Shown in pieces: positions 1 to 64,000 of a DNA stretch of 64,000 nucleotides (positions are counted from its first letter, which is position 1; every line of letters begins with the position of its first letter). Both the position numbers and the translations under genes were made by a program. The notes beneath the pieces were generated by a model, which was not told the origin of the DNA, ran no database searches, and saw nothing but the letters and a program-made list of their open reading frames with translations. This DNA is from Candidatus Poribacteria bacterium (GTDB lineage: Bacteria; Poribacteria; WGA-4E; WGA-3G). Location: the NCBI GenBank assembly GCA_963663765.2, contig CAXXUA010000008.1, positions 32,001 through 96,000 on the forward strand, read 5' to 3'.

Positions 1-23
1 GAAATAATAAGACTCTTTCGCAT
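1..23 (-). CDS. 5' end of a gene running off the window (MRKSLII...)
   Basis: AGGAGA RBS followed by ATG at 23-21 on the minus strand; only 7 codons visible. Confidence 0.5.
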
Positions 24-94
24 AATATTCTCCTAATTCTGTTTGGATGATTATCTTCTCAATAATTACAATAAATGATTTCACCAACTTCTCT

Positions 95-1105
95 CTAACG
101 ACGCAGTGGTGTCGGCAGATCGGGGCCGAGGATCGGATGTCCAGCCTTTCTTAACTTTTCACGCACGTCCTCACCTTTGCCACCACTGTTCACAACATCT
201 TCCGCTGTAAGGAACAACGAACTGATCGCACCGATGATGTAAGAAGGTTGTGAGGTTGCCACCGCATATTGATGTGAGCGACGGAACGATGCTAACGCTT
301 TTTGGTAATCACCCATTTGGAAGTAACACATCCCTTCAATCCCAAACGGAAGATAACGCGGATCTAATTCTTGTGCCTTTTGAGCATAACCGAGTGCCTC
401 TTGCGGATTAGAGCCTAAAAGACATTTCGCGAGGTAGTGCAGCACCCACGGGTGATCCGGGTTCATTTCATACAAACGCTGCGCCACTGCTGTCTTTTTT
501 TCTCCATACCTAAGATCGCCTTTATTGCCACCTGCGGATACCCACATCAACAAGGTGTCAAAATCATCAGGATCCTCAGCATACGCAAGGTTCACTAAAT
601 TCCTATCTGTGTGATCAACGCCTCCACCATTGAGCTCAATGCTTAACTGCGCGTATGCAACAAGACCATATTCACGAAGAATTTGGAGGATTTTTTCATA
701 ATGTTCTTCAGCAGTTATCGTCTTTTGTCTTCGGGCTATACGCAATTCATCTAATCTTTCCCCGTACCTTTGCCACCACTCAATAGAAACAAAAAGCGGG
801 TCCCATGGGAAAGGAATACCACCTATATTTTCGCGTGAGATTTCAACAGAGTCGACACCCTTGAGCGTAGCAAGGTATTCCGAATCTGTAAACTGTTCGG
901 CAGATAACTTTGCTGTTTTCCCGCGTGGTTTAGGTTTTGTCCCATTTTGTTTTACACCAGATAAATTATGTGTGCTATCTGGTGTTGATTGATTCGGTGG
1001 TGTAACAGGCGTTTCGGGAGCAGACTTTTGTCCGCATCCTGAACAACCACCTAATAGAATTACTACAAGAAATAAAGTCGCAAAACTTTCAATAGGAAGT
1101 TTCAT
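95..1105 (-). CDS. TPR-repeat lipoprotein (paralog 5)
   Basis: Lipobox LLGG-C, then SGCGQK; C-terminal TPR helices (ALGYAQKAQELDP, YFQMGDYQKALASF); strongly similar to 4320..5324. Confidence 0.85.
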   Translation of the reverse strand: MKLPIESFATLFLVVILLGGCSGCGQKSAPETPVTPPNQSTPDSTHNLSGVKQNGTKPKPRGKTAKLSAEQFTDSEYLATLKGVDSVEISRENIGGIPFPWDPLFVSIEWWQRYGERLDELRIARRQKTITAEEHYEKILQILREYGLVAYAQLSIELNGGGVDHTDRNLVNLAYAEDPDDFDTLLMWVSAGGNKGDLRYGEKKTAVAQRLYEMNPDHPWVLHYLAKCLLGSNPQEALGYAQKAQELDPRYLPFGIEGMCYFQMGDYQKALASFRRSHQYAVATSQPSYIIGAISSLFLTAEDVVNSGGKGEDVREKLRKAGHPILGPDLPTPLRR

Positions 1106-1209
1106 TGTTTTCCACTTTTAATTTGTTCCCTTTGCGTGCTGTCATAACAATAGCATTTACTTTGTATTCTTGCCACCATTTTGTCACGTTATAAGATTCT
1201 CTGGTTCAG
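1101..1209. repeat. ~110-bp shared cassette-junction block, copy 1 (others at 2862-2970 and 5320-5429)
   Basis: Near-identical ttcattgttt...atagcattt.ctttgtattcttgccaccattttgtcacgt.ata.gattctctggttca at three sites, each directly upstream of a TPR lipoprotein start. Confidence 0.9.
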
Positions 1210-1325
1210 CTCGAACGTTGTTGTCTTATCATCCCCGTTTGCCTGGACATCAGTAGAAACATAGTCCGAAAACAAATAGAAAAAAGTAAGACAATAATTA
1301 GGAAAAGACACTTCGTGTTTCGCAT
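1110..1325 (-). pseudogene. Relic N-terminus of a secreted protein (homologous to the start of 3610..4203)
   Basis: GGAG RBS + MRNTKCLFLIIVLLFSICF signal peptide; frameshifted ...TTTFEL/EPEN..., then TKWWQEYK matching TEWRPGYK. Confidence 0.65.
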
Positions 1326-1330
1326 CAGTT

Positions 1331-2866
1331 TTACTCCAATCCCAAGCGTTTGCGTTGTTCCGTACGCTCTCTTTTAACGTTTTTTTCAATCTGTTTGCGG
1401 AACGCGTCATCTTTTAACTCAAGAATCCAGTGTAGTCTGTACAGTGCCCCCATAATGTCGGGGGACACATTATCACCTGCGGATTCAAATACTCTTTGAT
1501 ATTCTGCTAACGCCTTTTCATACTGACCTGTATACATATAACAATCTCCAAGAAGCATGGAATTTGCGTAGTGTTTCGGTTCAAGTTCGAATACCTTTTT
1601 TACGTATCCGAGGGCTTCTTCAGGGTACACTATATAGATACTCCGAGCTAAGCCGTATAACACTTTGTGGTGATTTGGATTCATTTCATATAGACTCCGA
1701 TATATCTCTATCTTTTTTCTTTTATGTGTGTAATCAATTTCATTTTTAAGTGTTGATACAGCATATTCTGCCCAGAACAGCATGGTTTCAAAGTCATTCG
1801 GGTTTTTCGCGAGTGCTTTATCAAGATAGGGACGTGCTGCTTTCCTTGAAATGTTATTGCTAATAAGGGCACGTGCTGCTGCCATTTCATCTCGTCCTTC
1901 AACGAGCATCTTAATCCTTTTTCTATCACGTTCATCAGTTGATAAACCTTTTGTTTCTTCCATTGCGTCCGGTTTGTTTTGTTTCATATTTTCCAGTTCA
2001 TGATTGTAATCATGTGTCTTTTGTCCGCAGCCAGAGCATCCTCCAAGCAGTGTAACTGCTATCAGAAGTAACATTGCAAGGTTTTCCAATACCTTCGCCA
2101 TTTTTGAGTGCTTCAGTTGAATGAGTATATAGTGTTGATCTACCATTGCTCTGTGATATTGTTAGGATTATATAAATAAAAATAACTTCAGGTTTTCGTT
2201 GAAGTATTTTTTTATCATAGCAGGGTTATTTAGTTTTAAGAGTTTTCTGTTATTGAGATTTACTGAAAGTTAATACCCAGGTTTGGTTTCCTAACCGAAC
2301 TTTCTGCATCAGTTTTAGATTATTGAAAAATGAATATCGCTCTTTAGTGGTTCTTTCGGCAATTAATTTTAGCATAAAATAAAAGTCCAATGCTGAAGAA
2401 CCCCGTAGTCATCTGTTTAAGCAGTAGATCATCAATGGAAACATATAAGAAATACTTAGCAAGAAAACCATTTAGTCCCGTAGGGACGATATGTTTATAG
2501 AAAACGAATACCCTCCCCAGTTCTTTAGTCCCGTAGGGACGATATGTTTGTTTTTCTATGTCGTTCCTACGGAACTCAAGAGGGATAGATAACATGTTTC
2601 TATAAACATATCGTTCCTACGGGACTAAAGACATGGACAAGATGGCAACACATAAAATTAACGACATAGCAAAATATTATCAATAATATTGAAAACTGAA
2701 TAACCCTGTTATCACATCCTCTAATTTGACAATAGAAATGACTATATCAGCAATCTGACAGAATAATTTATAGGCACAATCTGGCAGAATGTGCTACAAC
2801 TGCCCGCACAATCTGGAAGAATGTCTATTATTGGCGAAGGTATTGGTTTTCAATACGAAGTTTCAT
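1331..2866 (-). CDS. TPR lipoprotein (paralog 4), interrupted after MKLRIEN by the MITE at 2087-2845; possible rescued start at 2101
   Basis: Original ATG AAA CTT CGT ATT GAA AAC at 2866; body ENLAMLLLIAVTLLGGCSGCGQK resumes at 2086; TPR motifs. Confidence 0.8.
2221..2708. mobile_element. Nested MITE with CAGGGTTATT(C/T)AGTTTT ends (ISAs1-like termini) carrying GTAGGGACG REP-like hairpins
   Basis: TIR pair; same ends at 23813, 23944, 28577 and 36331. Confidence 0.85.
2349..2469. mobile_element. 121-bp MITE with GGTT(C/T)T ends (ISL3-like) inserted in a REP unit
   Basis: Second copy, inverted, at 45611-45731 in the same REP position; ~7-bp actaaa(g/t) duplication. Confidence 0.75.
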
Positions 2867-3030
2867 TGTTTTCTCCTTTTAATTTGTTCCCTCTGCGTGC
2901 TGTCACAATAATAGCATTTGCTTTGTATTCTTGCCACCATTTTGTCACGTTATAGGATTCTCTGGTTCAAGCGTAAGTGTGAATATAGGCAGAGATGCAA
3001 AACCAGTAAAGCGTGTTAATAATAAGAGTT
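2862..3030 (-). pseudogene. Relic secreted-protein N-terminus plus shared junction block (copy 2)
   Basis: Translates LLLLTRFTGFASLPIFTLTLEPENPIT*, homologous to TPTFTLDFEPANPT. Confidence 0.65.
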
Positions 3031-3347
3031 ATGTTGGTATAATTTTAACATTTCGGGGTTGATGTGCGTTTTATTGCACGTTTGCACCCCATAGTAACTC
3101 AATGAATAATGTGCAACAGATTCAGGTTCAGTAGCAATCTATTCAACTAACCTAAACGTATCGGATCCCCGCATTTGCCGTTGCTCAGACCCTTCGTCCT
3201 TGGCATTCGGTTTGTGTCCTTGGGATTGAAAACCTTACCATGTCTGAAAATTCCTTATATTTATATCAAACCGAATGTTGTCCTATTTAACTGACATCCC
3301 CTATTATTATATTGGTTTCAAAGAATGTTAACCTAAAAATTATATCG

Positions 3348-3530
3348 GGATGTGTGAAGTATTTGTAGAAACCTTGATAATAAAAGAAGTCCGTCCAGTT
3401 TCTATTAAAGTTTGCTTGACGTTAGGGAACTGTAGACATCGTAGGGGCAAGGTTTCCTCGCCTATGTGAAGCCTCTGTTCGGGCGGGGAGACCCAGCCCC
3501 TACGCACAGTAACCAAAACTTTACACACCC
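3348..3530. mobile_element. MITE with GG(G)TGTGTAAA-type ends (IS256-like) carrying a GTAGGGGC..GCCCCTAC REP pair
   Basis: ggatgtgtgaag / ctttacacaccc ends; flanking ttatatc duplication. Confidence 0.7.
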
Positions 3531-3609
3531 TTATATCAGTATTACCGTTAGATGTTAGATTGAAACGGCGTTCCGGGATGTCAAACAGGATTTTGGGTTT
3601 GATACATAT

Positions 3610-4203
3610 CAACTCCGATGATGTGCTCCCTGAACGGGGGTCTTCGTAGTTGAAGGTAGCACTTGCTGATAAAATGCCGACTGCCGCATAATCATTAGCA
3701 CGAACAGAGACAATTACACTGCTAATACCTGTTCCAGTCACATTAAGTTTCAATCCTGTTGTAAGCGGATTATTGTTCTCATCCACCTCTCCTGGCACTG
3801 TTTCGGCGTTTGTTTTCGTATCTATTTTTTCCACCGTATATGTATAACCAGAACCGCTGGGATTATCTTTCTTACGAAAATACAAATCATAAGAGGTGCC
3901 CGTATCCGGATCCCCGTTATAATTCATGCACACACCTTTCCACCGAGATACTGAGCTAAGCGTAAACGTAAAAGTCACCGAACCAAATGTAACGTCTTGA
4001 TTTGACGATGTCGTGCCTTTGAGCGTAGCAACAAATGACGCATTCGTTTTATATCCCGGTCGCCATTCTGTTGCCCATTCCGTCGGATTCGCCGGTTCAA
4101 AATCAAGTGTAAACGTTGGTGTCGCTGCAGCAAGATCTATTAGATACACCACACAAAATACAAATAAAAAAAGATATTGAAAAATCCAATATTTCTGTTT
4201 CAT
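3610..4203 (-). pseudogene. Secreted beta-rich protein, 3'-truncated by mobile elements
   Basis: GGAG RBS, signal peptide, Thr/Ser/Gly-rich beta-strand sequence; the ORF tail below ~3610 reads through MITE DNA. Confidence 0.7.
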
Positions 4204-4319
4204 GCTAGAACTCCTTAATAAAGTTTTTTCGGAATATATATATATATATGACTCTGATAGAAAAACCTATAAAAGTTTATCTTGAAACCTATTATCTAAA
4301 ATCATTACTTAATTTTTTT

Positions 4320-5324
4320 CTAACGATAAAGTATTGGTAGATCCAGTCCTAGTATTGGTTGTCCTGCTTTTCTAATCTTTTCACGGACATCTTCTCCAAC
4401 TCCATTATTATTTACAACTTTTTTGGTATCCTCCACCCACCAAGCGATCGCACGTATTATATACGATGGTGAAGTTGCTACAGCAGCTGCGTGTGAGCGT
4501 TTAAACGATGCCAATGCTTTCTTGTAGTCACCCATTTGGTAATAACAGAGACCTTCAACACCCAAGTGAAGATAACCAGGGTCCAATTCCTGTGCCTTTT
4601 GGGCATAGCCGAGTGCCTCTTCAGGATGTGTTCCCAAAATACACATTGCGAGTTTATGCAACACCCAAGGATGATTAGAGTTCATTTGATATAAACGACG
4701 TGTCGCCGCAGTTTTTTCTTTACCGTAAAGATCTGTGAGATTTTCTCCTGCAAATACCCATGTGAGTAATGTGTCAAAATCATCTGGATTTTCCTTATAC
4801 GCAAGATCCGCTAATGCGATCATCCTATCGTCAATAGAACCTCCACTTAAATCAAGCACTATCCGCGCCCAAGTTAGAATTCCGAGGTCCCGGAAAAGTT
4901 GAAGATGTTTTTCATTAAACTCATCAATAGTTAACTCACCTGCTCGCCAGCGTTCGTACAAGTCCCTTTCTACTCTTATTATTTTTTTCCATGTTTCAAG
5001 ATGAACAATAGTCGGTTCCCACGGGAACGGTATCCCGCCATCGTGTTCGCGTGCTACTTGTATATATTCTACATCCTTAAGTGACGCAAGGTAATTCAAA
5101 TCACTGAAGTTCTTTGGAGATAACTTTGCTGTTTTTCCGCGTGATTTGGGGTTTGTCTTATTCTGCTTTACACCAGATAACTTAGATGTGCTATCTGGTG
5201 TTGATTGATTCGGTGGTGTAACAGGCGTTTCGGGAACGGTCTTTTGTCCGCATCCTGAACAACCACCGAGTAGGATTACTGCTATTAAAAATAATGTTGC
5301 AAGGTTTTCAATACGAAGTTTCAT
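4320..5324 (-). CDS. TPR lipoprotein (paralog 3)
   Basis: True start MKLRIEN at 5324 after AGGAG; lipobox and TPR repeats. Confidence 0.85.
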   Translation of the reverse strand: MKLRIENLATLFLIAVILLGGCSGCGQKTVPETPVTPPNQSTPDSTSKLSGVKQNKTNPKSRGKTAKLSPKNFSDLNYLASLKDVEYIQVAREHDGGIPFPWEPTIVHLETWKKIIRVERDLYERWRAGELTIDEFNEKHLQLFRDLGILTWARIVLDLSGGSIDDRMIALADLAYKENPDDFDTLLTWVFAGENLTDLYGKEKTAATRRLYQMNSNHPWVLHKLAMCILGTHPEEALGYAQKAQELDPGYLHLGVEGLCYYQMGDYKKALASFKRSHAAAVATSPSYIIRAIAWWVEDTKKVVNNNGVGEDVREKIRKAGQPILGLDLPILYR

Positions 5325-5403
5325 TTGTTTTCTCCTTTTAATTTGTACCCTTTGCATGCTGTCGCAATAATAGCATTTGCTTTGTATTCTTGCCACCATT
5401 TTG

Positions 5404-5556
5404 TCACGTCATAGGATTCTCTGGTTCAAGTGTAAGTGTAAATGTAGAGGCAGAGATGGCAAGACAAGTTAGATGTAACACACAAAATACACATATATTG
5501 AGTAATACAAGAAACAGATGTTTTTCTGAGAAAAAGATAAATTGTTTACGTGGCAT
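5404..5556 (-). pseudogene. Relic secreted-protein N-terminus (50 aa) plus shared junction block (copy 3)
   Basis: MPRKQFIFFSEKHLFLVLLNICVFCVLHLTCLAISASTFTLTLEPENPMT*; continues out of frame as TKWWQEYKANAIIATACKG. Confidence 0.75.
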
Positions 5557-5560
5557 TTTT

Positions 5561-5988
5561 CTATTCCTTGTTTTGTTGCATTGAAGGTTGTTTTTTATTG
5601 AGATGAATATAAGGGGAAGTGCGTTCGGGTGGTCCGGTAAACACTTCGGACGCTTGAAAGTAACTCAGCGACTTTTCATATTCTCCCAAACCGTAATAGA
5701 TAACCCCTAATTGATATATGTGGGCATACCAGAAAAACTTTTTATGATATAGTTTTTCAAAATAAGGAATTGCCTCGCGCCGATGCGCGTCCGATGAATC
5801 AGGCTCTGTTGAAATAAACTTCGCCAATTTATATAATGCTTTTATTGAGTCAGGATACATTTTGACAAGTCTACGTAAAACTGTTTCGGTTTCCTCACGT
5901 TGCCCAAGTCTTTCAAGCCTATTGGAATAGATTAACCCGGTATAAAGGTCATCGGGGTTTTCCTTATACGCTTGGTAAAACAGATAAT
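5561..5988 (-). pseudogene. 5'-truncated TPR lipoprotein (paralog 2)
   Basis: QAYKENPDD...AIPYFEK...YYGLGEYEKSLSYFQA matches 7419..8351; 5' end removed at the IS end. Confidence 0.8.
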
Positions 5989-7410
5989 CTGACATTTATC
6001 ACAAGGTTGTTTATACTGCTAACAATCAATGTATAGAAGGGATAGTGTTATGAAAATGCGATTTGATTTTATTGATTTTTCTTGACTTTTAGCACATGAG
6101 ATATCATCTCTAAAGTTTTTTCAAACACTTCTCTACTCTAATTTTTGAAAAATGACATCGTAACTTGAAGAAACCTTACTTTTACTTTCAACCGGTCATC
6201 TATTTGGACTTTACAATTTGAATCAAATAGCAGACGCATTGTCTAAACCGAAAGCGAAACTCTATCGGTGTCTAAAAAGTTTCAGCCTTTATCAGTGGCG
6301 GTGTTTATTAGTGCGTATCGGGTGTTCCATTGCAATCCAAGAGATACGTGATACCGAATCTAAAAGTGCTTCTACACAATCCCGTCGTCGCATTACAATC
6401 AGTGTAGATAATACAAATGACCAGAGATATGGCAAACTGTTGTCATACTGCTTCAGTTGGTGGTCAAAAAAAGACAATAAATCGGTTCAAGGTCGGAATA
6501 TATTAGGCATCACCATCAAGAATGGGGATACGATCATTCCTCTCAACCTCCGTATTGTTAGCAAACAAGGGCGTGGCAACACTGATAAACCGAGTCTTTT
6601 TGTAGCTATACTCAAAGAAGTCCTAAGTTTCTTTGATGATGCGGGTATTGATATAAGAAAATATCCGCATCACTGTTGATTCGTGGTATGTCGGTAAAAA
6701 ACTTACCGACATTCTGTCTGAAATGGGATTTGATAGCATACTCATTCACGGGAAAAACAACTATGTGATGGACATTGATAACAAGTCCAAAAAACTTTCG
6801 GAACACAAAAAGGAAGTAGAACTGAACACGGAAAAATGGGGGTGTGATAAACCTCATTATCGCACCCAAGCGACAAGTCGGACATTCGGCTCTCTTGTGC
6901 TTCTCTTTTTTTTAGATATGAAGTCATAGTGAGTAAAACATAAGGATATGGTGAAATGGGGAAAGAAAGAGAGATAATTTGTGTCCTTTTCTTTCTGCTT
7001 TAGATTTCCATTTACTTTGAATTCTTAACTCTTACTCGCTACAAGTTCTATGGGAAAAATCCGAACGATGCTGGTATTCGGTAAATCCTTACGGGCGTGT
7101 GAGATACTCAGGATTTGGTCTCAACACTACGGTATAGAACAATTTTGGCGACACCTAAAAACAGATTTGAAATTATCAAAAATAGGATTACGGAAACAGC
7201 AAGGCGCGTATGCCAGTTTAGGTATAAAAGTGTTGAGCTATCTCCTATTACAAAATATGAGTCGTTTGCAACACAAAACATTTCATCAAATACAACTTGA
7301 ACTTACAGGAAAAAGAAATATGCTGTTAGAACTAAAAAAGCATTTTCATGAATAAATACCAACTAAACAATGATAAACATTGAAATCTCAAGAACTTTGA
7401 GAAATATCAG
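5989..7410 (+). mobile_element. Degraded IS (IS701/ISH3-like DDE transposase pseudogene, ~6050-7355)
   Basis: Imperfect TIRs CTGACATTTATCACAAG / CTGATATTTCTCAAAG; DDE motifs ISVD, (I)TVDSWY and IEQFWRHLK; stop codon, +1 frameshift near 6668 and internal MITE; no TSD. Confidence 0.85.
6920..7048. mobile_element. 129-bp MITE inside the transposase
   Basis: TIRs GAAGTCATAGTGAGTAA / GAACTTGTAGCGAGTAA, TAT duplication; removal restores LFFLDMGKIRT. Confidence 0.8.
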
Positions 7411-7418
7411 TATGTTTA

Positions 7419-8351
7419 TTAATCATTGAATTGATTCTCCTTTTCATTATAGGAAAGATGACGTTTAACAGCAGAAATAAACTCTGATGAAACGTCACCA
7501 GGACCACCTGTTATCACTTCAACAGCTTGAAAGTACTTTAGTGCTTTGTTGTATTTTCTTAACCCGAAATAGGCTTCTCCTAATGCAAGGATGGGGCCAT
7601 ACCAATCAGTGTTCAAACGATATGCCTTTTCCAGATAAGGAATGGCTTCATGAGGTACAGGATGATTATCTACAATAAACTGTCCTAAGGTATATAATGC
7701 TAATATTGAATCTGGACGCAATCTAACAGCCCTTCGGAGTCCTGCTTCTGCTTCACCAGGTTTGTCATGGGCATGTAGTTTACTCCAATATATAAGTATG
7801 TAAAAATTATTAGGATTTTCTATGTATGCTTGTTCAACCAACAAATTTGCCTGCTTACTCATTCCTCCCATTTCATACAGAAATGTGATGGCAGCGAGTG
7901 TATCTAATCCTTTTGTAACAATTGATGCGACTTCTTGATCCGCATCTTCTTCAGGAAGAAATGCACCGTTGAACTTATTTAATTTCTTCTTTTTTTCTTT
8001 TGGGTATTGAATATACCAGAAACCGTTTTCATCTATCTTAAAGTGATCCGGATTATTCTTGACGTAGACTGGTATAGCGAACGGATTTTTAGGGGTTCTG
8101 TAGTGACCATAAGGTCTGTGTGGTGGAATTTTAGGAAAAACAATAGACTTGAAAAACGTATCGCTTTCCAGGGCTTCGGGTACTTTGGTGTATGCAGTGC
8201 TATGGTGATCATGTTTGGAATTTACCACGTCATTTGGTAATTGTTTATCTGGTGCGGTTTTTTTCTCCTTTTGCTCACACCCCGAACAACCACTGAGTAG
8301 GATTACTGCTATCATTAGTAATGTTGCAAGGTTTTCAATACGAAGTTTCAT
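7419..8351 (-). CDS. TPR lipoprotein (paralog 1)
   Basis: MKLRIENLATLLMIAVILLSGC lipobox; TPR repeats. Confidence 0.85.
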   Translation of the reverse strand: MKLRIENLATLLMIAVILLSGCSGCEQKEKKTAPDKQLPNDVVNSKHDHHSTAYTKVPEALESDTFFKSIVFPKIPPHRPYGHYRTPKNPFAIPVYVKNNPDHFKIDENGFWYIQYPKEKKKKLNKFNGAFLPEEDADQEVASIVTKGLDTLAAITFLYEMGGMSKQANLLVEQAYIENPNNFYILIYWSKLHAHDKPGEAEAGLRRAVRLRPDSILALYTLGQFIVDNHPVPHEAIPYLEKAYRLNTDWYGPILALGEAYFGLRKYNKALKYFQAVEVITGGPGDVSSEFISAVKRHLSYNEKENQFND

Positions 8352-8743
8352 TGTTTTTTCTTTTTAACTCAATTTGCTAACTCTCACCATGAACAACTGA
8401 GACATCATTAGATTAATCAGATAAGGCATTTTTCTTGAATCTCATGTCTACTTCATCATCTATTTTAACGCCAATACGGACAGTGTGCCAGCGTTTTGCT
8501 GCGTGTGCATAGATAAACGCATTTTTGTATCCGCATTATATACCGAGACAGATATGCCGATGGGTGTATATGCTGCTTGTTCTTCATCTGTAATCGTAGT
8601 CCCACTATCACCCCGTGGAGGTGTCTATGTCAAATTCGTCTGACTATCACATGAAGCGACACGTAAAATTTTCGGGGGACCAGGACATAGATTTGCAAAA
8701 CTATTGTTACCAACTTGGATGAACAATACTATTAAGACAGTGT

Positions 8744-9025
8744 TTAGCTCAGTTCTTTGAGTAGAGTAACAGAATCCACTATCCCAACAATCGCCACATC
8801 TACCGGCATCCGCTTACCGGGTTGCACACCAACAGCATCACCACCAGTAACGATGTATACAGTCTCACCAACACCTGCATCCTGCAGTGTATCCACTGCG
8901 ACAAGTGGTTCCGCAATAGGATTATGTTTTTCATCTAAAGGTTGTACAATGAGAAGACGTGTGCCTTCTAAACTTGGATCTTTTCGCGTTGCAACTACAG
9001 TGCCTATGACTTTACCTATATCCAT
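8744..9025 (-). CDS. EutN/CcmL family microcompartment vertex (BMC-P) protein
   Basis: GKVIGTVVATRK...LVAVD..AGVGETV...DVAIVGIVD signature. Confidence 0.93.
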   Translation of the reverse strand: MDIGKVIGTVVATRKDPSLEGTRLLIVQPLDEKHNPIAEPLVAVDTLQDAGVGETVYIVTGGDAVGVQPGKRMPVDVAIVGIVDSVTLLKELS

Positions 9026-9056
9026 TTAGTATTCTCTCAATTTGAAATAATTCATT

Positions 9057-10478
9057 TTATTTTATGCCGTACTCATTCAACTTAGTGTGAAGAGTGTTTC
9101 GGTTAATTCCAAGAATCTCAGACGCTTTGCTACGGTTCCCTTCAGTATGTTCAAGCACGATTTCAAAGAGTGGTTTCTCAAAAATTGCTCGGATTGCAGC
9201 GTGTAATTCTCCTTCCTCTGCATCAGAATCCAGATAACGTGCTACTTCTCCTTGTAATAAAGTGAAGACCTGTTGATCCAAATCTTGATTGTCTAAAGTA
9301 CTATCCGGTGTTTTATCAAAAATTTGTGAAAAATGCTCTTTGAGTAACATCTGTCCAGAACACATTACAAGTGCGCGTTTGATAGCATTCTCAAGTTCAC
9401 GAACATTACCAGGCCACGGGTATTCCGCCAGTTTATTGATTGTCTCAGAAGAAATCCCGACTTTGGGCAGTTCATATTCTTGTGCAAATTGACTTGTAAA
9501 AAGGTCTATCAGTACCGGAATATCCTCTTTACGTTCTCTGAGGGGTGGCAGCGAAATAGGAATCACATTCAGCCGGTAGTATAGATCATCGCGAAATGTT
9601 TTCTGTGAAACCGCAGTAACAAGCTTTCGGTTCGTTGCAGCAATGATACGCACATCTATAGGACGTGTGTTATTACTACCGACAGGTTCAATCTCACGTT
9701 CTTGAAGCACACGTAACAACTTCATCTGGATTTCAATCGGTAACTCCCCAATTTCGTCAAGAAAAATAGTGCCACTATCTGCTTGTTCAAACTTACCTTT
9801 CCTATCCGTGTGTGCATCCGTAAACGCACCTTTGACATGACCGAAAAGCGTGCTTTCTATTAGACTTGAGGGAATCGCACTACAATCAACAACGACAAAT
9901 GGATTATCACTGCGGGGACTGTTTTGATGTATCAATTCCGCCACGAGTTCTTTACCCGTACCGCTTTCACCCATAATAAGCACGGTCTCATCACTGACTG
10001 CAGCTCGACCAATTATTTGATAGACTGCTTGCATAGCAGGACTCTGACCGACCATCTTACCTTGACCGTTTGTGTCAATAGATGTAATTTCTGCTTGGAC
10101 GTTTTTGGTCTGGTTCGTTGCGGATGCAGCGCGCGATACAAGGTCTAACAGATTCTTTAGATCTATAGGTTTGGTAAGATAACTGTAAGCTTGGCGTTTG
10201 GACGCTTCAATGGCAGTTTGTGTTGTGCCGTGTCCAGTAATAATGATGATTGATGCAGTAGGATTCAGTTCTTGAATAGATTCTATCAAGTCCAACCCAT
10301 GTGAATCTCCTAAGAAGATGTCAAGTAAAATGACATCAAACTCATCCTTCTCAACACTATCAATTGCTTCTTTTCCGTTTTGTGCTTTGAAGGTGTCGTA
10401 ACCTGCTTTTTTAAGAGCAGAACTCAAAACTGAACGTAGACTGTGATCATCATCGGCAATTAGCACTGAATACGGCAT
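9057..10478 (-). CDS. Sigma-54-dependent NtrC-family response regulator
   Basis: Receiver domain, GESGTGKE, GAFTDA, FLDEIGE, WPGNVRELEN, Fis-type HTH. Confidence 0.95.
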   Translation of the reverse strand: MPYSVLIADDDHSLRSVLSSALKKAGYDTFKAQNGKEAIDSVEKDEFDVILLDIFLGDSHGLDLIESIQELNPTASIIIITGHGTTQTAIEASKRQAYSYLTKPIDLKNLLDLVSRAASATNQTKNVQAEITSIDTNGQGKMVGQSPAMQAVYQIIGRAAVSDETVLIMGESGTGKELVAELIHQNSPRSDNPFVVVDCSAIPSSLIESTLFGHVKGAFTDAHTDRKGKFEQADSGTIFLDEIGELPIEIQMKLLRVLQEREIEPVGSNNTRPIDVRIIAATNRKLVTAVSQKTFRDDLYYRLNVIPISLPPLRERKEDIPVLIDLFTSQFAQEYELPKVGISSETINKLAEYPWPGNVRELENAIKRALVMCSGQMLLKEHFSQIFDKTPDSTLDNQDLDQQVFTLLQGEVARYLDSDAEEGELHAAIRAIFEKPLFEIVLEHTEGNRSKASEILGINRNTLHTKLNEYGIK

Positions 10479-10490
10479 ATTTTTTGTTTC

Positions 10491-12110
10491 CTATTGATCG
10501 GTGAATTGCATCTCCGCACCCACAGTACAAGGAATAGACAAAATAAAAGCAGTTCCTGTAGATAGGTTTTTATCAACTTCTATGTTTCCTCCGTGGAGTC
10601 CCAGTATCTTTTGACTGATGTAAAGTCCAAGTCCTGTTCCTTTTTGTTTTGTTGTATAGAATGCGTCAAAAAGATGCGGAATTTCATTAGGTAAAATTCC
10701 AGGACCCGTGTCTTGTATCCGAATGTTTACGGTTTTCCCTTCGTTCTCTGTGTATGTCTTAATAGTTAACGTTCCACCTGATTCCATTGCTTCAATCGCG
10801 TTAGAGAATAGGTTGAAAATAACTTGCGTAATCCCATCTTGATTGATATTCACAGATGGACATTCAGCGAAATCACGAACCACTTCTATATGGTTACGAT
10901 CCAATTCGGGTTGATATGTTGCAAGGCAGTTATCAAGCAGTTGGTCAATTTTGCAGAGTTCTGTGTCCGAGATTGCAGGTTTACCGAACGCTAGCAACTG
11001 TTCTATAGAACGATTAAGCCGATCTACCTCTTTGATAATAATTTGTGTATATTCGTCAATTTCGCTGCGTTCATCTTTCGGTAACGGTGCAAAACGATCA
11101 TCGGGTTCACTCAGCAGCTGCGTTGCTAACCGAATACTACCGAGTGGATTTCGCACTTCATGCGCGATTGTCGTCACCAACTTACCGAGCGCAGCAAGTC
11201 GTTCCGAATACACTAACGCCTCAATCGTCTGTTTGATCTTTACACGTTGTGCGATAATAGATGCAATGATTGTTAATACTTGTTCATCTTCAGCGGCAGA
11301 GAGTTCATCCTTGGCTTTGTCAATCGTCAAAGTGCCGATAACACGTTCCTCTACAAAAACAGGTAGCACCCAAAATCCAATAGTATCCTTTGATTCAACC
11401 ATCTCAGGAGGAAACAACTTGATATCGGGACGAGGGATGCGATACTGCGGTACACCCACTGCTTCACCCTCTGCTAACACCTGCTTCTCAATTTCCTCTA
11501 TCTGATCGTCTGTTCCACGTTTCTGCTCTGCTGCTGTTAACCCTAAATTCACCTCAACGGATGTCACAAGTTCATCGTCTTCATAGATTTTCAACGCACC
11601 GCGATAGATACCGAGACGTTCAGAGAGTATCTCAATTATACGGTGAAAAAGTTCCTCCAATTCAAGTGCAGCATTCGCCGCTTGGCTTACCTCAAAAACG
11701 ATGGATAGGTCTCGCACCCGTTTCTCTAATGTTGTCTTTTCGCTACTGACCCTATCAATCTCTTTTACACGATATAATCGTTGAATTCTTAGTTGACGTA
11801 TTGTTCTAACAAAAACAAATGCTACAATTGGATATAGAAACGCTACTGCAAAACTTGCTATCTGGAGTGGATTTTGTAATGCATATACCCAATTGGCAAC
11901 CGTTGTCAATCCGAGCAGGATATTTTGATTACGCAAATCTCCATGAATCGCTGCTAACAACATCACACCGTAATAAAGGTGTGAAACGGTAAAATAATAC
12001 TGAACGGCACCGGTTGCATATATAACAATATTGACAGCGATCACACCGAGTGCTAATAATAGTGTTCTCATGAGACGTTTGCGTCCTGCTGGGGTTATGG
12101 TTGTTCCCAC
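10491..12110 (-). CDS. Membrane GAF-domain sensor histidine kinase
   Basis: N-terminal TMs, GAF domain, AHEVRNPL H-box, NLFSNA, DTGPG, GTGLGL. Confidence 0.93.
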   Translation of the reverse strand: MGTTITPAGRKRLMRTLLLALGVIAVNIVIYATGAVQYYFTVSHLYYGVMLLAAIHGDLRNQNILLGLTTVANWVYALQNPLQIASFAVAFLYPIVAFVFVRTIRQLRIQRLYRVKEIDRVSSEKTTLEKRVRDLSIVFEVSQAANAALELEELFHRIIEILSERLGIYRGALKIYEDDELVTSVEVNLGLTAAEQKRGTDDQIEEIEKQVLAEGEAVGVPQYRIPRPDIKLFPPEMVESKDTIGFWVLPVFVEERVIGTLTIDKAKDELSAAEDEQVLTIIASIIAQRVKIKQTIEALVYSERLAALGKLVTTIAHEVRNPLGSIRLATQLLSEPDDRFAPLPKDERSEIDEYTQIIIKEVDRLNRSIEQLLAFGKPAISDTELCKIDQLLDNCLATYQPELDRNHIEVVRDFAECPSVNINQDGITQVIFNLFSNAIEAMESGGTLTIKTYTENEGKTVNIRIQDTGPGILPNEIPHLFDAFYTTKQKGTGLGLYISQKILGLHGGNIEVDKNLSTGTAFILSIPCTVGAEMQFTDQ

Positions 12111-12127
12111 TAATGGATTTAACGTCG

Positions 12128-12730
12128 TTACAACTTTAAGAAATTGTCCAACATTTTTAGTCCTACACGTCCGCTCTTTTCTAAATGAAACTGTGTTGCG
12201 ATGAGATTGTTATGTGCTATTGCACTGCAGAATCCAAGACCGTAAGTCGTTTTACCAATGATAGTTACAGTATTATTCGGAACAGGAAAATAGGAGTTGA
12301 CGAAATAAAAATGAGCAGGATCGGGAACACCTTCAAATATCGGATGCGGACGGACTTGACACACTTCATTCCATCCAATCTGTGGCACTTTGAGTTGTTT
12401 ATTCGCGGGATATTTTTTCACTCTACCGGGAAGCAAACCGAGACACTCAGTATCCTCCTCCTCGCTGTGTTCAAAGAGGATTTGGATGCCGATGCAAATA
12501 CCTAACATTGGTTTGTCAGATTTGTAATATTTGACAAGAACTTCGTCAAGTGAAAAGTCATGCAGGTTTCCCATAGTCGCTTTTGCTGCACCGACCCCAG
12601 GAAAGATAACTCGGTCTGCAGTAAGAATGGTTTCGGCATCATCAGTGATTTGGTTTCTATAACCGAGGTGGTCCAAAGCACGGGCAACACTTGTTAGATT
12701 TCCTGCTTTGTAGTCTATAATTGCAATCAT
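12128..12730 (-). CDS. hisH: Imidazole glycerol phosphate synthase glutaminase subunit
   Basis: IIDYKAGNL, FPGVG, LGICIG, QFHLEKSG. Confidence 0.95.
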   Translation of the reverse strand: MIAIIDYKAGNLTSVARALDHLGYRNQITDDAETILTADRVIFPGVGAAKATMGNLHDFSLDEVLVKYYKSDKPMLGICIGIQILFEHSEEEDTECLGLLPGRVKKYPANKQLKVPQIGWNEVCQVRPHPIFEGVPDPAHFYFVNSYFPVPNNTVTIIGKTTYGLGFCSAIAHNNLIATQFHLEKSGRVGLKMLDNFLKL

Positions 12731-12782
12731 TTATATTTGTCCAATACACATATTTCTTCAATCTATATAAGTATACAAGGAT

Positions 12783-13427
12783 TTAACCTCTCTTTTTCCC
12801 CTTCTTATTCATGATAATATGCATCCACAATCCCCAACCGAAACCTGCTACCAACCAGAATGGTAACCCAAAAACAAACAACATCTTCAAGTTCCACTCT
12901 TCTCCATTCATGACATTCCACACCTCCGGTATTACTACCATAAACAACCACATAAATCCCCCCCAAAAGAAAGTGCCTATTAATTTCCAATTTACATCAT
13001 TCGCTTGAAGTAAAGGCCGTTCAAGTACTTTTGCCAATCTTGCTTTTTCTTTCACTATCCATCTATCGCGGAAGAACCGAATAGGGAAATACCAAAGTGG
13101 AAATGTAATGATTAAGATTGCGTAACTACATAAACTCCATAGGCACGGAATTATTTGTTCGCAATTTGGACAAACAAATCCATACCAATGTCCTAATGCA
13201 TGTGCTTTCATCCATATACGTCCATCATTTATCGTTTCGCAGTGGGGACACGGAACATAACTACGTTCCATAAGAGGGTCACAGCTCTCTTTGTCTATCA
13301 ACGTTACCTTTGGCAACCGTACCCCCAAAATCAGTTCGTGGATTATCACAAGCGGGTTTAATATCCAGATAAAGACCAGAGGGTGAGGTAGCGCATGTAT
13401 TTTGTATCTGTTTTTGTCATATTGCAT
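12783..13427 (-). CDS. Hypothetical membrane protein with CxxC pairs
   Basis: Probable start MQYDKNRY at 13427; CPHC and CPNC motifs; several TM segments. Confidence 0.7.
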   Translation of the reverse strand: MQYDKNRYKIHALPHPLVFIWILNPLVIIHELILGVRLPKVTLIDKESCDPLMERSYVPCPHCETINDGRIWMKAHALGHWYGFVCPNCEQIIPCLWSLCSYAILIITFPLWYFPIRFFRDRWIVKEKARLAKVLERPLLQANDVNWKLIGTFFWGGFMWLFMVVIPEVWNVMNGEEWNLKMLFVFGLPFWLVAGFGWGLWMHIIMNKKGKKRG

Positions 13428-13489
13428 TGGTTTATTTTCGTCAATGTTTGTGTTCCAAATAATGTGGAGTTTATTATCTTGATTCGCAT

Positions 13490-14591
13490 TATATCCATTT
13501 ATTTTGTCCAAAACTCCCTGTTCTTTCAAACGTGCAATAAGTTGTGCCTGCGTGTTTGTACCTTTCGTCGAATTGCACGCGCCGCAAAGTAGTTGTAAAT
13601 TATCTTCGTGGTCAGTGCCGCCTTGGGAATGTGGCACGATGTGGTCAACCGTCATATTCCTAAACGGGAATTGAGTTCGACATCCATTGCATAGTCCTTC
13701 CTGTTAACCGAACAAGGTGTGTTTGTGGGTGCGGTAATTAGGGAGCTGTTCACTCCGTTTCGGTATGTCGGTGCGATGGATAACATCTCCGAACATGCCA
13801 ACTTCTTCTCCAGACTGACGCGCACAAGTTCAATTGCTTTCGGTGTTATGTCTATACCGATCCAGTGACGCTGTAAACGTTCAGCAGCGACACAGGTAGT
13901 TGCACACCTACAGAACAGGTCTAACACAAAATCACCTTTGTTACTACTCGCTTTGATGATACGTTCTAACAACGCTATAGGTTTCTGTGTAGGATAACCT
14001 GTGGATTCTTTTGATCGCGAATTGAGTGCGCCTATTTCTGTCCAATTATCCAATTCGGGACGTCCCATAGATTCATCCGTGTAACGTTATAATATCGTGT
14101 CCTCTACCGAAACGGGATTTGGTATTATTTTTAGCACCCGTTGCTGAATTCCATACTACCTCATTTTTAAAGTTGTTCTTACTAAACACCGTATCCATCA
14201 GCATTTTGAGATAGTGACTTGCAGTTGGATCACAGTGCAAGTATATACTCCCTGTGTTATTCAACACACGCTTCATCTCTAACAACCGCACTGCCATCAT
14301 GATTAGGTAAGACTTCATACCTTTACCGTGTGTCAACTCCGCTGCGTGGATCGCTATGTAGAGTGCTGGTTCACGGTCTGTTATCTCACCGTGCCATGCG
14401 TTGTCTACATCAGAAAGCGTCCATGTGTCTTTGAACGCAGCACCAGCTGCCTCGCTGCCAATCGGCGCAGCATAGTTGCGGTTAGAGTTAAACGGCGGGT
14501 CAAGATAAATTAGATCAATAGACTCGCTGTCTATTCCGCGTAGGATAGGTAAGTTGTCGTGTGAAAATACGGCTCGGTTTTGGACGTTCAT
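13490..14591 (-). pseudogene. DNA methyltransferase (N4/N6, DPPF) - HNH nuclease fusion, degraded
   Basis: DLIYLDPPFNS; YPTQKP; decayed motif I VLDLFCRCATT; HNH VDHIVP..GG..NLQLLCGACN; split across frames. Confidence 0.85.
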
Positions 14592-15121
14592 TTGCTAACA
14601 CGATGAAAAGTTAATTCGTTTGTATATATCGGGGAAGATTTATATATGCACATAGCTGCTTTGTAAAGCGGTTCCAGATATAATGTCCTCAAAGGTTTAT
14701 CTATAGTCATAAAATAACGCCAATCAGTAAAAGCATCTTGATACTCTTTCAATATAACCTCTACACTATCTAAATCTTTACGAACTATAATATCCGATTT
14801 TATTTCGTCAAATAGAGATTCTATTTCCGATTTAGATTTAGAAGTTAGTGTATTGAAGAGATTGTAAAGGTTATGATGTTTCTCTATTTTTTTATTTTCT
14901 AGCTGAATTTTATATTTTAATAACAATTCTATACAATGACAAATAATCATTAATGCAGATAAGGTCATTCCAATAAAAAATGGGTTAATGTCTCCATCTT
15001 CAGATTGACTTGATTCATTAATAACTACGACTGATTGCAACATACCAGGGACAGTATGTCGTAAAGCATTTTCTTGAATAACAATCTTTTCCTGTTTGTG
15101 ATTATTACTCATCATACACAT
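14588..15121 (-). CDS. HEPN-like domain protein
   Basis: CIELLLK...HNLYNLF...FTDWRY pattern typical of HEPN-family helical proteins. Confidence 0.6.
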   Translation of the reverse strand: MCMMSNNHKQEKIVIQENALRHTVPGMLQSVVVINESSQSEDGDINPFFIGMTLSALMIICHCIELLLKYKIQLENKKIEKHHNLYNLFNTLTSKSKSEIESLFDEIKSDIIVRKDLDSVEVILKEYQDAFTDWRYFMTIDKPLRTLYLEPLYKAAMCIYKSSPIYTNELTFHRVSK

Positions 15122-15190
15122 CCTTTGTTAGCGCGGGTTTTGCGTCTCCCTGCTGGTGTAGAATACGGTGTGGTTTTGGATGTTTATACA

Positions 15191-15466
15191 CTAATCTATA
15201 TCTATAAGATGCAACCGAAATACGACAAAATTACTATGGTTCATTGGCTTATATTTCGGTTTATCCGTAAGTTCAAGGGAATTATTAAGATCTTTAGCAA
15301 CATCATCAGCTAGACATATTATATTAGTACATCTCTTAGATACTTGAAAACATAAACGATCAACTGCTTTTGGACCAACTTCATCCAATTCTATTCCTTC
15401 ATACTCAGAATCAATAAGTACCTCATTCACAGTCTTAACTACATGTTTGTATTCTAATTCAACCAT
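15191..15466 (-). CDS. Hypothetical protein
   Basis: GAGG RBS; 91-aa ORF in an AT-rich islet. Confidence 0.5.
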   Translation of the reverse strand: MVELEYKHVVKTVNEVLIDSEYEGIELDEVGPKAVDRLCFQVSKRCTNIICLADDVAKDLNNSLELTDKPKYKPMNHSNFVVFRLHLIDID

Positions 15467-15586
15467 TTTAATATTTCCTCTGTTAATATAGGTTTTGCAT
15501 CACCTCGCGAGGTTGTCATCTGAAATACAGTATGGTTTCAGACATTCAATGATTGCCACCCAAATTAAAGAGCATTGTCTACGAAT

Positions 15587-15880
15587 CTAAAATTCATCAA
15601 CATTTAATGAATTTTCTTCAATAATTTGAATATTATCCTTGGATGGACTCCAAGTAGGACAATTATTATGAAGTGCCTTCCACATAAGAATGCTATCATT
15701 TTCTGCTTGATTTTCATCTTCGTAAGGTCCAATAAAATATACTGATTGACGTTCTGGTAGTATTATTGCAGACCGCAACTCAATTACCCATTTCTGTCGA
15801 CTTACGGGATGTTCTTTTACCTCAACACTTCTGCATGTGTTCAGATTAACCCAAGGACCTTTATTCGTTTTAACAAACAT
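15587..15880 (-). CDS. Hypothetical protein
   Basis: AAGGA RBS; 97-aa ORF. Confidence 0.6.
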   Translation of the reverse strand: MFVKTNKGPWVNLNTCRSVEVKEHPVSRQKWVIELRSAIILPERQSVYFIGPYEDENQAENDSILMWKALHNNCPTWSPSKDNIQIIEENSLNVDEF

Positions 15881-15939
15881 AGCATTTCTTCCTTTGTTAG
15901 TTGGCGTGAGGTATTACATCTCCGTGCGGTTTTGAACGT

Positions 15940-16218
15940 TTATTCAATTGTCCCATCTGATTTAGCCGCTACATGTTGCCCAATTAATTCTAAACTCTTA
16001 GAATATAATATATTCCCGATTTGGTTTAATATTCCACATTGCAAATCCTCAAAAAAATACTTTCTTTTTTCGTCATCTGACTCAAGCAATGATATTTCTG
16101 TAATATCATTGCTTGTTTTTTGAGCATCATAGTGATTTGGTTTATGACTATCATTATAAGATATAACCAACTTATCATCTTTTATTTCTATTGAAAACCA
16201 ACATTTATACATATCCAT
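15940..16218 (-). CDS. Hypothetical protein
   Basis: AAGGAG RBS; 92-aa ORF. Confidence 0.6.
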   Translation of the reverse strand: MDMYKCWFSIEIKDDKLVISYNDSHKPNHYDAQKTSNDITEISLLESDDEKRKYFFEDLQCGILNQIGNILYSKSLELIGQHVAAKSDGTIE

Positions 16219-16885
16219 GAAGTCTCCTTTTTTATGAGAGGTATAACATTTTGCTTAAGGATATCGTGTAAAAATACGGTACTGTTTTGTTACGAATATC
16301 GGTATTATTGGATGTTTATGTAAGTAGATAACATACCAAATACATCTGATCTTAGGCGTTGACTATTATATTTGATTGACTCTTTAAAAGCAGTATATAC
16401 ATTGTCTTGATGAATGTTCGTGATCAGATTCCAGATTTCACTGCGAATCTGATCACCCCACTCACATTTCTGTCTACCCTTAAAAGTTATAGGTGTTTTA
16501 TTTGTTACATAACTTAATGCCTCATGATATTTTTCTAATGCTTTAGTGGTTGACTCGCTAAGTAATTTCAGTATTCTATGTTTGAAATTCTTAAACTTCC
16601 AACCCCCCTGCCCCCCTTATCAAGGGAGAGGAACTTTTGGATCTATTCCATCCGTTCTCTACATGATAAATGTTTAGCGAGTGAACCATTTAGAATGGAC
16701 ATAGTCTTCCTTATGAGACAAGCCTTCATTAACAAGTTTTCTTACGTTCCTCATCGCTCATTTCAAGAAGTGCTTTAAAACCTAGTTTATTCATAGCTTT
16801 TCTCCATTGTTGATAGCATGGAGTTTAACGTTTCCTTGCAGGTTAGTAACTAAAGAATAGTTTTTGTTCATTCACAAATACCAAA

Positions 16886-17365
16886 TTAACTTGATAACGT
16901 TTGAAGTTGTTTACGTAAGTTTGCCATTTCAATCGCAGTTACCGCTGCCTCAGCACCTTTATTGCCAGCTTTTGTGCCTGCGCGTTCAATCGCTTGTTCA
17001 ATTGTATCTGTGGTAATAATACCGTTGATAATTGGAAGGTCGGTCTGTAATGAAACCTGTGCGATACCTTTGGTACTTTCACCCGCAACATAATCAAAGT
17101 GTGGCGTAGCACCTCGAATCACAGCACCAATACAAATCAGTGCATCGTAGCGTCCGCTTTCGGCAAGTTGTTTAGCAATACCTGGCGTCTCAAAAGCACC
17201 AGGAGTCCACACTACATCAACATCACCTAAGTTACCACCGTGGCGTTTTATAGCATCAAGTGCACCATCTAATAATTTTGATGTTATAAAACTGTTAAAC
17301 CTGCTGACAACAATACCGAATTTAAGCCCGTTGCTATTCAGGTTGCCCTCATATATGTTTGGCAT
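16886..17365 (-). CDS. ribH: 6,7-dimethyl-8-ribityllumazine synthase
   Basis: [36 protein letters not shown]. Confidence 0.97.
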
Positions 17366-17405
17366 ATTTATTATATATTCCTATAAGGTGATTTGTTCTT
17401 GGATT

Positions 17406-18623
17406 TTAGAGAAGATGTCCCAGTTTCGTGCGCTTTGTCTGTAGATAACGCTTATTATGCGGATTTGGTGTTGTCTGCAAACCAATTTGTTCAACGATCT
17501 CCAACCCATATCCCGATAGACCTTTGACTTTATGCGGGTTGTTTGTCATAAGTCGCATTTTTTTAACACCTAAATCTACCAAAATCTGAGCACCGATGCC
17601 ATAATCGCGTAGGTCTGGTGGATACCCAAGACGTTCATTTGCTTCAACTGTATCCAAACCTTCATTATCCTGAAGTTGGTATGCGCGAATTTTGTCTTTA
17701 AGACCCATACCTCTACCTTCCTGACGCATATAAAGCAACACGCCGCGTCCCTCTTTTTCTATGTTTTGTAGTGCAATTTGCAGCTGCTCACCACAATCAC
17801 AGCGAAGAGAGCCGAAAACATCACCGGTTAAACATTGTGAGTGTACCCTCACCAATATAGGACTACCATCACCAATCTGTCCTTTCGTTAATGCAATATG
17901 TGTATCAGTTGGTTCACCAGGTGTCGGTTCGCCATCAACGTTACTCTCATAAGCATGTAGTTTGAATTCTCCGTGATCAGACGGTATTTCCGCAGTTGAA
18001 ACATGCTTAATCAACGTTTCAGTGCTGCGACGATAAGCGATCAGGTCAGAAATCGTAATGATTTTCAGATCGTGTTGCTGTGCAAATTCTAACAGTTCTG
18101 GTACACGCGCCATTGTGCCATCATCGTTAAGCACTTCACACAAAACTCCTGCAGGATACAAGCCTGCGAGACGTGCCAAATCAACCGTAGCTTCGGTATG
18201 TCCAGCACGTCTCAGCACGCCACCAGGTTTTGCATCTAATGGGAAAATATGTCCGGGTCTTACGAAATCGGAAGGAACAGCGTCTTCATCAACAAATTTA
18301 CGAATGGTATATGCTCGTTCTTGAGCAGAAATCCCTGTGGTGACCTCTTTAGCGTCAATCGTTACGGTAAATGCAGTCTGCATCTGTGCGGTGTTTTCCA
18401 TCACCATCGGGTTTAGTTGCAGTTCAGCGAGACGTTCCGAGCAGGTTGGAAGGCAGATCAACCCGCGTCCGTGTTTTGCCATAAAGTTGATTGATTCTGC
18501 TGTCACCTTTTCTGCTGCCATGATGAGATCACCTTCATTCTCACGATCAGGTTCATCAACTACGATGATCATCTCACCCGCTTTAATTGCAGAAAGGGCT
18601 TCAGGTATGGTACTAAATTCCAT
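17406..18623 (-). CDS. ribBA: DHBP synthase / GTP cyclohydrolase II
   Basis: [37 protein letters not shown]. Confidence 0.97.
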
Positions 18624-18653
18624 GATATATTATTTTCTACTGTTTTTTATTCC

Positions 18654-19298
18654 TTATCCATATCCATGTTTTTGTAAAAACTCTAAGTCTATTGTCTTTG
18701 ATGATGGCATCTGATTTTGCATCAATGTTTCAATGTAACGTGCCATCACATCCACTTCTATGTTCACAATATCACCATTTCGTCTTCTACCAAGGGTTGT
18801 GACTTCCAATGTATGTGGAATTAAAGCTACCTCAAAACTATTGTTAATCACATTCGCGATAGTTAAACTCACACCATCAACAGCAATAGAACCTTTATAA
18901 GCAATATAGGGTTTCACCTTGGAACTGACTGTGACCTGCATAATTACAGATGAGCCTTCGTTTTCCCAACTGGTGATGGTAGCAATTTCGTCTACATGAC
19001 CTAATACGATGTGTCCCCCAAACCGATCCCCTAATTGAAGGGAACGTTCCAGATTGACTTGCATACCAACTTTACATGAACGAAAGGTTGTCCTACGGCA
19101 TGTTTCTTCGCTAATATCTGCAACAAATCCACTATCCTCAAGCGATCGGACGGTAAGGCACGGACCATCAACTGCAATGCTGTCACCTATTTTGGCATCT
19201 TCAAGCACTGTTCCTGCGTTTATCTTGACAGTCACACCACTGGATTTCGGATGGACTTCGGTTATCGTTCCAACTTCTTCAATGATACCGGTAAACAT
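18654..19298 (-). CDS. ribE: Riboflavin synthase alpha chain
   Basis: MFTGIIEE start at 19298; GDSIAVDG; GGHIVLGHVD. Confidence 0.96.
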   Translation of the reverse strand: MFTGIIEEVGTITEVHPKSSGVTVKINAGTVLEDAKIGDSIAVDGPCLTVRSLEDSGFVADISEETCRRTTFRSCKVGMQVNLERSLQLGDRFGGHIVLGHVDEIATITSWENEGSSVIMQVTVSSKVKPYIAYKGSIAVDGVSLTIANVINNSFEVALIPHTLEVTTLGRRRNGDIVNIEVDVMARYIETLMQNQMPSSKTIDLEFLQKHGYG

Positions 19299-19302
19299 GC
19301 TA

Positions 19303-20400
19303 TTAGAAATACCCCTCAATCAATAGGTCATAACCGATTTCGGTGATAGTCCAACGTTTCAATTCTGGTGCATCAACCAAACGCGTTATTCCTACACCAT
19401 TAAAGACACCCGGAGCGTCGTTTCCACCGATAAATTTAGGTGCTACAAAGCACATGACTTTATCAACAAGTCCGGATGCCAACGCACTCGTATTAACTTT
19501 ACCACCACCTTCTATCATTACACTTGTTAAACCACGTGCTCCTAAGTTCTCCATCAGCGTTTTAAAACAGACACGTCCATCGTTTGCAGGTATTACAACA
19601 ACTTCAGCACCCGCTTTCTCCAAACCAACTATATTCTCAGCATGTGCTTGCGGTGTAACAGCAATAATGACCCCTGCATTGCTCTCTGAGTTGAATACCT
19701 TTGCCGATGTAGGCGTTCTTCCATTAGAATCTAACACAATGCGCGTTGCGTCTTTTCCCTGTTTCTGAGTCAGTCTCGTGGTTAAAGCGGGATTATCGCT
19801 TGTAATCGTCCCGACTCCAACAAGAATTGCGTCTACCTCATCACGTAGCGCATGCACCTTTTCTCGTGATTCTGACGATGTTATCCATTGCGATTCACCT
19901 GTTGACGTTGCGATCTTCCCATCCAGACTCATCGCCATTTTCAATATAATAAACGGGTAACCCGTTTTCACATGTTTAATGTATACCTCATTCAGTTTTT
20001 CCGCTGCTTCTGTAAACAATCCTACGTTAACTTTTATGCCAGCATCCGCTAACTGCTGGAAACCTTTTCCTGCCACCTTCGGATTTGGGTCTAAATGTGC
20101 AGCGTAAACATGTGCAATACCCGCTGTTATGATTGCATCTGTGCAAGGTGGTGTAAGTCCCCAATGACAACAAGGCTCAAGGTTCACATAAAGCGTCGCA
20201 CCTTCTGCTTTTTCCCCCGCATCACGCAAACCGTGTATTTCTGCATGGGGTGCACCCGCTTTCTGATGATACCCTTCACCGACAACTACCCCTGCGTTAA
20301 CAATCACCGCACCAACAAGTGGATTCGGACTTGTCCGTCCCTTCCCCTGTTCTGCCAATGCTAATGCGCGGTTCATAAACGCTTCATGCGTCTTGTTCAT
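19303..20400 (-). CDS. ribD: Riboflavin deaminase/reductase
   Basis: PNPLVGAV, HAE, LEPCCH..TPPC, SLDGKIA, IEGGG. Confidence 0.97.
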   Translation of the reverse strand: MNKTHEAFMNRALALAEQGKGRTSPNPLVGAVIVNAGVVVGEGYHQKAGAPHAEIHGLRDAGEKAEGATLYVNLEPCCHWGLTPPCTDAIITAGIAHVYAAHLDPNPKVAGKGFQQLADAGIKVNVGLFTEAAEKLNEVYIKHVKTGYPFIILKMAMSLDGKIATSTGESQWITSSESREKVHALRDEVDAILVGVGTITSDNPALTTRLTQKQGKDATRIVLDSNGRTPTSAKVFNSESNAGVIIAVTPQAHAENIVGLEKAGAEVVVIPANDGRVCFKTLMENLGARGLTSVMIEGGGKVNTSALASGLVDKVMCFVAPKFIGGNDAPGVFNGVGITRLVDAPELKRWTITEIGYDLLIEGYF

Positions 20401-20446
20401 CGCAATGTATCACCCACAGTGCTTTATATATAAGTATACCACAAAT

Positions 20447-20959
20447 TCAGATTAAATCAAAATCATTTTTGGGAACATCCATTGCCTCTAAGCACTCAAG
20501 TACCTCTGTCTGATCAACCAAATCAAACTGATGCGTCCCTATATACATATACCGAATTGTCCCAAATTTGTCTATGATAAAGGTTGCAGGTCTTGCTATG
20601 TTGTAAGCCTCAAAACTGAGCCAGTGATATACACCATAACTCTTGATGACACTTCTATCTTTGTCTACCAAAAGTGGAAAAGTGATACCGTTTCGTTCAG
20701 CAAACCCACGCAGTTCTCGAGGCCATTGTCCAGCAATACCAATCGGAGTTCCATGATACTTGGCAAAATCATCAGAGTGAGCTTGCACTGCAGCCAACTG
20801 GCGGCGACTATTCGGTCACCATGTTCCCCTAAAAAAGGTCAAAACTACGTGCTGTTCATCACGAAAATTCTCCAACGACACAACCTGACGTCGATGTGAC
20901 GGAAGTGAAAATTCCGGTGCTATATCACCTATGTTGAGTATTTTGTTCTGACGTGGCAT
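20447..20959 (-). CDS. AhpC/TSA (peroxiredoxin-like) protein with in-frame UGA, probable selenoprotein (U48, UxxS)
   Basis: MPRQNKILNIGDIAPEFSLP...FFRGTW-TGA(20818-20816)-PNSRRQL, continuous with the 116-aa ORF; TGA at the RGxWCPxC Cys position. Confidence 0.85.
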
Positions 20960-21157
20960 AGCATCATTTTCGCAGATAATTCATCATAAGTCAAGAGGGT
21001 AGGAAAAGATGGGGTGTGTAAAGTTTTTGCACAAGTCTTATTGTAGGTTGAAAAGATCGCAGTATTATTTAGTTTTCAATATTTTTGATAATATTTTGCT
21101 ATGTCGTTAATTTTATGTGATACCATCTTGTATGTGTCTTTAGTCCCGTATAAAGAT

Positions 21158-21294
21158 TATAGTGGATTTTAGAATTATTTTTACACTTTCAGGTGTAGGA
21201 GGGAACTCCGATTCACGACTATCAAGGCGTTCAGTCGCGATTCGGAGATCGCTCCTACAGAAGAAGTGTAAACTTAATTGTATATTTCACTTTA
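21158..21294. mobile_element. MITE with TATAGT ends (IS630-like) carrying a GTAGGAG REP pair; copies at 28909-29045 and 60730-60966
   Basis: Near-identical sequence at three sites. Confidence 0.8.
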
Positions 21295-21373
21295 AGAGGA
21301 AATGCGTAAGTCCTGCATTTGAGAGTAAAACACTCAAAATCTCAAAGTTTTATTGTAATCTTCCTTGTTTTCA

Positions 21374-21500
21374 GTGATAGCACCCACTACCTAAAGGTAG
21401 GGCTTCGGTTTCATAGCAACTGCGGTTTTCTCATAAAGTCCACCGTCTGACTGTCGCTCCACCATCAGGCAGCTATCCCTGCCTGAAGTATATTTATAGC
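21374..21500 (-). ncRNA. Predicted TnpB omega/reRNA scaffold (3' end of tnpB to the right end)
   Basis: Position and terminal hairpin match known TnpB reRNA architecture; 5' boundary is approximate. Confidence 0.55.
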
Positions 21501-22580
21501 AGCGTTTATGTCTCGGTCGTGGTGTGAACCACATTCAGAGCATGTCCACTGCCTATCAGAGAGTGTTAGATTGTTATTGTGGAAACCACAATCCGAACAT
21601 GGCTTTGTCGTAGCTGTCCATTGACTGACTTGAAGGAACTGACGCCTATGTTTTTGACACTTATATTTCAATATCTCAACAAACTGGTAGAAAGCAAGGT
21701 CGGAAACCTTGCGCCCCCAAAGCCGTTTCATACCGTCAAGGTTCAAGGTTTCAAGGACTATCGTATCAAACCTTTCACACAGATAAGTGGCAAGTTTCCA
21801 ATGCCAATCTTTGCGTTGGTTAGCCGCTTTGCGATACAACCTTGCGAGTTGTCGGATACCACGGCACCATCTGTTAGAACCTTTAACCTTGCGAGAAAGC
21901 GATTTGTTGAGACTACGGAGTTGGTTCAAGGATTGTTTCAAAGGTTGCGGGTGTTGGATTTTCTCACCCGTGTTAAGTGTCAAAAAAGCATCTTTCATAC
22001 CGAAGTCTGCCCCAACGTTCTGACCTGTTGTCGGCATCGGTCTAAAATCTGTGTAGGTTGTTATGATGTAAAGCCAATAATCCCCGCAGGCATCACGTTT
22101 GAGTGTGATACGTGCAATACGTCCGTGAAACTCACGGTGTTTATGGAACGTATAAGGCACTTTATCAAATTGCCATTTACGCGTCTTGGAATTCCATTTA
22201 CGAAATGTGATGGTGATACGATTGTTTTTCAGATGCCACCCCGCGTGTCCAGGAAAAGTAATAGATTTAAACTTATGTCTCGGTTTGATATGCGGTCTAC
22301 CGCCAAGTTTCTTGAAAAAACGTTGATACGCTGCGTCAATACGTTTCAATTCTTCTTGAATCGCTTGACTCGGCAACGTTTTCCAATGGGGATGCGTGGT
22401 TGCCTTGAGTTCTGTAAGGTGAGCAGACATAGCATTATAGTTCGCATACGGCAAACCTTCTTTATAACGTTGACGCTGCCACTTATGGAAATACGCATGC
22501 ACTTGCCACATATCGTCAAGCAGATTGCCAAGACGTATCGTATTAGACTGATTAGATATTTTATATTTATAGGTTTTCAT
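21465..22580 (-). CDS. tnpB: RNA-guided endonuclease TnpB
   Basis: RuvC residues in VGADFG, IVLETL and HDRDINAA; zinc finger CSDC/CSEC. Confidence 0.95.
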   Translation of the reverse strand: MKTYKYKISNQSNTIRLGNLLDDMWQVHAYFHKWQRQRYKEGLPYANYNAMSAHLTELKATTHPHWKTLPSQAIQEELKRIDAAYQRFFKKLGGRPHIKPRHKFKSITFPGHAGWHLKNNRITITFRKWNSKTRKWQFDKVPYTFHKHREFHGRIARITLKRDACGDYWLYIITTYTDFRPMPTTGQNVGADFGMKDAFLTLNTGEKIQHPQPLKQSLNQLRSLNKSLSRKVKGSNRWCRGIRQLARLYRKAANQRKDWHWKLATYLCERFDTIVLETLNLDGMKRLWGRKVSDLAFYQFVEILKYKCQKHRRQFLQVSQWTATTKPCSDCGFHNNNLTLSDRQWTCSECGSHHDRDINAAINILQAGIAA

Positions 22581-22887
22581 GGTATATCAAGTATCAAGTC
22601 TTTAACCCCCGTAAAGTGGGTAGGCAGACACATTGTCAAGCGACAATGCTTTACATGTCTGCCAACTTGATATTGTTAAGTATACTACAGCGTATCTCAT
22701 AAATGTGATTTTGTCCAAATTCACTGGATCGTGTGTTTGACATCTCGGGGTTAGAAACCCCTCCTACCATTTATGAGATAGGTTGTATATTTTTCGCAAA
22801 ATGTCAAATTTGTTTTCAACCATAAACCCAACGTCCACCTACATCCCGCAAGCTAAAGCATGGGGTCTTGGCGGGAAGATTGATAAC

Positions 22888-23652
22888 CTAATATATTTCT
22901 TGAATCACATCACAAATGTCCGGTGCATCAGCAAGATAATCTTTTTTTACTTTTTCAATGAATTCAACAGGGATACCGTGTAGTGCTTCTGATATGGCAC
23001 CAACAATTGCACCAAGTGTATCAGAATCTCCACCCAAAGAAATAGCATTTCGTACAGCATCTTCATAACTCACTGATTCCAATGCGCAAGTTATTCCCTG
23101 TGGTACAGTTTCTTGACAAGTTTCCCTAAAATAGTAATGCGTTCGAATTTCGTCCACTGACTGAGATAAATCATAACCATATTCAGAAATAATCACTTCC
23201 CGGATAGTGTCACAATTTTCTCCTTGAAACGCAAGCCAGATAGCATGTGTTGTTGCACGCGCACCTTTCATACCTTCTGGATGATTATGGGTAATGGCAG
23301 TTACTTTATCAGAGGCATCAAGGGCAGCATTCAGGTCGTTACGATTTAAGAGTGCCGCTGGTGAAACACGCATTGCAGAACCGTTACCATAACTGTTATA
23401 TGGCTCAGGTAGTTCATTAGAGATCCATTCTCTGAACATACCACCATAACTACAATTCGGATAACGTTGACACCATGCTTGCATTGTTTCTGCGGGTGGC
23501 AGATCATGAAGTAAAATATCAGCAACCGCTGCTGTGCAAACAGAATCATCTGTGAAAAAACATTTTGACGAGAAAAACTCAAAATGTTTAGTTTTAATAC
23601 GGTCCCATTCATAGATGGAACCAACAATGTCACCTATAATTGCACCAAACAT
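22888..23652 (-). CDS. ADP-ribosylglycohydrolase family protein
   Basis: GAIIGD, FTDD, GNGSAMR, GGDSDT. Confidence 0.93.
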   Translation of the reverse strand: MFGAIIGDIVGSIYEWDRIKTKHFEFFSSKCFFTDDSVCTAAVADILLHDLPPAETMQAWCQRYPNCSYGGMFREWISNELPEPYNSYGNGSAMRVSPAALLNRNDLNAALDASDKVTAITHNHPEGMKGARATTHAIWLAFQGENCDTIREVIISEYGYDLSQSVDEIRTHYYFRETCQETVPQGITCALESVSYEDAVRNAISLGGDSDTLGAIVGAISEALHGIPVEFIEKVKKDYLADAPDICDVIQEIY

Positions 23653-23812
23653 TTATCACCCCTTTGTAGTGATAGAATTAATAATCGTATTGTAGAATGG
23701 GAAACTGATTGAAGTGATTCTGTAAAAATCATGGGATTCTTCAGAGAGTATGAAGCATCAACTTCATTGTAAATCTGCATTATACTAAATGTTTATGGAT
23801 CTGTCAAATTTA

Positions 23813-24065
23813 CAGGGTTATTCAGTTTTAACCATTTTTCACATTTTTGTGAGAAAATCGCGACCGGGAGGTCGCTCCTACCGCGGTGTTCTTTTTTGAA
23901 AAATCCAAAAATTAGGAAAACTGAATAACCCTGGTCAAATTTACAGGGTTATTCAGTTTTAACCATTTTTCACATTTTTGTGAGAAAATCGCGACCGGGA
24001 GGTCGCTCCTACCGCGGGGTTTCTTTTTTGAAAAATCCAAAAATTAGGAAAACTGAATAACCCTG
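23813..24065. mobile_element. Tandem pair of ~121-bp CAGGGTTATTCAG MITEs with 10-bp TSD GTCAAATTTA present three times
   Basis: Copies at 23813-23933 and 23944-24065; TSD at 23803, 23934 and 24066. Confidence 0.9.
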
Positions 24066-24118
24066 GTCAAATTTATTTCTGATTGATATTTCTATGAAAT
24101 TCTTGTAAACTGAAACAG

Positions 24119-25231
24119 ATGTTTCAAAAAATAATTGAGATTCTCACCTTAATCGCTTCAACCATCGTGCAGTGTATCTTCTATAAGAGAGGGTTACCCA
24201 AGGAATTCACCCCTAAACGTATCCTCGTTGTAAAACTTGACCACATTGGAGATGTACTGCTATCAACACCAGTTTTTTCCAATTTACACCACGCATATCC
24301 AAACGCTGAACTCCACGCGCTAACAGGTAGATGGAGCCGTGTTATACTTGAAAACCACCCCAATGTAAATAAGGTATGGGTATACAATTCCCCAGCATTT
24401 TCACGTTCTGAAAAACCAACAAGTCTAAAGGAAGTCTTACAGTTGTATCGAAACTTAAAAGGTCAAAATTACGACCTATTGATAAATCTACGTGGGGATT
24501 GGCGAATTGTCCTGTTTTCAATCTTTCGCGTCAGTTCAAACCGCATCGACCGTCCATCCTTACAAGTAGCAAATAAAGTTGGAATCACTCAGTTTAGCTG
24601 TAGACATGAAACAATCCGTAATCTTGATGTTCTGAAACAAGTGAGGATACCAACAACCATTCAACATGCAACTTTTTTTGTTACTCCTGAAAATGAGGAA
24701 TGGGCATCCAAATTCCTGTTAGATCAGAATATCCAGTTAGATCAACCGATTATCGCATTACATCCCGGTTCTCCGATTACACTGAAGAGATGGATACCAA
24801 AGCGTTTTGCTGAATTAGCTGACTACTTGATTGCAGAAAAAAATGCAATAATTCTGTTTGTCGGCGTGAAAGACGAAATACCGATAATTACTGAAATACA
24901 AAACATCATGCATGGAGAATCAATCAGTATCGCTGGCAAAACAAATTTAACGCAATTGGCATCAATATTGCTCAGATGTACTATGTTTATAGGTAATGAC
25001 AGCGGACCGATGCATCTTGCTGCATCGGTTGGAACAAATACAATCGGATTATTCGGACCAGGAGACCCAGAAAGGTTTGGACCGATCGGGCACAATTGTG
25101 CAACTATTCGGAAAAAACTTGACTGTCCCCCATGCACAGGACAAGTTTGCAGATTCGGTGAACAAGGATGTATGTCAACTATACAGGTAACTGATGTGAT
25201 CCAGACACTTGAAGCACATAAATTTCTATAA
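24119..25231 (+). CDS. GT9 family LPS heptosyltransferase-like glycosyltransferase
   Basis: ILVVKLDHIGDVLL, HPGS..KRW, GNDSGPMHLA. Confidence 0.92.
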   Translation: MFQKIIEILTLIASTIVQCIFYKRGLPKEFTPKRILVVKLDHIGDVLLSTPVFSNLHHAYPNAELHALTGRWSRVILENHPNVNKVWVYNSPAFSRSEKPTSLKEVLQLYRNLKGQNYDLLINLRGDWRIVLFSIFRVSSNRIDRPSLQVANKVGITQFSCRHETIRNLDVLKQVRIPTTIQHATFFVTPENEEWASKFLLDQNIQLDQPIIALHPGSPITLKRWIPKRFAELADYLIAEKNAIILFVGVKDEIPIITEIQNIMHGESISIAGKTNLTQLASILLRCTMFIGNDSGPMHLAASVGTNTIGLFGPGDPERFGPIGHNCATIRKKLDCPPCTGQVCRFGEQGCMSTIQVTDVIQTLEAHKFL

Positions 25232-25487
25232 ATAGAATGAATTAATGTTAGGCAGTTATCTCTATTTATCCAAATTTCTTCTTAAATGCTTAATCTGTAT
25301 TAGAATTTTCATAAGAATTAACTTGACTTTTTTTGGCACAAAAGATAATATGTTCTTTAAGACATACTTTAGTTTTTTTAGAAGGTTACTTACATATTCC
25401 TAACTTTATTTTTTCAGAACATTGATTGATATAACATTTTGAATATTTACATCTGTATTTCAAAATAGATTTATGGAGGATTAGAAA

Positions 25488-26165
25488 ATGCAAAGGAAAT
25501 TAAATTGGCACTTATACGTTCTGACATTAGTATGCATAATCAGTATAAGTATCATAGGTTGTGGGGATGACGATGATAGTGATTCCATGGTATCTCCTTC
25601 GTCTCAGCTAATAGATGTAGCAACAGCAGAACCTATTGATAATGCGAAAGAAAAAGCGGAAATTAATGCTACATTCAGAGAATTCTATAGAGCTTTCAAT
25701 GCACGAGATCTAAATGATATAAAGAAAATATGGTATAATCCATCTGATAATTCAGATGCATTTGCAGTCGCATGGTTCGTTGGAGGATATGTTGAACAGG
25801 TTGATCCGGCATTTGGATGGGTTCAAATCAGCGCAACGATAGAAGGTTTGTGGGCTCATCTCAGCACAAGAAATGATAAATGGACAGGAAGTAGCAGCTT
25901 CAGCGAATTTTATATCAGAAGAAGGGCAGCCGACCCAAATACATTAGAAGCAAGCGCAAGAAGTTATTCTTCCTACAGAAATCAGGGTGGTGCTGGTTCA
26001 ACTTTTGTCTACTTAGTAAAACTAAAGCATGAAGATTGGAAAATTCAGCAAGTTGACAGTCATACACAGAATACTTTAAACAATCGCAAACCATTAAACT
26101 CACAACACCCTCCTAATCCACGTATTACTAAATACTTTAACGACCCAGATACAAAAGTAAATTAG
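25488..26165 (+). CDS. Lipoprotein with SnoaL/NTF2-like domain
   Basis: Lipobox IIG-C; FYRAFNARDL...W and WKI motifs. Confidence 0.7.
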   Translation: MQRKLNWHLYVLTLVCIISISIIGCGDDDDSDSMVSPSSQLIDVATAEPIDNAKEKAEINATFREFYRAFNARDLNDIKKIWYNPSDNSDAFAVAWFVGGYVEQVDPAFGWVQISATIEGLWAHLSTRNDKWTGSSSFSEFYIRRRAADPNTLEASARSYSSYRNQGGAGSTFVYLVKLKHEDWKIQQVDSHTQNTLNNRKPLNSQHPPNPRITKYFNDPDTKVN

Positions 26166-26190
26166 GCTGCCCCAATTTGTGCAGCCTAAT
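26161..26190 (+). terminator. Hairpin after the lipoprotein gene
   Basis: ATTAGGCTGC...GCAGCCTAAT stem followed by T residues. Confidence 0.55.
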
Positions 26191-26264
26191 TTCAATATGC
26201 ACCTATTTGTGCATGTTTTGTTCGCTGAGCCTTAATACAAACGCTTGTTTTCAGTTTTATCTAA

Positions 26265-26280
26265 TGGCATATAAATTGCA
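26265..26280 (+). promoter_or_regulatory. Sigma-54 (-24/-12) promoter
   Basis: TGGCAT-N5-TTGCA about 200 bp upstream of 26475. Confidence 0.6.
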
Positions 26281-26474
26281 TAGGTAGATATAACTTTGTT
26301 GTCATTAATAAAATTTATTATCAAGACTTAATCTAAACAAGGACTCACACACCCAACGGTAGGCGTACTTTGCAAGCGCGCTGGAAAAACAATATTTTCA
26401 TAACATTGTTTGATAAAATCATGAAAATTGCGTAAGTCCTGTTTTAACGAAACATAATTGTGAGGTAAAACCAA

Positions 26475-27953
26475 ATGAGTGCTAAGAGAACTTCTGGTGC
26501 CTTAATGACTTCGGTTGTAGTCCACTTAGTCATTATTCTTCTTGCTGGTGTCTATTTTGTAGCACAATCTGAGAAGTTTAAAGACTTAGTCGGTATCCAA
26601 TTTTCTAAACCCCCTAATGCACCGAAGCCTAAGGTACGTAAACCTATCGTCAAACAATTTACTAAACCTATCGTTCCAAACCAGATTACCCACGTGACAG
26701 AACAAGTTCAAGTTCAGCCACGTCTTACTACAGCTTTTGCCCCTAAGGAAGTAGCACAACAAACACAAGCAGTTCTGGAATTCTCCAATCAGGTCATCAA
26801 GGTCGATGCACCGATTAATCCAAACGTACCCAAAGTAGTGAAACCCAACACACCTGTCCCCGAAGTGGTTACACATACGGATTTACCTGTTTCCAATTCC
26901 CCGACGGCATTAGCATTTGCTGGTCCCGTCGCAAGCGCACCAGCAGCAGGTCCAGCTAACATCGTACGCGGTATTGCAGGAAGTGTTCAAGTAAACATTT
27001 CAGTCGAACGACCAGCAGGGTTAGCAATGGTACAAAACGTCGGGGTTGCACGTGAAGCTCTCGGACAAGTCACTGATACAATTACACTTGGAAACGTTGA
27101 AGTGCCACCTTTACCTAAGGGAGAACCCGGCGGACGCGTTATAGGAAAAGGACGCGATATCCGTGGTGTTCTACGTTTCACACGCATACGCCATAACCTT
27201 TCTGACTGGTGGGCTGATTCATCTTCTCTCAACGCACTGACGAAATGGTTGAACGAAAGAACTGAAATCAAAACTGACATGAACGTTGAAGGCGGCGCAC
27301 TAAAACTTACCGACTCCAACCTATTTAAAACACCACTCGCATTCATGACTGGACACGATCCCGCTCTTGTCAGATCAAGAAACTTACTTGCAAGAGACCA
27401 AGGTGGCGGTAAAATGGATAGCAGGCTCTCTCCCAACGAAGCTACCGCACTACGAGAATACCTCGTTGAAAAAGGTGGATTCCTCGTCTTTGATGATTGT
27501 GGTGTGAATGCCGCTGCACAAGCAATGGTGCGGTTATTCATCGCACAAATGCGTAACGTCATGCCTGAACACCAAATTGAACGAATCTCAAATACACACG
27601 ATATATATAATAACTTCTATGAAATCGGTGGACCCCCAGTCGGTTTTGATATTTTCTGGTGGGGAACAAGACCACCAAAACGAAATTATCTTGAAGGATT
27701 CTCTGTCGGTGAAAAATTAGCTGTTATCGTCGTCAGACGCGACTATATGTGCGCAATGGAATCTGTCAGTTTACCAACACGAAGTGTACACTATTCACCA
27801 GGTGTCTATCGCTTTATGACAAACGTGGTTGTGTATTCTCTAACACACGGGTCAATTGCCGATTACTCTGGCTATGTGCCTGAAGACACTTTAGCGCAGA
27901 AAGAACTACCAACACGTGCACCAGAAGCAGCGAAAACCGGAGCAACTGAATAA
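26475..27953 (+). CDS. DUF4159-domain protein with N-terminal anchor and Pro-rich stalk
   Basis: SVVVH anchor, Pro/Val-rich linker, FMTGH, LREYLVEKGGFLVFDDC. Confidence 0.75.
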   Translation: MSAKRTSGALMTSVVVHLVIILLAGVYFVAQSEKFKDLVGIQFSKPPNAPKPKVRKPIVKQFTKPIVPNQITHVTEQVQVQPRLTTAFAPKEVAQQTQAVLEFSNQVIKVDAPINPNVPKVVKPNTPVPEVVTHTDLPVSNSPTALAFAGPVASAPAAGPANIVRGIAGSVQVNISVERPAGLAMVQNVGVAREALGQVTDTITLGNVEVPPLPKGEPGGRVIGKGRDIRGVLRFTRIRHNLSDWWADSSSLNALTKWLNERTEIKTDMNVEGGALKLTDSNLFKTPLAFMTGHDPALVRSRNLLARDQGGGKMDSRLSPNEATALREYLVEKGGFLVFDDCGVNAAAQAMVRLFIAQMRNVMPEHQIERISNTHDIYNNFYEIGGPPVGFDIFWWGTRPPKRNYLEGFSVGEKLAVIVVRRDYMCAMESVSLPTRSVHYSPGVYRFMTNVVVYSLTHGSIADYSGYVPEDTLAQKELPTRAPEAAKTGATE

Positions 27954-27997
27954 CACATCTTGCCTACAGTTGTTCGGTATTTATCTATAGACTATTT

Positions 27998-28043
27998 AGT
28001 ATCTCCCGATAATGATTTTAGATTATCATTATCGGGAGATACT
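27998..28043. terminator. Perfect 19-bp stem hairpin downstream of the DUF4159 gene
   Basis: AGTATCTCCCGATAATGAT / ATCATTATCGGGAGATACT. Confidence 0.6.
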
Positions 28044-28103
28044 TGTACAAATGAACCATAAACCAAATTTCTACCTTTCTTCCGAAAAAAGATCTAAATA
28101 TAC

Positions 28104-28304
28104 CAGGACGTACGCAGTTTTCATGATTTGATGAAGAATTATGACGAAAAGGGTGTAATTTTCAGCATTTTTTCGGTTTCCAGCGCCAAATCAAGAAATC
28201 AACGGTATGAATGCCTTTTGGCATTCCCCGCCTACAAAGCGCCAAATCAACGGTATGAATGCCATTTAGGCATTCCCCGCCTACCGTTGGGTGCGTAAGT
28301 CCTA
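28104..28304. mobile_element. MITE with CAGGAC(T/G)TACGCA ends and 5-bp TSD TATAC; copy at 56193-56453
   Basis: TIRs and TSDs are visible at both copies; related element at 26339-26441. Confidence 0.8.
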
Positions 28305-28379
28305 TATACATTAAACTTATTGGAAATCCCAATAACTAAACACAAAATATAATTTGTCCTCACACCCGAATATTGTATA

Positions 28380-28535
28380 ATACCAATTCAAATAAATCTT
28401 GTCTCATTAAGGAATTCTACTGTTTACTGGCAGGGGGTTACTCTCTTCGGTAGGAGCGACCTCCCGGTCGCGACCGGGAGGTCGCTCCTACCAGATTTCC
28501 GCTGATAATGAGACATTATCACATGAAAATGGTAT
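28380..28535. mobile_element. Nested MITE (ATACCA shell, TGTCTCATTA inner ends) around a GTAGGAGCGACC REP palindrome
   Basis: Similar composites at 43441-43599 and 60971-61103. Confidence 0.65.
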
Positions 28536-28576
28536 AATATAACTATGAAAATTAAAAAATCAACTCTCACATTATG

Positions 28577-29140
28577 CAAGGTTATTCAGTTTTCAATAAT
28601 TTTGATAGTATTTTGTTATACCGTTAATATTTTGTAATACCCTCTTGTCCATGTCTTTAGTTCCGTAGGAACGATATGTTTATAGAAAATGTTTTCAACC
28701 CCAATAGAGTTCCGTAGGAACGACATAGAAGAATAGACATATCGTCCCTACGGGACTAAAGACATGGGGAGGGTATTCGTTATCTATACACATATCGTCC
28801 CTACCAAATCAACGCCAAATGCGCCAAATCAACGGTATGAATGCCATTAAGGCATTCCCCGTATGGCATTTGTCGGGACTAAAGAGCGATATTCAGTTTT
28901 CAATAAATTATAGTGAAATATGCAATTAAGTTTACACTTCTTCTGTAGGAGCGATCTCCGAATCGCGACTGAACACCTTGATAGTCGGGAATCGGAGTTC
29001 CCTCCTACACCTGAAAGTGTAAAAATAATTCTATAATTTACTATAAAATTGATGTGTAAAATTCGGTTAGGAAACCGAACCTGGGTATAAACTTTCAGTA
29101 AATCTCAATAACAGAAAACTCTTAAAACTGAATAACCCCG
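28577..29140. mobile_element. CAGGGTTATTCAG-type MITE with nested REP units, a mini-hairpin and a TATAGT MITE
   Basis: Inverted homolog of 2221-2708; cacattat flank duplication. Confidence 0.8.
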
Positions 29141-29170
29141 CACATTATATTAGAACTATTACATATAGAA

Positions 29171-29547
29171 CAATACCTTCGCCATTTTTGAGTGCTTCAG
29201 TTGAATGAGTATATAGTGTTGATCTACCATTGCTCTGTGATATTGTTAGGATTACATAAATAAAAATAACTTCAGGTTTTCGTTGAAGTATTTTTAATTA
29301 TCATAGCGTCTAATTTGACGATAGAATCTGACAGAATAATTTATATGCACAATCTGGCAGAATGTGCTACAACTGACCGCACAATCTGGCAGAATGTGCT
29401 ACAACTGACCGCACAATCTGGCAGAATGTGCTACAACTGACCGCACAATCTGGCAGAATGTGCTACAACTTGACCGCACAATCTGGCAGAATGTGCTACA
29501 ACTGACCGCACAATCTGGCAGAATGTCTATTATTGGCGAAGATATTG
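29171..29547. mobile_element. CAATACC-type MITE with 6-bp TSD ATAGAA and an internal 32-bp tandem repeat
   Basis: TIRs and TSD; five full and one partial GCACAATCTGGCAGAATGTGCTACAACTGACC units at 29347-29526. Confidence 0.9.
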
Positions 29548-29606
29548 ATAGAAATGATATAATATATTCAATAAGATATGATTTAACATAACATTGAGGT
29601 GATAAA

Positions 29607-30440
29607 TTGAAACTTGGAGTATCCACTTATTCCTATTGGCATTTCACTCCTGAACGAGTAGCAATTGAACATGTTATTGAAGAAGCCGCACGGTTGGAAC
29701 TTGATGGGATTGAAATCTTACATCAACAGATGCAATCAGAAGCAACCCCCTATCTACAGAAACTCAAACGTCATGCGTATATCAACGGACTTGACCTTTA
29801 TGCACTCTCAATTCATCAAGGGTTCGTGTCACCAGAGGAAAATACACGACAGAAAAACATAAACCATACAATACATTGCATCCGATTGGCACACGAACTC
29901 GGTATCCCAGCAATTCGACTTAACTCCGGAAGATGGGGGACTATCAAAACATTTAATGAATTAATGAAAACCGAAGGACAAGAACCAACACTGCCTAACC
30001 ATACGATTGATGAAGCTTTTGAATGGGTTATTTCTTCAATTGAAGAATGCCTACCAGATGCAGAAAGATATGGAGTCATACTCGGTCTGGAAAATCATTG
30101 GGGACTGACCTGCACACCAGAAGGTGTCAATCGTATTGTCTCCGCCATAGACTCAGATTGGCTAAAGGTGACTATGGATTGTGGTAATTTTCTCTCTGAT
30201 CCCTATCAAAAACTACAACAAATCGCAAATGAAGCTGTTCTTGTCCATGCAAAAACCTATTACGGTGAAGGGGAATGGTACACCCTTGATCTCGATTATG
30301 CAAGAATTAGTAAGATTCTGCAAGAAGCGGGTTTCAACGGATATGTATCTATTGAATTTGAAGGGAAAGAGGACGCACACACTGGCGTGCCAAAAAGTGT
30401 TGAGATGTTACGCAATTCCCTGTTTTATAGTGAAATCTAA
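29607..30440 (+). CDS. Sugar phosphate isomerase/epimerase (xylose isomerase-like TIM barrel)
   Basis: LGLENHWG, DCGNF, VHAK, GYVSIEFEG. Confidence 0.9.
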   Translation: MKLGVSTYSYWHFTPERVAIEHVIEEAARLELDGIEILHQQMQSEATPYLQKLKRHAYINGLDLYALSIHQGFVSPEENTRQKNINHTIHCIRLAHELGIPAIRLNSGRWGTIKTFNELMKTEGQEPTLPNHTIDEAFEWVISSIEECLPDAERYGVILGLENHWGLTCTPEGVNRIVSAIDSDWLKVTMDCGNFLSDPYQKLQQIANEAVLVHAKTYYGEGEWYTLDLDYARISKILQEAGFNGYVSIEFEGKEDAHTGVPKSVEMLRNSLFYSEI

Positions 30441-30486
30441 AAATATGTACACACTCCCTGGTAGGTGTGGTTTCCTAACCGTACCT

Positions 30487-30624
30487 TAGGCGTCAATTTA
30501 AGAAAAAAGTGCTGGTGTTTCTCTTGTGGGAGGAGTGTTCAACCCCGATATGACAGAAAATGAACATAAAATCGGGGTTGAAAACCCCTCCCACAAGAGG
30601 TCAAAATCCTTAAATTGACGCTTA
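30487..30624. mobile_element. MITE with TA(G/A)GCGTCAATTTAAG ends carrying a REP pair, inserted within another REP
   Basis: TIRs; internal gtgggaggag..accccgat / atcggggt..ctcccac. Confidence 0.7.
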
Positions 30625-30757
30625 TGGTGCTGTTTCCTAACCGCACCGAGCATGGTTATGGAATTACCTAATTTATTTTTGATCTTCATTAGGGACGATA
30701 TGTTTATAACACAAAACCCAAAATACGTGAAAACAGTTAGTTAACTAGCACAAGTCG

Positions 30758-31870
30758 TTAATTACTCTCCCAAGGGGCTACTTCGGCAACTGCAGCTGGT
30801 GCGGGGAAGCGACTTGAAACATCTACAGGTTTACCCAAGTCAGATGATTCAATCACACGTTCACATACCTCTAACACATGGCGCGCTTGTGCGCCATTAC
30901 ACCTTGGAAGTCTGTCATTTCTTATTGCATCAGCAAAGTCTGCAACACCTTTACCCCAATCCAGTCCAGTAAACGCTTTTGAGGGAGAGGGTTCATTTTG
31001 CCATCCAGATTGCGGTGTAAATTTCTTGATTCCGCGCCCATCGTCATGGGCTTGAATTGAAAATGCACCTTTCGTACCGTGAATCTCATAGGGCGGAATT
31101 TGGGAGGTTACCGTAAAACTATGGTAAATAAGACCTTGTGTTCCATCTGCAAGTGGCACTTCAAACTCAAGCACTGCAAAACCGTGATCTTTTTCTGTGA
31201 CCTCAAACGAGGTGCCTTGACGCGGACCTTGTGTTAGCACACGTTTAGGAACAGCAACCCTCGCAAACCCATGAACCGTTTTCACTGGACCTATCATTGT
31301 TGTCATCGCAGTTAATGGATACGGAGCAACATCACGAAAAGGTCCCGCATGTTTCAAAAACGCATCCGCATTCGGATGCCAATGTTCCAATGGTCCCCCA
31401 AAATTACCTATCGTGGAAATCACATCACCAATCTCACCCTCACGTATCCGCTGCCACACATTCTGCTGAACATACCCAAGTATTGCTGATGGCGCACATG
31501 CAAGTTTCAATCCCATTGTATCTGCTGTCTCTACAAGTTCATTCGCTTCATCTGTCCTAATCGAAATCGGTTTCTCAGAATATACATGCTTCCCCGCTTT
31601 CAATGCAGCAAGTGAAACCGGATAGTGTGAGATATGGATAGTTAGATTTACTATTGCCTCTACATGCGGATCGTTGAATACCGCTTCAAGCGATGAATAT
31701 ACTTTACCACCACCTCTCTCTGCCAACGCAGAAGCACGTTCTACGTCTTGATCGTAATATCCTATCAACTCAATCTTATCTGGATAGGCTTGACAACGAG
31801 GTTGATAACCACCTGATGCAATCATACCACATCCAACAATCACTGTTCGCAAAGGGCTACTCTTAGACAT
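30758..31870 (-). CDS. Gfo/Idh/MocA family oxidoreductase
   Basis: IVGCGMIA, AGKHVYSEKP; start MSKSS at 31870 after GGAGG. Confidence 0.92.
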   Translation of the reverse strand: MSKSSPLRTVIVGCGMIASGGYQPRCQAYPDKIELIGYYDQDVERASALAERGGGKVYSSLEAVFNDPHVEAIVNLTIHISHYPVSLAALKAGKHVYSEKPISIRTDEANELVETADTMGLKLACAPSAILGYVQQNVWQRIREGEIGDVISTIGNFGGPLEHWHPNADAFLKHAGPFRDVAPYPLTAMTTMIGPVKTVHGFARVAVPKRVLTQGPRQGTSFEVTEKDHGFAVLEFEVPLADGTQGLIYHSFTVTSQIPPYEIHGTKGAFSIQAHDDGRGIKKFTPQSGWQNEPSPSKAFTGLDWGKGVADFADAIRNDRLPRCNGAQARHVLEVCERVIESSDLGKPVDVSSRFPAPAAVAEVAPWESN

Positions 31871-31972
31871 TGTAATCCTCCAGTCTTTGATGTCGTTCAA
31901 TAAATACACATGCATAATAACAAAATTACAATCACATGCCAATCAGAAACAACAGCATAACCCTATTTTTGC

Positions 31973-32002
31973 TTGACATTTCAATCATAATCATTGTAAA
32001 AT
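31973..32002 (+). promoter_or_regulatory. Sigma-70-type promoter
   Basis: TTGACA-N18-TAAAAT upstream of 32028. Confidence 0.55.
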
Positions 32003-32027
32003 TGATAACACAAGGATAGGTGACTAC

Positions 32028-32426
32028 ATGAGAAAAATATATACCATACTTACATTGACAGTTCTTACTGTAATGCTCATGTTTATTGGGTGTGCCTCTC
32101 ACGACACAGCCAAAATACAAGCATATAATCAGTTTGCTATAAAAACGGCCCAAGTTGGGTTGTGGAATGAAGCAATTTTTCGATGGAAACAGATCATATC
32201 TATTGACCCAGATAACGCTGCAGCACATAACAACCTCGGTGTTGCTTATGAGGCAAAGGGCAATATCCAAGAAGCAGAAGCAGCCTACCAACGGGCAACA
32301 GAACTTGAACCTAACAGCAAATACTTCCGAATCAACTATCGCAGATGCCGACTACACATTCGCAGAAGTGGTACTGAAGGTAAAGAAAATATTCTTGAAA
32401 CTACTGAACAACAAGTAGAAGAATAA
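32028..32426 (+). CDS. TPR lipoprotein
   Basis: FIG-C lipobox; AHNNLGVAYEAKG...AYQRATELEP. Confidence 0.88.
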   Translation: MRKIYTILTLTVLTVMLMFIGCASHDTAKIQAYNQFAIKTAQVGLWNEAIFRWKQIISIDPDNAAAHNNLGVAYEAKGNIQEAEAAYQRATELEPNSKYFRINYRRCRLHIRRSGTEGKENILETTEQQVEE

Positions 32427-32442
32427 ATTAGGAACTAACCTT

Positions 32443-33219
32443 ATGTTGAAAAAACAACACTTCCCGTTTTCACAGACACTTCACAATGTTTCTCAAATAA
32501 CGATTAAGTTAATACCATCCTTTATCATCGTGCTGTTTACATTGACTCTATGCTCCTGTGGAAAAAAGTTTGCACGTGTCCCTATAAACATTAAAGTTCA
32601 ATCCGAAATTGATATAAATACATACTCAAATTTCGCAGTGTTACCTTTTGTTATCGACAAAAACACAAAGAAATTAGATGAACTCCCTACTGATATAGGA
32701 CCTGAGATCGCGCAAATACTCAGAAGTGTTTTAGGCAGACAAAAACATTTTGATGTCGTTAACAAGCAAGAAACAGAACGAATTATGACAGGTGAAAAGA
32801 TTGAAGATGATTGGCTTACAAATACAGAACGGTTGAGTGAGTTAGGAGAATACTTTGAGGTGAAAGGTGTGATCGTCGGAAGTTACCGATTTTATACTGA
32901 TACGCGGCCAAGACGGTATTACGGTGAACGCTATTCACCACAACAACAACGTTATGTTATGGATTATCAGGATTATGTGCAGAAAACTTATCTGCTTGCG
33001 TTACGTGTCATGATTATTGATGTTGATACCCAGAAAATTATCTGGGACGAATTATATCAACAACGTTCCGCTGAAGCACACAATATCGGTTCTTTCGTCT
33101 TTTCGCAGATGGCTCCTCAGCAAACCACTATGCGTGAACTTAGCAAACGCGCTCTTACCGATTTTGCAAGACAAATCTCACCACACTACGAACAGGAAGA
33201 CCGATTCCTGATGAGGTAA
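32443..33219 (+). CDS. Lipoprotein, CsgG/TolB-N-like alpha/beta fold
   Basis: LCS-C lipobox; FAVLPF...IIDVDTQKIIW pattern. Confidence 0.65.
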   Translation: MLKKQHFPFSQTLHNVSQITIKLIPSFIIVLFTLTLCSCGKKFARVPINIKVQSEIDINTYSNFAVLPFVIDKNTKKLDELPTDIGPEIAQILRSVLGRQKHFDVVNKQETERIMTGEKIEDDWLTNTERLSELGEYFEVKGVIVGSYRFYTDTRPRRYYGERYSPQQQRYVMDYQDYVQKTYLLALRVMIIDVDTQKIIWDELYQQRSAEAHNIGSFVFSQMAPQQTTMRELSKRALTDFARQISPHYEQEDRFLMR

Positions 33220-33291
33220 AATACAGAAAATAATTACACGCGAAATACTGAACAATAATTGTAATCATACAGTTCACCCAGAGGAAAACCG

Positions 33292-36204
33292 ATGAAGACT
33301 ACAATAAAACAATCAAAAAAAAATATATTCATCCTTAATAGAATCTCGCAATTTTTCCTCTGTATTAGCATAACAGTGCTGATTTCATCAAACGTTTTCG
33401 CACAAGGCTTTGGAAAAAATAAAATTACAGCTCAACGTTTTGACTGGCACATACATCGCACAGAACACTTTGATATACACTATTATCCAAGTGCAGCCAA
33501 ACTCGTCCCAATCATGGCAGCAATCGCTGAAGATGCTTATGATAAACATAGCGATGACTTACAACACGAACTTGAAGGTAGAACACCTTTCATCCTATAT
33601 AAATCACATAAAGATTTTCAGGAAACAAATGTGATACTACAAGAACTACATGAAGGTATCGGCGGATTTGCGGAACTCTTTAAACACCGAATCGTTATCC
33701 CATTTACCGGTTCACTGGAAGCGTTTCGAGAGGTTATTTATCATGAACTCATCCACATCTTTCAATATGACATACTCTATCAAAAACCTCATGCAAGTAT
33801 ATATAGTGGCGAATTCCTATATTCACCTCCAATCTGGTTTATTGAAGGTATGGCGGATTATTTCGCCGAAGACAATGACGCTATCGGAGAAATGGTACTT
33901 AGAGATGCAAGTATAAACAACAATTTTCTACCGCTAACAGAACTACAAAACTTCAATAGACTCAGTTCTCCATACATCGGATACAAAATCGGGCAAATAG
34001 CTGTCGCGTACCTTGTAGAGACGTATGGTCGCGAAAAAATCGCTGAAATCTTACAAGGGTTGAGACAAAGCCGTACAAAAAACTTAGACCACGTCTTTAA
34101 AAACGTACTCGGAGTCGGTTTGAAAGAGTTTGATATAGGTTTCAGCCAGATGGTCCGAAAACGATACTGGCCACTGATTGAGGATAAAGAACTACCCTAT
34201 ATCGCAGCAAGGAAACTTACTGAACAAGTACGATTCTCTCACAATATCAAACCTGTGTGGTCACCCAGTGGAGATATTGTCGCTTATATCACTGCAAATG
34301 AAGGTTTCTTAGAAATCGTCCTAATGTCTTCTAAAACAGGAAAACAGCTTGACCGAATAACAAAACGCCTCTTCCGAGACAAATATGAAGAAATCAGAAC
34401 CGATTCCACAGGTTTTGATCAAAGCCTAACTTGGGCACCAGACGGCGACCACATAGCATTTATCGGGAAACACCATGATACAAATTATTTTTTTCAAGTA
34501 AATATACTAACACACAAACTCACGCACTACCTAAAACTTGATTTTGATGCAGTCACTTCTCCTAACTATGATGGTACGGGTAAACGCGTCGTCTTTTCTG
34601 CATTAAATGATGGACAAACAGACCTATACATTATTGATTTAGAAACACAAAAAATAAACAGATTGACCAGAGACCCTTTTAACGACACACACCCCTCTTG
34701 GCATCCTGAAAGAAATGCAATCATATACGCATCTGAGAGAGAACGGAAAAATAGACTTGTCCTCATAGATTTAGAAGAACAGACCGAGCGAACAATCACT
34801 GGCAATCAATCAAATGCAATCAGTCCAAAATGGTTGAAAGATGGTGATACTGTCCTATTCTGTGATGATCGAAACGGTGTGTTTGACGCATACAAACTCA
34901 ATATAAATGATCTGCAGTTGACACGTCTAACAAACTTTATCACAGGATGTTTCAACCCAAGTTACTCACCAGACGAAAAACGTCTACTATTTAGCGCCTA
35001 TGATAATGGGAAGTATGATATCTGTGTAATGGAATCTGATAGTATACTTGACGAGAAAATCGAAATACAGAACATAGAATCAGAACCAGAACCTATTGTC
35101 TTAGAGTCTGAGATTATTGAACCAAAACTTAGAATCGCAAGACGAAAATATAGCACACGCTCCTCGTTTCGTTTAGACTCAATTTTCCCTGAATTTAGTT
35201 ACGGCTCAGATGGACTTCTCCGAAGTCAAATACAACTGAGTGCAAGCGATATGCTTGGAAATCACCGTGTCGGAGTAAGTGTAATAAATCAGACAGGTGG
35301 GTATCTAATACCAGATTTTATCGCTCAATACGGATTTCTAACACATCGCGCAGACATCGGCACTGTCGTCTACAACTATCATCAATATCATCTACTCGGT
35401 TCTATACGCAATCAACGTGGCGTTTTGCAGCGTGTCACTGGACTCGGCGCATACTTGAGTTATCCATTTAATAGATACCTTCGATTAGATCTGCAGTATT
35501 CTCTATATTCAACACCATTAACATATAACTATCAGACAAGTCAACCTTATGATTTTGATGATCGAGGACGGCTTTCTCTCGGTTCAATTGCTTTAGTCGG
35601 TGATAACACTATGTGGAGAGAATGGGCACCGTACAGCGGTTCACGCTATCGCTTGGAAATTGAGCAATCAATACCAGCGCTTGGAAGTCAGTTATCTCTT
35701 ACAAATACTGTTTTTGATTATAGGAACTACATCGGTTTGGGAAGACGCAGTACAATCGCTACACGACTATTACTTGGGGGTAGTTTTGGACGTGATCGCT
35801 CACTATTCTATCTCGGAGGAATAGATACACTCAGAGGATATAATTACGAAGACCTTGTCGGTTCAAGAGTCGGTCTGTTCAACATTGAATTACGCATTCC
35901 GTTTATAGATGTCCTGTATTTTGGATGGCCAATAAGATGGTCAATAGGTGGAATCGGCGGATTAGTCTTTGCTGATTTCGGCGGAACATGGTCAGATTTA
36001 ATTTATGGTCCTGACAACCCATATCAAATGTTTGAACGCGACGGTTTACGATTACGCCTTAACGATCTAAAAGGTTCTATCGGTCTCGGGCTTAGATTAC
36101 GACTCGGTGTGTTTTCTTTAGACTTTGCCGCAGCACGACATACAGACCTAAGAAGTATAAAACCCGGCGTCAAATACCATTTCGGATTAGGACAAGCATT
36201 TTAA
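33292..36204 (+). CDS. Peptidase MA-like + PD40 beta-propeller + BamA/TamA-type barrel protein
   Basis: HELIH..WFIEGMA; WSPSGD/WAPDGD repeats; YLGGIDTLRGY; C-terminal FGLGQAF. Confidence 0.85.
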   Translation: MKTTIKQSKKNIFILNRISQFFLCISITVLISSNVFAQGFGKNKITAQRFDWHIHRTEHFDIHYYPSAAKLVPIMAAIAEDAYDKHSDDLQHELEGRTPFILYKSHKDFQETNVILQELHEGIGGFAELFKHRIVIPFTGSLEAFREVIYHELIHIFQYDILYQKPHASIYSGEFLYSPPIWFIEGMADYFAEDNDAIGEMVLRDASINNNFLPLTELQNFNRLSSPYIGYKIGQIAVAYLVETYGREKIAEILQGLRQSRTKNLDHVFKNVLGVGLKEFDIGFSQMVRKRYWPLIEDKELPYIAARKLTEQVRFSHNIKPVWSPSGDIVAYITANEGFLEIVLMSSKTGKQLDRITKRLFRDKYEEIRTDSTGFDQSLTWAPDGDHIAFIGKHHDTNYFFQVNILTHKLTHYLKLDFDAVTSPNYDGTGKRVVFSALNDGQTDLYIIDLETQKINRLTRDPFNDTHPSWHPERNAIIYASERERKNRLVLIDLEEQTERTITGNQSNAISPKWLKDGDTVLFCDDRNGVFDAYKLNINDLQLTRLTNFITGCFNPSYSPDEKRLLFSAYDNGKYDICVMESDSILDEKIEIQNIESEPEPIVLESEIIEPKLRIARRKYSTRSSFRLDSIFPEFSYGSDGLLRSQIQLSASDMLGNHRVGVSVINQTGGYLIPDFIAQYGFLTHRADIGTVVYNYHQYHLLGSIRNQRGVLQRVTGLGAYLSYPFNRYLRLDLQYSLYSTPLTYNYQTSQPYDFDDRGRLSLGSIALVGDNTMWREWAPYSGSRYRLEIEQSIPALGSQLSLTNTVFDYRNYIGLGRRSTIATRLLLGGSFGRDRSLFYLGGIDTLRGYNYEDLVGSRVGLFNIELRIPFIDVLYFGWPIRWSIGGIGGLVFADFGGTWSDLIYGPDNPYQMFERDGLRLRLNDLKGSIGLGLRLRLGVFSLDFAAARHTDLRSIKPGVKYHFGLGQAF

Positions 36205-36330
36205 TTAAGACATACGCTTACAAAACGGTAAGCACGTTTTGTAAGCGCGCCTACCGTGTAGGTATCAGGAATCATAGATTACACAATTAGGAATTTGCAA
36301 TTCATGCAATGAAAAATAACACACCGAACA

Positions 36331-36515
36331 CAGAGATATTCAGTTTTAAGAGTTTTCTGTTATTGAGATGGACTGAAAGTTAATACCCAGATTCGGTTTC
36401 CTAACCGAACTTTATACATCAATTTTAGATTATTGAAACATGAACAAGATGGTATCACATAAAATTAACGACATAGCAATATATTATCAAAAATATCGAA
36501 AACTGAATAACCATC
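36331..36515. mobile_element. Degenerate short CAGGG-type MITE lacking the GTAGGGACG cargo
   Basis: Matches both arms of 2221-2708; caccg(a/t)aca flank duplication. Confidence 0.75.
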
Positions 36516-36594
36516 CACCGTACAAAAATATATATCTATTATTTTCAGTTTACTGTATAATGGACATTATGGATTAAAAAAAGAAGGAGTCAAT

Positions 36595-39500
36595 ATGGAA
36601 GCAAGGGTTAAACGTTTTATTATCACAATAGGAATATTAGCAATAATCGGTGGTACATTCGCCGCTTGGGTCAAAATATATCCAGATTTCCTCTGGTTTG
36701 GGATGGTGGAATATCTGAACATTTACACCAAAATCCTAACTACAAAAGTCGTTATAGGGTTAGTCGTTGGAGTCGCATATCTTGCAATCCTCTTAGTAAA
36801 TCTATTCATCATATATAAACTTACACCTGCGCAGCTTAGTCCTGCCTTTATGGGAGGCACAGAATTTACGGGTGGAGAAACAAACACACGAAAAATGATT
36901 TACGGAGGACTCACAATCCTCGCAGTTTTATTCAGTATCTTGATGGGGTATTCTGCAACTGACCGTTGGGAAGTCTTTTTACGCTATACACACGCTGAAG
37001 ACCTCAACTTCCAATCCGCCACTCCTATTGAAGTTCAAGAGAATTTGAATTCAAACGAGATACCTGTTTCAACATTAGAACTTGAAGCAAAAAAGGTACA
37101 GGTTGGAGACGAAGTCAACGTACACATTGAAGAGAATGATCCCATTGTAGCTCAAGTTGAAGCAGTGATTACAGAAGAAATAAAACAGGGTGATAAACAG
37201 ATCACCGTTCCAATTGGATTACGATTAAACCAAGATATACAGATAGAAAGCGGACAAAAGGCATATTTTAAATCCCTTGCACGAGACCCAATATTTGAAA
37301 AAAACGTTTCTTACTTTGTCTTCAAAATGCCTATGGAAAGATATATCATAGGTACATTATTCGGCATTTTTCTATTAGTCACATTTTTTGCTGTCGTCAT
37401 CTACTTTTTCCACGGATTGATTACAGGTGAATCAAATCAGTTAAAATTCCGACCACCTTTTGGTGTGAAAGCACATCTTTTTACGCTTGTTGGATTAACA
37501 CTGTTATTCCGTGCTTTGAACTACCGCTTTGCTATGTTTGACCTATTGTATGCCTCAAACGATCTTGTTCGCGGTGGTGGTGGATATGCAGAAATGAACG
37601 CAAGACTACCTGTTCTATGGATCATGTCGGTTATCACTGTTCTTTGCGTAGCCGTGTTTATCACGAATATCTTCATACGAAAGAATGTTTATGCTTTTTC
37701 TGGTTTCGCAATTTTTATTGTCGCGGGTCTAATTGGACAACTTTATCCAAAACTTATTCAAACATATCGAGTTGAACCCAACAAACAGGTTTTAGAACAG
37801 CAGTATATCAACTACAACATCAAATCAACATTGCATGCTTATGACTTAGAAACCAACACAGTAACTGAACAAGAATATCCGATTAAAGATGAACTCACCT
37901 ATGATGAAATAACAAGTCCAGAAAATGAAGCTGTAATTAATAGCATTCGACTCTGGGATTGGCGTCCATTACGTAAAACTTTTCAGCAACTTCAAGAAAT
38001 TCGCTCACAATACGATTTTCTTGATGTAGATATTGACAGATACATCGTTAATGACGAACTCCAACAAGTGATGCTTTCAGCACGCGAACTCAACATAAAC
38101 GAACTTCCTGATGCTAAGAATGATTGGTTCCAACAGACGTATGTTTATACACATGGATACGGTGCTGTCGTCAGTCCAGTCACAAAAATTTATGATGGCA
38201 GCCCAAGCATGTATATAAAAGACTTACCACCAGAAATCAAATACGATGACCAATGGACTCATAGATTTGATGATGAGCCAGGACCACGGATCTATTATGG
38301 TGAAGGTACAGACCGGTATGTAATTGTAGATCCTAAACTTTCTATAGATACCGAAAAGCTTGAATTTGACTATCCCATAGAGGGACAACAGTTCGCTGTC
38401 AATGCTTACCAAGGCAAAGGCGGTGTTGTACTTTCTTCGTTCTGGCGCAAACTTGCATACATGTTCAAGTTTAACAACGAAATCAAATTTATCCTTCCTG
38501 GAGAAATTGAATCTACAAGTAAAGTACTATATGACAGGAATATCATAAAGCGCGTACAAAAAATTGCTCCATTTCTCCGATATGATGGTGACCCTTACGC
38601 TGTCATACATGATGGAAGACTGGTTTGGATGATTGATGCATATACGACCACTCATCGCTATCCATACTCTCCAATAGAGAAATTCGGTCAACGCGATAGA
38701 GGTCCATGGGGAAACTACATTCGTAATTCTGTAAAGGTCGTTATTGATGCATACCATGGTAATGTTGATTTCTACCTGATTGAACAGGAACACGACCCTA
38801 TCGCTGAATGCTATCGCAAAATTTTCCCTGATCTATTTAAAACGTTCAACGAGATGCCTGCAGATTTACAAGCACATATCCGATATCCAACAACACTGTT
38901 CCGCATCCAATCACGGGTTTATCAAGATTACCACATGAAGGATCCTATTACTTTTTACGCCAGTGAAGACCAGTGGGAAATAGGAACAGAATTGTATGAC
39001 AATACCAATAAGCAGACCACACAGGTGACAGTACCTCAGCAAACAAGTCCTTTTGCACCTCAAAGAGTTGTTGAAAAAAGTCAAAAGCGAAATATACAAC
39101 AAGTAGATCCATACTATGTTATTCTCAAACTTCCAGGTGAAGAAAAAGCAGAATTTATGTTGATGTTACCATTTACCCCTCGTAACAAACTGAATCTGAT
39201 CGCATGGCTCGGAGCTCGATGTGATTTACCTCAATATGGACAACTGCTTGTCTACAGATTTCCTAAGCAAGAACAAATTCCTGGACCGATGCACGTTGAG
39301 AATTTTATTAGTCAGGACCCGGATATTTCAAGAGATATCAGTTTATGGAATCAGGAAGGTTCACGGGTACTTCGTGGTAACCTTTTGATTTTACCGATGA
39401 ATAACTCACTCCTTTATGTAGAACCAATTTATATTCAATCTGAAGATGCTGATTCGGCAATTCCTGAATTGCGTCGGGTAGTTGTTGGATACAGAGAGAC

Positions 39501-39798
39501 AGATAAAGAAAGCCCTTATATTGTCTGGGGTGAAACACTTGATGATGCTCTCAGAGAAATGTTTATAACAAGGTTAGGCGGACAAACTGGTCCCACAAAT
39601 GTAACAGAGGGGACTCCTGACACAACCGAAATCCCTGAAACCGCTACATCAACATTTGACGAGTTAATTAAACAAGCGAACACTTACTTTAATAACACGC
39701 AAACTGCACGGCGTAACGGTAATTGGGCGGAATTTGGAAACAACCTAAATCTGTTAGAGAATGTTTTGAAACAAATGGAACAAAATATTCAGGAGTAA
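36595..39798 (+). CDS. UPF0182 family membrane protein
   Basis: DFLWF, DPIF..NVSYFVF, IRLWDWRPL, YTHGYG, NYIRNSVK, GNLLILP. Confidence 0.93.
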   Translation: MEARVKRFIITIGILAIIGGTFAAWVKIYPDFLWFGMVEYLNIYTKILTTKVVIGLVVGVAYLAILLVNLFIIYKLTPAQLSPAFMGGTEFTGGETNTRKMIYGGLTILAVLFSILMGYSATDRWEVFLRYTHAEDLNFQSATPIEVQENLNSNEIPVSTLELEAKKVQVGDEVNVHIEENDPIVAQVEAVITEEIKQGDKQITVPIGLRLNQDIQIESGQKAYFKSLARDPIFEKNVSYFVFKMPMERYIIGTLFGIFLLVTFFAVVIYFFHGLITGESNQLKFRPPFGVKAHLFTLVGLTLLFRALNYRFAMFDLLYASNDLVRGGGGYAEMNARLPVLWIMSVITVLCVAVFITNIFIRKNVYAFSGFAIFIVAGLIGQLYPKLIQTYRVEPNKQVLEQQYINYNIKSTLHAYDLETNTVTEQEYPIKDELTYDEITSPENEAVINSIRLWDWRPLRKTFQQLQEIRSQYDFLDVDIDRYIVNDELQQVMLSARELNINELPDAKNDWFQQTYVYTHGYGAVVSPVTKIYDGSPSMYIKDLPPEIKYDDQWTHRFDDEPGPRIYYGEGTDRYVIVDPKLSIDTEKLEFDYPIEGQQFAVNAYQGKGGVVLSSFWRKLAYMFKFNNEIKFILPGEIESTSKVLYDRNIIKRVQKIAPFLRYDGDPYAVIHDGRLVWMIDAYTTTHRYPYSPIEKFGQRDRGPWGNYIRNSVKVVIDAYHGNVDFYLIEQEHDPIAECYRKIFPDLFKTFNEMPADLQAHIRYPTTLFRIQSRVYQDYHMKDPITFYASEDQWEIGTELYDNTNKQTTQVTVPQQTSPFAPQRVVEKSQKRNIQQVDPYYVILKLPGEEKAEFMLMLPFTPRNKLNLIAWLGARCDLPQYGQLLVYRFPKQEQIPGPMHVENFISQDPDISRDISLWNQEGSRVLRGNLLILPMNNSLLYVEPIYIQSEDADSAIPELRRVVVGYRETDKESPYIVWGETLDDALREMFITRLGGQTGPTNVTEGTPDTTEIPETATSTFDELIKQANTYFNNTQTARRNGNWAEFGNNLNLLENVLKQMEQNIQE

Positions 39799-39839
39799 TT
39801 GAATTTATTTCTTATACAATAAATAAGGAGGTGAAACAC

Positions 39840-40085
39840 ATGTCTCTCGATTGGAAACCACGACACAGGGATATGATTATTGGTGGTATTCCGTGGCTTG
39901 CACGAATCTCTGACAAAGCCAGCGCGAAACTACAAGGTATCATCGGTGAATACATATATCCGTGACCACAAGACAAAATGTTCCTGGAGGAACATAAAAT
40001 ATCTGCTGACGAATTCGTTGACATGGTGAAAAACAATCCATCAGATGATGAGATGATTGCTGCCATGAAGGAATTAAATAGCTAA
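39840..40085 (+). CDS. DUF5069-like protein with in-frame UGA (U42), probable selenoprotein, 81 aa
   Basis: AAGGAGGTG RBS; PR...GGIPWLARISDKASAKLQGIIGEYIYP-TGA-PQDKMFLEEHKISADEF...SDDEM; hairpin 12 nt after the TGA. Confidence 0.8.
39978..39995 (+). promoter_or_regulatory. Candidate bacterial SECIS hairpin
   Basis: ATGTTCC-TGGA-GGAACAT; loop starts 19 nt after the UGA with G in loop position 2. Confidence 0.65.
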
Positions 40086-40148
40086 ATATTGTTCATAAGA
40101 CAGGCGTGCTCGGGAAAGCGCGCCAATTTCACACCGGAGATTGTTTGC

Positions 40149-41213
40149 GTGAACTTGAAAAAACTGCGAGATCAAATTAATAAACTTGATGACCAACTTC
40201 TTGAAATCCTTCAAAAACGAGCTGAGATTTCGGGGAAAGTAGGTTCCTTAAAAGCAGACATGGGGTCTGTTATTCATGATCCACAGAGAGAATACGAGAT
40301 TCTTAAACGTCTAAAAAACCTGAATCACAGTATTTATCCTGAACATTCTATTGAAATAATATGGAATGAGATTTTCTCGGCATCACGTGCTGTACAAACA
40401 CCAATACGTGTAGCTTTCCTCGGACCTTTAGGGAGTTTCGGACACACCGCTTGTGAGGCATTTTTCGGTCCATCATCAGACATGATTCCAATCACTCCCC
40501 AGGTTGATATCTTTACCGAAGTAGAAACAAATCGCGCGGATTTTGGTATGGTAGCAATCCAAAACTCAGTATACGGTACTGTCCGAGATGTGTTAGAGCG
40601 ATTCCAACATACACATTTAAAAATCTGTGCTGAAATGTATCAACCGATCAAGCACCACCTGATTTCAAAGTCGCAACTTCAAGATATAGAACGCATTTAC
40701 TCACATAGTCAACCTTTCGCTCAATGTCGTATGTGGTTGAATAATTTTATGAAACATGTTGAGCAGGTTGAAGTTGTCAGCACATCGGACGCAGCACAAC
40801 GCGCTGCTGAAGAACCTAACACCGCAGCCATCGCAAGCAAACTTGCAAGTAAGATATACGAAGTGCCTGTAATCGCCGATTCAATAATGGATGACCCAAA
40901 TAACACAACACGTTTTCTTATAATTGGAGACCAGATAGTAGGCATGAGTGGCAATGACTGCACTTCCATCTTTTTCTCTGTAAAAAACAAAGTTGGTGCA
41001 TTATATGAAATCTTGGGAGTCCTTGAAAAATACCAACTGAACCTTAGTTATTTGGAATCACTCCCTTCACGCAGCAAACAGTGGGAATACATCTTCTTCG
41101 CAGATATTGATGGACATGTTGAGGATGAAAAAGTTCATACTGTACTTGACGACCTTGAGAACCTCTGCAGAGAGGTAAGAATCCTCGGTTCATATCCTCG
41201 GGGTGAAAAATAA
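40149..41213 (+). CDS. pheA: Chorismate mutase / prephenate dehydratase
   Basis: LRDQINKLD CM domain; VAFLGP; NTTRF; ACT domain LESLP; GTG start after GGAG. Confidence 0.93.
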   Translation: MNLKKLRDQINKLDDQLLEILQKRAEISGKVGSLKADMGSVIHDPQREYEILKRLKNLNHSIYPEHSIEIIWNEIFSASRAVQTPIRVAFLGPLGSFGHTACEAFFGPSSDMIPITPQVDIFTEVETNRADFGMVAIQNSVYGTVRDVLERFQHTHLKICAEMYQPIKHHLISKSQLQDIERIYSHSQPFAQCRMWLNNFMKHVEQVEVVSTSDAAQRAAEEPNTAAIASKLASKIYEVPVIADSIMDDPNNTTRFLIIGDQIVGMSGNDCTSIFFSVKNKVGALYEILGVLEKYQLNLSYLESLPSRSKQWEYIFFADIDGHVEDEKVHTVLDDLENLCREVRILGSYPRGEK

Positions 41214-41280
41214 TTCACTTTTATGTGGTTCTTAGACGTTTTCTCTATTATTGAATTTCTACTGATGCCTTTAAAGAACA

Positions 41281-42432
41281 ATGGCAATTACATTGACCCA
41301 ACAGATCCAAGAACGTGCCCATGAACTCGGATTTGAACTTGTCGGTATAACCCCTGTCCAAGAGAGCCAAACCATCCAACGATACAAACAATGGATTGAC
41401 AATGGGTATGCCGGTGAAATGGGATACCTTGAAAGACACTTACCTCTAAAGGAAGACCCACGAAAACTACTCCAAGAAGCAAAATCCGTTATCTGCCTCG
41501 CTATGAACTATTATACGCTTGACACACCAACGGAAATTGCACAGGATCCCAGCAGAGGACAAATCTCTCGATACGCATGGGGGGATGACTATCACGATGT
41601 CATACGTGCACGCTTGTTACACTTTGTCGAGTATATAAAAAGCAAAGCAGAAACCGAACTCAAAAGTCGGGTTTTTGTGGATTCCGGTCCTATCATAGAA
41701 AGGGAATATGCACAAAAAGCAAAACTCGGTTGGATAGGAAAAAACACTAATCTAATCAACTGGCGTACAGGTTCATGGTACTTTCTTGCAGAGGTACTTG
41801 TTAGTATTGACTTGGAATATGATTTACCACCACTGATAGGAAGTTGCGGCAGCTGCACAAAGTGCATTGAGGAATGTCCAACAGACGCAATTATTGAACC
41901 AAATCTACTTGATTCAAGGTTATGCATCTCATATCTGACGATTGAATTGAGGGACAGTATTCCAAAGGAACTCCGACCCAAGATGGGTAATCTGATTTTT
42001 GGCTGCGACATCTGCCAAGAGGTCTGCCCATGGAACAGCAAAGCAACGCCAACAACAGAACTCGCGTTTAGACCCCGAAAGGGCAATCTTGCACCTGAGC
42101 TGCTATCACTCATCGGAATGACACAAGCCGAGTTCAGCAAGAGGTTCAAGGGAAGTCCAATCAAACGCACAAAACGTAGGGGGTTTCTACGAAATGTCAT
42201 CGTAGCAATCGGTAACTGGAAATCACGAACTGCTATTCCCGCACTCAGTAACGCAATGACTGATGATGAACCGCTAATACGAGGGCATGCAGCATGGGCA
42301 TTAGGACAAATCGGTGGGGATGATGCTAAACAGGTATTGAATACCCGTTTGGAGACTGAAAATGATAATGATGTCATTACTGAAATAGAGGATGCACTAC
42401 AAGTTATAGCAGGTAATGGGAATTTACTATAG
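41281..42432 (+). CDS. queG: Epoxyqueuosine reductase
   Basis: ISRYAWGDDYH, FVDSGP, CGSCTKCIEECP, GCDICQEVCPWN, HEAT tail. Confidence 0.95.
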   Translation: MAITLTQQIQERAHELGFELVGITPVQESQTIQRYKQWIDNGYAGEMGYLERHLPLKEDPRKLLQEAKSVICLAMNYYTLDTPTEIAQDPSRGQISRYAWGDDYHDVIRARLLHFVEYIKSKAETELKSRVFVDSGPIIEREYAQKAKLGWIGKNTNLINWRTGSWYFLAEVLVSIDLEYDLPPLIGSCGSCTKCIEECPTDAIIEPNLLDSRLCISYLTIELRDSIPKELRPKMGNLIFGCDICQEVCPWNSKATPTTELAFRPRKGNLAPELLSLIGMTQAEFSKRFKGSPIKRTKRRGFLRNVIVAIGNWKSRTAIPALSNAMTDDEPLIRGHAAWALGQIGGDDAKQVLNTRLETENDNDVITEIEDALQVIAGNGNLL

Positions 42433-42449
42433 GTTATACTGTGCTTTTT

Positions 42450-43274
42450 CTACTCCCACCGTGCCCATACATTTGGAGTAATGTAACCTTCATCCTTGTA
42501 TGGATCATCACCTGAAACAACCACAACCCCACGATAGTTCCGTTGTCCTTTCCATCCAAGCCACGATGCTGTTGAACAATAGTGACTCACGAGAACGCGT
42601 CGATAGGAATTGCTTCTATTCTTTTTTGACCGATGTAATAGGTAACCGTTGAAAAAGAGGACGCTACCCGTTGTCATTTCAATTGGAACTTCTGTGGAAT
42701 CGTCAAAACCACGTGCCTCATAGCAGCTGTCAAACTCATCTTGCTTGTTGTGCGGGTGACGATCATAGATTACGCCAGATCTATGGCTATTGGGCAGCAC
42801 CCAGATGCATCCATTGTTAACTGTCGCGTCATCCAAAGGAATCCAAGCCCCAACAAGTGATCTGTCACGCGTCGGTATCGGATGTTCGTCTTGGTGCCAT
42901 GGATTTCCGGTATGTCCCGGTACTTTCCCCAACATCATTGACTGCATACACTTAACACCCCCATTCCAAAATGGTATGTGTGCACCGACGATTTCTCGTA
43001 GGATCGCACATATTTTAGGATGTTCAACATAACGACGCACAATCGGACTGAATGTATGGGGTTCACCAACACACATTATTCGGTCTAAGACTTCAATTTC
43101 AGTTGCATCCTCTGACATCGCTGGAATTGCGTCACATTCATATTTACCTCGAAAAATTTTTACCATTTCTAATTTCAGTTCATCACATTCCTGAGGCGTA
43201 ATGACATCTGGAACTAACAGGTATCCATCGTTGATATATGATTTTGCCCAACGGTTTGAAACCTGATGTGACAT
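42450..43274 (-). CDS. Phytanoyl-CoA dioxygenase (PhyH) family protein
   Basis: PWHQD, WIPLDDATVNNGC, LLHRS. Confidence 0.92.
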   Translation of the reverse strand: MSHQVSNRWAKSYINDGYLLVPDVITPQECDELKLEMVKIFRGKYECDAIPAMSEDATEIEVLDRIMCVGEPHTFSPIVRRYVEHPKICAILREIVGAHIPFWNGGVKCMQSMMLGKVPGHTGNPWHQDEHPIPTRDRSLVGAWIPLDDATVNNGCIWVLPNSHRSGVIYDRHPHNKQDEFDSCYEARGFDDSTEVPIEMTTGSVLFFNGYLLHRSKKNRSNSYRRVLVSHYCSTASWLGWKGQRNYRGVVVVSGDDPYKDEGYITPNVWARWE

Positions 43275-43699
43275 ATTAGCGACACTCCTTTTCTAAAATA
43301 AGTATGTCCATTCACACTTAAAATCACAAATTATATGTGGTAGAATATTCTTCTGCTATCTGAGCTGATCTAATTTGTTATTCTGACACATCAGAATAGG
43401 TATCAAAGTTTGGGTTTTCGGCATCTATCGGTTGGATAGTAATACCATGTCTATTTGACAATGCCTCATTAACTGCGGAGATATTGTAGGAGCGACTTCC
43501 TGGTCACGACCGGGAGGTCGCTCCTACCAAAGAGAGGTGCCTCCAACCAGCACTAAAAGTGAAATTCATTAATGAGGCAATATTAATTAGATTTGGTATG
43601 ACCATGTTGCGTGCATTGCAGTCGTCAGTAAATTCATATCAAGAAACTTTTTAGCATAGATACTAATTGTACAATTATGTCTAAATTGCACAACAAATA

Positions 43700-45262
43700 C
43701 TATTTTGTTTGTGTTAGAGAGATGTGTTCTATGATTTGAGAAGTTAGTTGGCGTTCCACTTCTCTCATTTTTGGTAGACCCGCGAGATTGTTTGTTTCAT
43801 TTGGATCCTCCTGCACATTAAATAGGAGGTAGGGTTTATTATCTCTGTTTAAAGCGATTTTCCACTCCTGATTTAGCAGCATAGTTTCCTTTGATATTTG
43901 CGATATTGCAAAATCACGGTGATTCGCTTCAGTGTCAACTAAAGTAGGTGATAAGGATTTTCCGAATTGACGATTTTCCATCTTACCGGCTGCCATTTCA
44001 ACCAGTGTGGGACCAATGTCTATCCATTCCACTGGACTTTCACAAACACCTTTCGCTTCATCGCTTTTTAGAGTTTCGGGGGTTCGCACAAGTAGCGGAA
44101 TACGGACTGCACCATTGAGGAAATTGCTCTTGTAAATCAATCCGTGATCACCATTCATTTCACCGTGGTCGGAACAGAAAATGATGACAGTATTATCAAG
44201 TTCTCCGCGTTTATCAATTGTATCCAAGATTTCGCCAATCTGATCGTCAATCAGGGTGACGTTGCCTGCATAGTCCGCACGCATCTTTTCAATATCACCC
44301 TTTTCAAATTTTGGACTCTTCTTTTTGCTTTTCAGGAGGTTGTCTAAACTACCTTGTGGACGATTTCCTGTATGCTGTCGACGTGCTGCAGGTGGCATAT
44401 CCTTAGGATTGTACTTACTTGCATAGGGTTCAGGTGAGTCCCAAGGTTCATGAGGTCCACCGAAACTTACCCAGCAGAACCAAGGTTCTTGCTGTTTATA
44501 GTTTTCTATGTATTGCTTTGCATGTTGTCCGACGTATACATCCGAATCGTTTTCAAGTCCAAGAGGTGTTGGTCTAACAAGGTGGGGTTTCGTTTTAAAT
44601 CTATCCTTATAGTCATCTTTGTACGCATTCCAGACACCTTTTTCTTCCCACATCTCTGTCATATAGGACAAGCAATTCATACTTGCTCGTGGGCCACCGA
44701 TTTCGTTCACATCATCTAACCCGTAAGCATGCATCAAGTGTTCACGTTTGCGTAGATCACCATTATTTGTGTGTAGATGTGTTTTTCCAAATAGGCTGGT
44801 GCGGTATCCAGCATCCCGTATTGCTTGCATCCATGTGGGTGTTTCAGCTGCCAACTTGTGTTTTCCGTTATTCCAAACACCGGTGTTATGTGCATATAAC
44901 CCAGTAGCTAAACTGAGTCGTGCTGGCACACAAACTGGAGAAGTGGTAACGCAGTTCGTATATCTGACACCTTCACTCGCGATCTTATCCATGTTTGGTG
45001 TCTGGACCCAACCACCACTGCAACCCATTGCATCCCAACGTTGTTGGTCTGTCATGATGAAAAGGATATTGGGTTTCTTATGTTGATTAACACTAATGTC
45101 ACTGTTCTGTTGTGTCCACGCATTTGAACCAAGAAGTGATATTGTACCAACTCCTGCAACGCTCAATTCTTTGATGAAAGTTCTGCGGTTAATACTGTCT
45201 GTATTGGCAATCGGTGTGTCTTTATCACATTCTGTTTTTTGGGTTTTGTTTTGCTTTTTCAT
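43700..45262 (-). CDS. Tat-exported formylglycine-dependent sulfatase
   Basis: INRRTFIK Tat motif; PNILFIMTDQ; CVPAR; SDHGE. Confidence 0.92.
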   Translation of the reverse strand: MKKQNKTQKTECDKDTPIANTDSINRRTFIKELSVAGVGTISLLGSNAWTQQNSDISVNQHKKPNILFIMTDQQRWDAMGCSGGWVQTPNMDKIASEGVRYTNCVTTSPVCVPARLSLATGLYAHNTGVWNNGKHKLAAETPTWMQAIRDAGYRTSLFGKTHLHTNNGDLRKREHLMHAYGLDDVNEIGGPRASMNCLSYMTEMWEEKGVWNAYKDDYKDRFKTKPHLVRPTPLGLENDSDVYVGQHAKQYIENYKQQEPWFCWVSFGGPHEPWDSPEPYASKYNPKDMPPAARRQHTGNRPQGSLDNLLKSKKKSPKFEKGDIEKMRADYAGNVTLIDDQIGEILDTIDKRGELDNTVIIFCSDHGEMNGDHGLIYKSNFLNGAVRIPLLVRTPETLKSDEAKGVCESPVEWIDIGPTLVEMAAGKMENRQFGKSLSPTLVDTEANHRDFAISQISKETMLLNQEWKIALNRDNKPYLLFNVQEDPNETNNLAGLPKMREVERQLTSQIIEHISLTQTK

Positions 45263-45532
45263 TTGTGCCTCTGTATTATGGTAAATTTTGGAATTAATTA
45301 CACACTTTCACAGGTAGGAGCGACCTCCTGGTCGCAACCGTATGGAGACCATGTATCAAAACAGTCGCGACCGGCAAATCAACGGTATGAATGCCTTGGG
45401 CGAATACGCGTTTGGTATTCGCCATGATTCCCCGGGTCGCTCCTACCAAAGAAAAGAAAAGGATAGGATAACGACTTGTGCCAGTTAACCCATTGTTTTC
45501 AAAGTTTTTACATATATTAGATTTATAATGCA

Positions 45533-45997
45533 CACATATCGTCCCTACGGGACTAAAGCGGATGTACTATGACGTATTTCTATAAACATATCGTCCCTAC
45601 GGGACTAAATGGTTTTCTTGCTATACATTTATTGTATGTGTCCATTGATGATCTACTACTTAAACAGATGACTACTGGGTTCTTCAGCATTGAACTTTTA
45701 TTTTATGCTAAAATTAATTGCCGAAAGAACCACTAAAGAGGATGTACTATGACGTATTTCTATAAACATATCGTCCCTACGGGACTAAAGCGGATGTACT
45801 ATGACGTATTTCTATAAACATATCGTCCCTACGGGACTAAAGCGGATGTACTATGACGTATTTCTATAAACATATCGTTCCTACGGGACTAAAGCGGATG
45901 TACTATGACGTATTTCTATAAACATATCGTCCCTACGGGACTGAAGAGGATGTACTATGACGTATTTCTATAAACATATCGTCCCTACGGGACTGAA
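45533..45997. repeat. Tandem array of 52-bp REP-like units (CATATCGTCCCTACGGGACTAAAG core, ~7 cores) interrupted by a 121-bp MITE
   Basis: Identical inter-core sequence; insert at 45611-45731. Confidence 0.9.
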
Positions 45998-46214
45998 GAT
46001 CGTTTCAAACTATGAAGGACACCTGCAAAACGCCATGCTTTTGTGAAACAATGATTAACATATAGTTATTTAACACAACTCGTTAGGATACTTACATTAC
46101 AACCAATATGGTAAATTATAGAAAAGATTAGGATACTTACATTACAACCAATATGGTAAATTGTAGAACTGTAAACTTATTTTCAAATTTCATCATAGTA
46201 AGGACATTCACTGT

Positions 46215-47591
46215 TTACTTTTTCGTTTGGGTATGGAACAGATGTTCTAAAACTTGCAATCTTAATGCGGTTTCTAACTCTTTCATTTCCGGTAAACCCG
46301 CAAGATTGTTTGTTTCGTCTGGGTCATTTTTCACATCAAACAGGAGATAGGGTACTCCGTCTTTATTCAATGCGATTTTCCATTCTTGATTAAGCAGCAT
46401 TATCTCACCAGAGATCTCTGAGATTGCATATTCCCGATGTGTTCCTTCTGTATCATCAAGGACTGGACATAATGATTTACCGTATTGTCGGTGTTTGATC
46501 TCTCCACCTGCCAATTCCACAAGTGTTGGACCAATATCAATCCACTCAACAGGACTTTCACAAACCTGATTCTCTGAAGCGTTTTTCAATGATTCAGGGG
46601 TTCGGAGAAGTAAGGGGATTCGCACTGACCCGTTAAGGAAATTACCTTTATAGATTAGACCGTAATCAGCATTCATTTCACCGTGGTCAGAGGAGTGGAT
46701 AATGACGGTATTTTCTAATTCACCGCGCTTCTGTATTGCATCAAGGATTTCGCCAATCTGTGCATCAATCAGATTGACATTACCTGCATAGTTTGCACGC
46801 ATTCTCCCAACTTCACCTGCTTCAAACTTTGGATTCATGCGATTCATCATATTATCCAAATTACCACGTGGACGATCCCCAGCAGGTGGTCGAGGAATGG
46901 GGGGTGGCATGTCATTTGGGTCATACATGCTTGCATAGGGTTCTGGTGTATCCCAAGGTTCGTGCGGACCACCGAAACTTACCCAACAACACCATGGTTC
47001 TTCACGATTATAGTTTTGGAGGTACTGCTTTGCTTGTTGTCCTACATAGACATCTGCATAATCTTCAAGATCAAGTGGTGAGGGACGAACCATATAGGGT
47101 TTTTTCTTGAATCTTTCACCATAATCAGCTTTGTATTTTTGCCAAACACCTTTTTCCTCCCACATCTCTGTCATGTGAGAGAGTACACGACTACTTGCCC
47201 TTGGACCACCAATCTCGTTCACATCGTCTAAACCGTAAGCGTTCATTAGGTCTTCGCGGTCTCGGAGGTCACCATTGTGAGGGTGGAGGTGTGTTTTTCC
47301 AAAAAGACTGGTACGGTAGCCAGCATTGCGAACAGACTGCATCCAGGTAGGTGTTTCTGCTGACATGGTGTGTGTCATATTGTTCCAAACACCGGTGTTG
47401 TGCGGATACAAACCAGTTGCTAAACTCAGTCGTGTTGGAATACAAACGGGTGAAGTAGTAACACAGTTGGTAAATCGGACACCTTCACTTGCGATTCGGT
47501 CTAAGTTCGGGGTTTGTACCCAGTCGCCGCTGCAGCTCATTGCATCCCATCGCTGTTGGTCTGTCATGAGAAGTAGTATGTTTGGTTTCAT
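46215..47591 (-). CDS. Sulfatase without a signal peptide (paralog of 43700..45262)
   Basis: MKPNILLLMTDQ; CIPTR. Confidence 0.93.
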   Translation of the reverse strand: MKPNILLLMTDQQRWDAMSCSGDWVQTPNLDRIASEGVRFTNCVTTSPVCIPTRLSLATGLYPHNTGVWNNMTHTMSAETPTWMQSVRNAGYRTSLFGKTHLHPHNGDLRDREDLMNAYGLDDVNEIGGPRASSRVLSHMTEMWEEKGVWQKYKADYGERFKKKPYMVRPSPLDLEDYADVYVGQQAKQYLQNYNREEPWCCWVSFGGPHEPWDTPEPYASMYDPNDMPPPIPRPPAGDRPRGNLDNMMNRMNPKFEAGEVGRMRANYAGNVNLIDAQIGEILDAIQKRGELENTVIIHSSDHGEMNADYGLIYKGNFLNGSVRIPLLLRTPESLKNASENQVCESPVEWIDIGPTLVELAGGEIKHRQYGKSLCPVLDDTEGTHREYAISEISGEIMLLNQEWKIALNKDGVPYLLFDVKNDPDETNNLAGLPEMKELETALRLQVLEHLFHTQTKK

Positions 47592-47622
47592 ATTATATCC
47601 TTCTTATAGGTTTCATTATGCG

Positions 47623-48465
47623 TCAGTTCCGTTCAATGCCAGCATCAATAAATGCTTTTGACAACGTTTGGTATGTTAACGTCGCAGCAGCGAGTGGGTC
47701 ATAGTCCTTGCGTGCCTGCACCATAAAACTTACTTCGGCAGTAATGAATCCATCGTACCCATGTTCCTGCATGAGTTTCAAATAACCAACATAATCAAAA
47801 GTTCCCTCTCCAGGAATTAGGAACTCAAAATCTGGCGCATTACCGCGTTGGTCTTTGACGTGCGTATGAATTGAGACAGCAGCTAAAGCCGAGACCGTCT
47901 CCTCGGTAGACATACCGACTATATCAAAATGGCTGATGTCAAAGTTGACTTTCAGGTAGGGAGAATTGATGATTTCAAGGAGTTCAAGTACTTTTGCAGG
48001 CGTATCAATGATTGCACCGATGTGGGGTTCCATTGCAATGGTCACACCACGCGAAGTAGCATAGTCGACCAACTTACCAACACGTTCAACGAGAAAATCT
48101 TTCTTGGTATCCCACTCATCAGGTTTTCCACCGGTAGTGGTATTTACTGCAGGTAGTTCGTCACCTTGTGCAAGTTCAACTGCTAAATCCACACCACCTT
48201 TCAAACGCCACATATTTTTTTCGTGCGATTCTGCATGGACATCCATTAGATTCGAATGTGCTGCGATCGCGGGTAACGCTAAATTATACTGTTTCAACAT
48301 GGTTGCAATGCGTTTTCGTTCTGCTGCATCCAGCGTACTGAGTTCGGTTGTAAAACGTTGTATGATGGTTAGTTCAATTCCATCAAAACCAAGATCCGCA
48401 ATGTGTGAAATAGCCGTATCTATAGGAACAGTCGGCATGCCCCATGTGCTATATCCAAGTTTCAT
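47623..48465 (-). CDS. Sugar phosphate isomerase/epimerase
   Basis: AMEPH, FDISH, HTHVKD, TAEV. Confidence 0.9.
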   Translation of the reverse strand: MKLGYSTWGMPTVPIDTAISHIADLGFDGIELTIIQRFTTELSTLDAAERKRIATMLKQYNLALPAIAAHSNLMDVHAESHEKNMWRLKGGVDLAVELAQGDELPAVNTTTGGKPDEWDTKKDFLVERVGKLVDYATSRGVTIAMEPHIGAIIDTPAKVLELLEIINSPYLKVNFDISHFDIVGMSTEETVSALAAVSIHTHVKDQRGNAPDFEFLIPGEGTFDYVGYLKLMQEHGYDGFITAEVSFMVQARKDYDPLAAATLTYQTLSKAFIDAGIERN

Positions 48466-48507
48466 GTGGGTTTCTCCTTATAGTTTGAGATAAGTCACTC
48501 GTCTTTG

Positions 48508-49212
48508 TCAGAAAAGTGCACCAAATGAACCGAGCCACTCGTTTATGAGGAAACCGACACGGTGAATCATGAGCGCAACACGTCCCATAACGGTGTTACC
48601 GAACGCCGCACCAAATCCTATCATAAGGAAAGCGATACCGACCTTTGAAAGCCAATTGATGGGACCGCGATGTTCCACAGAGAAGAAGAAATAGGTGAGC
48701 GTACACATTACACCGACGACCATGAGGACTGCTCCGAAAGTATCCCAAGTGGAAAGCGTTCCTGCATTAATGTCAGCAAAAGGTGCAATTGTCCCGTGTG
48801 TCTGCTTAAAAATGTTCGCCTGCAACATATTTGGGATTGCGGCACCTGCACCAAACCCGATAAGGATGGCAATGGGAATACGAATCAACCATGTATGCCG
48901 TGGGGACAAACGAGCAAAAAACAGCAAACCGATAGCAATTGGAATTATTTTGAATAGTCCCCAAAGTGCTTGCCTTGTTTCTGGAGTTGTTTCCCCTATT
49001 ATCTCGGTCCAGAGTGCGCTCATTGCTTTAGATAATGGTTCCCAAGTTAACGGTATGACTCCTTGGTGGATCCCTATAACAATGAGGTATCCAACTGATA
49101 TTCCTACAAAGAGATGTTCTGCAAACCGATAGAACGGGTTATCTCGGTAAAGAAAACTATAGATGCAGAGCGTTAAAAATGCTGCAACCCAGATTCCAAA
49201 AACTTCCATCAA
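48508..49212 (-). CDS. Conserved multi-pass membrane protein (DUF6754-type cluster)
   Basis: YSFLYRDNPFYRFAEHLFVG; about 6 TMs. Confidence 0.85.
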   Translation of the reverse strand: MMEVFGIWVAAFLTLCIYSFLYRDNPFYRFAEHLFVGISVGYLIVIGIHQGVIPLTWEPLSKAMSALWTEIIGETTPETRQALWGLFKIIPIAIGLLFFARLSPRHTWLIRIPIAILIGFGAGAAIPNMLQANIFKQTHGTIAPFADINAGTLSTWDTFGAVLMVVGVMCTLTYFFFSVEHRGPINWLSKVGIAFLMIGFGAAFGNTVMGRVALMIHRVGFLINEWLGSFGALF

Positions 49213-49213
49213 T

Positions 49214-50029
49214 TTACGCCTCCCTTCTTTGATGAATAAAAAAAGCGATATTGCCTAAAATAACCAACCCGATAATCAGAAGATGTGCAAAGGATGCCGT
49301 GTTTAATCCTACAGTCCCATCTCCGGGGGCATTCAAAAGTTTCTCATATTCGGCGGCTCCCAAATAACCGGGCATCATGCCTACCAACTGCCCTGATTGC
49401 AGATAAGGGTACATCTGGGCGATAATGACAGCAGTAACACCTGCAGCAATTTTCAAACCGTATCTCGTATTTGCATAAATGATCCAAGTTTCAGTTGTAC
49501 TACCAGAAGCAAGATCAAGCAACAGATCAATCTGATCATAGTTCGTGATATTCTCCATCATCGGAATTTCGGCGATAGCTGTTTTTTCATAATCGGTTTC
49601 AAAGACACTACTGATGTCAGTTCCCATACCAAGGATAACTTGTAATGCTCCGGGACGGTAACCTAAAAATACATAATCTTCACCATAGACTGCATTGTTT
49701 TCTGCTGCAATTCTTTGCATGAGTTTATCAGCTAAGGTAGGTGTATTAGGATAAAGCGTCATGCCGATGACTTTCACGCCTTTACTGAAACAGTGCTGCA
49801 TCACTGCCTTTGCCATCGGTTCCGGTTCTGCGAGTGAGGACGGACCATAGTCAAAAGCCATTATAATAGTTGATCCTGATGGAAGTGCTTCAATATAATC
49901 GTAAAGTTTTTGTGTCGGTTCTGACACCGTAATTGGTAACCTGACAGGGATCAGAGTTGGAATGATAACAACTAAGGCAACTAACATAAAAATTATCCGT
50001 CTATCCATATTCATGAATTTTTCAAGCAT
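49214..50029 (-). CDS. Membrane-anchored alpha/beta protein (DUF6754-type cluster)
   Basis: N- and C-terminal TMs; YGEDYVFLGY; PYLQSGQLVG..GAAEYE. Confidence 0.85.
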   Translation of the reverse strand: MLEKFMNMDRRIIFMLVALVVIIPTLIPVRLPITVSEPTQKLYDYIEALPSGSTIIMAFDYGPSSLAEPEPMAKAVMQHCFSKGVKVIGMTLYPNTPTLADKLMQRIAAENNAVYGEDYVFLGYRPGALQVILGMGTDISSVFETDYEKTAIAEIPMMENITNYDQIDLLLDLASGSTTETWIIYANTRYGLKIAAGVTAVIIAQMYPYLQSGQLVGMMPGYLGAAEYEKLLNAPGDGTVGLNTASFAHLLIIGLVILGNIAFFIHQRREA

Positions 50030-50032
50030 TGA

Positions 50033-50716
50033 CTAATCTCCTCCACCAAGATACGAACGTTCAATTCCCAATATAATTCGGATAGATTGTGAGATGACTC
50101 CTAAACTTACCCCAAGAATAATACCGCGTCGCGCTGCGAGGTTCGGGACATCTAAAATCCATTGGCGAATTCCTGATGCACCGTTAGCAGTACTATTTAC
50201 CCAGCTTTCCGGACTGTCCGACCCTGGGATCCAAGAAATCAGTTTATTCCAAACCAGATCGCCGACTGGTACATTTCCCATCATGACAAGCATGGCGGCG
50301 ATAAGAAGCAGCGTTGCTTCAAATGATCGTGCACGGAATGCACGAAAAGCCGCTGAAGCAATAAAGAAGGCGAGTAAAGAAAACATTGTTGCATCCATTG
50401 GTACTTGGACGTTATCATATAACCACACAAATACTGAATTTTGCGGTCCATCAGGAACACCAATTAAGACCATCACTATCATGCCCACGAATACAATTAA
50501 ACTGTATTGCCAATGCTCTGTACGGAGGCGGATGCGCGTCGCGTGGGTTTGGATGAGTGTCACCACTGCCAAGACCAAAGCGAAAGGCGATATGATGAGT
50601 CCCCAATTAATCACCTCTTTGTAAACTGCTTGTGAATATGAATGTGGGCTAAATTGGGTGAAGATCATTGCTATGCCAAAAAGGAAGCAGAGAGCTAAAG
50701 GTATTTGTCGCTTCAT
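50033..50716 (-). CDS. Conserved multi-pass membrane protein (DUF6754-type cluster)
   Basis: ATMFSLLAFFIASAAFRAFRARS; RIILGIERSYLG. Confidence 0.85.
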   Translation of the reverse strand: MKRQIPLALCFLFGIAMIFTQFSPHSYSQAVYKEVINWGLIISPFALVLAVVTLIQTHATRIRLRTEHWQYSLIVFVGMIVMVLIGVPDGPQNSVFVWLYDNVQVPMDATMFSLLAFFIASAAFRAFRARSFEATLLLIAAMLVMMGNVPVGDLVWNKLISWIPGSDSPESWVNSTANGASGIRQWILDVPNLAARRGIILGVSLGVISQSIRIILGIERSYLGGGD

Positions 50717-50723
50717 AAATCTC

Positions 50724-51872
50724 CTATCTCACATTTTGTAAAAGTGTAGTGATCCAGTTGATACCGAACAACTCAAGAGCGACACCAAGTATAATCGTCA
50801 CAAAAATGACAACTTTACCCCAGTCTTGTCCTCTGAGACTTCCAAGAAGCATCGGTTCTCTGGAAAGATACGCACTTGCCGCATAGAGTTCTTCACCAAT
50901 CAAGGTATAGTCACACGCTGCGATGAAAAAGGGGAGTTGGTGCTCTGAATCCGTTCCGGCAATTTGTATTGCCCCGATGGAATTACCGGTTTCAGCCATA
51001 AGAAGTGATTCTGCAAAAAATGTGCCTTGTAGGAAAACTGCTGCCGGTTTTTCGCGAATCATCATACCATCAACACCGGCAGCATAAGCGAATTGATCAC
51101 CGGTAAGGTAGAAGATGTTTTCCTCCTGGTAGGCATCTGGACGACCTTCGTCAAGATAAGACGTTTTCACCATCTCACGTACAACGTTCAACACAATTGG
51201 GTCATTGCATGGCACGCGTAGTGGTGTTTCATAGTCAGCAGTTCGTCGTGCAACTTGGCCCAGAATCGTCATACTGGCAATAGTTGCAACGTTGTCTACA
51301 CTGCCTAATCCTAACACGTAGAGAATTGAACGTCCCATCTCTGTAGCCCTGCCGATTGCTTCATCAACTGCTTCCAAGCCTGGGATACGTCGGACAAACA
51401 CCTCTTTTCCACTCCGCGCATAATAGACACTGCCTAAAATTGCAGCTGAAAAAAGGAGCATGGCAAGAAATAGAGCAATTTTGCCTGTATGAAACCATTG
51501 GTCTGTTGCTTGGACAGCAGCAGTTTGCGCGGAATCAATGGTTGTTTCGTTTTCATAAATGGCACGAACAATGTACGCATGTTTCGTGTCCTTAATTGCC
51601 TTAGTATCCTTATACATTGTTGCATCTGCGTTTAACTGCGGACTTAATACACTAAATTCACCTTCATTAGTGTTTCGTAGGATGATGTATCCTATAATAT
51701 CGCTATCTTCAGGTGTCTTTCCCCATGTGATGGTGATGCTGGTAGCGTCGCTCGGTGTATCCTTTGCATTTACATTTGACAGAGGACTAGGTTCTTGGCT
51801 AAACGCGAAGGTGCCACATAAAAATGAAACCAAACAAGTGAGCACCCATAAAATTGTTTTATTATGTTTCAT
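50724..51872 (-). CDS. Fibronectin type III + DUF6754-like domain protein
   Basis: Signal peptide, FN3 (ITITW, GYIILR, YIVRA), TM, RRIPGLEAVDEAIGRATEMG, LIGEELYAASAYL. Confidence 0.8.
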   Translation of the reverse strand: MKHNKTILWVLTCLVSFLCGTFAFSQEPSPLSNVNAKDTPSDATSITITWGKTPEDSDIIGYIILRNTNEGEFSVLSPQLNADATMYKDTKAIKDTKHAYIVRAIYENETTIDSAQTAAVQATDQWFHTGKIALFLAMLLFSAAILGSVYYARSGKEVFVRRIPGLEAVDEAIGRATEMGRSILYVLGLGSVDNVATIASMTILGQVARRTADYETPLRVPCNDPIVLNVVREMVKTSYLDEGRPDAYQEENIFYLTGDQFAYAAGVDGMMIREKPAAVFLQGTFFAESLLMAETGNSIGAIQIAGTDSEHQLPFFIAACDYTLIGEELYAASAYLSREPMLLGSLRGQDWGKVVIFVTIILGVALELFGINWITTLLQNVR

Positions 51873-51904
51873 ATATTTCCTCTAAAAAGAGTGATCATTT
51901 CAGA

Positions 51905-52993
51905 TTAATAACACTGTGAAATTGCAAGTTTAATATCTTTTTCTGTTACATCGTCTCGGATAACGACTTCACCAATCCGTGTTGGCAATATCAGTCGAAG
52001 TTTACCATCGAGAGCTTTTTTATCAAGTGACATTGCAGCATATATTTCTTGAGGTGTGATGTCTGATGGAAAAGTGAGCGGTAGATGTGCTTGATTTAAT
52101 AGAGTTCTTTGACGTTCAAAGTCTGTTTCAGAGAACATTCCTAAATTGACTGCTAATTGTGCTGCGCAGTTCATGCCAATTGATACCGCTTCCCCGTGTC
52201 TGTATTTTTTGTAATGTGTTAGTGCTTCAAGCGCGTGACCAAATGTGTGTCCATAGTTTAGCACCATCCTCAAACCGCTCTCTTTTTCATCTTTTGCTAC
52301 GATATCTGCTTTATTAGCACATGCACGCGCAATCATCTCAATTAATGTGGATGTATGCAAATTTATGATTGACTCTAATTCCTCTTCTACCATTTCAAAC
52401 AAAGTTTTATCACGGATAACACCCATCTTTATGACTTCTATGAGACCTGCTTGAATGTCCCGTCTTGGTAAAGTCTTTAGGGTATCCACATCAATCAAAA
52501 CCAATTTCGGTTGATGGAATGCGCCGATAAGGTTTTTACCTTTCGGATGATTGATTGCTGTTTTCCCACCTACACTTGCGTCAACCTGTGCTTGCAAGGT
52601 CGTAGGAATTTGTACGTAAGAGATTCCCCTCATATATACGGCTGCAGCAAAACCCCCTAAATCACCAACTACACCACCACCGATTGCGATTAACGTTGAA
52701 CTTCTGTCAAGTTGATGCGTAATAAGACTATCCAAAATCCTTCCTAACTGTTCTAACGATTTGCTCTTTTCACCGACTGGTACTTCAATGAGATCAACAT
52801 CAAACCCAACATTTATTAGACACTCTGTCACATAAGAAGCATATTGATCTTTTACGTAAGCATCAGTAATGATCAATACTTTTCTTGATTTAATGTGTGA
52901 CTTAAGAATGTCACCGATTTGCTTGAGAATTCCTACTCCGACGAGGAGTGGATAACTGTTCTCTTTGAGTTCGACGTGTAGAGTTTTTATCAT
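51905..52993 (-). CDS. aroB: 3-dehydroquinate synthase
   Basis: GGGVVGD, QVDASVGGKT, LNYGHTFGHALE. Confidence 0.97.
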   Translation of the reverse strand: MIKTLHVELKENSYPLLVGVGILKQIGDILKSHIKSRKVLIITDAYVKDQYASYVTECLINVGFDVDLIEVPVGEKSKSLEQLGRILDSLITHQLDRSSTLIAIGGGVVGDLGGFAAAVYMRGISYVQIPTTLQAQVDASVGGKTAINHPKGKNLIGAFHQPKLVLIDVDTLKTLPRRDIQAGLIEVIKMGVIRDKTLFEMVEEELESIINLHTSTLIEMIARACANKADIVAKDEKESGLRMVLNYGHTFGHALEALTHYKKYRHGEAVSIGMNCAAQLAVNLGMFSETDFERQRTLLNQAHLPLTFPSDITPQEIYAAMSLDKKALDGKLRLILPTRIGEVVIRDDVTEKDIKLAISQCY

Positions 52994-53567
52994 AACGATT
53001 TGTCTTATATCTTGGTTTTGTGGAATATCTTGTCCTGAGAAAGATCCTTCTTATATCAGCGATAACTTCATCAAAGGTTCTTTCGGTAGTTTCAATGATA
53101 TGGTCTGCATGTGCATAATAAGGAGCGCGTTCCGCTAACATTGTTCGTATTGTTTCCAATGCATCAGGGGTTTGGAGCAAGGGACGGTGTGTTTGATGAC
53201 CAACACGTTTGTATATTTCTTCAGGTGACGCAGTTAGACAGAAGACAATGCTATTCTCTTTTAACTTTGATACGTTCGATTCTTTCAAGACTACGCCACC
53301 ACCGGTAGAAATAACAAAGTTATATAGTTGTGAAACTTTTTCAACTGCTTCACTTTCAAGTTTTCGAAAACCTGCTTCTCCATCCTCTGCGAAAATATCA
53401 CTGATACGACGCCGACTGTCCCGTTCAATGACATTATCGGTATCAATGTAACGCATACGCATTTGTGCAGCAAGTCTTTTGCCAATTGAAGTCTTACCAG
53501 TACCCATAAAACCTACGAGCACGATATTAGGGTTTCTATTGGGTGTTTGGCTAAATTGTCTTCGCAT
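52911..53567 (-). CDS. aroK: Shikimate kinase
   Basis: GFMGTGKT, GEAGFR, STGGG, RPLL. Confidence 0.95.
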   Translation of the reverse strand: MRRQFSQTPNRNPNIVLVGFMGTGKTSIGKRLAAQMRMRYIDTDNVIERDSRRRISDIFAEDGEAGFRKLESEAVEKVSQLYNFVISTGGGVVLKESNVSKLKENSIVFCLTASPEEIYKRVGHQTHRPLLQTPDALETIRTMLAERAPYYAHADHIIETTERTFDEVIADIRRIFLRTRYSTKPRYKTNRYDKNSTRRTQREQLSTPRRSRNSQANR

Positions 53568-53681
53568 TAGAACGAGTTTCTTTTATTCTGGGGTATCAGT
53601 ATTATGAATATAAATTTCAATTATAACATTTTTGTAGAATAATGTAAAGAAAAGAAATTCCCAGTATCCCAGTTTTAAAGC

Positions 53682-54673
53682 GGGTGTGTAAAAGTTTTGC
53701 ACAAACTACTCATTCTTCATTGTAGGGCGGGGCTCTGTGCCCGCCCCAACTGATTATATGAGAGATTGCGGGGCACAGAGCCCTAATGAGTTTTGACGTT
53801 CAAGTTGTGTATTCGTAGGGACGTGGTTTCCACACATGATCTACGCAAACTCAAAAACCAAACGGGTTGGGGAACCCAACCCCTACGAATTCAACTGCCG
53901 ATTTTGATTGTCAAACTTCATTAGGTGTCAATATAAAGAAATATTGTTAATATTAACTATATTCTTCAGTCCCGTAGGGGGGATATGTTTATAGAAATAC
54001 ATATCCCCATGTCTTTTTAGTCCCGTAGGGACGATATGTTTATTCTTCTATGTCGTTCCTACGGAACTAAAGAGAGGGGATGTGATAACGTCTTTCTATA
54101 AACATTGCGTCCCTACGGGACTAAAGAGAACAAAAGTTTGTACCTCTGTGCAAAATCTTTACACACCCAATTCCCAGATCTGGATTGGGTGTGTAAAATA
54201 TTTGCACAAACTACTCATTCTTCATTGTAGGACGGGGCTCTGTGCCCGCCCCAACTGATTATATGAGAGATTGCGGGGCACAGAGCCCTAATGAGTTTTG
54301 ACGTTCAAGTTGTGTATTCGTAGGGACGTGGTTTCCACTCATGATCTACGCAAACTCAAAAACCAAACGGGTTGGGGAACCCAACCCCTACGAATTCAAC
54401 TGCCGATTTTGATTGTCAAACTTCATTAGGTGTCAATATAAAGAAATATTGTTAATATTAACCATATTCTTCAGTCCCGTAGGGACGATATGTTTATAGA
54501 AATACATATCCCCATGTCTTTTTAGTCCCGTAGGGACGATATGTTTATTCTTCTATGTCGTTCCTACGGAACTAAAGAGAGGGGATGTGATAACGTCTTT
54601 CTATAAACATTGCGTCCCTACGGGACTAAAGAGAACAAAAGTTTGTACCTCTGTGCAAAATCTTTACACACCC
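53682..54673. mobile_element. Tandem pair of 487-bp IS256-like-ended MITEs packed with REP hairpins and nested elements
   Basis: GGGTGTGTAAAA / TTTACACACCC ends at 53682-54168 and 54187-54673; outer flanks ttttaaagc / ttttaaatc. Confidence 0.88.
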
Positions 54674-54696
54674 TTTTAAATCTGGATTTGTAACAC

Positions 54697-54725
54697 TTGA
54701 CACCATTATTGTCTTATGTTAAAAT
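54697..54725 (+). promoter_or_regulatory. Sigma-70-type promoter, probably giving a leaderless mRNA
   Basis: TTGACA-N17-TAAAAT with extended TG; ATG 6 nt later; no Shine-Dalgarno. Confidence 0.6.
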
Positions 54726-54731
54726 GTATAT

Positions 54732-55262
54732 ATGATGAAATTAAAAGTTTGTTTAATCTTATGCTTTCTGTTCATATATGGAACAAGTAATGGAAATGAC
54801 GATCCTCCGAAAGTTGGTGATGACGCACCCCTTTGGACACTGCAAGATGCTAAGGAAAAAGAGCATAGTCTAAAGAAGTTGAACGGAAAAATGGTCTTTC
54901 TTATAATGGGTAATCGGAAAATTCGTAAAGAAGATGACAAATGGGCAGAAGCGTTTCAAAAAGATTATAAGAACAACAAACTTGTTACGGCTTATATAAT
55001 AGGCGATTTGCGGAGTGTACCAGGATTCATTCCAAAACGTTTCGTGAGATTCCAACTCAATAGAAATCCCCCACCAGTCAAATTCCTGCTTGATTGGAAG
55101 GGGGAGGTACATAAAAAGTATCACACAGAGAAAAAGAAACCAAATCTATTTTTAATTTCATCCAAAGGAAAAATTGTCTACCATCGTAAGATTGATTTTA
55201 AACCAGAATTTTATACAGATCTCAAAAAACAAATTGAAACTCAATTAAAGAATATGCCTTAA
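54732..55262 (+). CDS. Exported thioredoxin-fold (AhpC-like) protein lacking a catalytic Cys
   Basis: Signal peptide; KVGDDAPLWTLQD; LLDWKGEV; LISSKGKIVY. Confidence 0.7.
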   Translation: MMKLKVCLILCFLFIYGTSNGNDDPPKVGDDAPLWTLQDAKEKEHSLKKLNGKMVFLIMGNRKIRKEDDKWAEAFQKDYKNNKLVTAYIIGDLRSVPGFIPKRFVRFQLNRNPPPVKFLLDWKGEVHKKYHTEKKKPNLFLISSKGKIVYHRKIDFKPEFYTDLKKQIETQLKNMP

Positions 55263-55316
55263 GCAAAAGATGTGTAAATGTTGATTTTTGTTTAGAAGAT
55301 GTAGAGGAGAAAAAAA

Positions 55317-56171
55317 ATGAATTTCAATGCGGAGGTACAAAGATATTTTACTTTTCCAATGAGACTCATTGGAATTGGATCGTTGGTTGGTGTATTTGGT
55401 TGTTTAGGATTAGCACAGACAGCAGAAAGTATACTTTTATTCATTTTTTCAATGTCTCTATCATTTTTAGGGACAATTGTGACTTTGTGTGGTCTTATGG
55501 TTTTAGAAGAAAACCCACCCAGTCAGAAAAAATTTCGTAAATTGAAATCTGAGACTATCAAGACTATAAAGATCCAATATCCAAATTACATTATGAAGTT
55601 AGAAACATTGAAACAAGATTATCAGAAACTATACGGAAAACTCAGTGATACTCGTGAGTATTATGATATTTCTCGTAAGGAATTAAGAAATCTGCGGTTA
55701 GAGTTAAAGAAAATACAGAAAGAACTTCATGACAAGTCAAATATCACATCACAAATAATTGACAACGTCGCTCCCAATGGGATTGCTGAAAAGATTATCT
55801 GGTCTGAAAAGCAAGTTAAACTCACTGAATTTAGTGAACAGTTAGACGCACTTTCACAGGTATTTACATTTTCACATTTAGAACAGTATCGGAATAAACT
55901 ATCACAGTTTGACAGCAGCCTAAAGCGATTAGATCATGGAATTAGATACTACCGTGAATTGTTGATACATTGTAATGATAATGATGATTCAAAATATGAC
56001 ACTGTTTTCGATATAAAACAGAAGGTTGATACTTATGAAAAATTGATGATTCGTGAAGAAAAGCAAATGGAAGAACTTTTGGTATCTATGGAAAATAAAA
56101 GAGATGAAGCGAAGAATGAACTAACATTTTTTATGTCACAACTTGACCGATTTAATGAAGGATATTATTAA
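55317..56171 (+). CDS. Hypothetical protein, 2 TMs plus coiled coil
   Basis: GAGGAG RBS; hydrophobic N-terminus; heptad-rich body. Confidence 0.7.
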   Translation: MNFNAEVQRYFTFPMRLIGIGSLVGVFGCLGLAQTAESILLFIFSMSLSFLGTIVTLCGLMVLEENPPSQKKFRKLKSETIKTIKIQYPNYIMKLETLKQDYQKLYGKLSDTREYYDISRKELRNLRLELKKIQKELHDKSNITSQIIDNVAPNGIAEKIIWSEKQVKLTEFSEQLDALSQVFTFSHLEQYRNKLSQFDSSLKRLDHGIRYYRELLIHCNDNDDSKYDTVFDIKQKVDTYEKLMIREEKQMEELLVSMENKRDEAKNELTFFMSQLDRFNEGYY

Positions 56172-56192
56172 TATTTTCAAAGTTATTGGTTA

Positions 56193-56453
56193 CAGGACTT
56201 ACGCAGTTTTCATGATTTGATGAAAATTATGACGAAAATGGTGTAATTTTCAGCATTTTTTCGGTTTCCAGCGCCAAATCAAGAAATCAACGGTATGAAT
56301 GCCTTTTGGCATTCGCTGGGTATGAATGCCTTTTGGCATTCCCCGCCTACAAAGCGCCAAATCAAGTAATCAACGGTATGAATACCTTATGGTATTCCCG
56401 GGGTATGAATGCCTTTTGGCATTCCCCGCCTTCCGTTGGGTGCGTAAGTCCTG
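56193..56453. mobile_element. CAGGACTTACGCA MITE with TSD GGTTA containing four mini-hairpin modules
   Basis: TIRs, TSD and repeated GGTATGAAT(G/A)CC..GG(C/T)ATTC. Confidence 0.85.
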
Positions 56454-56511
56454 GGTTATTGTCCACCAATAAGTCTTCATGAGGTTACCTATAAGATATA
56501 AAAGGAATTGT

Positions 56512-57483
56512 ATGAAGTATCTTGTCACAGGTTGTGCTGGATTTATTGGATGGAAAGTCAGCGAATTTCTGTTGATGGACGGACATACTGTGATCGGTGT
56601 TGATAACCTCAACGATGCTTATGATGTTACAATCAAGAAATGGCGGCTTTCTCATCTTCAGACAATACCAGATTTTCATTTTCACTGTATAGATATTTGT
56701 AATTACTCAGATTTGGAAGCAGTTTTTGATATAACCTATGATGCAGTGATTAACCTTGCTGCGCGTGCGGGTGTACGCCAATCGGTTAAAACACCGTGGG
56801 TTTACATTGATACAAACATCACAGGAACTCTAAATCTACTTGAACTTTGTCGAGTATCTGAAATAAACAAGTTTGTTTTAGCGTCTACGTCAAGCCTTTA
56901 CGGTTCAAAGAATCCCCTTCCATTTAGCGAAGAAGCTGATACAAATCATCCTTTGTCCCCTTATGCAGCATCCAAAAAAGGTGCAGAAGCCATTTGCCAT
57001 AGTTTTCACCATCTGTATGATATTGATATGACTATATGTCGTTTCTTTACAGTCTATGGACCGGCAGGACGTCCGGATATGAGTGCGTTCCGTTTTGTCC
57101 AATGGATAAGTGAAGGGAAGCCTGTTATCGTATATGGTGATGGAAGACAATCCTCACGCGATTATACTTATGTTGACGATATTGCCAAAGGTGTTATAGC
57201 AGGATTGAGACCCCTCGGTTATGAGGTGATCAATCTCGGATCTGACAGTCCAATTGTCCTAATTGAAACGATTCGAACTATAGAAGAACTGGTAGGTAAG
57301 AAAGCTAAACTCACTCATCAACCTGTACATCCAGCAGATGTAAATGCTACTTGGGCAAACATTCAAAAAGCTAAGCAACTGTTAGAATGGAGTCCTGAAA
57401 CTACATATCGCCAAGGAATTACCAACCTTGTAAAATGGTACCAAAGGCATCGTGATTGGTTAAAGGATATTTCAACAGGTTAA
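56512..57483 (+). CDS. NAD-dependent epimerase (UDP-glucuronate 4-epimerase-like)
   Basis: LVTGCAGFIG, NLAARAGVR, YAASK, YGPAGRPDM. Confidence 0.92.
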   Translation: MKYLVTGCAGFIGWKVSEFLLMDGHTVIGVDNLNDAYDVTIKKWRLSHLQTIPDFHFHCIDICNYSDLEAVFDITYDAVINLAARAGVRQSVKTPWVYIDTNITGTLNLLELCRVSEINKFVLASTSSLYGSKNPLPFSEEADTNHPLSPYAASKKGAEAICHSFHHLYDIDMTICRFFTVYGPAGRPDMSAFRFVQWISEGKPVIVYGDGRQSSRDYTYVDDIAKGVIAGLRPLGYEVINLGSDSPIVLIETIRTIEELVGKKAKLTHQPVHPADVNATWANIQKAKQLLEWSPETTYRQGITNLVKWYQRHRDWLKDISTG

Positions 57484-58022
57484 GCAGCAGACAAAATATT
57501 CACAGCTTTTTCTAATGCTTTTTCATCCACTTTCATTTTTGCATTAGCAACTTCACGTTTAACATAGGTTAACGTGTGGGTTGGAGTCATTGGAGTTGCT
57601 ATGTCCTGAATTATCTTGTGAAGACGTTTTACATCCGTTTTCTTAATCCCAGTCTGCTCTTCAACACGAGTATGCAAATCAGTTGTTGATTCAGGTTCCT
57701 TGACCTTCTGAGCAGGTTTTGTTTTTGTTGTCCTTACAGTAGTTGTGCGTCTTCTTGTTTTCGTTTTCTGAATTTTACCAGCATCCAAGGCTTTTATCCC
57801 ACACTGTTTACACAACTTTGCTGTTACATCAACCAATGTCATCTTTACAATCATTTCACTAATCGCGCCACAGAGTTCACATTCTGTAAGGTCCTCAATA
57901 CTAGCAAGAATATCTGCTTGGAGTCCCATCATTTTTTGCTTATCAGTCTTTGTTGGTTTCTCTTTTTGACAAAGTGCGATTAACTTCTCAGCACTTTTTT
58001 CAATCTGATCTAATTGTCCCAT
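57480..58022 (-). CDS. Hypothetical basic protein with a CxxC...CxxC zinc ribbon
   Basis: GGAGGTG RBS; CELC and CKQC; Lys/Thr-rich linker. Confidence 0.7.
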   Translation of the reverse strand: MGQLDQIEKSAEKLIALCQKEKPTKTDKQKMMGLQADILASIEDLTECELCGAISEMIVKMTLVDVTAKLCKQCGIKALDAGKIQKTKTRRRTTTVRTTKTKPAQKVKEPESTTDLHTRVEEQTGIKKTDVKRLHKIIQDIATPMTPTHTLTYVKREVANAKMKVDEKALEKAVNILSAA

Positions 58023-58177
58023 CTTAACACCTCCAATATATGTTATAATTAGTATAACATATATGAAATACTGCGTCAAGAATTAATTATGCAAAATTGG
58101 ATTTTAATTTTTTTCAGATTGTGCGTATAAGCGGCAGGAATTGAAGTTTCAAAAAGCGAAGAATTAACTGGTTAGAT

Positions 58178-59749
58178 TTATTTGATGTAGTCCTTGTCTT
58201 TATACAGTTTGTATTCAAAACTATCTATGAGGGCATCGCAGCTTGCAGATATAATATTTTCAGAGACACCGACTGTTCTCCAACTTATCTGTCCATCTCC
58301 TGCTTCAATAAGTACTCTGACTTTAGAACCGGTGCCTGCTTTCGTGTCTAACACCCGAACTTTGTAATCCATCAATCTGACTTTCTGTAGTTCAGGATAG
58401 TAAAGTTCAAGTGCTTTTCTGAGTGCGGTATCTAAAGCGTTGACAGGACCATCACCATCTGCAGCGGTATGTATAGCTTCTCCATTTGGTGTTGTTACTT
58501 TCACAGTTGCTTCAGACCGCATCGTGTGGTCTGAAAACTTCTCAATAATGACACGAAAACCGAGATGTTCAAAAAAGGAGTCATACCCATTGAAAACTTT
58601 GTGAGTCAATAATTCAAAAGAAGCTTCTGCAGCTTCATACTGATATCCCAAATTTTCTAACTCCTTTAGTCTGTTGAAAAGTTCTAAAACTTGAGGAGAA
58701 TTCTTATCGTAATTGGGGTATTCTTTCTCGATTTTTTTCATGATAGTGCTGCGGCCCGCCTGATCAGAAACGAGGATGCGCTGGGTGTTTCCAACCTTTT
58801 CAGGCACAATGTGTTCATAGGTGAGTCGGTTCTTACGTATTGCGTCCGTGTGTAGACCTCCTTTATGTGCAAAAGCGGATTGTCCAACGTAGGGTTGACG
58901 TTCGTCGTGCGGTAGGTTTGCCAGTTCACTGATGAGACGAGATACACTTGTCAATGCTTGCAATTGGTTTTCACTTAGACATTCAATACCTAATTTAAGT
59001 TGAACGGTTGGGATAATCGACGCAAGATTAGCATTTCCACACCTCTCACCGTATCCGTTGAAGGTACCCTGAATGTGATTCGCTCCAGCTTGAACTGCTA
59101 AAACAGAATTCGCTGCACCCATTCCAGCATCATTGTGTGCATGAATACCGATTGGTAATGAAAGCGCAGAAATTGAGGCTTTTACACCCTCCTGAATCTC
59201 TAAAGGCAATCTTCCGCCATTGGTATCACATAAAACTATACAATTTGCACCACCTGATGCAGCGGCATGTAGTGTCTCTATAGCATAAACAGGGTCATCC
59301 TTATACCCATCAAAGAAGTGTTCCGCATCGTAAATGACTTCACGTCCATTTTCCACAAGATACCGTACGGAACTCTCAATTAGTTCTAAGTTTTCTTCAG
59401 CTGAAACGCGCAATACTTCAGTTGCATGAAGCTGCCAGCTTTTACCGAAAATAGTAACGATTCTTGTGCCTGTATCAAGTAGTGCAGCAAGGTTGGGATC
59501 GTTCTCTGCTGTATATGTAGGATAACGAGTACTACCGAATGGAACAACTATTGCTGTTTTTAATGTTAGGTCTTTTGCGCGTTTAAAAAACTCAATATCT
59601 TTAGGATTTGAACCAGGGTAACCACCCTCAATGTAATGAATTCCCAATTTATCAAGTGCATCAATAATGATGAGTTTATCTTCAACAGAGAATGAAACAC
59701 CCTCGGCTTGACTTCCATCCCTGAGCGTTGTATCGTAAAATTCAACCAT
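58178..59749 (-). CDS. cimA: Citramalate synthase
   Basis: DTTLRDG, PGSNPKD, YDAEHFFDG, GYQYEAAEASFEL, LeuA-type regulatory domain. Confidence 0.9.
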   Translation of the reverse strand: MVEFYDTTLRDGSQAEGVSFSVEDKLIIIDALDKLGIHYIEGGYPGSNPKDIEFFKRAKDLTLKTAIVVPFGSTRYPTYTAENDPNLAALLDTGTRIVTIFGKSWQLHATEVLRVSAEENLELIESSVRYLVENGREVIYDAEHFFDGYKDDPVYAIETLHAAASGGANCIVLCDTNGGRLPLEIQEGVKASISALSLPIGIHAHNDAGMGAANSVLAVQAGANHIQGTFNGYGERCGNANLASIIPTVQLKLGIECLSENQLQALTSVSRLISELANLPHDERQPYVGQSAFAHKGGLHTDAIRKNRLTYEHIVPEKVGNTQRILVSDQAGRSTIMKKIEKEYPNYDKNSPQVLELFNRLKELENLGYQYEAAEASFELLTHKVFNGYDSFFEHLGFRVIIEKFSDHTMRSEATVKVTTPNGEAIHTAADGDGPVNALDTALRKALELYYPELQKVRLMDYKVRVLDTKAGTGSKVRVLIEAGDGQISWRTVGVSENIISASCDALIDSFEYKLYKDKDYIK

Positions 59750-59944
59750 GTTTTGTCTCTTAAAGCAAATTTTGTCTATACCTTCTATATGTTGAAATCT
59801 TCTTAATAGCGAAGCCCCATTAGACTAACAGAAATTCTATCATATAACAGGTCAAAAGTCAAAAATATTATCTATGTAGGTCTATAAAGTTTTTTTCGGA
59901 CAGAAACGTGAATTTCGTGGATTAGTGATTCAGACCGGTTCTGA

Positions 59945-60685
59945 TTATCTATTGATTAAGGCAGCGCTATAACCTGCACCGAAACCGTTGTCAATGTTAA
60001 CGACTGTTACACCAGAGGCACAACTGTTCAACATACCAAGCAATGCTGCAAGACCACCGAAACTTGCACCATAGCCAACACTCGTTGGGACAGCGATGAC
60101 AGGACAATCTACCAATCCCCCAACAACACTTGGCAATGCCCCTTCCATACCCGCCACAACAATAATAACACGCGCATTTAGAAGTTTTTCGTGATTACCA
60201 ATGAGTCGGTGTAATCCCGCAACGCCAACATCATATAAACGTTCCGGGGAACTGCCCAACATATAAGCGGTTTCGACTGCTTCTTCAGCAACGGGTAGGT
60301 CAGAAGTGCCTGCGGATACAACCAAAACACCCGGCTTCTGTTGTATATCAGATTGCACAACAGAAATCGTTCGTCCAAGTTCATTGTATCGTGCTTCTGG
60401 TTCAACGGATTTTACTGCTTCATACATTGATGGGGTCGCACGGGTAGCAAGGAGAGGATGACCGGCACTCAAAATACGTTCACTGATTTTGGCTACTTGG
60501 GTATCTGTCTTGCCTTCGCAGAAGATAACTTCAGGAAATCCTGTGCGTAGTTGCCGATGATGGTCAATTTTAGAGAAACCGAGGTCTTCAAAAGGGAGGA
60601 TGCGGAGAGATTGAAGTGCGTCAACCACCTCAATCTCACCACGTTTGACCTGTTCAAGGAGAGTTCTTAGCTTTTCAACTTCCAT
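59945..60685 (-). CDS. larB: Nickel pincer cofactor biosynthesis protein LarB
   Basis: DHHRQLRTGFPEVIFCEGK, AGTSDLPVAEEA, AGMEGALPSVV, VVNIDNGFGA. Confidence 0.93.
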   Translation of the reverse strand: MEVEKLRTLLEQVKRGEIEVVDALQSLRILPFEDLGFSKIDHHRQLRTGFPEVIFCEGKTDTQVAKISERILSAGHPLLATRATPSMYEAVKSVEPEARYNELGRTISVVQSDIQQKPGVLVVSAGTSDLPVAEEAVETAYMLGSSPERLYDVGVAGLHRLIGNHEKLLNARVIIVVAGMEGALPSVVGGLVDCPVIAVPTSVGYGASFGGLAALLGMLNSCASGVTVVNIDNGFGAGYSAALINR

Positions 60686-60729
60686 ACATGTTGAAATTAC
60701 ACTTTAAGGTATTGTCATACCATTTCTAT

Positions 60730-60966
60730 TATAGTGAAATATACAATTAAGTTTACACGTTTTCTGTAGGAGCGATCTCCGAATCGCGACTGAATGCCTT
60801 GATAGTCGGGAATCGGAGTTCCCTCCTACACCATCGCGACTGAACGCCTTGATAGTCGGGAATCGGAGTTCCCTCCTACACCATCGCGACTGAACGTCTT
60901 GATAGTCGGGAATCGGAGTTCCCTCCTACACCTGAAAGTGTAAAAATAATTCTAAAATCTACTATA
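60730..60966. mobile_element. TATAGT-ended MITE with an internal 3x 50-bp REP expansion
   Basis: Same shell as 21158 and 28909; unit atcgcgactg...ctcctacacc repeated three times. Confidence 0.85.
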
Positions 60967-61193
60967 ATACATGTCTCATTAAGTAGTTGCACTGATTTTG
61001 CGGGTTGTAGGCCGACTTTACGGTAGGAGCGACCTCCCGGTCACGACCCGGTGAATGCCAAAAGGCATTCATACCGTTGATTCGGAGGTCTCTCCTACCA
61101 TATCTCCTCTGCTAATGAGACATTGATTTTTGTAATGATTTTCAATTGATTAGCAAGTGACAAATACGGTATTCACTACATTGAATCTATATT

Positions 61194-61604
61194 CTAAGCA
61201 TCTTCAGTCTTCTTCTTACCAGATTTCTTGTCACCTGAGAGCCCAGGTATCGTCTCAGTGATTTTGTCACGTACATCTGAAGAGACCTTTTTACCAGTTT
61301 CAACAGCCGATTTTACTTGTTTTGATGCGTCCTTGACATGTCCCTTACTGACTTCCACGATACCTTGAACACTTTGCTTTCCTTGGTCCACGATATTCTG
61401 TACATTTTCTTTAGCAGACTCGCTTGCTTGTTGTGCAAATTCCAATGTCCTATCTTTTGCTTGAAGCGAGGTTTCCTTGATTTTCTCACGGGTTTCTTTA
61501 CCGGGTGCTGGCGCATACAGCAGACTCAACACTGCACCTGCCAAGAAGCCAGTGAAAAAGGCAAAAATCATTGTCAAGCCATTGTTGTTTTCGTTATTAC
61601 TCAT
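61194..61604 (-). CDS. YtxH domain protein
   Basis: FFTGFLAGAVLSLLYAPAPGKETREKI. Confidence 0.88.
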   Translation of the reverse strand: MSNNENNNGLTMIFAFFTGFLAGAVLSLLYAPAPGKETREKIKETSLQAKDRTLEFAQQASESAKENVQNIVDQGKQSVQGIVEVSKGHVKDASKQVKSAVETGKKVSSDVRDKITETIPGLSGDKKSGKKKTEDA

Positions 61605-61846
61605 GGGTCTATCCTTCCTATATTTAAGTTTGAAGTTGACACAAATCCAGTTTTACTTCTATTTAGATGAATGTTCATCTCTTTAGTATATACGTTAATT
61701 TTGGATATTTCTTTTCAATTCTGTGAATTTTCCTATTTTATTCTCTGTCAATCAGTAATTTTTGTATACCACATTTCAACCAGTCTATTAACCTATGGAT
61801 TCATTTGCTTTTTAAACACTTGGTTTCATATCTAATCTGTTGATGA

Positions 61847-62473
61847 TTAACTGACTTCGTCCAGTTCTTCTGAGTGAGAGTCCTCTGTATCATCAGATGA
61901 GTTTTGTCCATGCTGCTCAGTGGTAGATACATTTACCTCACTGGAATTTGATGCTTTGTTGTATAGTCTCTCCCATCCAGCTTTCACACCATGCCACAAT
62001 CCAATTATATCTGCAAGGGATACAGCAACTTGATTCCTAAAATATTCTGCCTGTTCAATTGTCTGACCCGAAAAAGAGGATACTTTATGCACGACTGACT
62101 CAAATTCATGGATACTATGATTCAATGCTTCTGTCAATTCTTGTACGTTATGTAAAGTTGTTTGTATCTCATTTTCGCTTATCTGTTGTAATGATGCAGT
62201 TATACCATTGATGTTTTGGAGTAGTTGGGGTAACTCCTTATTGATCTCTTTCACAGTTTGTGTTACGTCATTGATAAGTATGCCGACTTCTTGATTCACC
62301 AGACTTTCGGTAGAATTCAATGTGTTTTGAATACTATTTAGAGATTTCCTGATACTTGAAAGAGCGGCACATAGATAAATAAATAAAACAGTTAAGGCAA
62401 TTAAAGCTAAGCTCAGACTACATTTCCATACAATTGATACAATGACATTTGATACAATGACATTTGGATCCAT
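61847..62473 (-). CDS. DUF948-like membrane-anchored coiled-coil protein
   Basis: N-terminal TM plus heptad repeats; adjacent to YtxH. Confidence 0.65.
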   Translation of the reverse strand: MDPNVIVSNVIVSIVWKCSLSLALIALTVLFIYLCAALSSIRKSLNSIQNTLNSTESLVNQEVGILINDVTQTVKEINKELPQLLQNINGITASLQQISENEIQTTLHNVQELTEALNHSIHEFESVVHKVSSFSGQTIEQAEYFRNQVAVSLADIIGLWHGVKAGWERLYNKASNSSEVNVSTTEQHGQNSSDDTEDSHSEELDEVS

Positions 62474-62535
62474 TAATTTCCTCCTCCGATATGCTACTAT
62501 TATTAAAATACATTATTTTGCTAAAAAACAATTTT

Positions 62536-64000
62536 CTATAGTTGGGTTCCTATGATTTCCATAGTTGCTTCAATAGCAGCGTTGACTTTTTCAAGATTAC
62601 GTGAACCGCCTTGTGCAAGTTCAGGACGACCCCCACCACGTCCATCCGCAATTTTGGTAATTGCTTGGATGAGTTTTCCAGCATTTAAACCACGATTCTT
62701 AACGAGATCGGGTGTAACACCCACAATAAATGCTGCATCATCCCCCGATACAGAAGCAAGTGTGACAACCCCAGACTCAATTCGGTTTTTCAACACATCC
62801 ACCATTTGCCGTAAACTATCTCTATCTGTTTTATCAATCCGTGATGCTACAACCTTCACACCATCAACAGATTTTGCCCCTTCAATCAAGTCATCAATAT
62901 TTGATAATGCGTTTTTACTTTTTAGTTGTTGAACTTGCTGTTCTAATTCCCTATATTCTTGAAGTAGTTGCGCAATTCTTTCCGGTAAATCTGTCTTCGG
63001 TGCTTTTAGCAAACTGGATACATTAGAAAGGAGTTGCTCATCATCTTGTATCGTTGAGAGAGCAACATCTCCAGTAAATGCTTCTACACGACGCACACCA
63101 GCCGAGATACTACTTTCACTCATCAGTTTTACAAAACCGATATCACCCGTTGCATAAACATGTGTTCCTCCACAGAGTTCAACACTGTATTCACCTGACT
63201 GTACCACGCGTACGATGTCACCATATTTGTCGCCAAAAAATGCCAATGCGCCTTTTTCTTTTGCTTGTTGCAACGACATTTCGTTTATTTGTATTACATC
63301 ATTGTGACGTATCTTCTTGTTAATGTAAGTCTCAATTTCACGCAGCTGCTCTGTTGAAACAGCCTCATAATGATTAAAGTCAAAACGTAATCTGCCTGCT
63401 TGCACAAGAGATCCCGCTTGAGCAACATGGGTCCCAAGGATATTCCGCAAACCACTATGAAGTAGATGGGTCGCAGTGTGACTCACTGCTATAGAACTAC
63501 GCCGTTTGCTGTCAATCTTTGCTTTTATTTTGGTAAATGGTGTGATTTCACCTTCAATCACCTTACACTTATGTACAATGAGGTCCGGAGAAGGTTTTAT
63601 CGTGTCAACAACCGCAAGTTTCGCATCAGAACATACAAGTGTACCCACATCGCCAACCTGTCCACCCGATTCTCCGTAAAACGGAGTCCGATTGAGCAGC
63701 ACGGATACCTCTTGATCTTGGGTTACTCTTGCTATCGATTCTGACCCGGCAATAAGCGCAACAATCTCTGCATCTGTCTCATGTTCAGAATATCCAACAA
63801 ATTCCGTGCTTCCAGTTTCTTTTAGTATTTCTGCATAGAGTGCGATTTCATCGTCATTTGCACCGCTACCGGCAGCTTGCCAGTCAGCACGTCCTCGTGC
63901 ACGCTGTGCTTCCATGCTATCTTCAAAACCGGTTTCATCTACTGTATACCCGCGCTCACGCGTCAGCAGTTGCGTCAGGTCAAGTGGAAACCCAAAAGTA
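62536..64000 (-). CDS. alaS: Alanyl-tRNA synthetase (3' part)
   Basis: FGFPLDLT, TPFYGESGGQVGD, HTATHLL, ELCGGTH, GGGRPELAQGG. Confidence 0.97.
   Translation of the reverse strand, partial: TFGFPLDLTQLLTRERGYTVDETGFEDSMEAQRARGRADWQAAGSGANDDEIALYAEILKETGSTEFVGYSEHETDAEIVALIAGSESIARVTQDQEVSVLLNRTPFYGESGGQVGDVGTLVCSDAKLAVVDTIKPSPDLIVHKCKVIEGEITPFTKIKAKIDSKRRSSIAVSHTATHLLHSGLRNILGTHVAQAGSLVQAGRLRFDFNHYEAVSTEQLREIETYINKKIRHNDVIQINEMSLQQAKEKGALAFFGDKYGDIVRVVQSGEYSVELCGGTHVYATGDIGFVKLMSESSISAGVRRVEAFTGDVALSTIQDDEQLLSNVSSLLKAPKTDLPERIAQLLQEYRELEQQVQQLKSKNALSNIDDLIEGAKSVDGVKVVASRIDKTDRDSLRQMVDVLKNRIESGVVTLASVSGDDAAFIVGVTPDLVKNRGLNAGKLIQAITKIADGRGGGRPELAQGGSRNLEKVNAAIEATMEIIGTQL

Follow-up and report, generated by a model that had tools for sequence, protein, structure and literature searches.

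A short DUF5069 gene of Candidatus Poribacteria with UGA at the family cysteine, apparently a selenoprotein of an undescribed family

In the model of the bacterial selenocysteine insertion sequence (bSECIS) set out in the legend to Fig. 2 of PMC13188914, a stem of 4–16 bp carries an apical loop of 3–9 nt with G in the first two loop positions, the distance from UGA to loop is 16–37 nt, and the minimum free energy is −7.5 kcal/mol or lower. Selenocysteine (Sec) replaces a reactive Cys in nearly all known selenoproteins, as is stated generally in the same paper (PMC13188914), and its Table 1, an inventory from 2026 covering 119 families of prokaryotic selenoproteins, includes AhpC/TSA (UxxS) as a catalogued family. 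New families are still being reported regularly, with nine in one 2025 study, going by the available part of its text. According to the accessible sections of PMC13582414, nine phyla have Sec-type group 4 hydrogenases, Poribacteria being one of them, and those of PMC5649159 describe the co-occurrence of SelA and SelB in most sponge-symbiont bins. For Ca. Poribacteria WGA-3G, COG counts of 2 for SelA, 1 for SelB and 1 for SelD could be read from Table S4 of the latter, with columns counted by hand.

The DNA analysed here, referred to as the window, is the whole 64,000-nt stretch from Candidatus Poribacteria bacterium assembly GCA_963663765.2, contig CAXXUA010000008.1, positions 32,001–96,000 of the forward strand. 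A previous sequence-only reading of the window had described a frame opening with MSLDWKPR behind a strong ribosome-binding site, interrupted by TGA and continuing for 39 codons to TAA, with a perfect 7-bp stem (ATGTTCC-TGGA-GGAACAT) starting 12 nt past the TGA. The ribosome-binding site was present, and both frame and stem were found exactly as described (Table 1). With TGA translated as U, the ATG at 39840 is followed through 41 codons to the TGA and, after the further 39 codons, by TAA at 40083–40085, to give the product MSLDWKPR...GEYIYP-U-PQDKMFLEEH...KELNS.

Table 1. Positions in the window of the DUF5069 gene, its proposed recoding signals and a second TGA-containing gene.
Feature	Position	Strand	Basis
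Ribosome-binding site AAGGAGGTG	39825..39833	+	Read directly; 6-nt spacer to ATG
DUF5069 short-form gene, 81 codons + TAA, in-frame TGA at codon 42	39840..40085	+	Translation, PF16798 match, pN/pS
UGA codon 42, proposed selenocysteine codon	39963..39965	+	TGA in 81/81 sequences; family Cys column Y-P-[U/C]-P-x-D
Proposed bacterial SECIS hairpin	39978..39995	+	Stem 39978-39984, loop UGGA 39985-39988, stem 39989-39995
AhpC/TSA gene, probable selenoprotein	20447-20959	-	TGA at 20816-20818; Pfam match when read through

For family assignment, the read-through protein was compared with Pfam, a check that had been suggested together with the original reading. With TGA read as Cys, it matched DUF5069 (PF16798) at E 6.7e-14 with a score of 52.6 bits, where the cut-off is 27, and the match ran as one domain across the TGA, placing residues 7–78 on profile positions 4–75 of 133. 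The gene product covers only this N-terminal core of the profile, short of the whole domain; because other short DUF5069 members exist, such partial coverage is compatible with membership of the family's N-terminal core. The TGA had been said to fall on the conserved Cys of the family, and the column is indeed the Cys of Y-P-C-P-x-D. A solved family member could be identified by family-profile search: 3omd (E 3.2e-42), an 'uncharacterized protein' from Leptospirillum rubarum, in which the column is occupied by Cys within Y-N-C-P-L-D. An AlphaFold model of the read-through protein, built on 99 sequences, reached a pLDDT of 82.4, with helices at residues 20–32, 43–51, 56–65 and 69–80. By Foldseek, this model aligned with 3omd_A at a TM score of 0.85 and an rmsd of 1.1 Å over 73 columns; besides 3omd, no PDB chain was returned at E ≤ 0.001. 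Across the family P7, R22, D25, K26, D45 and D69 are nearly invariant, together with the Cys/Sec residue.

In GTDB species genomes, 212 relatives of the gene were detected, and the best 80 of these 212 were fetched for analysis at the DNA level. They comprise 76 Candidatus or uncultured Poribacteria MAGs, many of them complete chromosomes, and 4 entries titled only 'uncultured bacterium'. Codon 42 is TGA in all 80 loci fetched, or 81 of 81 with the window sequence; the ATG has the same position in 80/80, and the frame stays open past the TGA for 38–41 further codons in 80/80. The presence of TGC or TGT in close relatives had been named beforehand as a sign of a recent nonsense mutation or a sequencing error, and TGA was found in every fetched relative instead. 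Since the 80 loci represent independent assemblies of different species, complete long-read chromosomes included, the idea that the TGA arose by faulty sequencing or assembly, or as a nonsense mutation newly acquired by this single genome, can be regarded as ruled out, its probability being negligible.

The 81 coding sequences (window plus 80 relatives) are all distinct, with a synonymous divergence pS of about 0.58–0.6. The ratio pN/pS was 0.076 upstream of the TGA and 0.143 downstream; with the downstream part read in its two alternative frames, it was 1.95 and 2.86. Purifying selection in frame past the TGA, combined with the conserved open frame, indicates that the downstream part is translated as one protein with the upstream part. 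Conservation of the downstream frame, another point proposed for checking, was thereby confirmed, and a pseudogene was rejected on the same grounds. Met47 is kept in 61/81 sequences, and the other 20 have Leu, Val or Ser at this position, with a TCG codon in one case; this poor conservation speaks against a separate downstream start.

To survey the residues found opposite the TGA, a profile search was made against 1.84 billion cluster representatives (50% identity), from which 512 proteins were obtained at E ≤ 0.001 and 53 at E ≤ 1e-10. The column could be inspected in 164 database proteins plus the query, drawn from 150 listed matches of the 512 and 18 from a first search. Cys occupies it in 103/164; Ser is found in 22/164, mostly tandem-repeat proteins, and Trp in 12/164. 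In 14/164 the chain ends at or just before the column, 12 of these exactly after Pro41, and the remaining 13/164 have other residues or start after the column. One database protein, P0018, begins at Met47.

The 12 chains ending exactly after Pro41 and the start of P0018 are what favours TGA as a true stop, by which a 41-residue peptide would be made, with or without a separate 35-residue product, and the downstream frame would be a decaying remnant. This is hard to reconcile with the selection results over 81 distinct sequences, where pN/pS is 0.143 in this frame and rises to 1.95 and 2.86 in the others; neither indels nor extra stops are seen, Met47 is replaced in 20/81, and the Pfam and 3omd alignments continue unbroken across the TGA. 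A true stop was accordingly considered highly improbable.

Equally small is the probability given to near-cognate or suppressor read-through (e.g. with Trp) or to TGA as a sense codon in this lineage, for which the W at the column in 12 database homologues could be cited. TGA ends 11 of the 53 long ORFs of the window, several of them with complete Pfam domains, from which the code is taken to be standard. Among relatives of the AhpC/TSA gene of the window, the same W also takes the place of the peroxidatic Cys, where Trp would be non-functional. All Trp forms lie on short metagenome contigs (P0002–P0011, 530–1237 bp; P0021, 652 bp; P0152, 1020 bp), and P0002–P0004 are 98–99% identical to loci whose DNA reads TGA, whereas proteins from longer contigs have Cys at the column and never Trp. 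Full-length letter identity between a W-bearing or truncated protein and a fetched locus was not found, the best value being 98–99%. Given the same W at the TGA of relatives of the AhpC gene, the W at the DUF5069 column is probably a TGA translated under a code-4 gene call.

A more distant group of sequences stops after Y-P (P0041, P0043, P0056 and others) at 55–63% identity and has P0021 as a full-length W form. As this group adjoins the Cys forms P0012 and P0013, Sec and Cys appear to alternate among close relatives. Alternation of Cys and TGA at this column, which the sequence-only reading had proposed looking for, is thus seen, with TGA in 81/81 orthologous sequences and Cys in 103/164 database proteins.

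Attention was then given to the hairpin downstream of the TGA, for which a G-containing apical loop at the distance of a bacterial SECIS had been claimed. The loop, UGGA, starts 19 nt after the UGA, in line with that claim, and in all four aspects of geometry the hairpin agrees with the bSECIS model (loop 4 nt, stem 6–7 bp, G at position 2, distance 19 nt). Folded alone, it gives −6.9 kcal/mol with 7 bp or −5.8 kcal/mol with 6 bp, weaker than the −7.5 cut-off. With UGA plus 45 nt folded, the value was −8.3 kcal/mol in the window and −7.5 kcal/mol or lower in 79/81 sequences, reached via non-conserved extra pairs. A perfect 7-bp hairpin 8–22 nt downstream is found for 34 of the 2716 TGA triplets of the window. 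As a 71-nt fold was no better than shuffled sequences (z −0.89), single-sequence stability is not counted as evidence, and the hairpin taken alone is weak evidence.

What raises the hairpin above chance is its association with TGA in 81/81 sequences and a core with frozen synonymous sites. The core UGUUCC-UGGA-GGAACA, corresponding to the inner 6 bp (39979–39994), is identical in 78/81; two of the three deviant cores turn a pair into G·U and one loses the outer pair. The seventh pair forms in 53/81, as A-U in 51 and G-C in 2, and the spacing between UGA and hairpin is unaltered by indels throughout the 81 sequences. Four consecutive codons within the hairpin are synonymously frozen at 0–0.1 bit (TTC 81/81, CTG 80/81, GAG 81/81, GAA 80/81); the codon entropy of the 47 other degenerate codons that are conserved averages 1.03 bit, and only 3 of them fall below 0.1 bit. 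Compensatory covariation was absent from the stem core in the 81 sequences, where only the optional seventh pair varies, so that the hairpin is supported by its invariance rather than by compensatory changes. RNAalifold on the 81 sequences returned the 6-bp core only, with no conserved lower stem or bulge. At E ≤ 10, Rfam matches around the hairpin were at chance level, and over the whole window no Rfam family reached its gathering score.

Outside the hairpin, the Ala56 codon GCT (40005–40007) is kept in 80/81 sequences, and the Asp4 and Lys26 codons show almost no synonymous variation either. The Ala56 codon might form part of a weak lower SECIS stem; consistent lower-stem pairing was looked for in the folds of UGA plus 45 nt, and none was found.

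Taken together, the TGA in 81/81 sequences, its position on the family Cys column, selection in the downstream frame and constraint on the hairpin support the claim of a Sec-containing DUF5069 member, and on this sequence evidence the gene is very probably a functional selenoprotein gene with UGA codon 42 recoded as Sec. In the proposed mechanism, codon 42 of the mRNA would be recoded by the ordinary bacterial route, with the intragenic hairpin (6–7-bp stem, UGGA loop, loop start 19 nt past the UGA) recruiting SelB with Sec-tRNA(Sec) to the ribosome. The product would be a largely helical DUF5069 protein of 81 residues in which Sec replaces the family Cys. SelB binding and selenium incorporation at codon 42 are steps that we infer from the conserved sequence. 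Genes for selA, selB and selD were not seen among the 53 long ORFs of the 64-kb window, nor was tRNA-Sec, or indeed any tRNA, in the 64-kb window or the flanks of the 80 loci. Indirect support for such machinery is given by a second UGA gene of the window, described below, and by the SelA, SelB and SelD COG counts of Ca. Poribacteria WGA-3G.

The TGA, the selection and the hairpin fit Cys and Sec equally, and the same hairpin could in principle direct insertion of Cys at UGA by a SelC*-type tRNA (tRNA-ReC), making an ordinary Cys protein written with UGA. Such tRNA-ReC-like tRNAs decode UGA as Cys, given a SECIS, in several phyla, as reported in the accessible sections of PMC13582414. Within those sections, tRNA-ReC is assigned to Armatimonadota, Desulfobacterota and JAPLJL01, and Poribacteria are named only among the Sec-type lineages (PMC13582414). 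The Poribacteria reference genome, moreover, has the SelA, SelB and SelD COG hits needed for making Sec (PMC5649159). It is also hard to explain why UGA would be kept in 81/81 sequences if TGC or TGT gave the same protein without special machinery. Decoding as Cys was consequently judged very improbable, if a little less so than a true stop or Trp insertion, and decoding as Sec is preferred.

To look for further genes of this kind, the window was scanned for TGA-interrupted frames, giving 46 candidates, of which 22 were taken to Pfam after removal of those embedded in evident genes that run in a different frame or on the opposite strand. Among these 22, a domain continuing across the TGA was seen only in the AhpC/TSA gene of Table 1. 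This gene reads MPRQNK...FFRGTW-U-PNSRRQL, U being placed at the peroxidatic residue within G-T-W-U-P-N-S. On read-through, the product gives a Pfam AhpC-TSA match over positions 1–124 of 124 (E 8.4e-28); without read-through, only a fragment from profile position 45 is obtained. Of the best 120 relatives listed, 117 cover only 49–68% and the other 3 are complete, having W where the TGA stands; five of the 120 sequences listed were inspected. The same genome thus has another UGA at a Cys position. A small hairpin, GCC-AGUU-GGC, which can be extended, follows the TGA of this gene, and the gene's own stop is also TGA. Adjoining it is a TnpB-type gene (OrfB_IS605 plus a Cas12f1-like TNB domain) at 21468–22580 (−); no TnpA turned up in the long ORFs.

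A split DNA methylase was rejected as a Sec candidate, the halves being out of frame across the TGA. This methylase (N6_N4_Mtase), in the region 12786–15121 (−), consists of two mutually out-of-frame ORFs at 14076–14591 and 13655–14068, and has as flanking ORFs an HNH endonuclease, matched from profile position 15 onwards, and a weak HEPN-like one; the region gives the impression of a restriction-modification or defence island that has decayed. A short intergenic repeat, which may be REP- or MITE-like, was present in at least 4 copies (about 28100–28300, 28810–28861, 56193–56452 and 61049–61085), 76–97% identical and in some cases inverted. Two sulfatase genes lie at 43700–47591 (−), and several xylose-isomerase-like TIM barrel and GFO/IDH/MocA oxidoreductase genes are found elsewhere in the window, a content that is presumably typical of Poribacteria.

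Genomic context was examined for indications of function. The DUF5069 gene stands in a same-strand row of Omp85/PD40 protein, UPF0182, DUF5069, PheA and QueG, and in the 80 loci these neighbours were found 75 (Omp85/PD40), 79 (UPF0182), 78 (PheA) and 71 (QueG) times. This conserved row marks it as a core gene and points to no pathway. Fusions were sought in 24 long family representatives, in which Cupin_2 occurs in 3 and a methyltransferase, a dienelactone hydrolase, DUF2249, an AI-2E transporter and an amino-acid-kinase fragment occur once each, the remaining representatives having DUF5069 alone or in tandem. With fusion partners as heterogeneous as these, a single pathway is not indicated.

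In the AlphaFold model, residue 42 lies directly before helix 43–51, at the helix N-cap, and is flanked by prolines. Placement of Y-P-U-P-x-D at a helix N-cap is typical of a reactive thiol or selenol. From this position between prolines before the helix, and because Sec usually replaces a reactive Cys, residue 42 could be a redox-active or sulfur/selenium-carrying nucleophile, a proposal drawn from the model and from analogy that we put forward tentatively, short of calling it probable. The redox or metal-binding role suggested for the family in the sequence-only reading is likewise hypothetical.

As regards novelty, full-text literature searches for 'DUF5069' and 'PF16798' returned no mention, and neither name occurs in the inventory of 119 families (PMC13188914 Table 1) or in the supplementary file of BSepDB. 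DUF5069 is also not among the nine new families of the deep-Sep paper, as far as they are given in its available text. NCBIfam release 20 gave 0 matches at E ≤ 1, the family being without a model there. The supposition that DUF5069 had not been described as a selenoprotein thus held against the inventory, NCBIfam and the literature searches. Public Poribacteria annotations cut the DUF5069 gene at codon 41 and the AhpC-type gene at its N-terminus.

The Sec form of DUF5069 is apparently a real, undescribed selenoprotein family using ordinary bacterial recoding, by which the prokaryotic selenoproteome would gain a family. The recoding mechanism is textbook, and the result is useful and not surprising. 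As Sec almost always replaces a reactive Cys, the Sec form would mark the conserved Cys of DUF5069, as present in 3omd, as an active centre, and would suggest thiol/selenol chemistry for a family that is structurally solved and uncharacterised. More broadly, DUF5069 may be a hitherto overlooked family of selenoproteins, all-helical and not of the thioredoxin fold, whose single Y-P-[U/C]-P-x-D residue serves as a catalytic nucleophile in redox or sulfur/selenium-transfer chemistry and whose Sec form has become fixed throughout Poribacteria in a core gene of conserved synteny; this combined reading is offered as a possibility to which we would assign somewhat under an even chance. If true, it would provide the first functional handle on the whole DUF5069 family, with its 512 representatives at E ≤ 0.001. 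Fixation of a UGA-Sec gene in all 80 species genomes fetched, which belong to uncultivated sponge symbionts, would further point to a sponge host in which selenium is steadily available.

For comparison with known systems, sulfur carriers of the TusA/SirA type may be taken first, in which a C-P-x-P motif stands at the N-terminus of a helix. DUF5069 resembles these in having a single conserved, Pro-flanked Cys at a helix start, and one DUF5069 protein is fused to DUF2249, which we take to be TusA-like; the likeness serves as a lead only, as DUF5069, unlike these carriers, is all-helical and Foldseek gave no match besides 3omd. The AhpC/TSA gene of the same window is unrelated to DUF5069 in fold and sequence. 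In the arrangement of the gene, a comparison can be made with the E. coli fdhF-type genes, described by the Zhang and Gladyshev model as cited in the available part of PMC13188914. As in these genes, a UGA at a Cys position is followed directly by an intragenic hairpin with a small loop, G at position 2 and then another G, the UGA-to-loop distance being 19 nt here; unlike in the fdhF type, the window hairpin is short, with 6–7 bp and −5.8 to −6.9 kcal/mol alone. Within the family itself, the window protein of 81 residues is without the C-terminal part present in the 145-residue 3omd, and short Cys forms of 86–99 residues also exist, e.g. P0024, a DUF5069 domain-containing protein from Chloroflexota. 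The gene product and 3omd have in common the motif G-E-Y-x-Y-x-C-P-x-D, with U in place of C here, so that a Sec codon in the window gene stands where 3omd has Cys.
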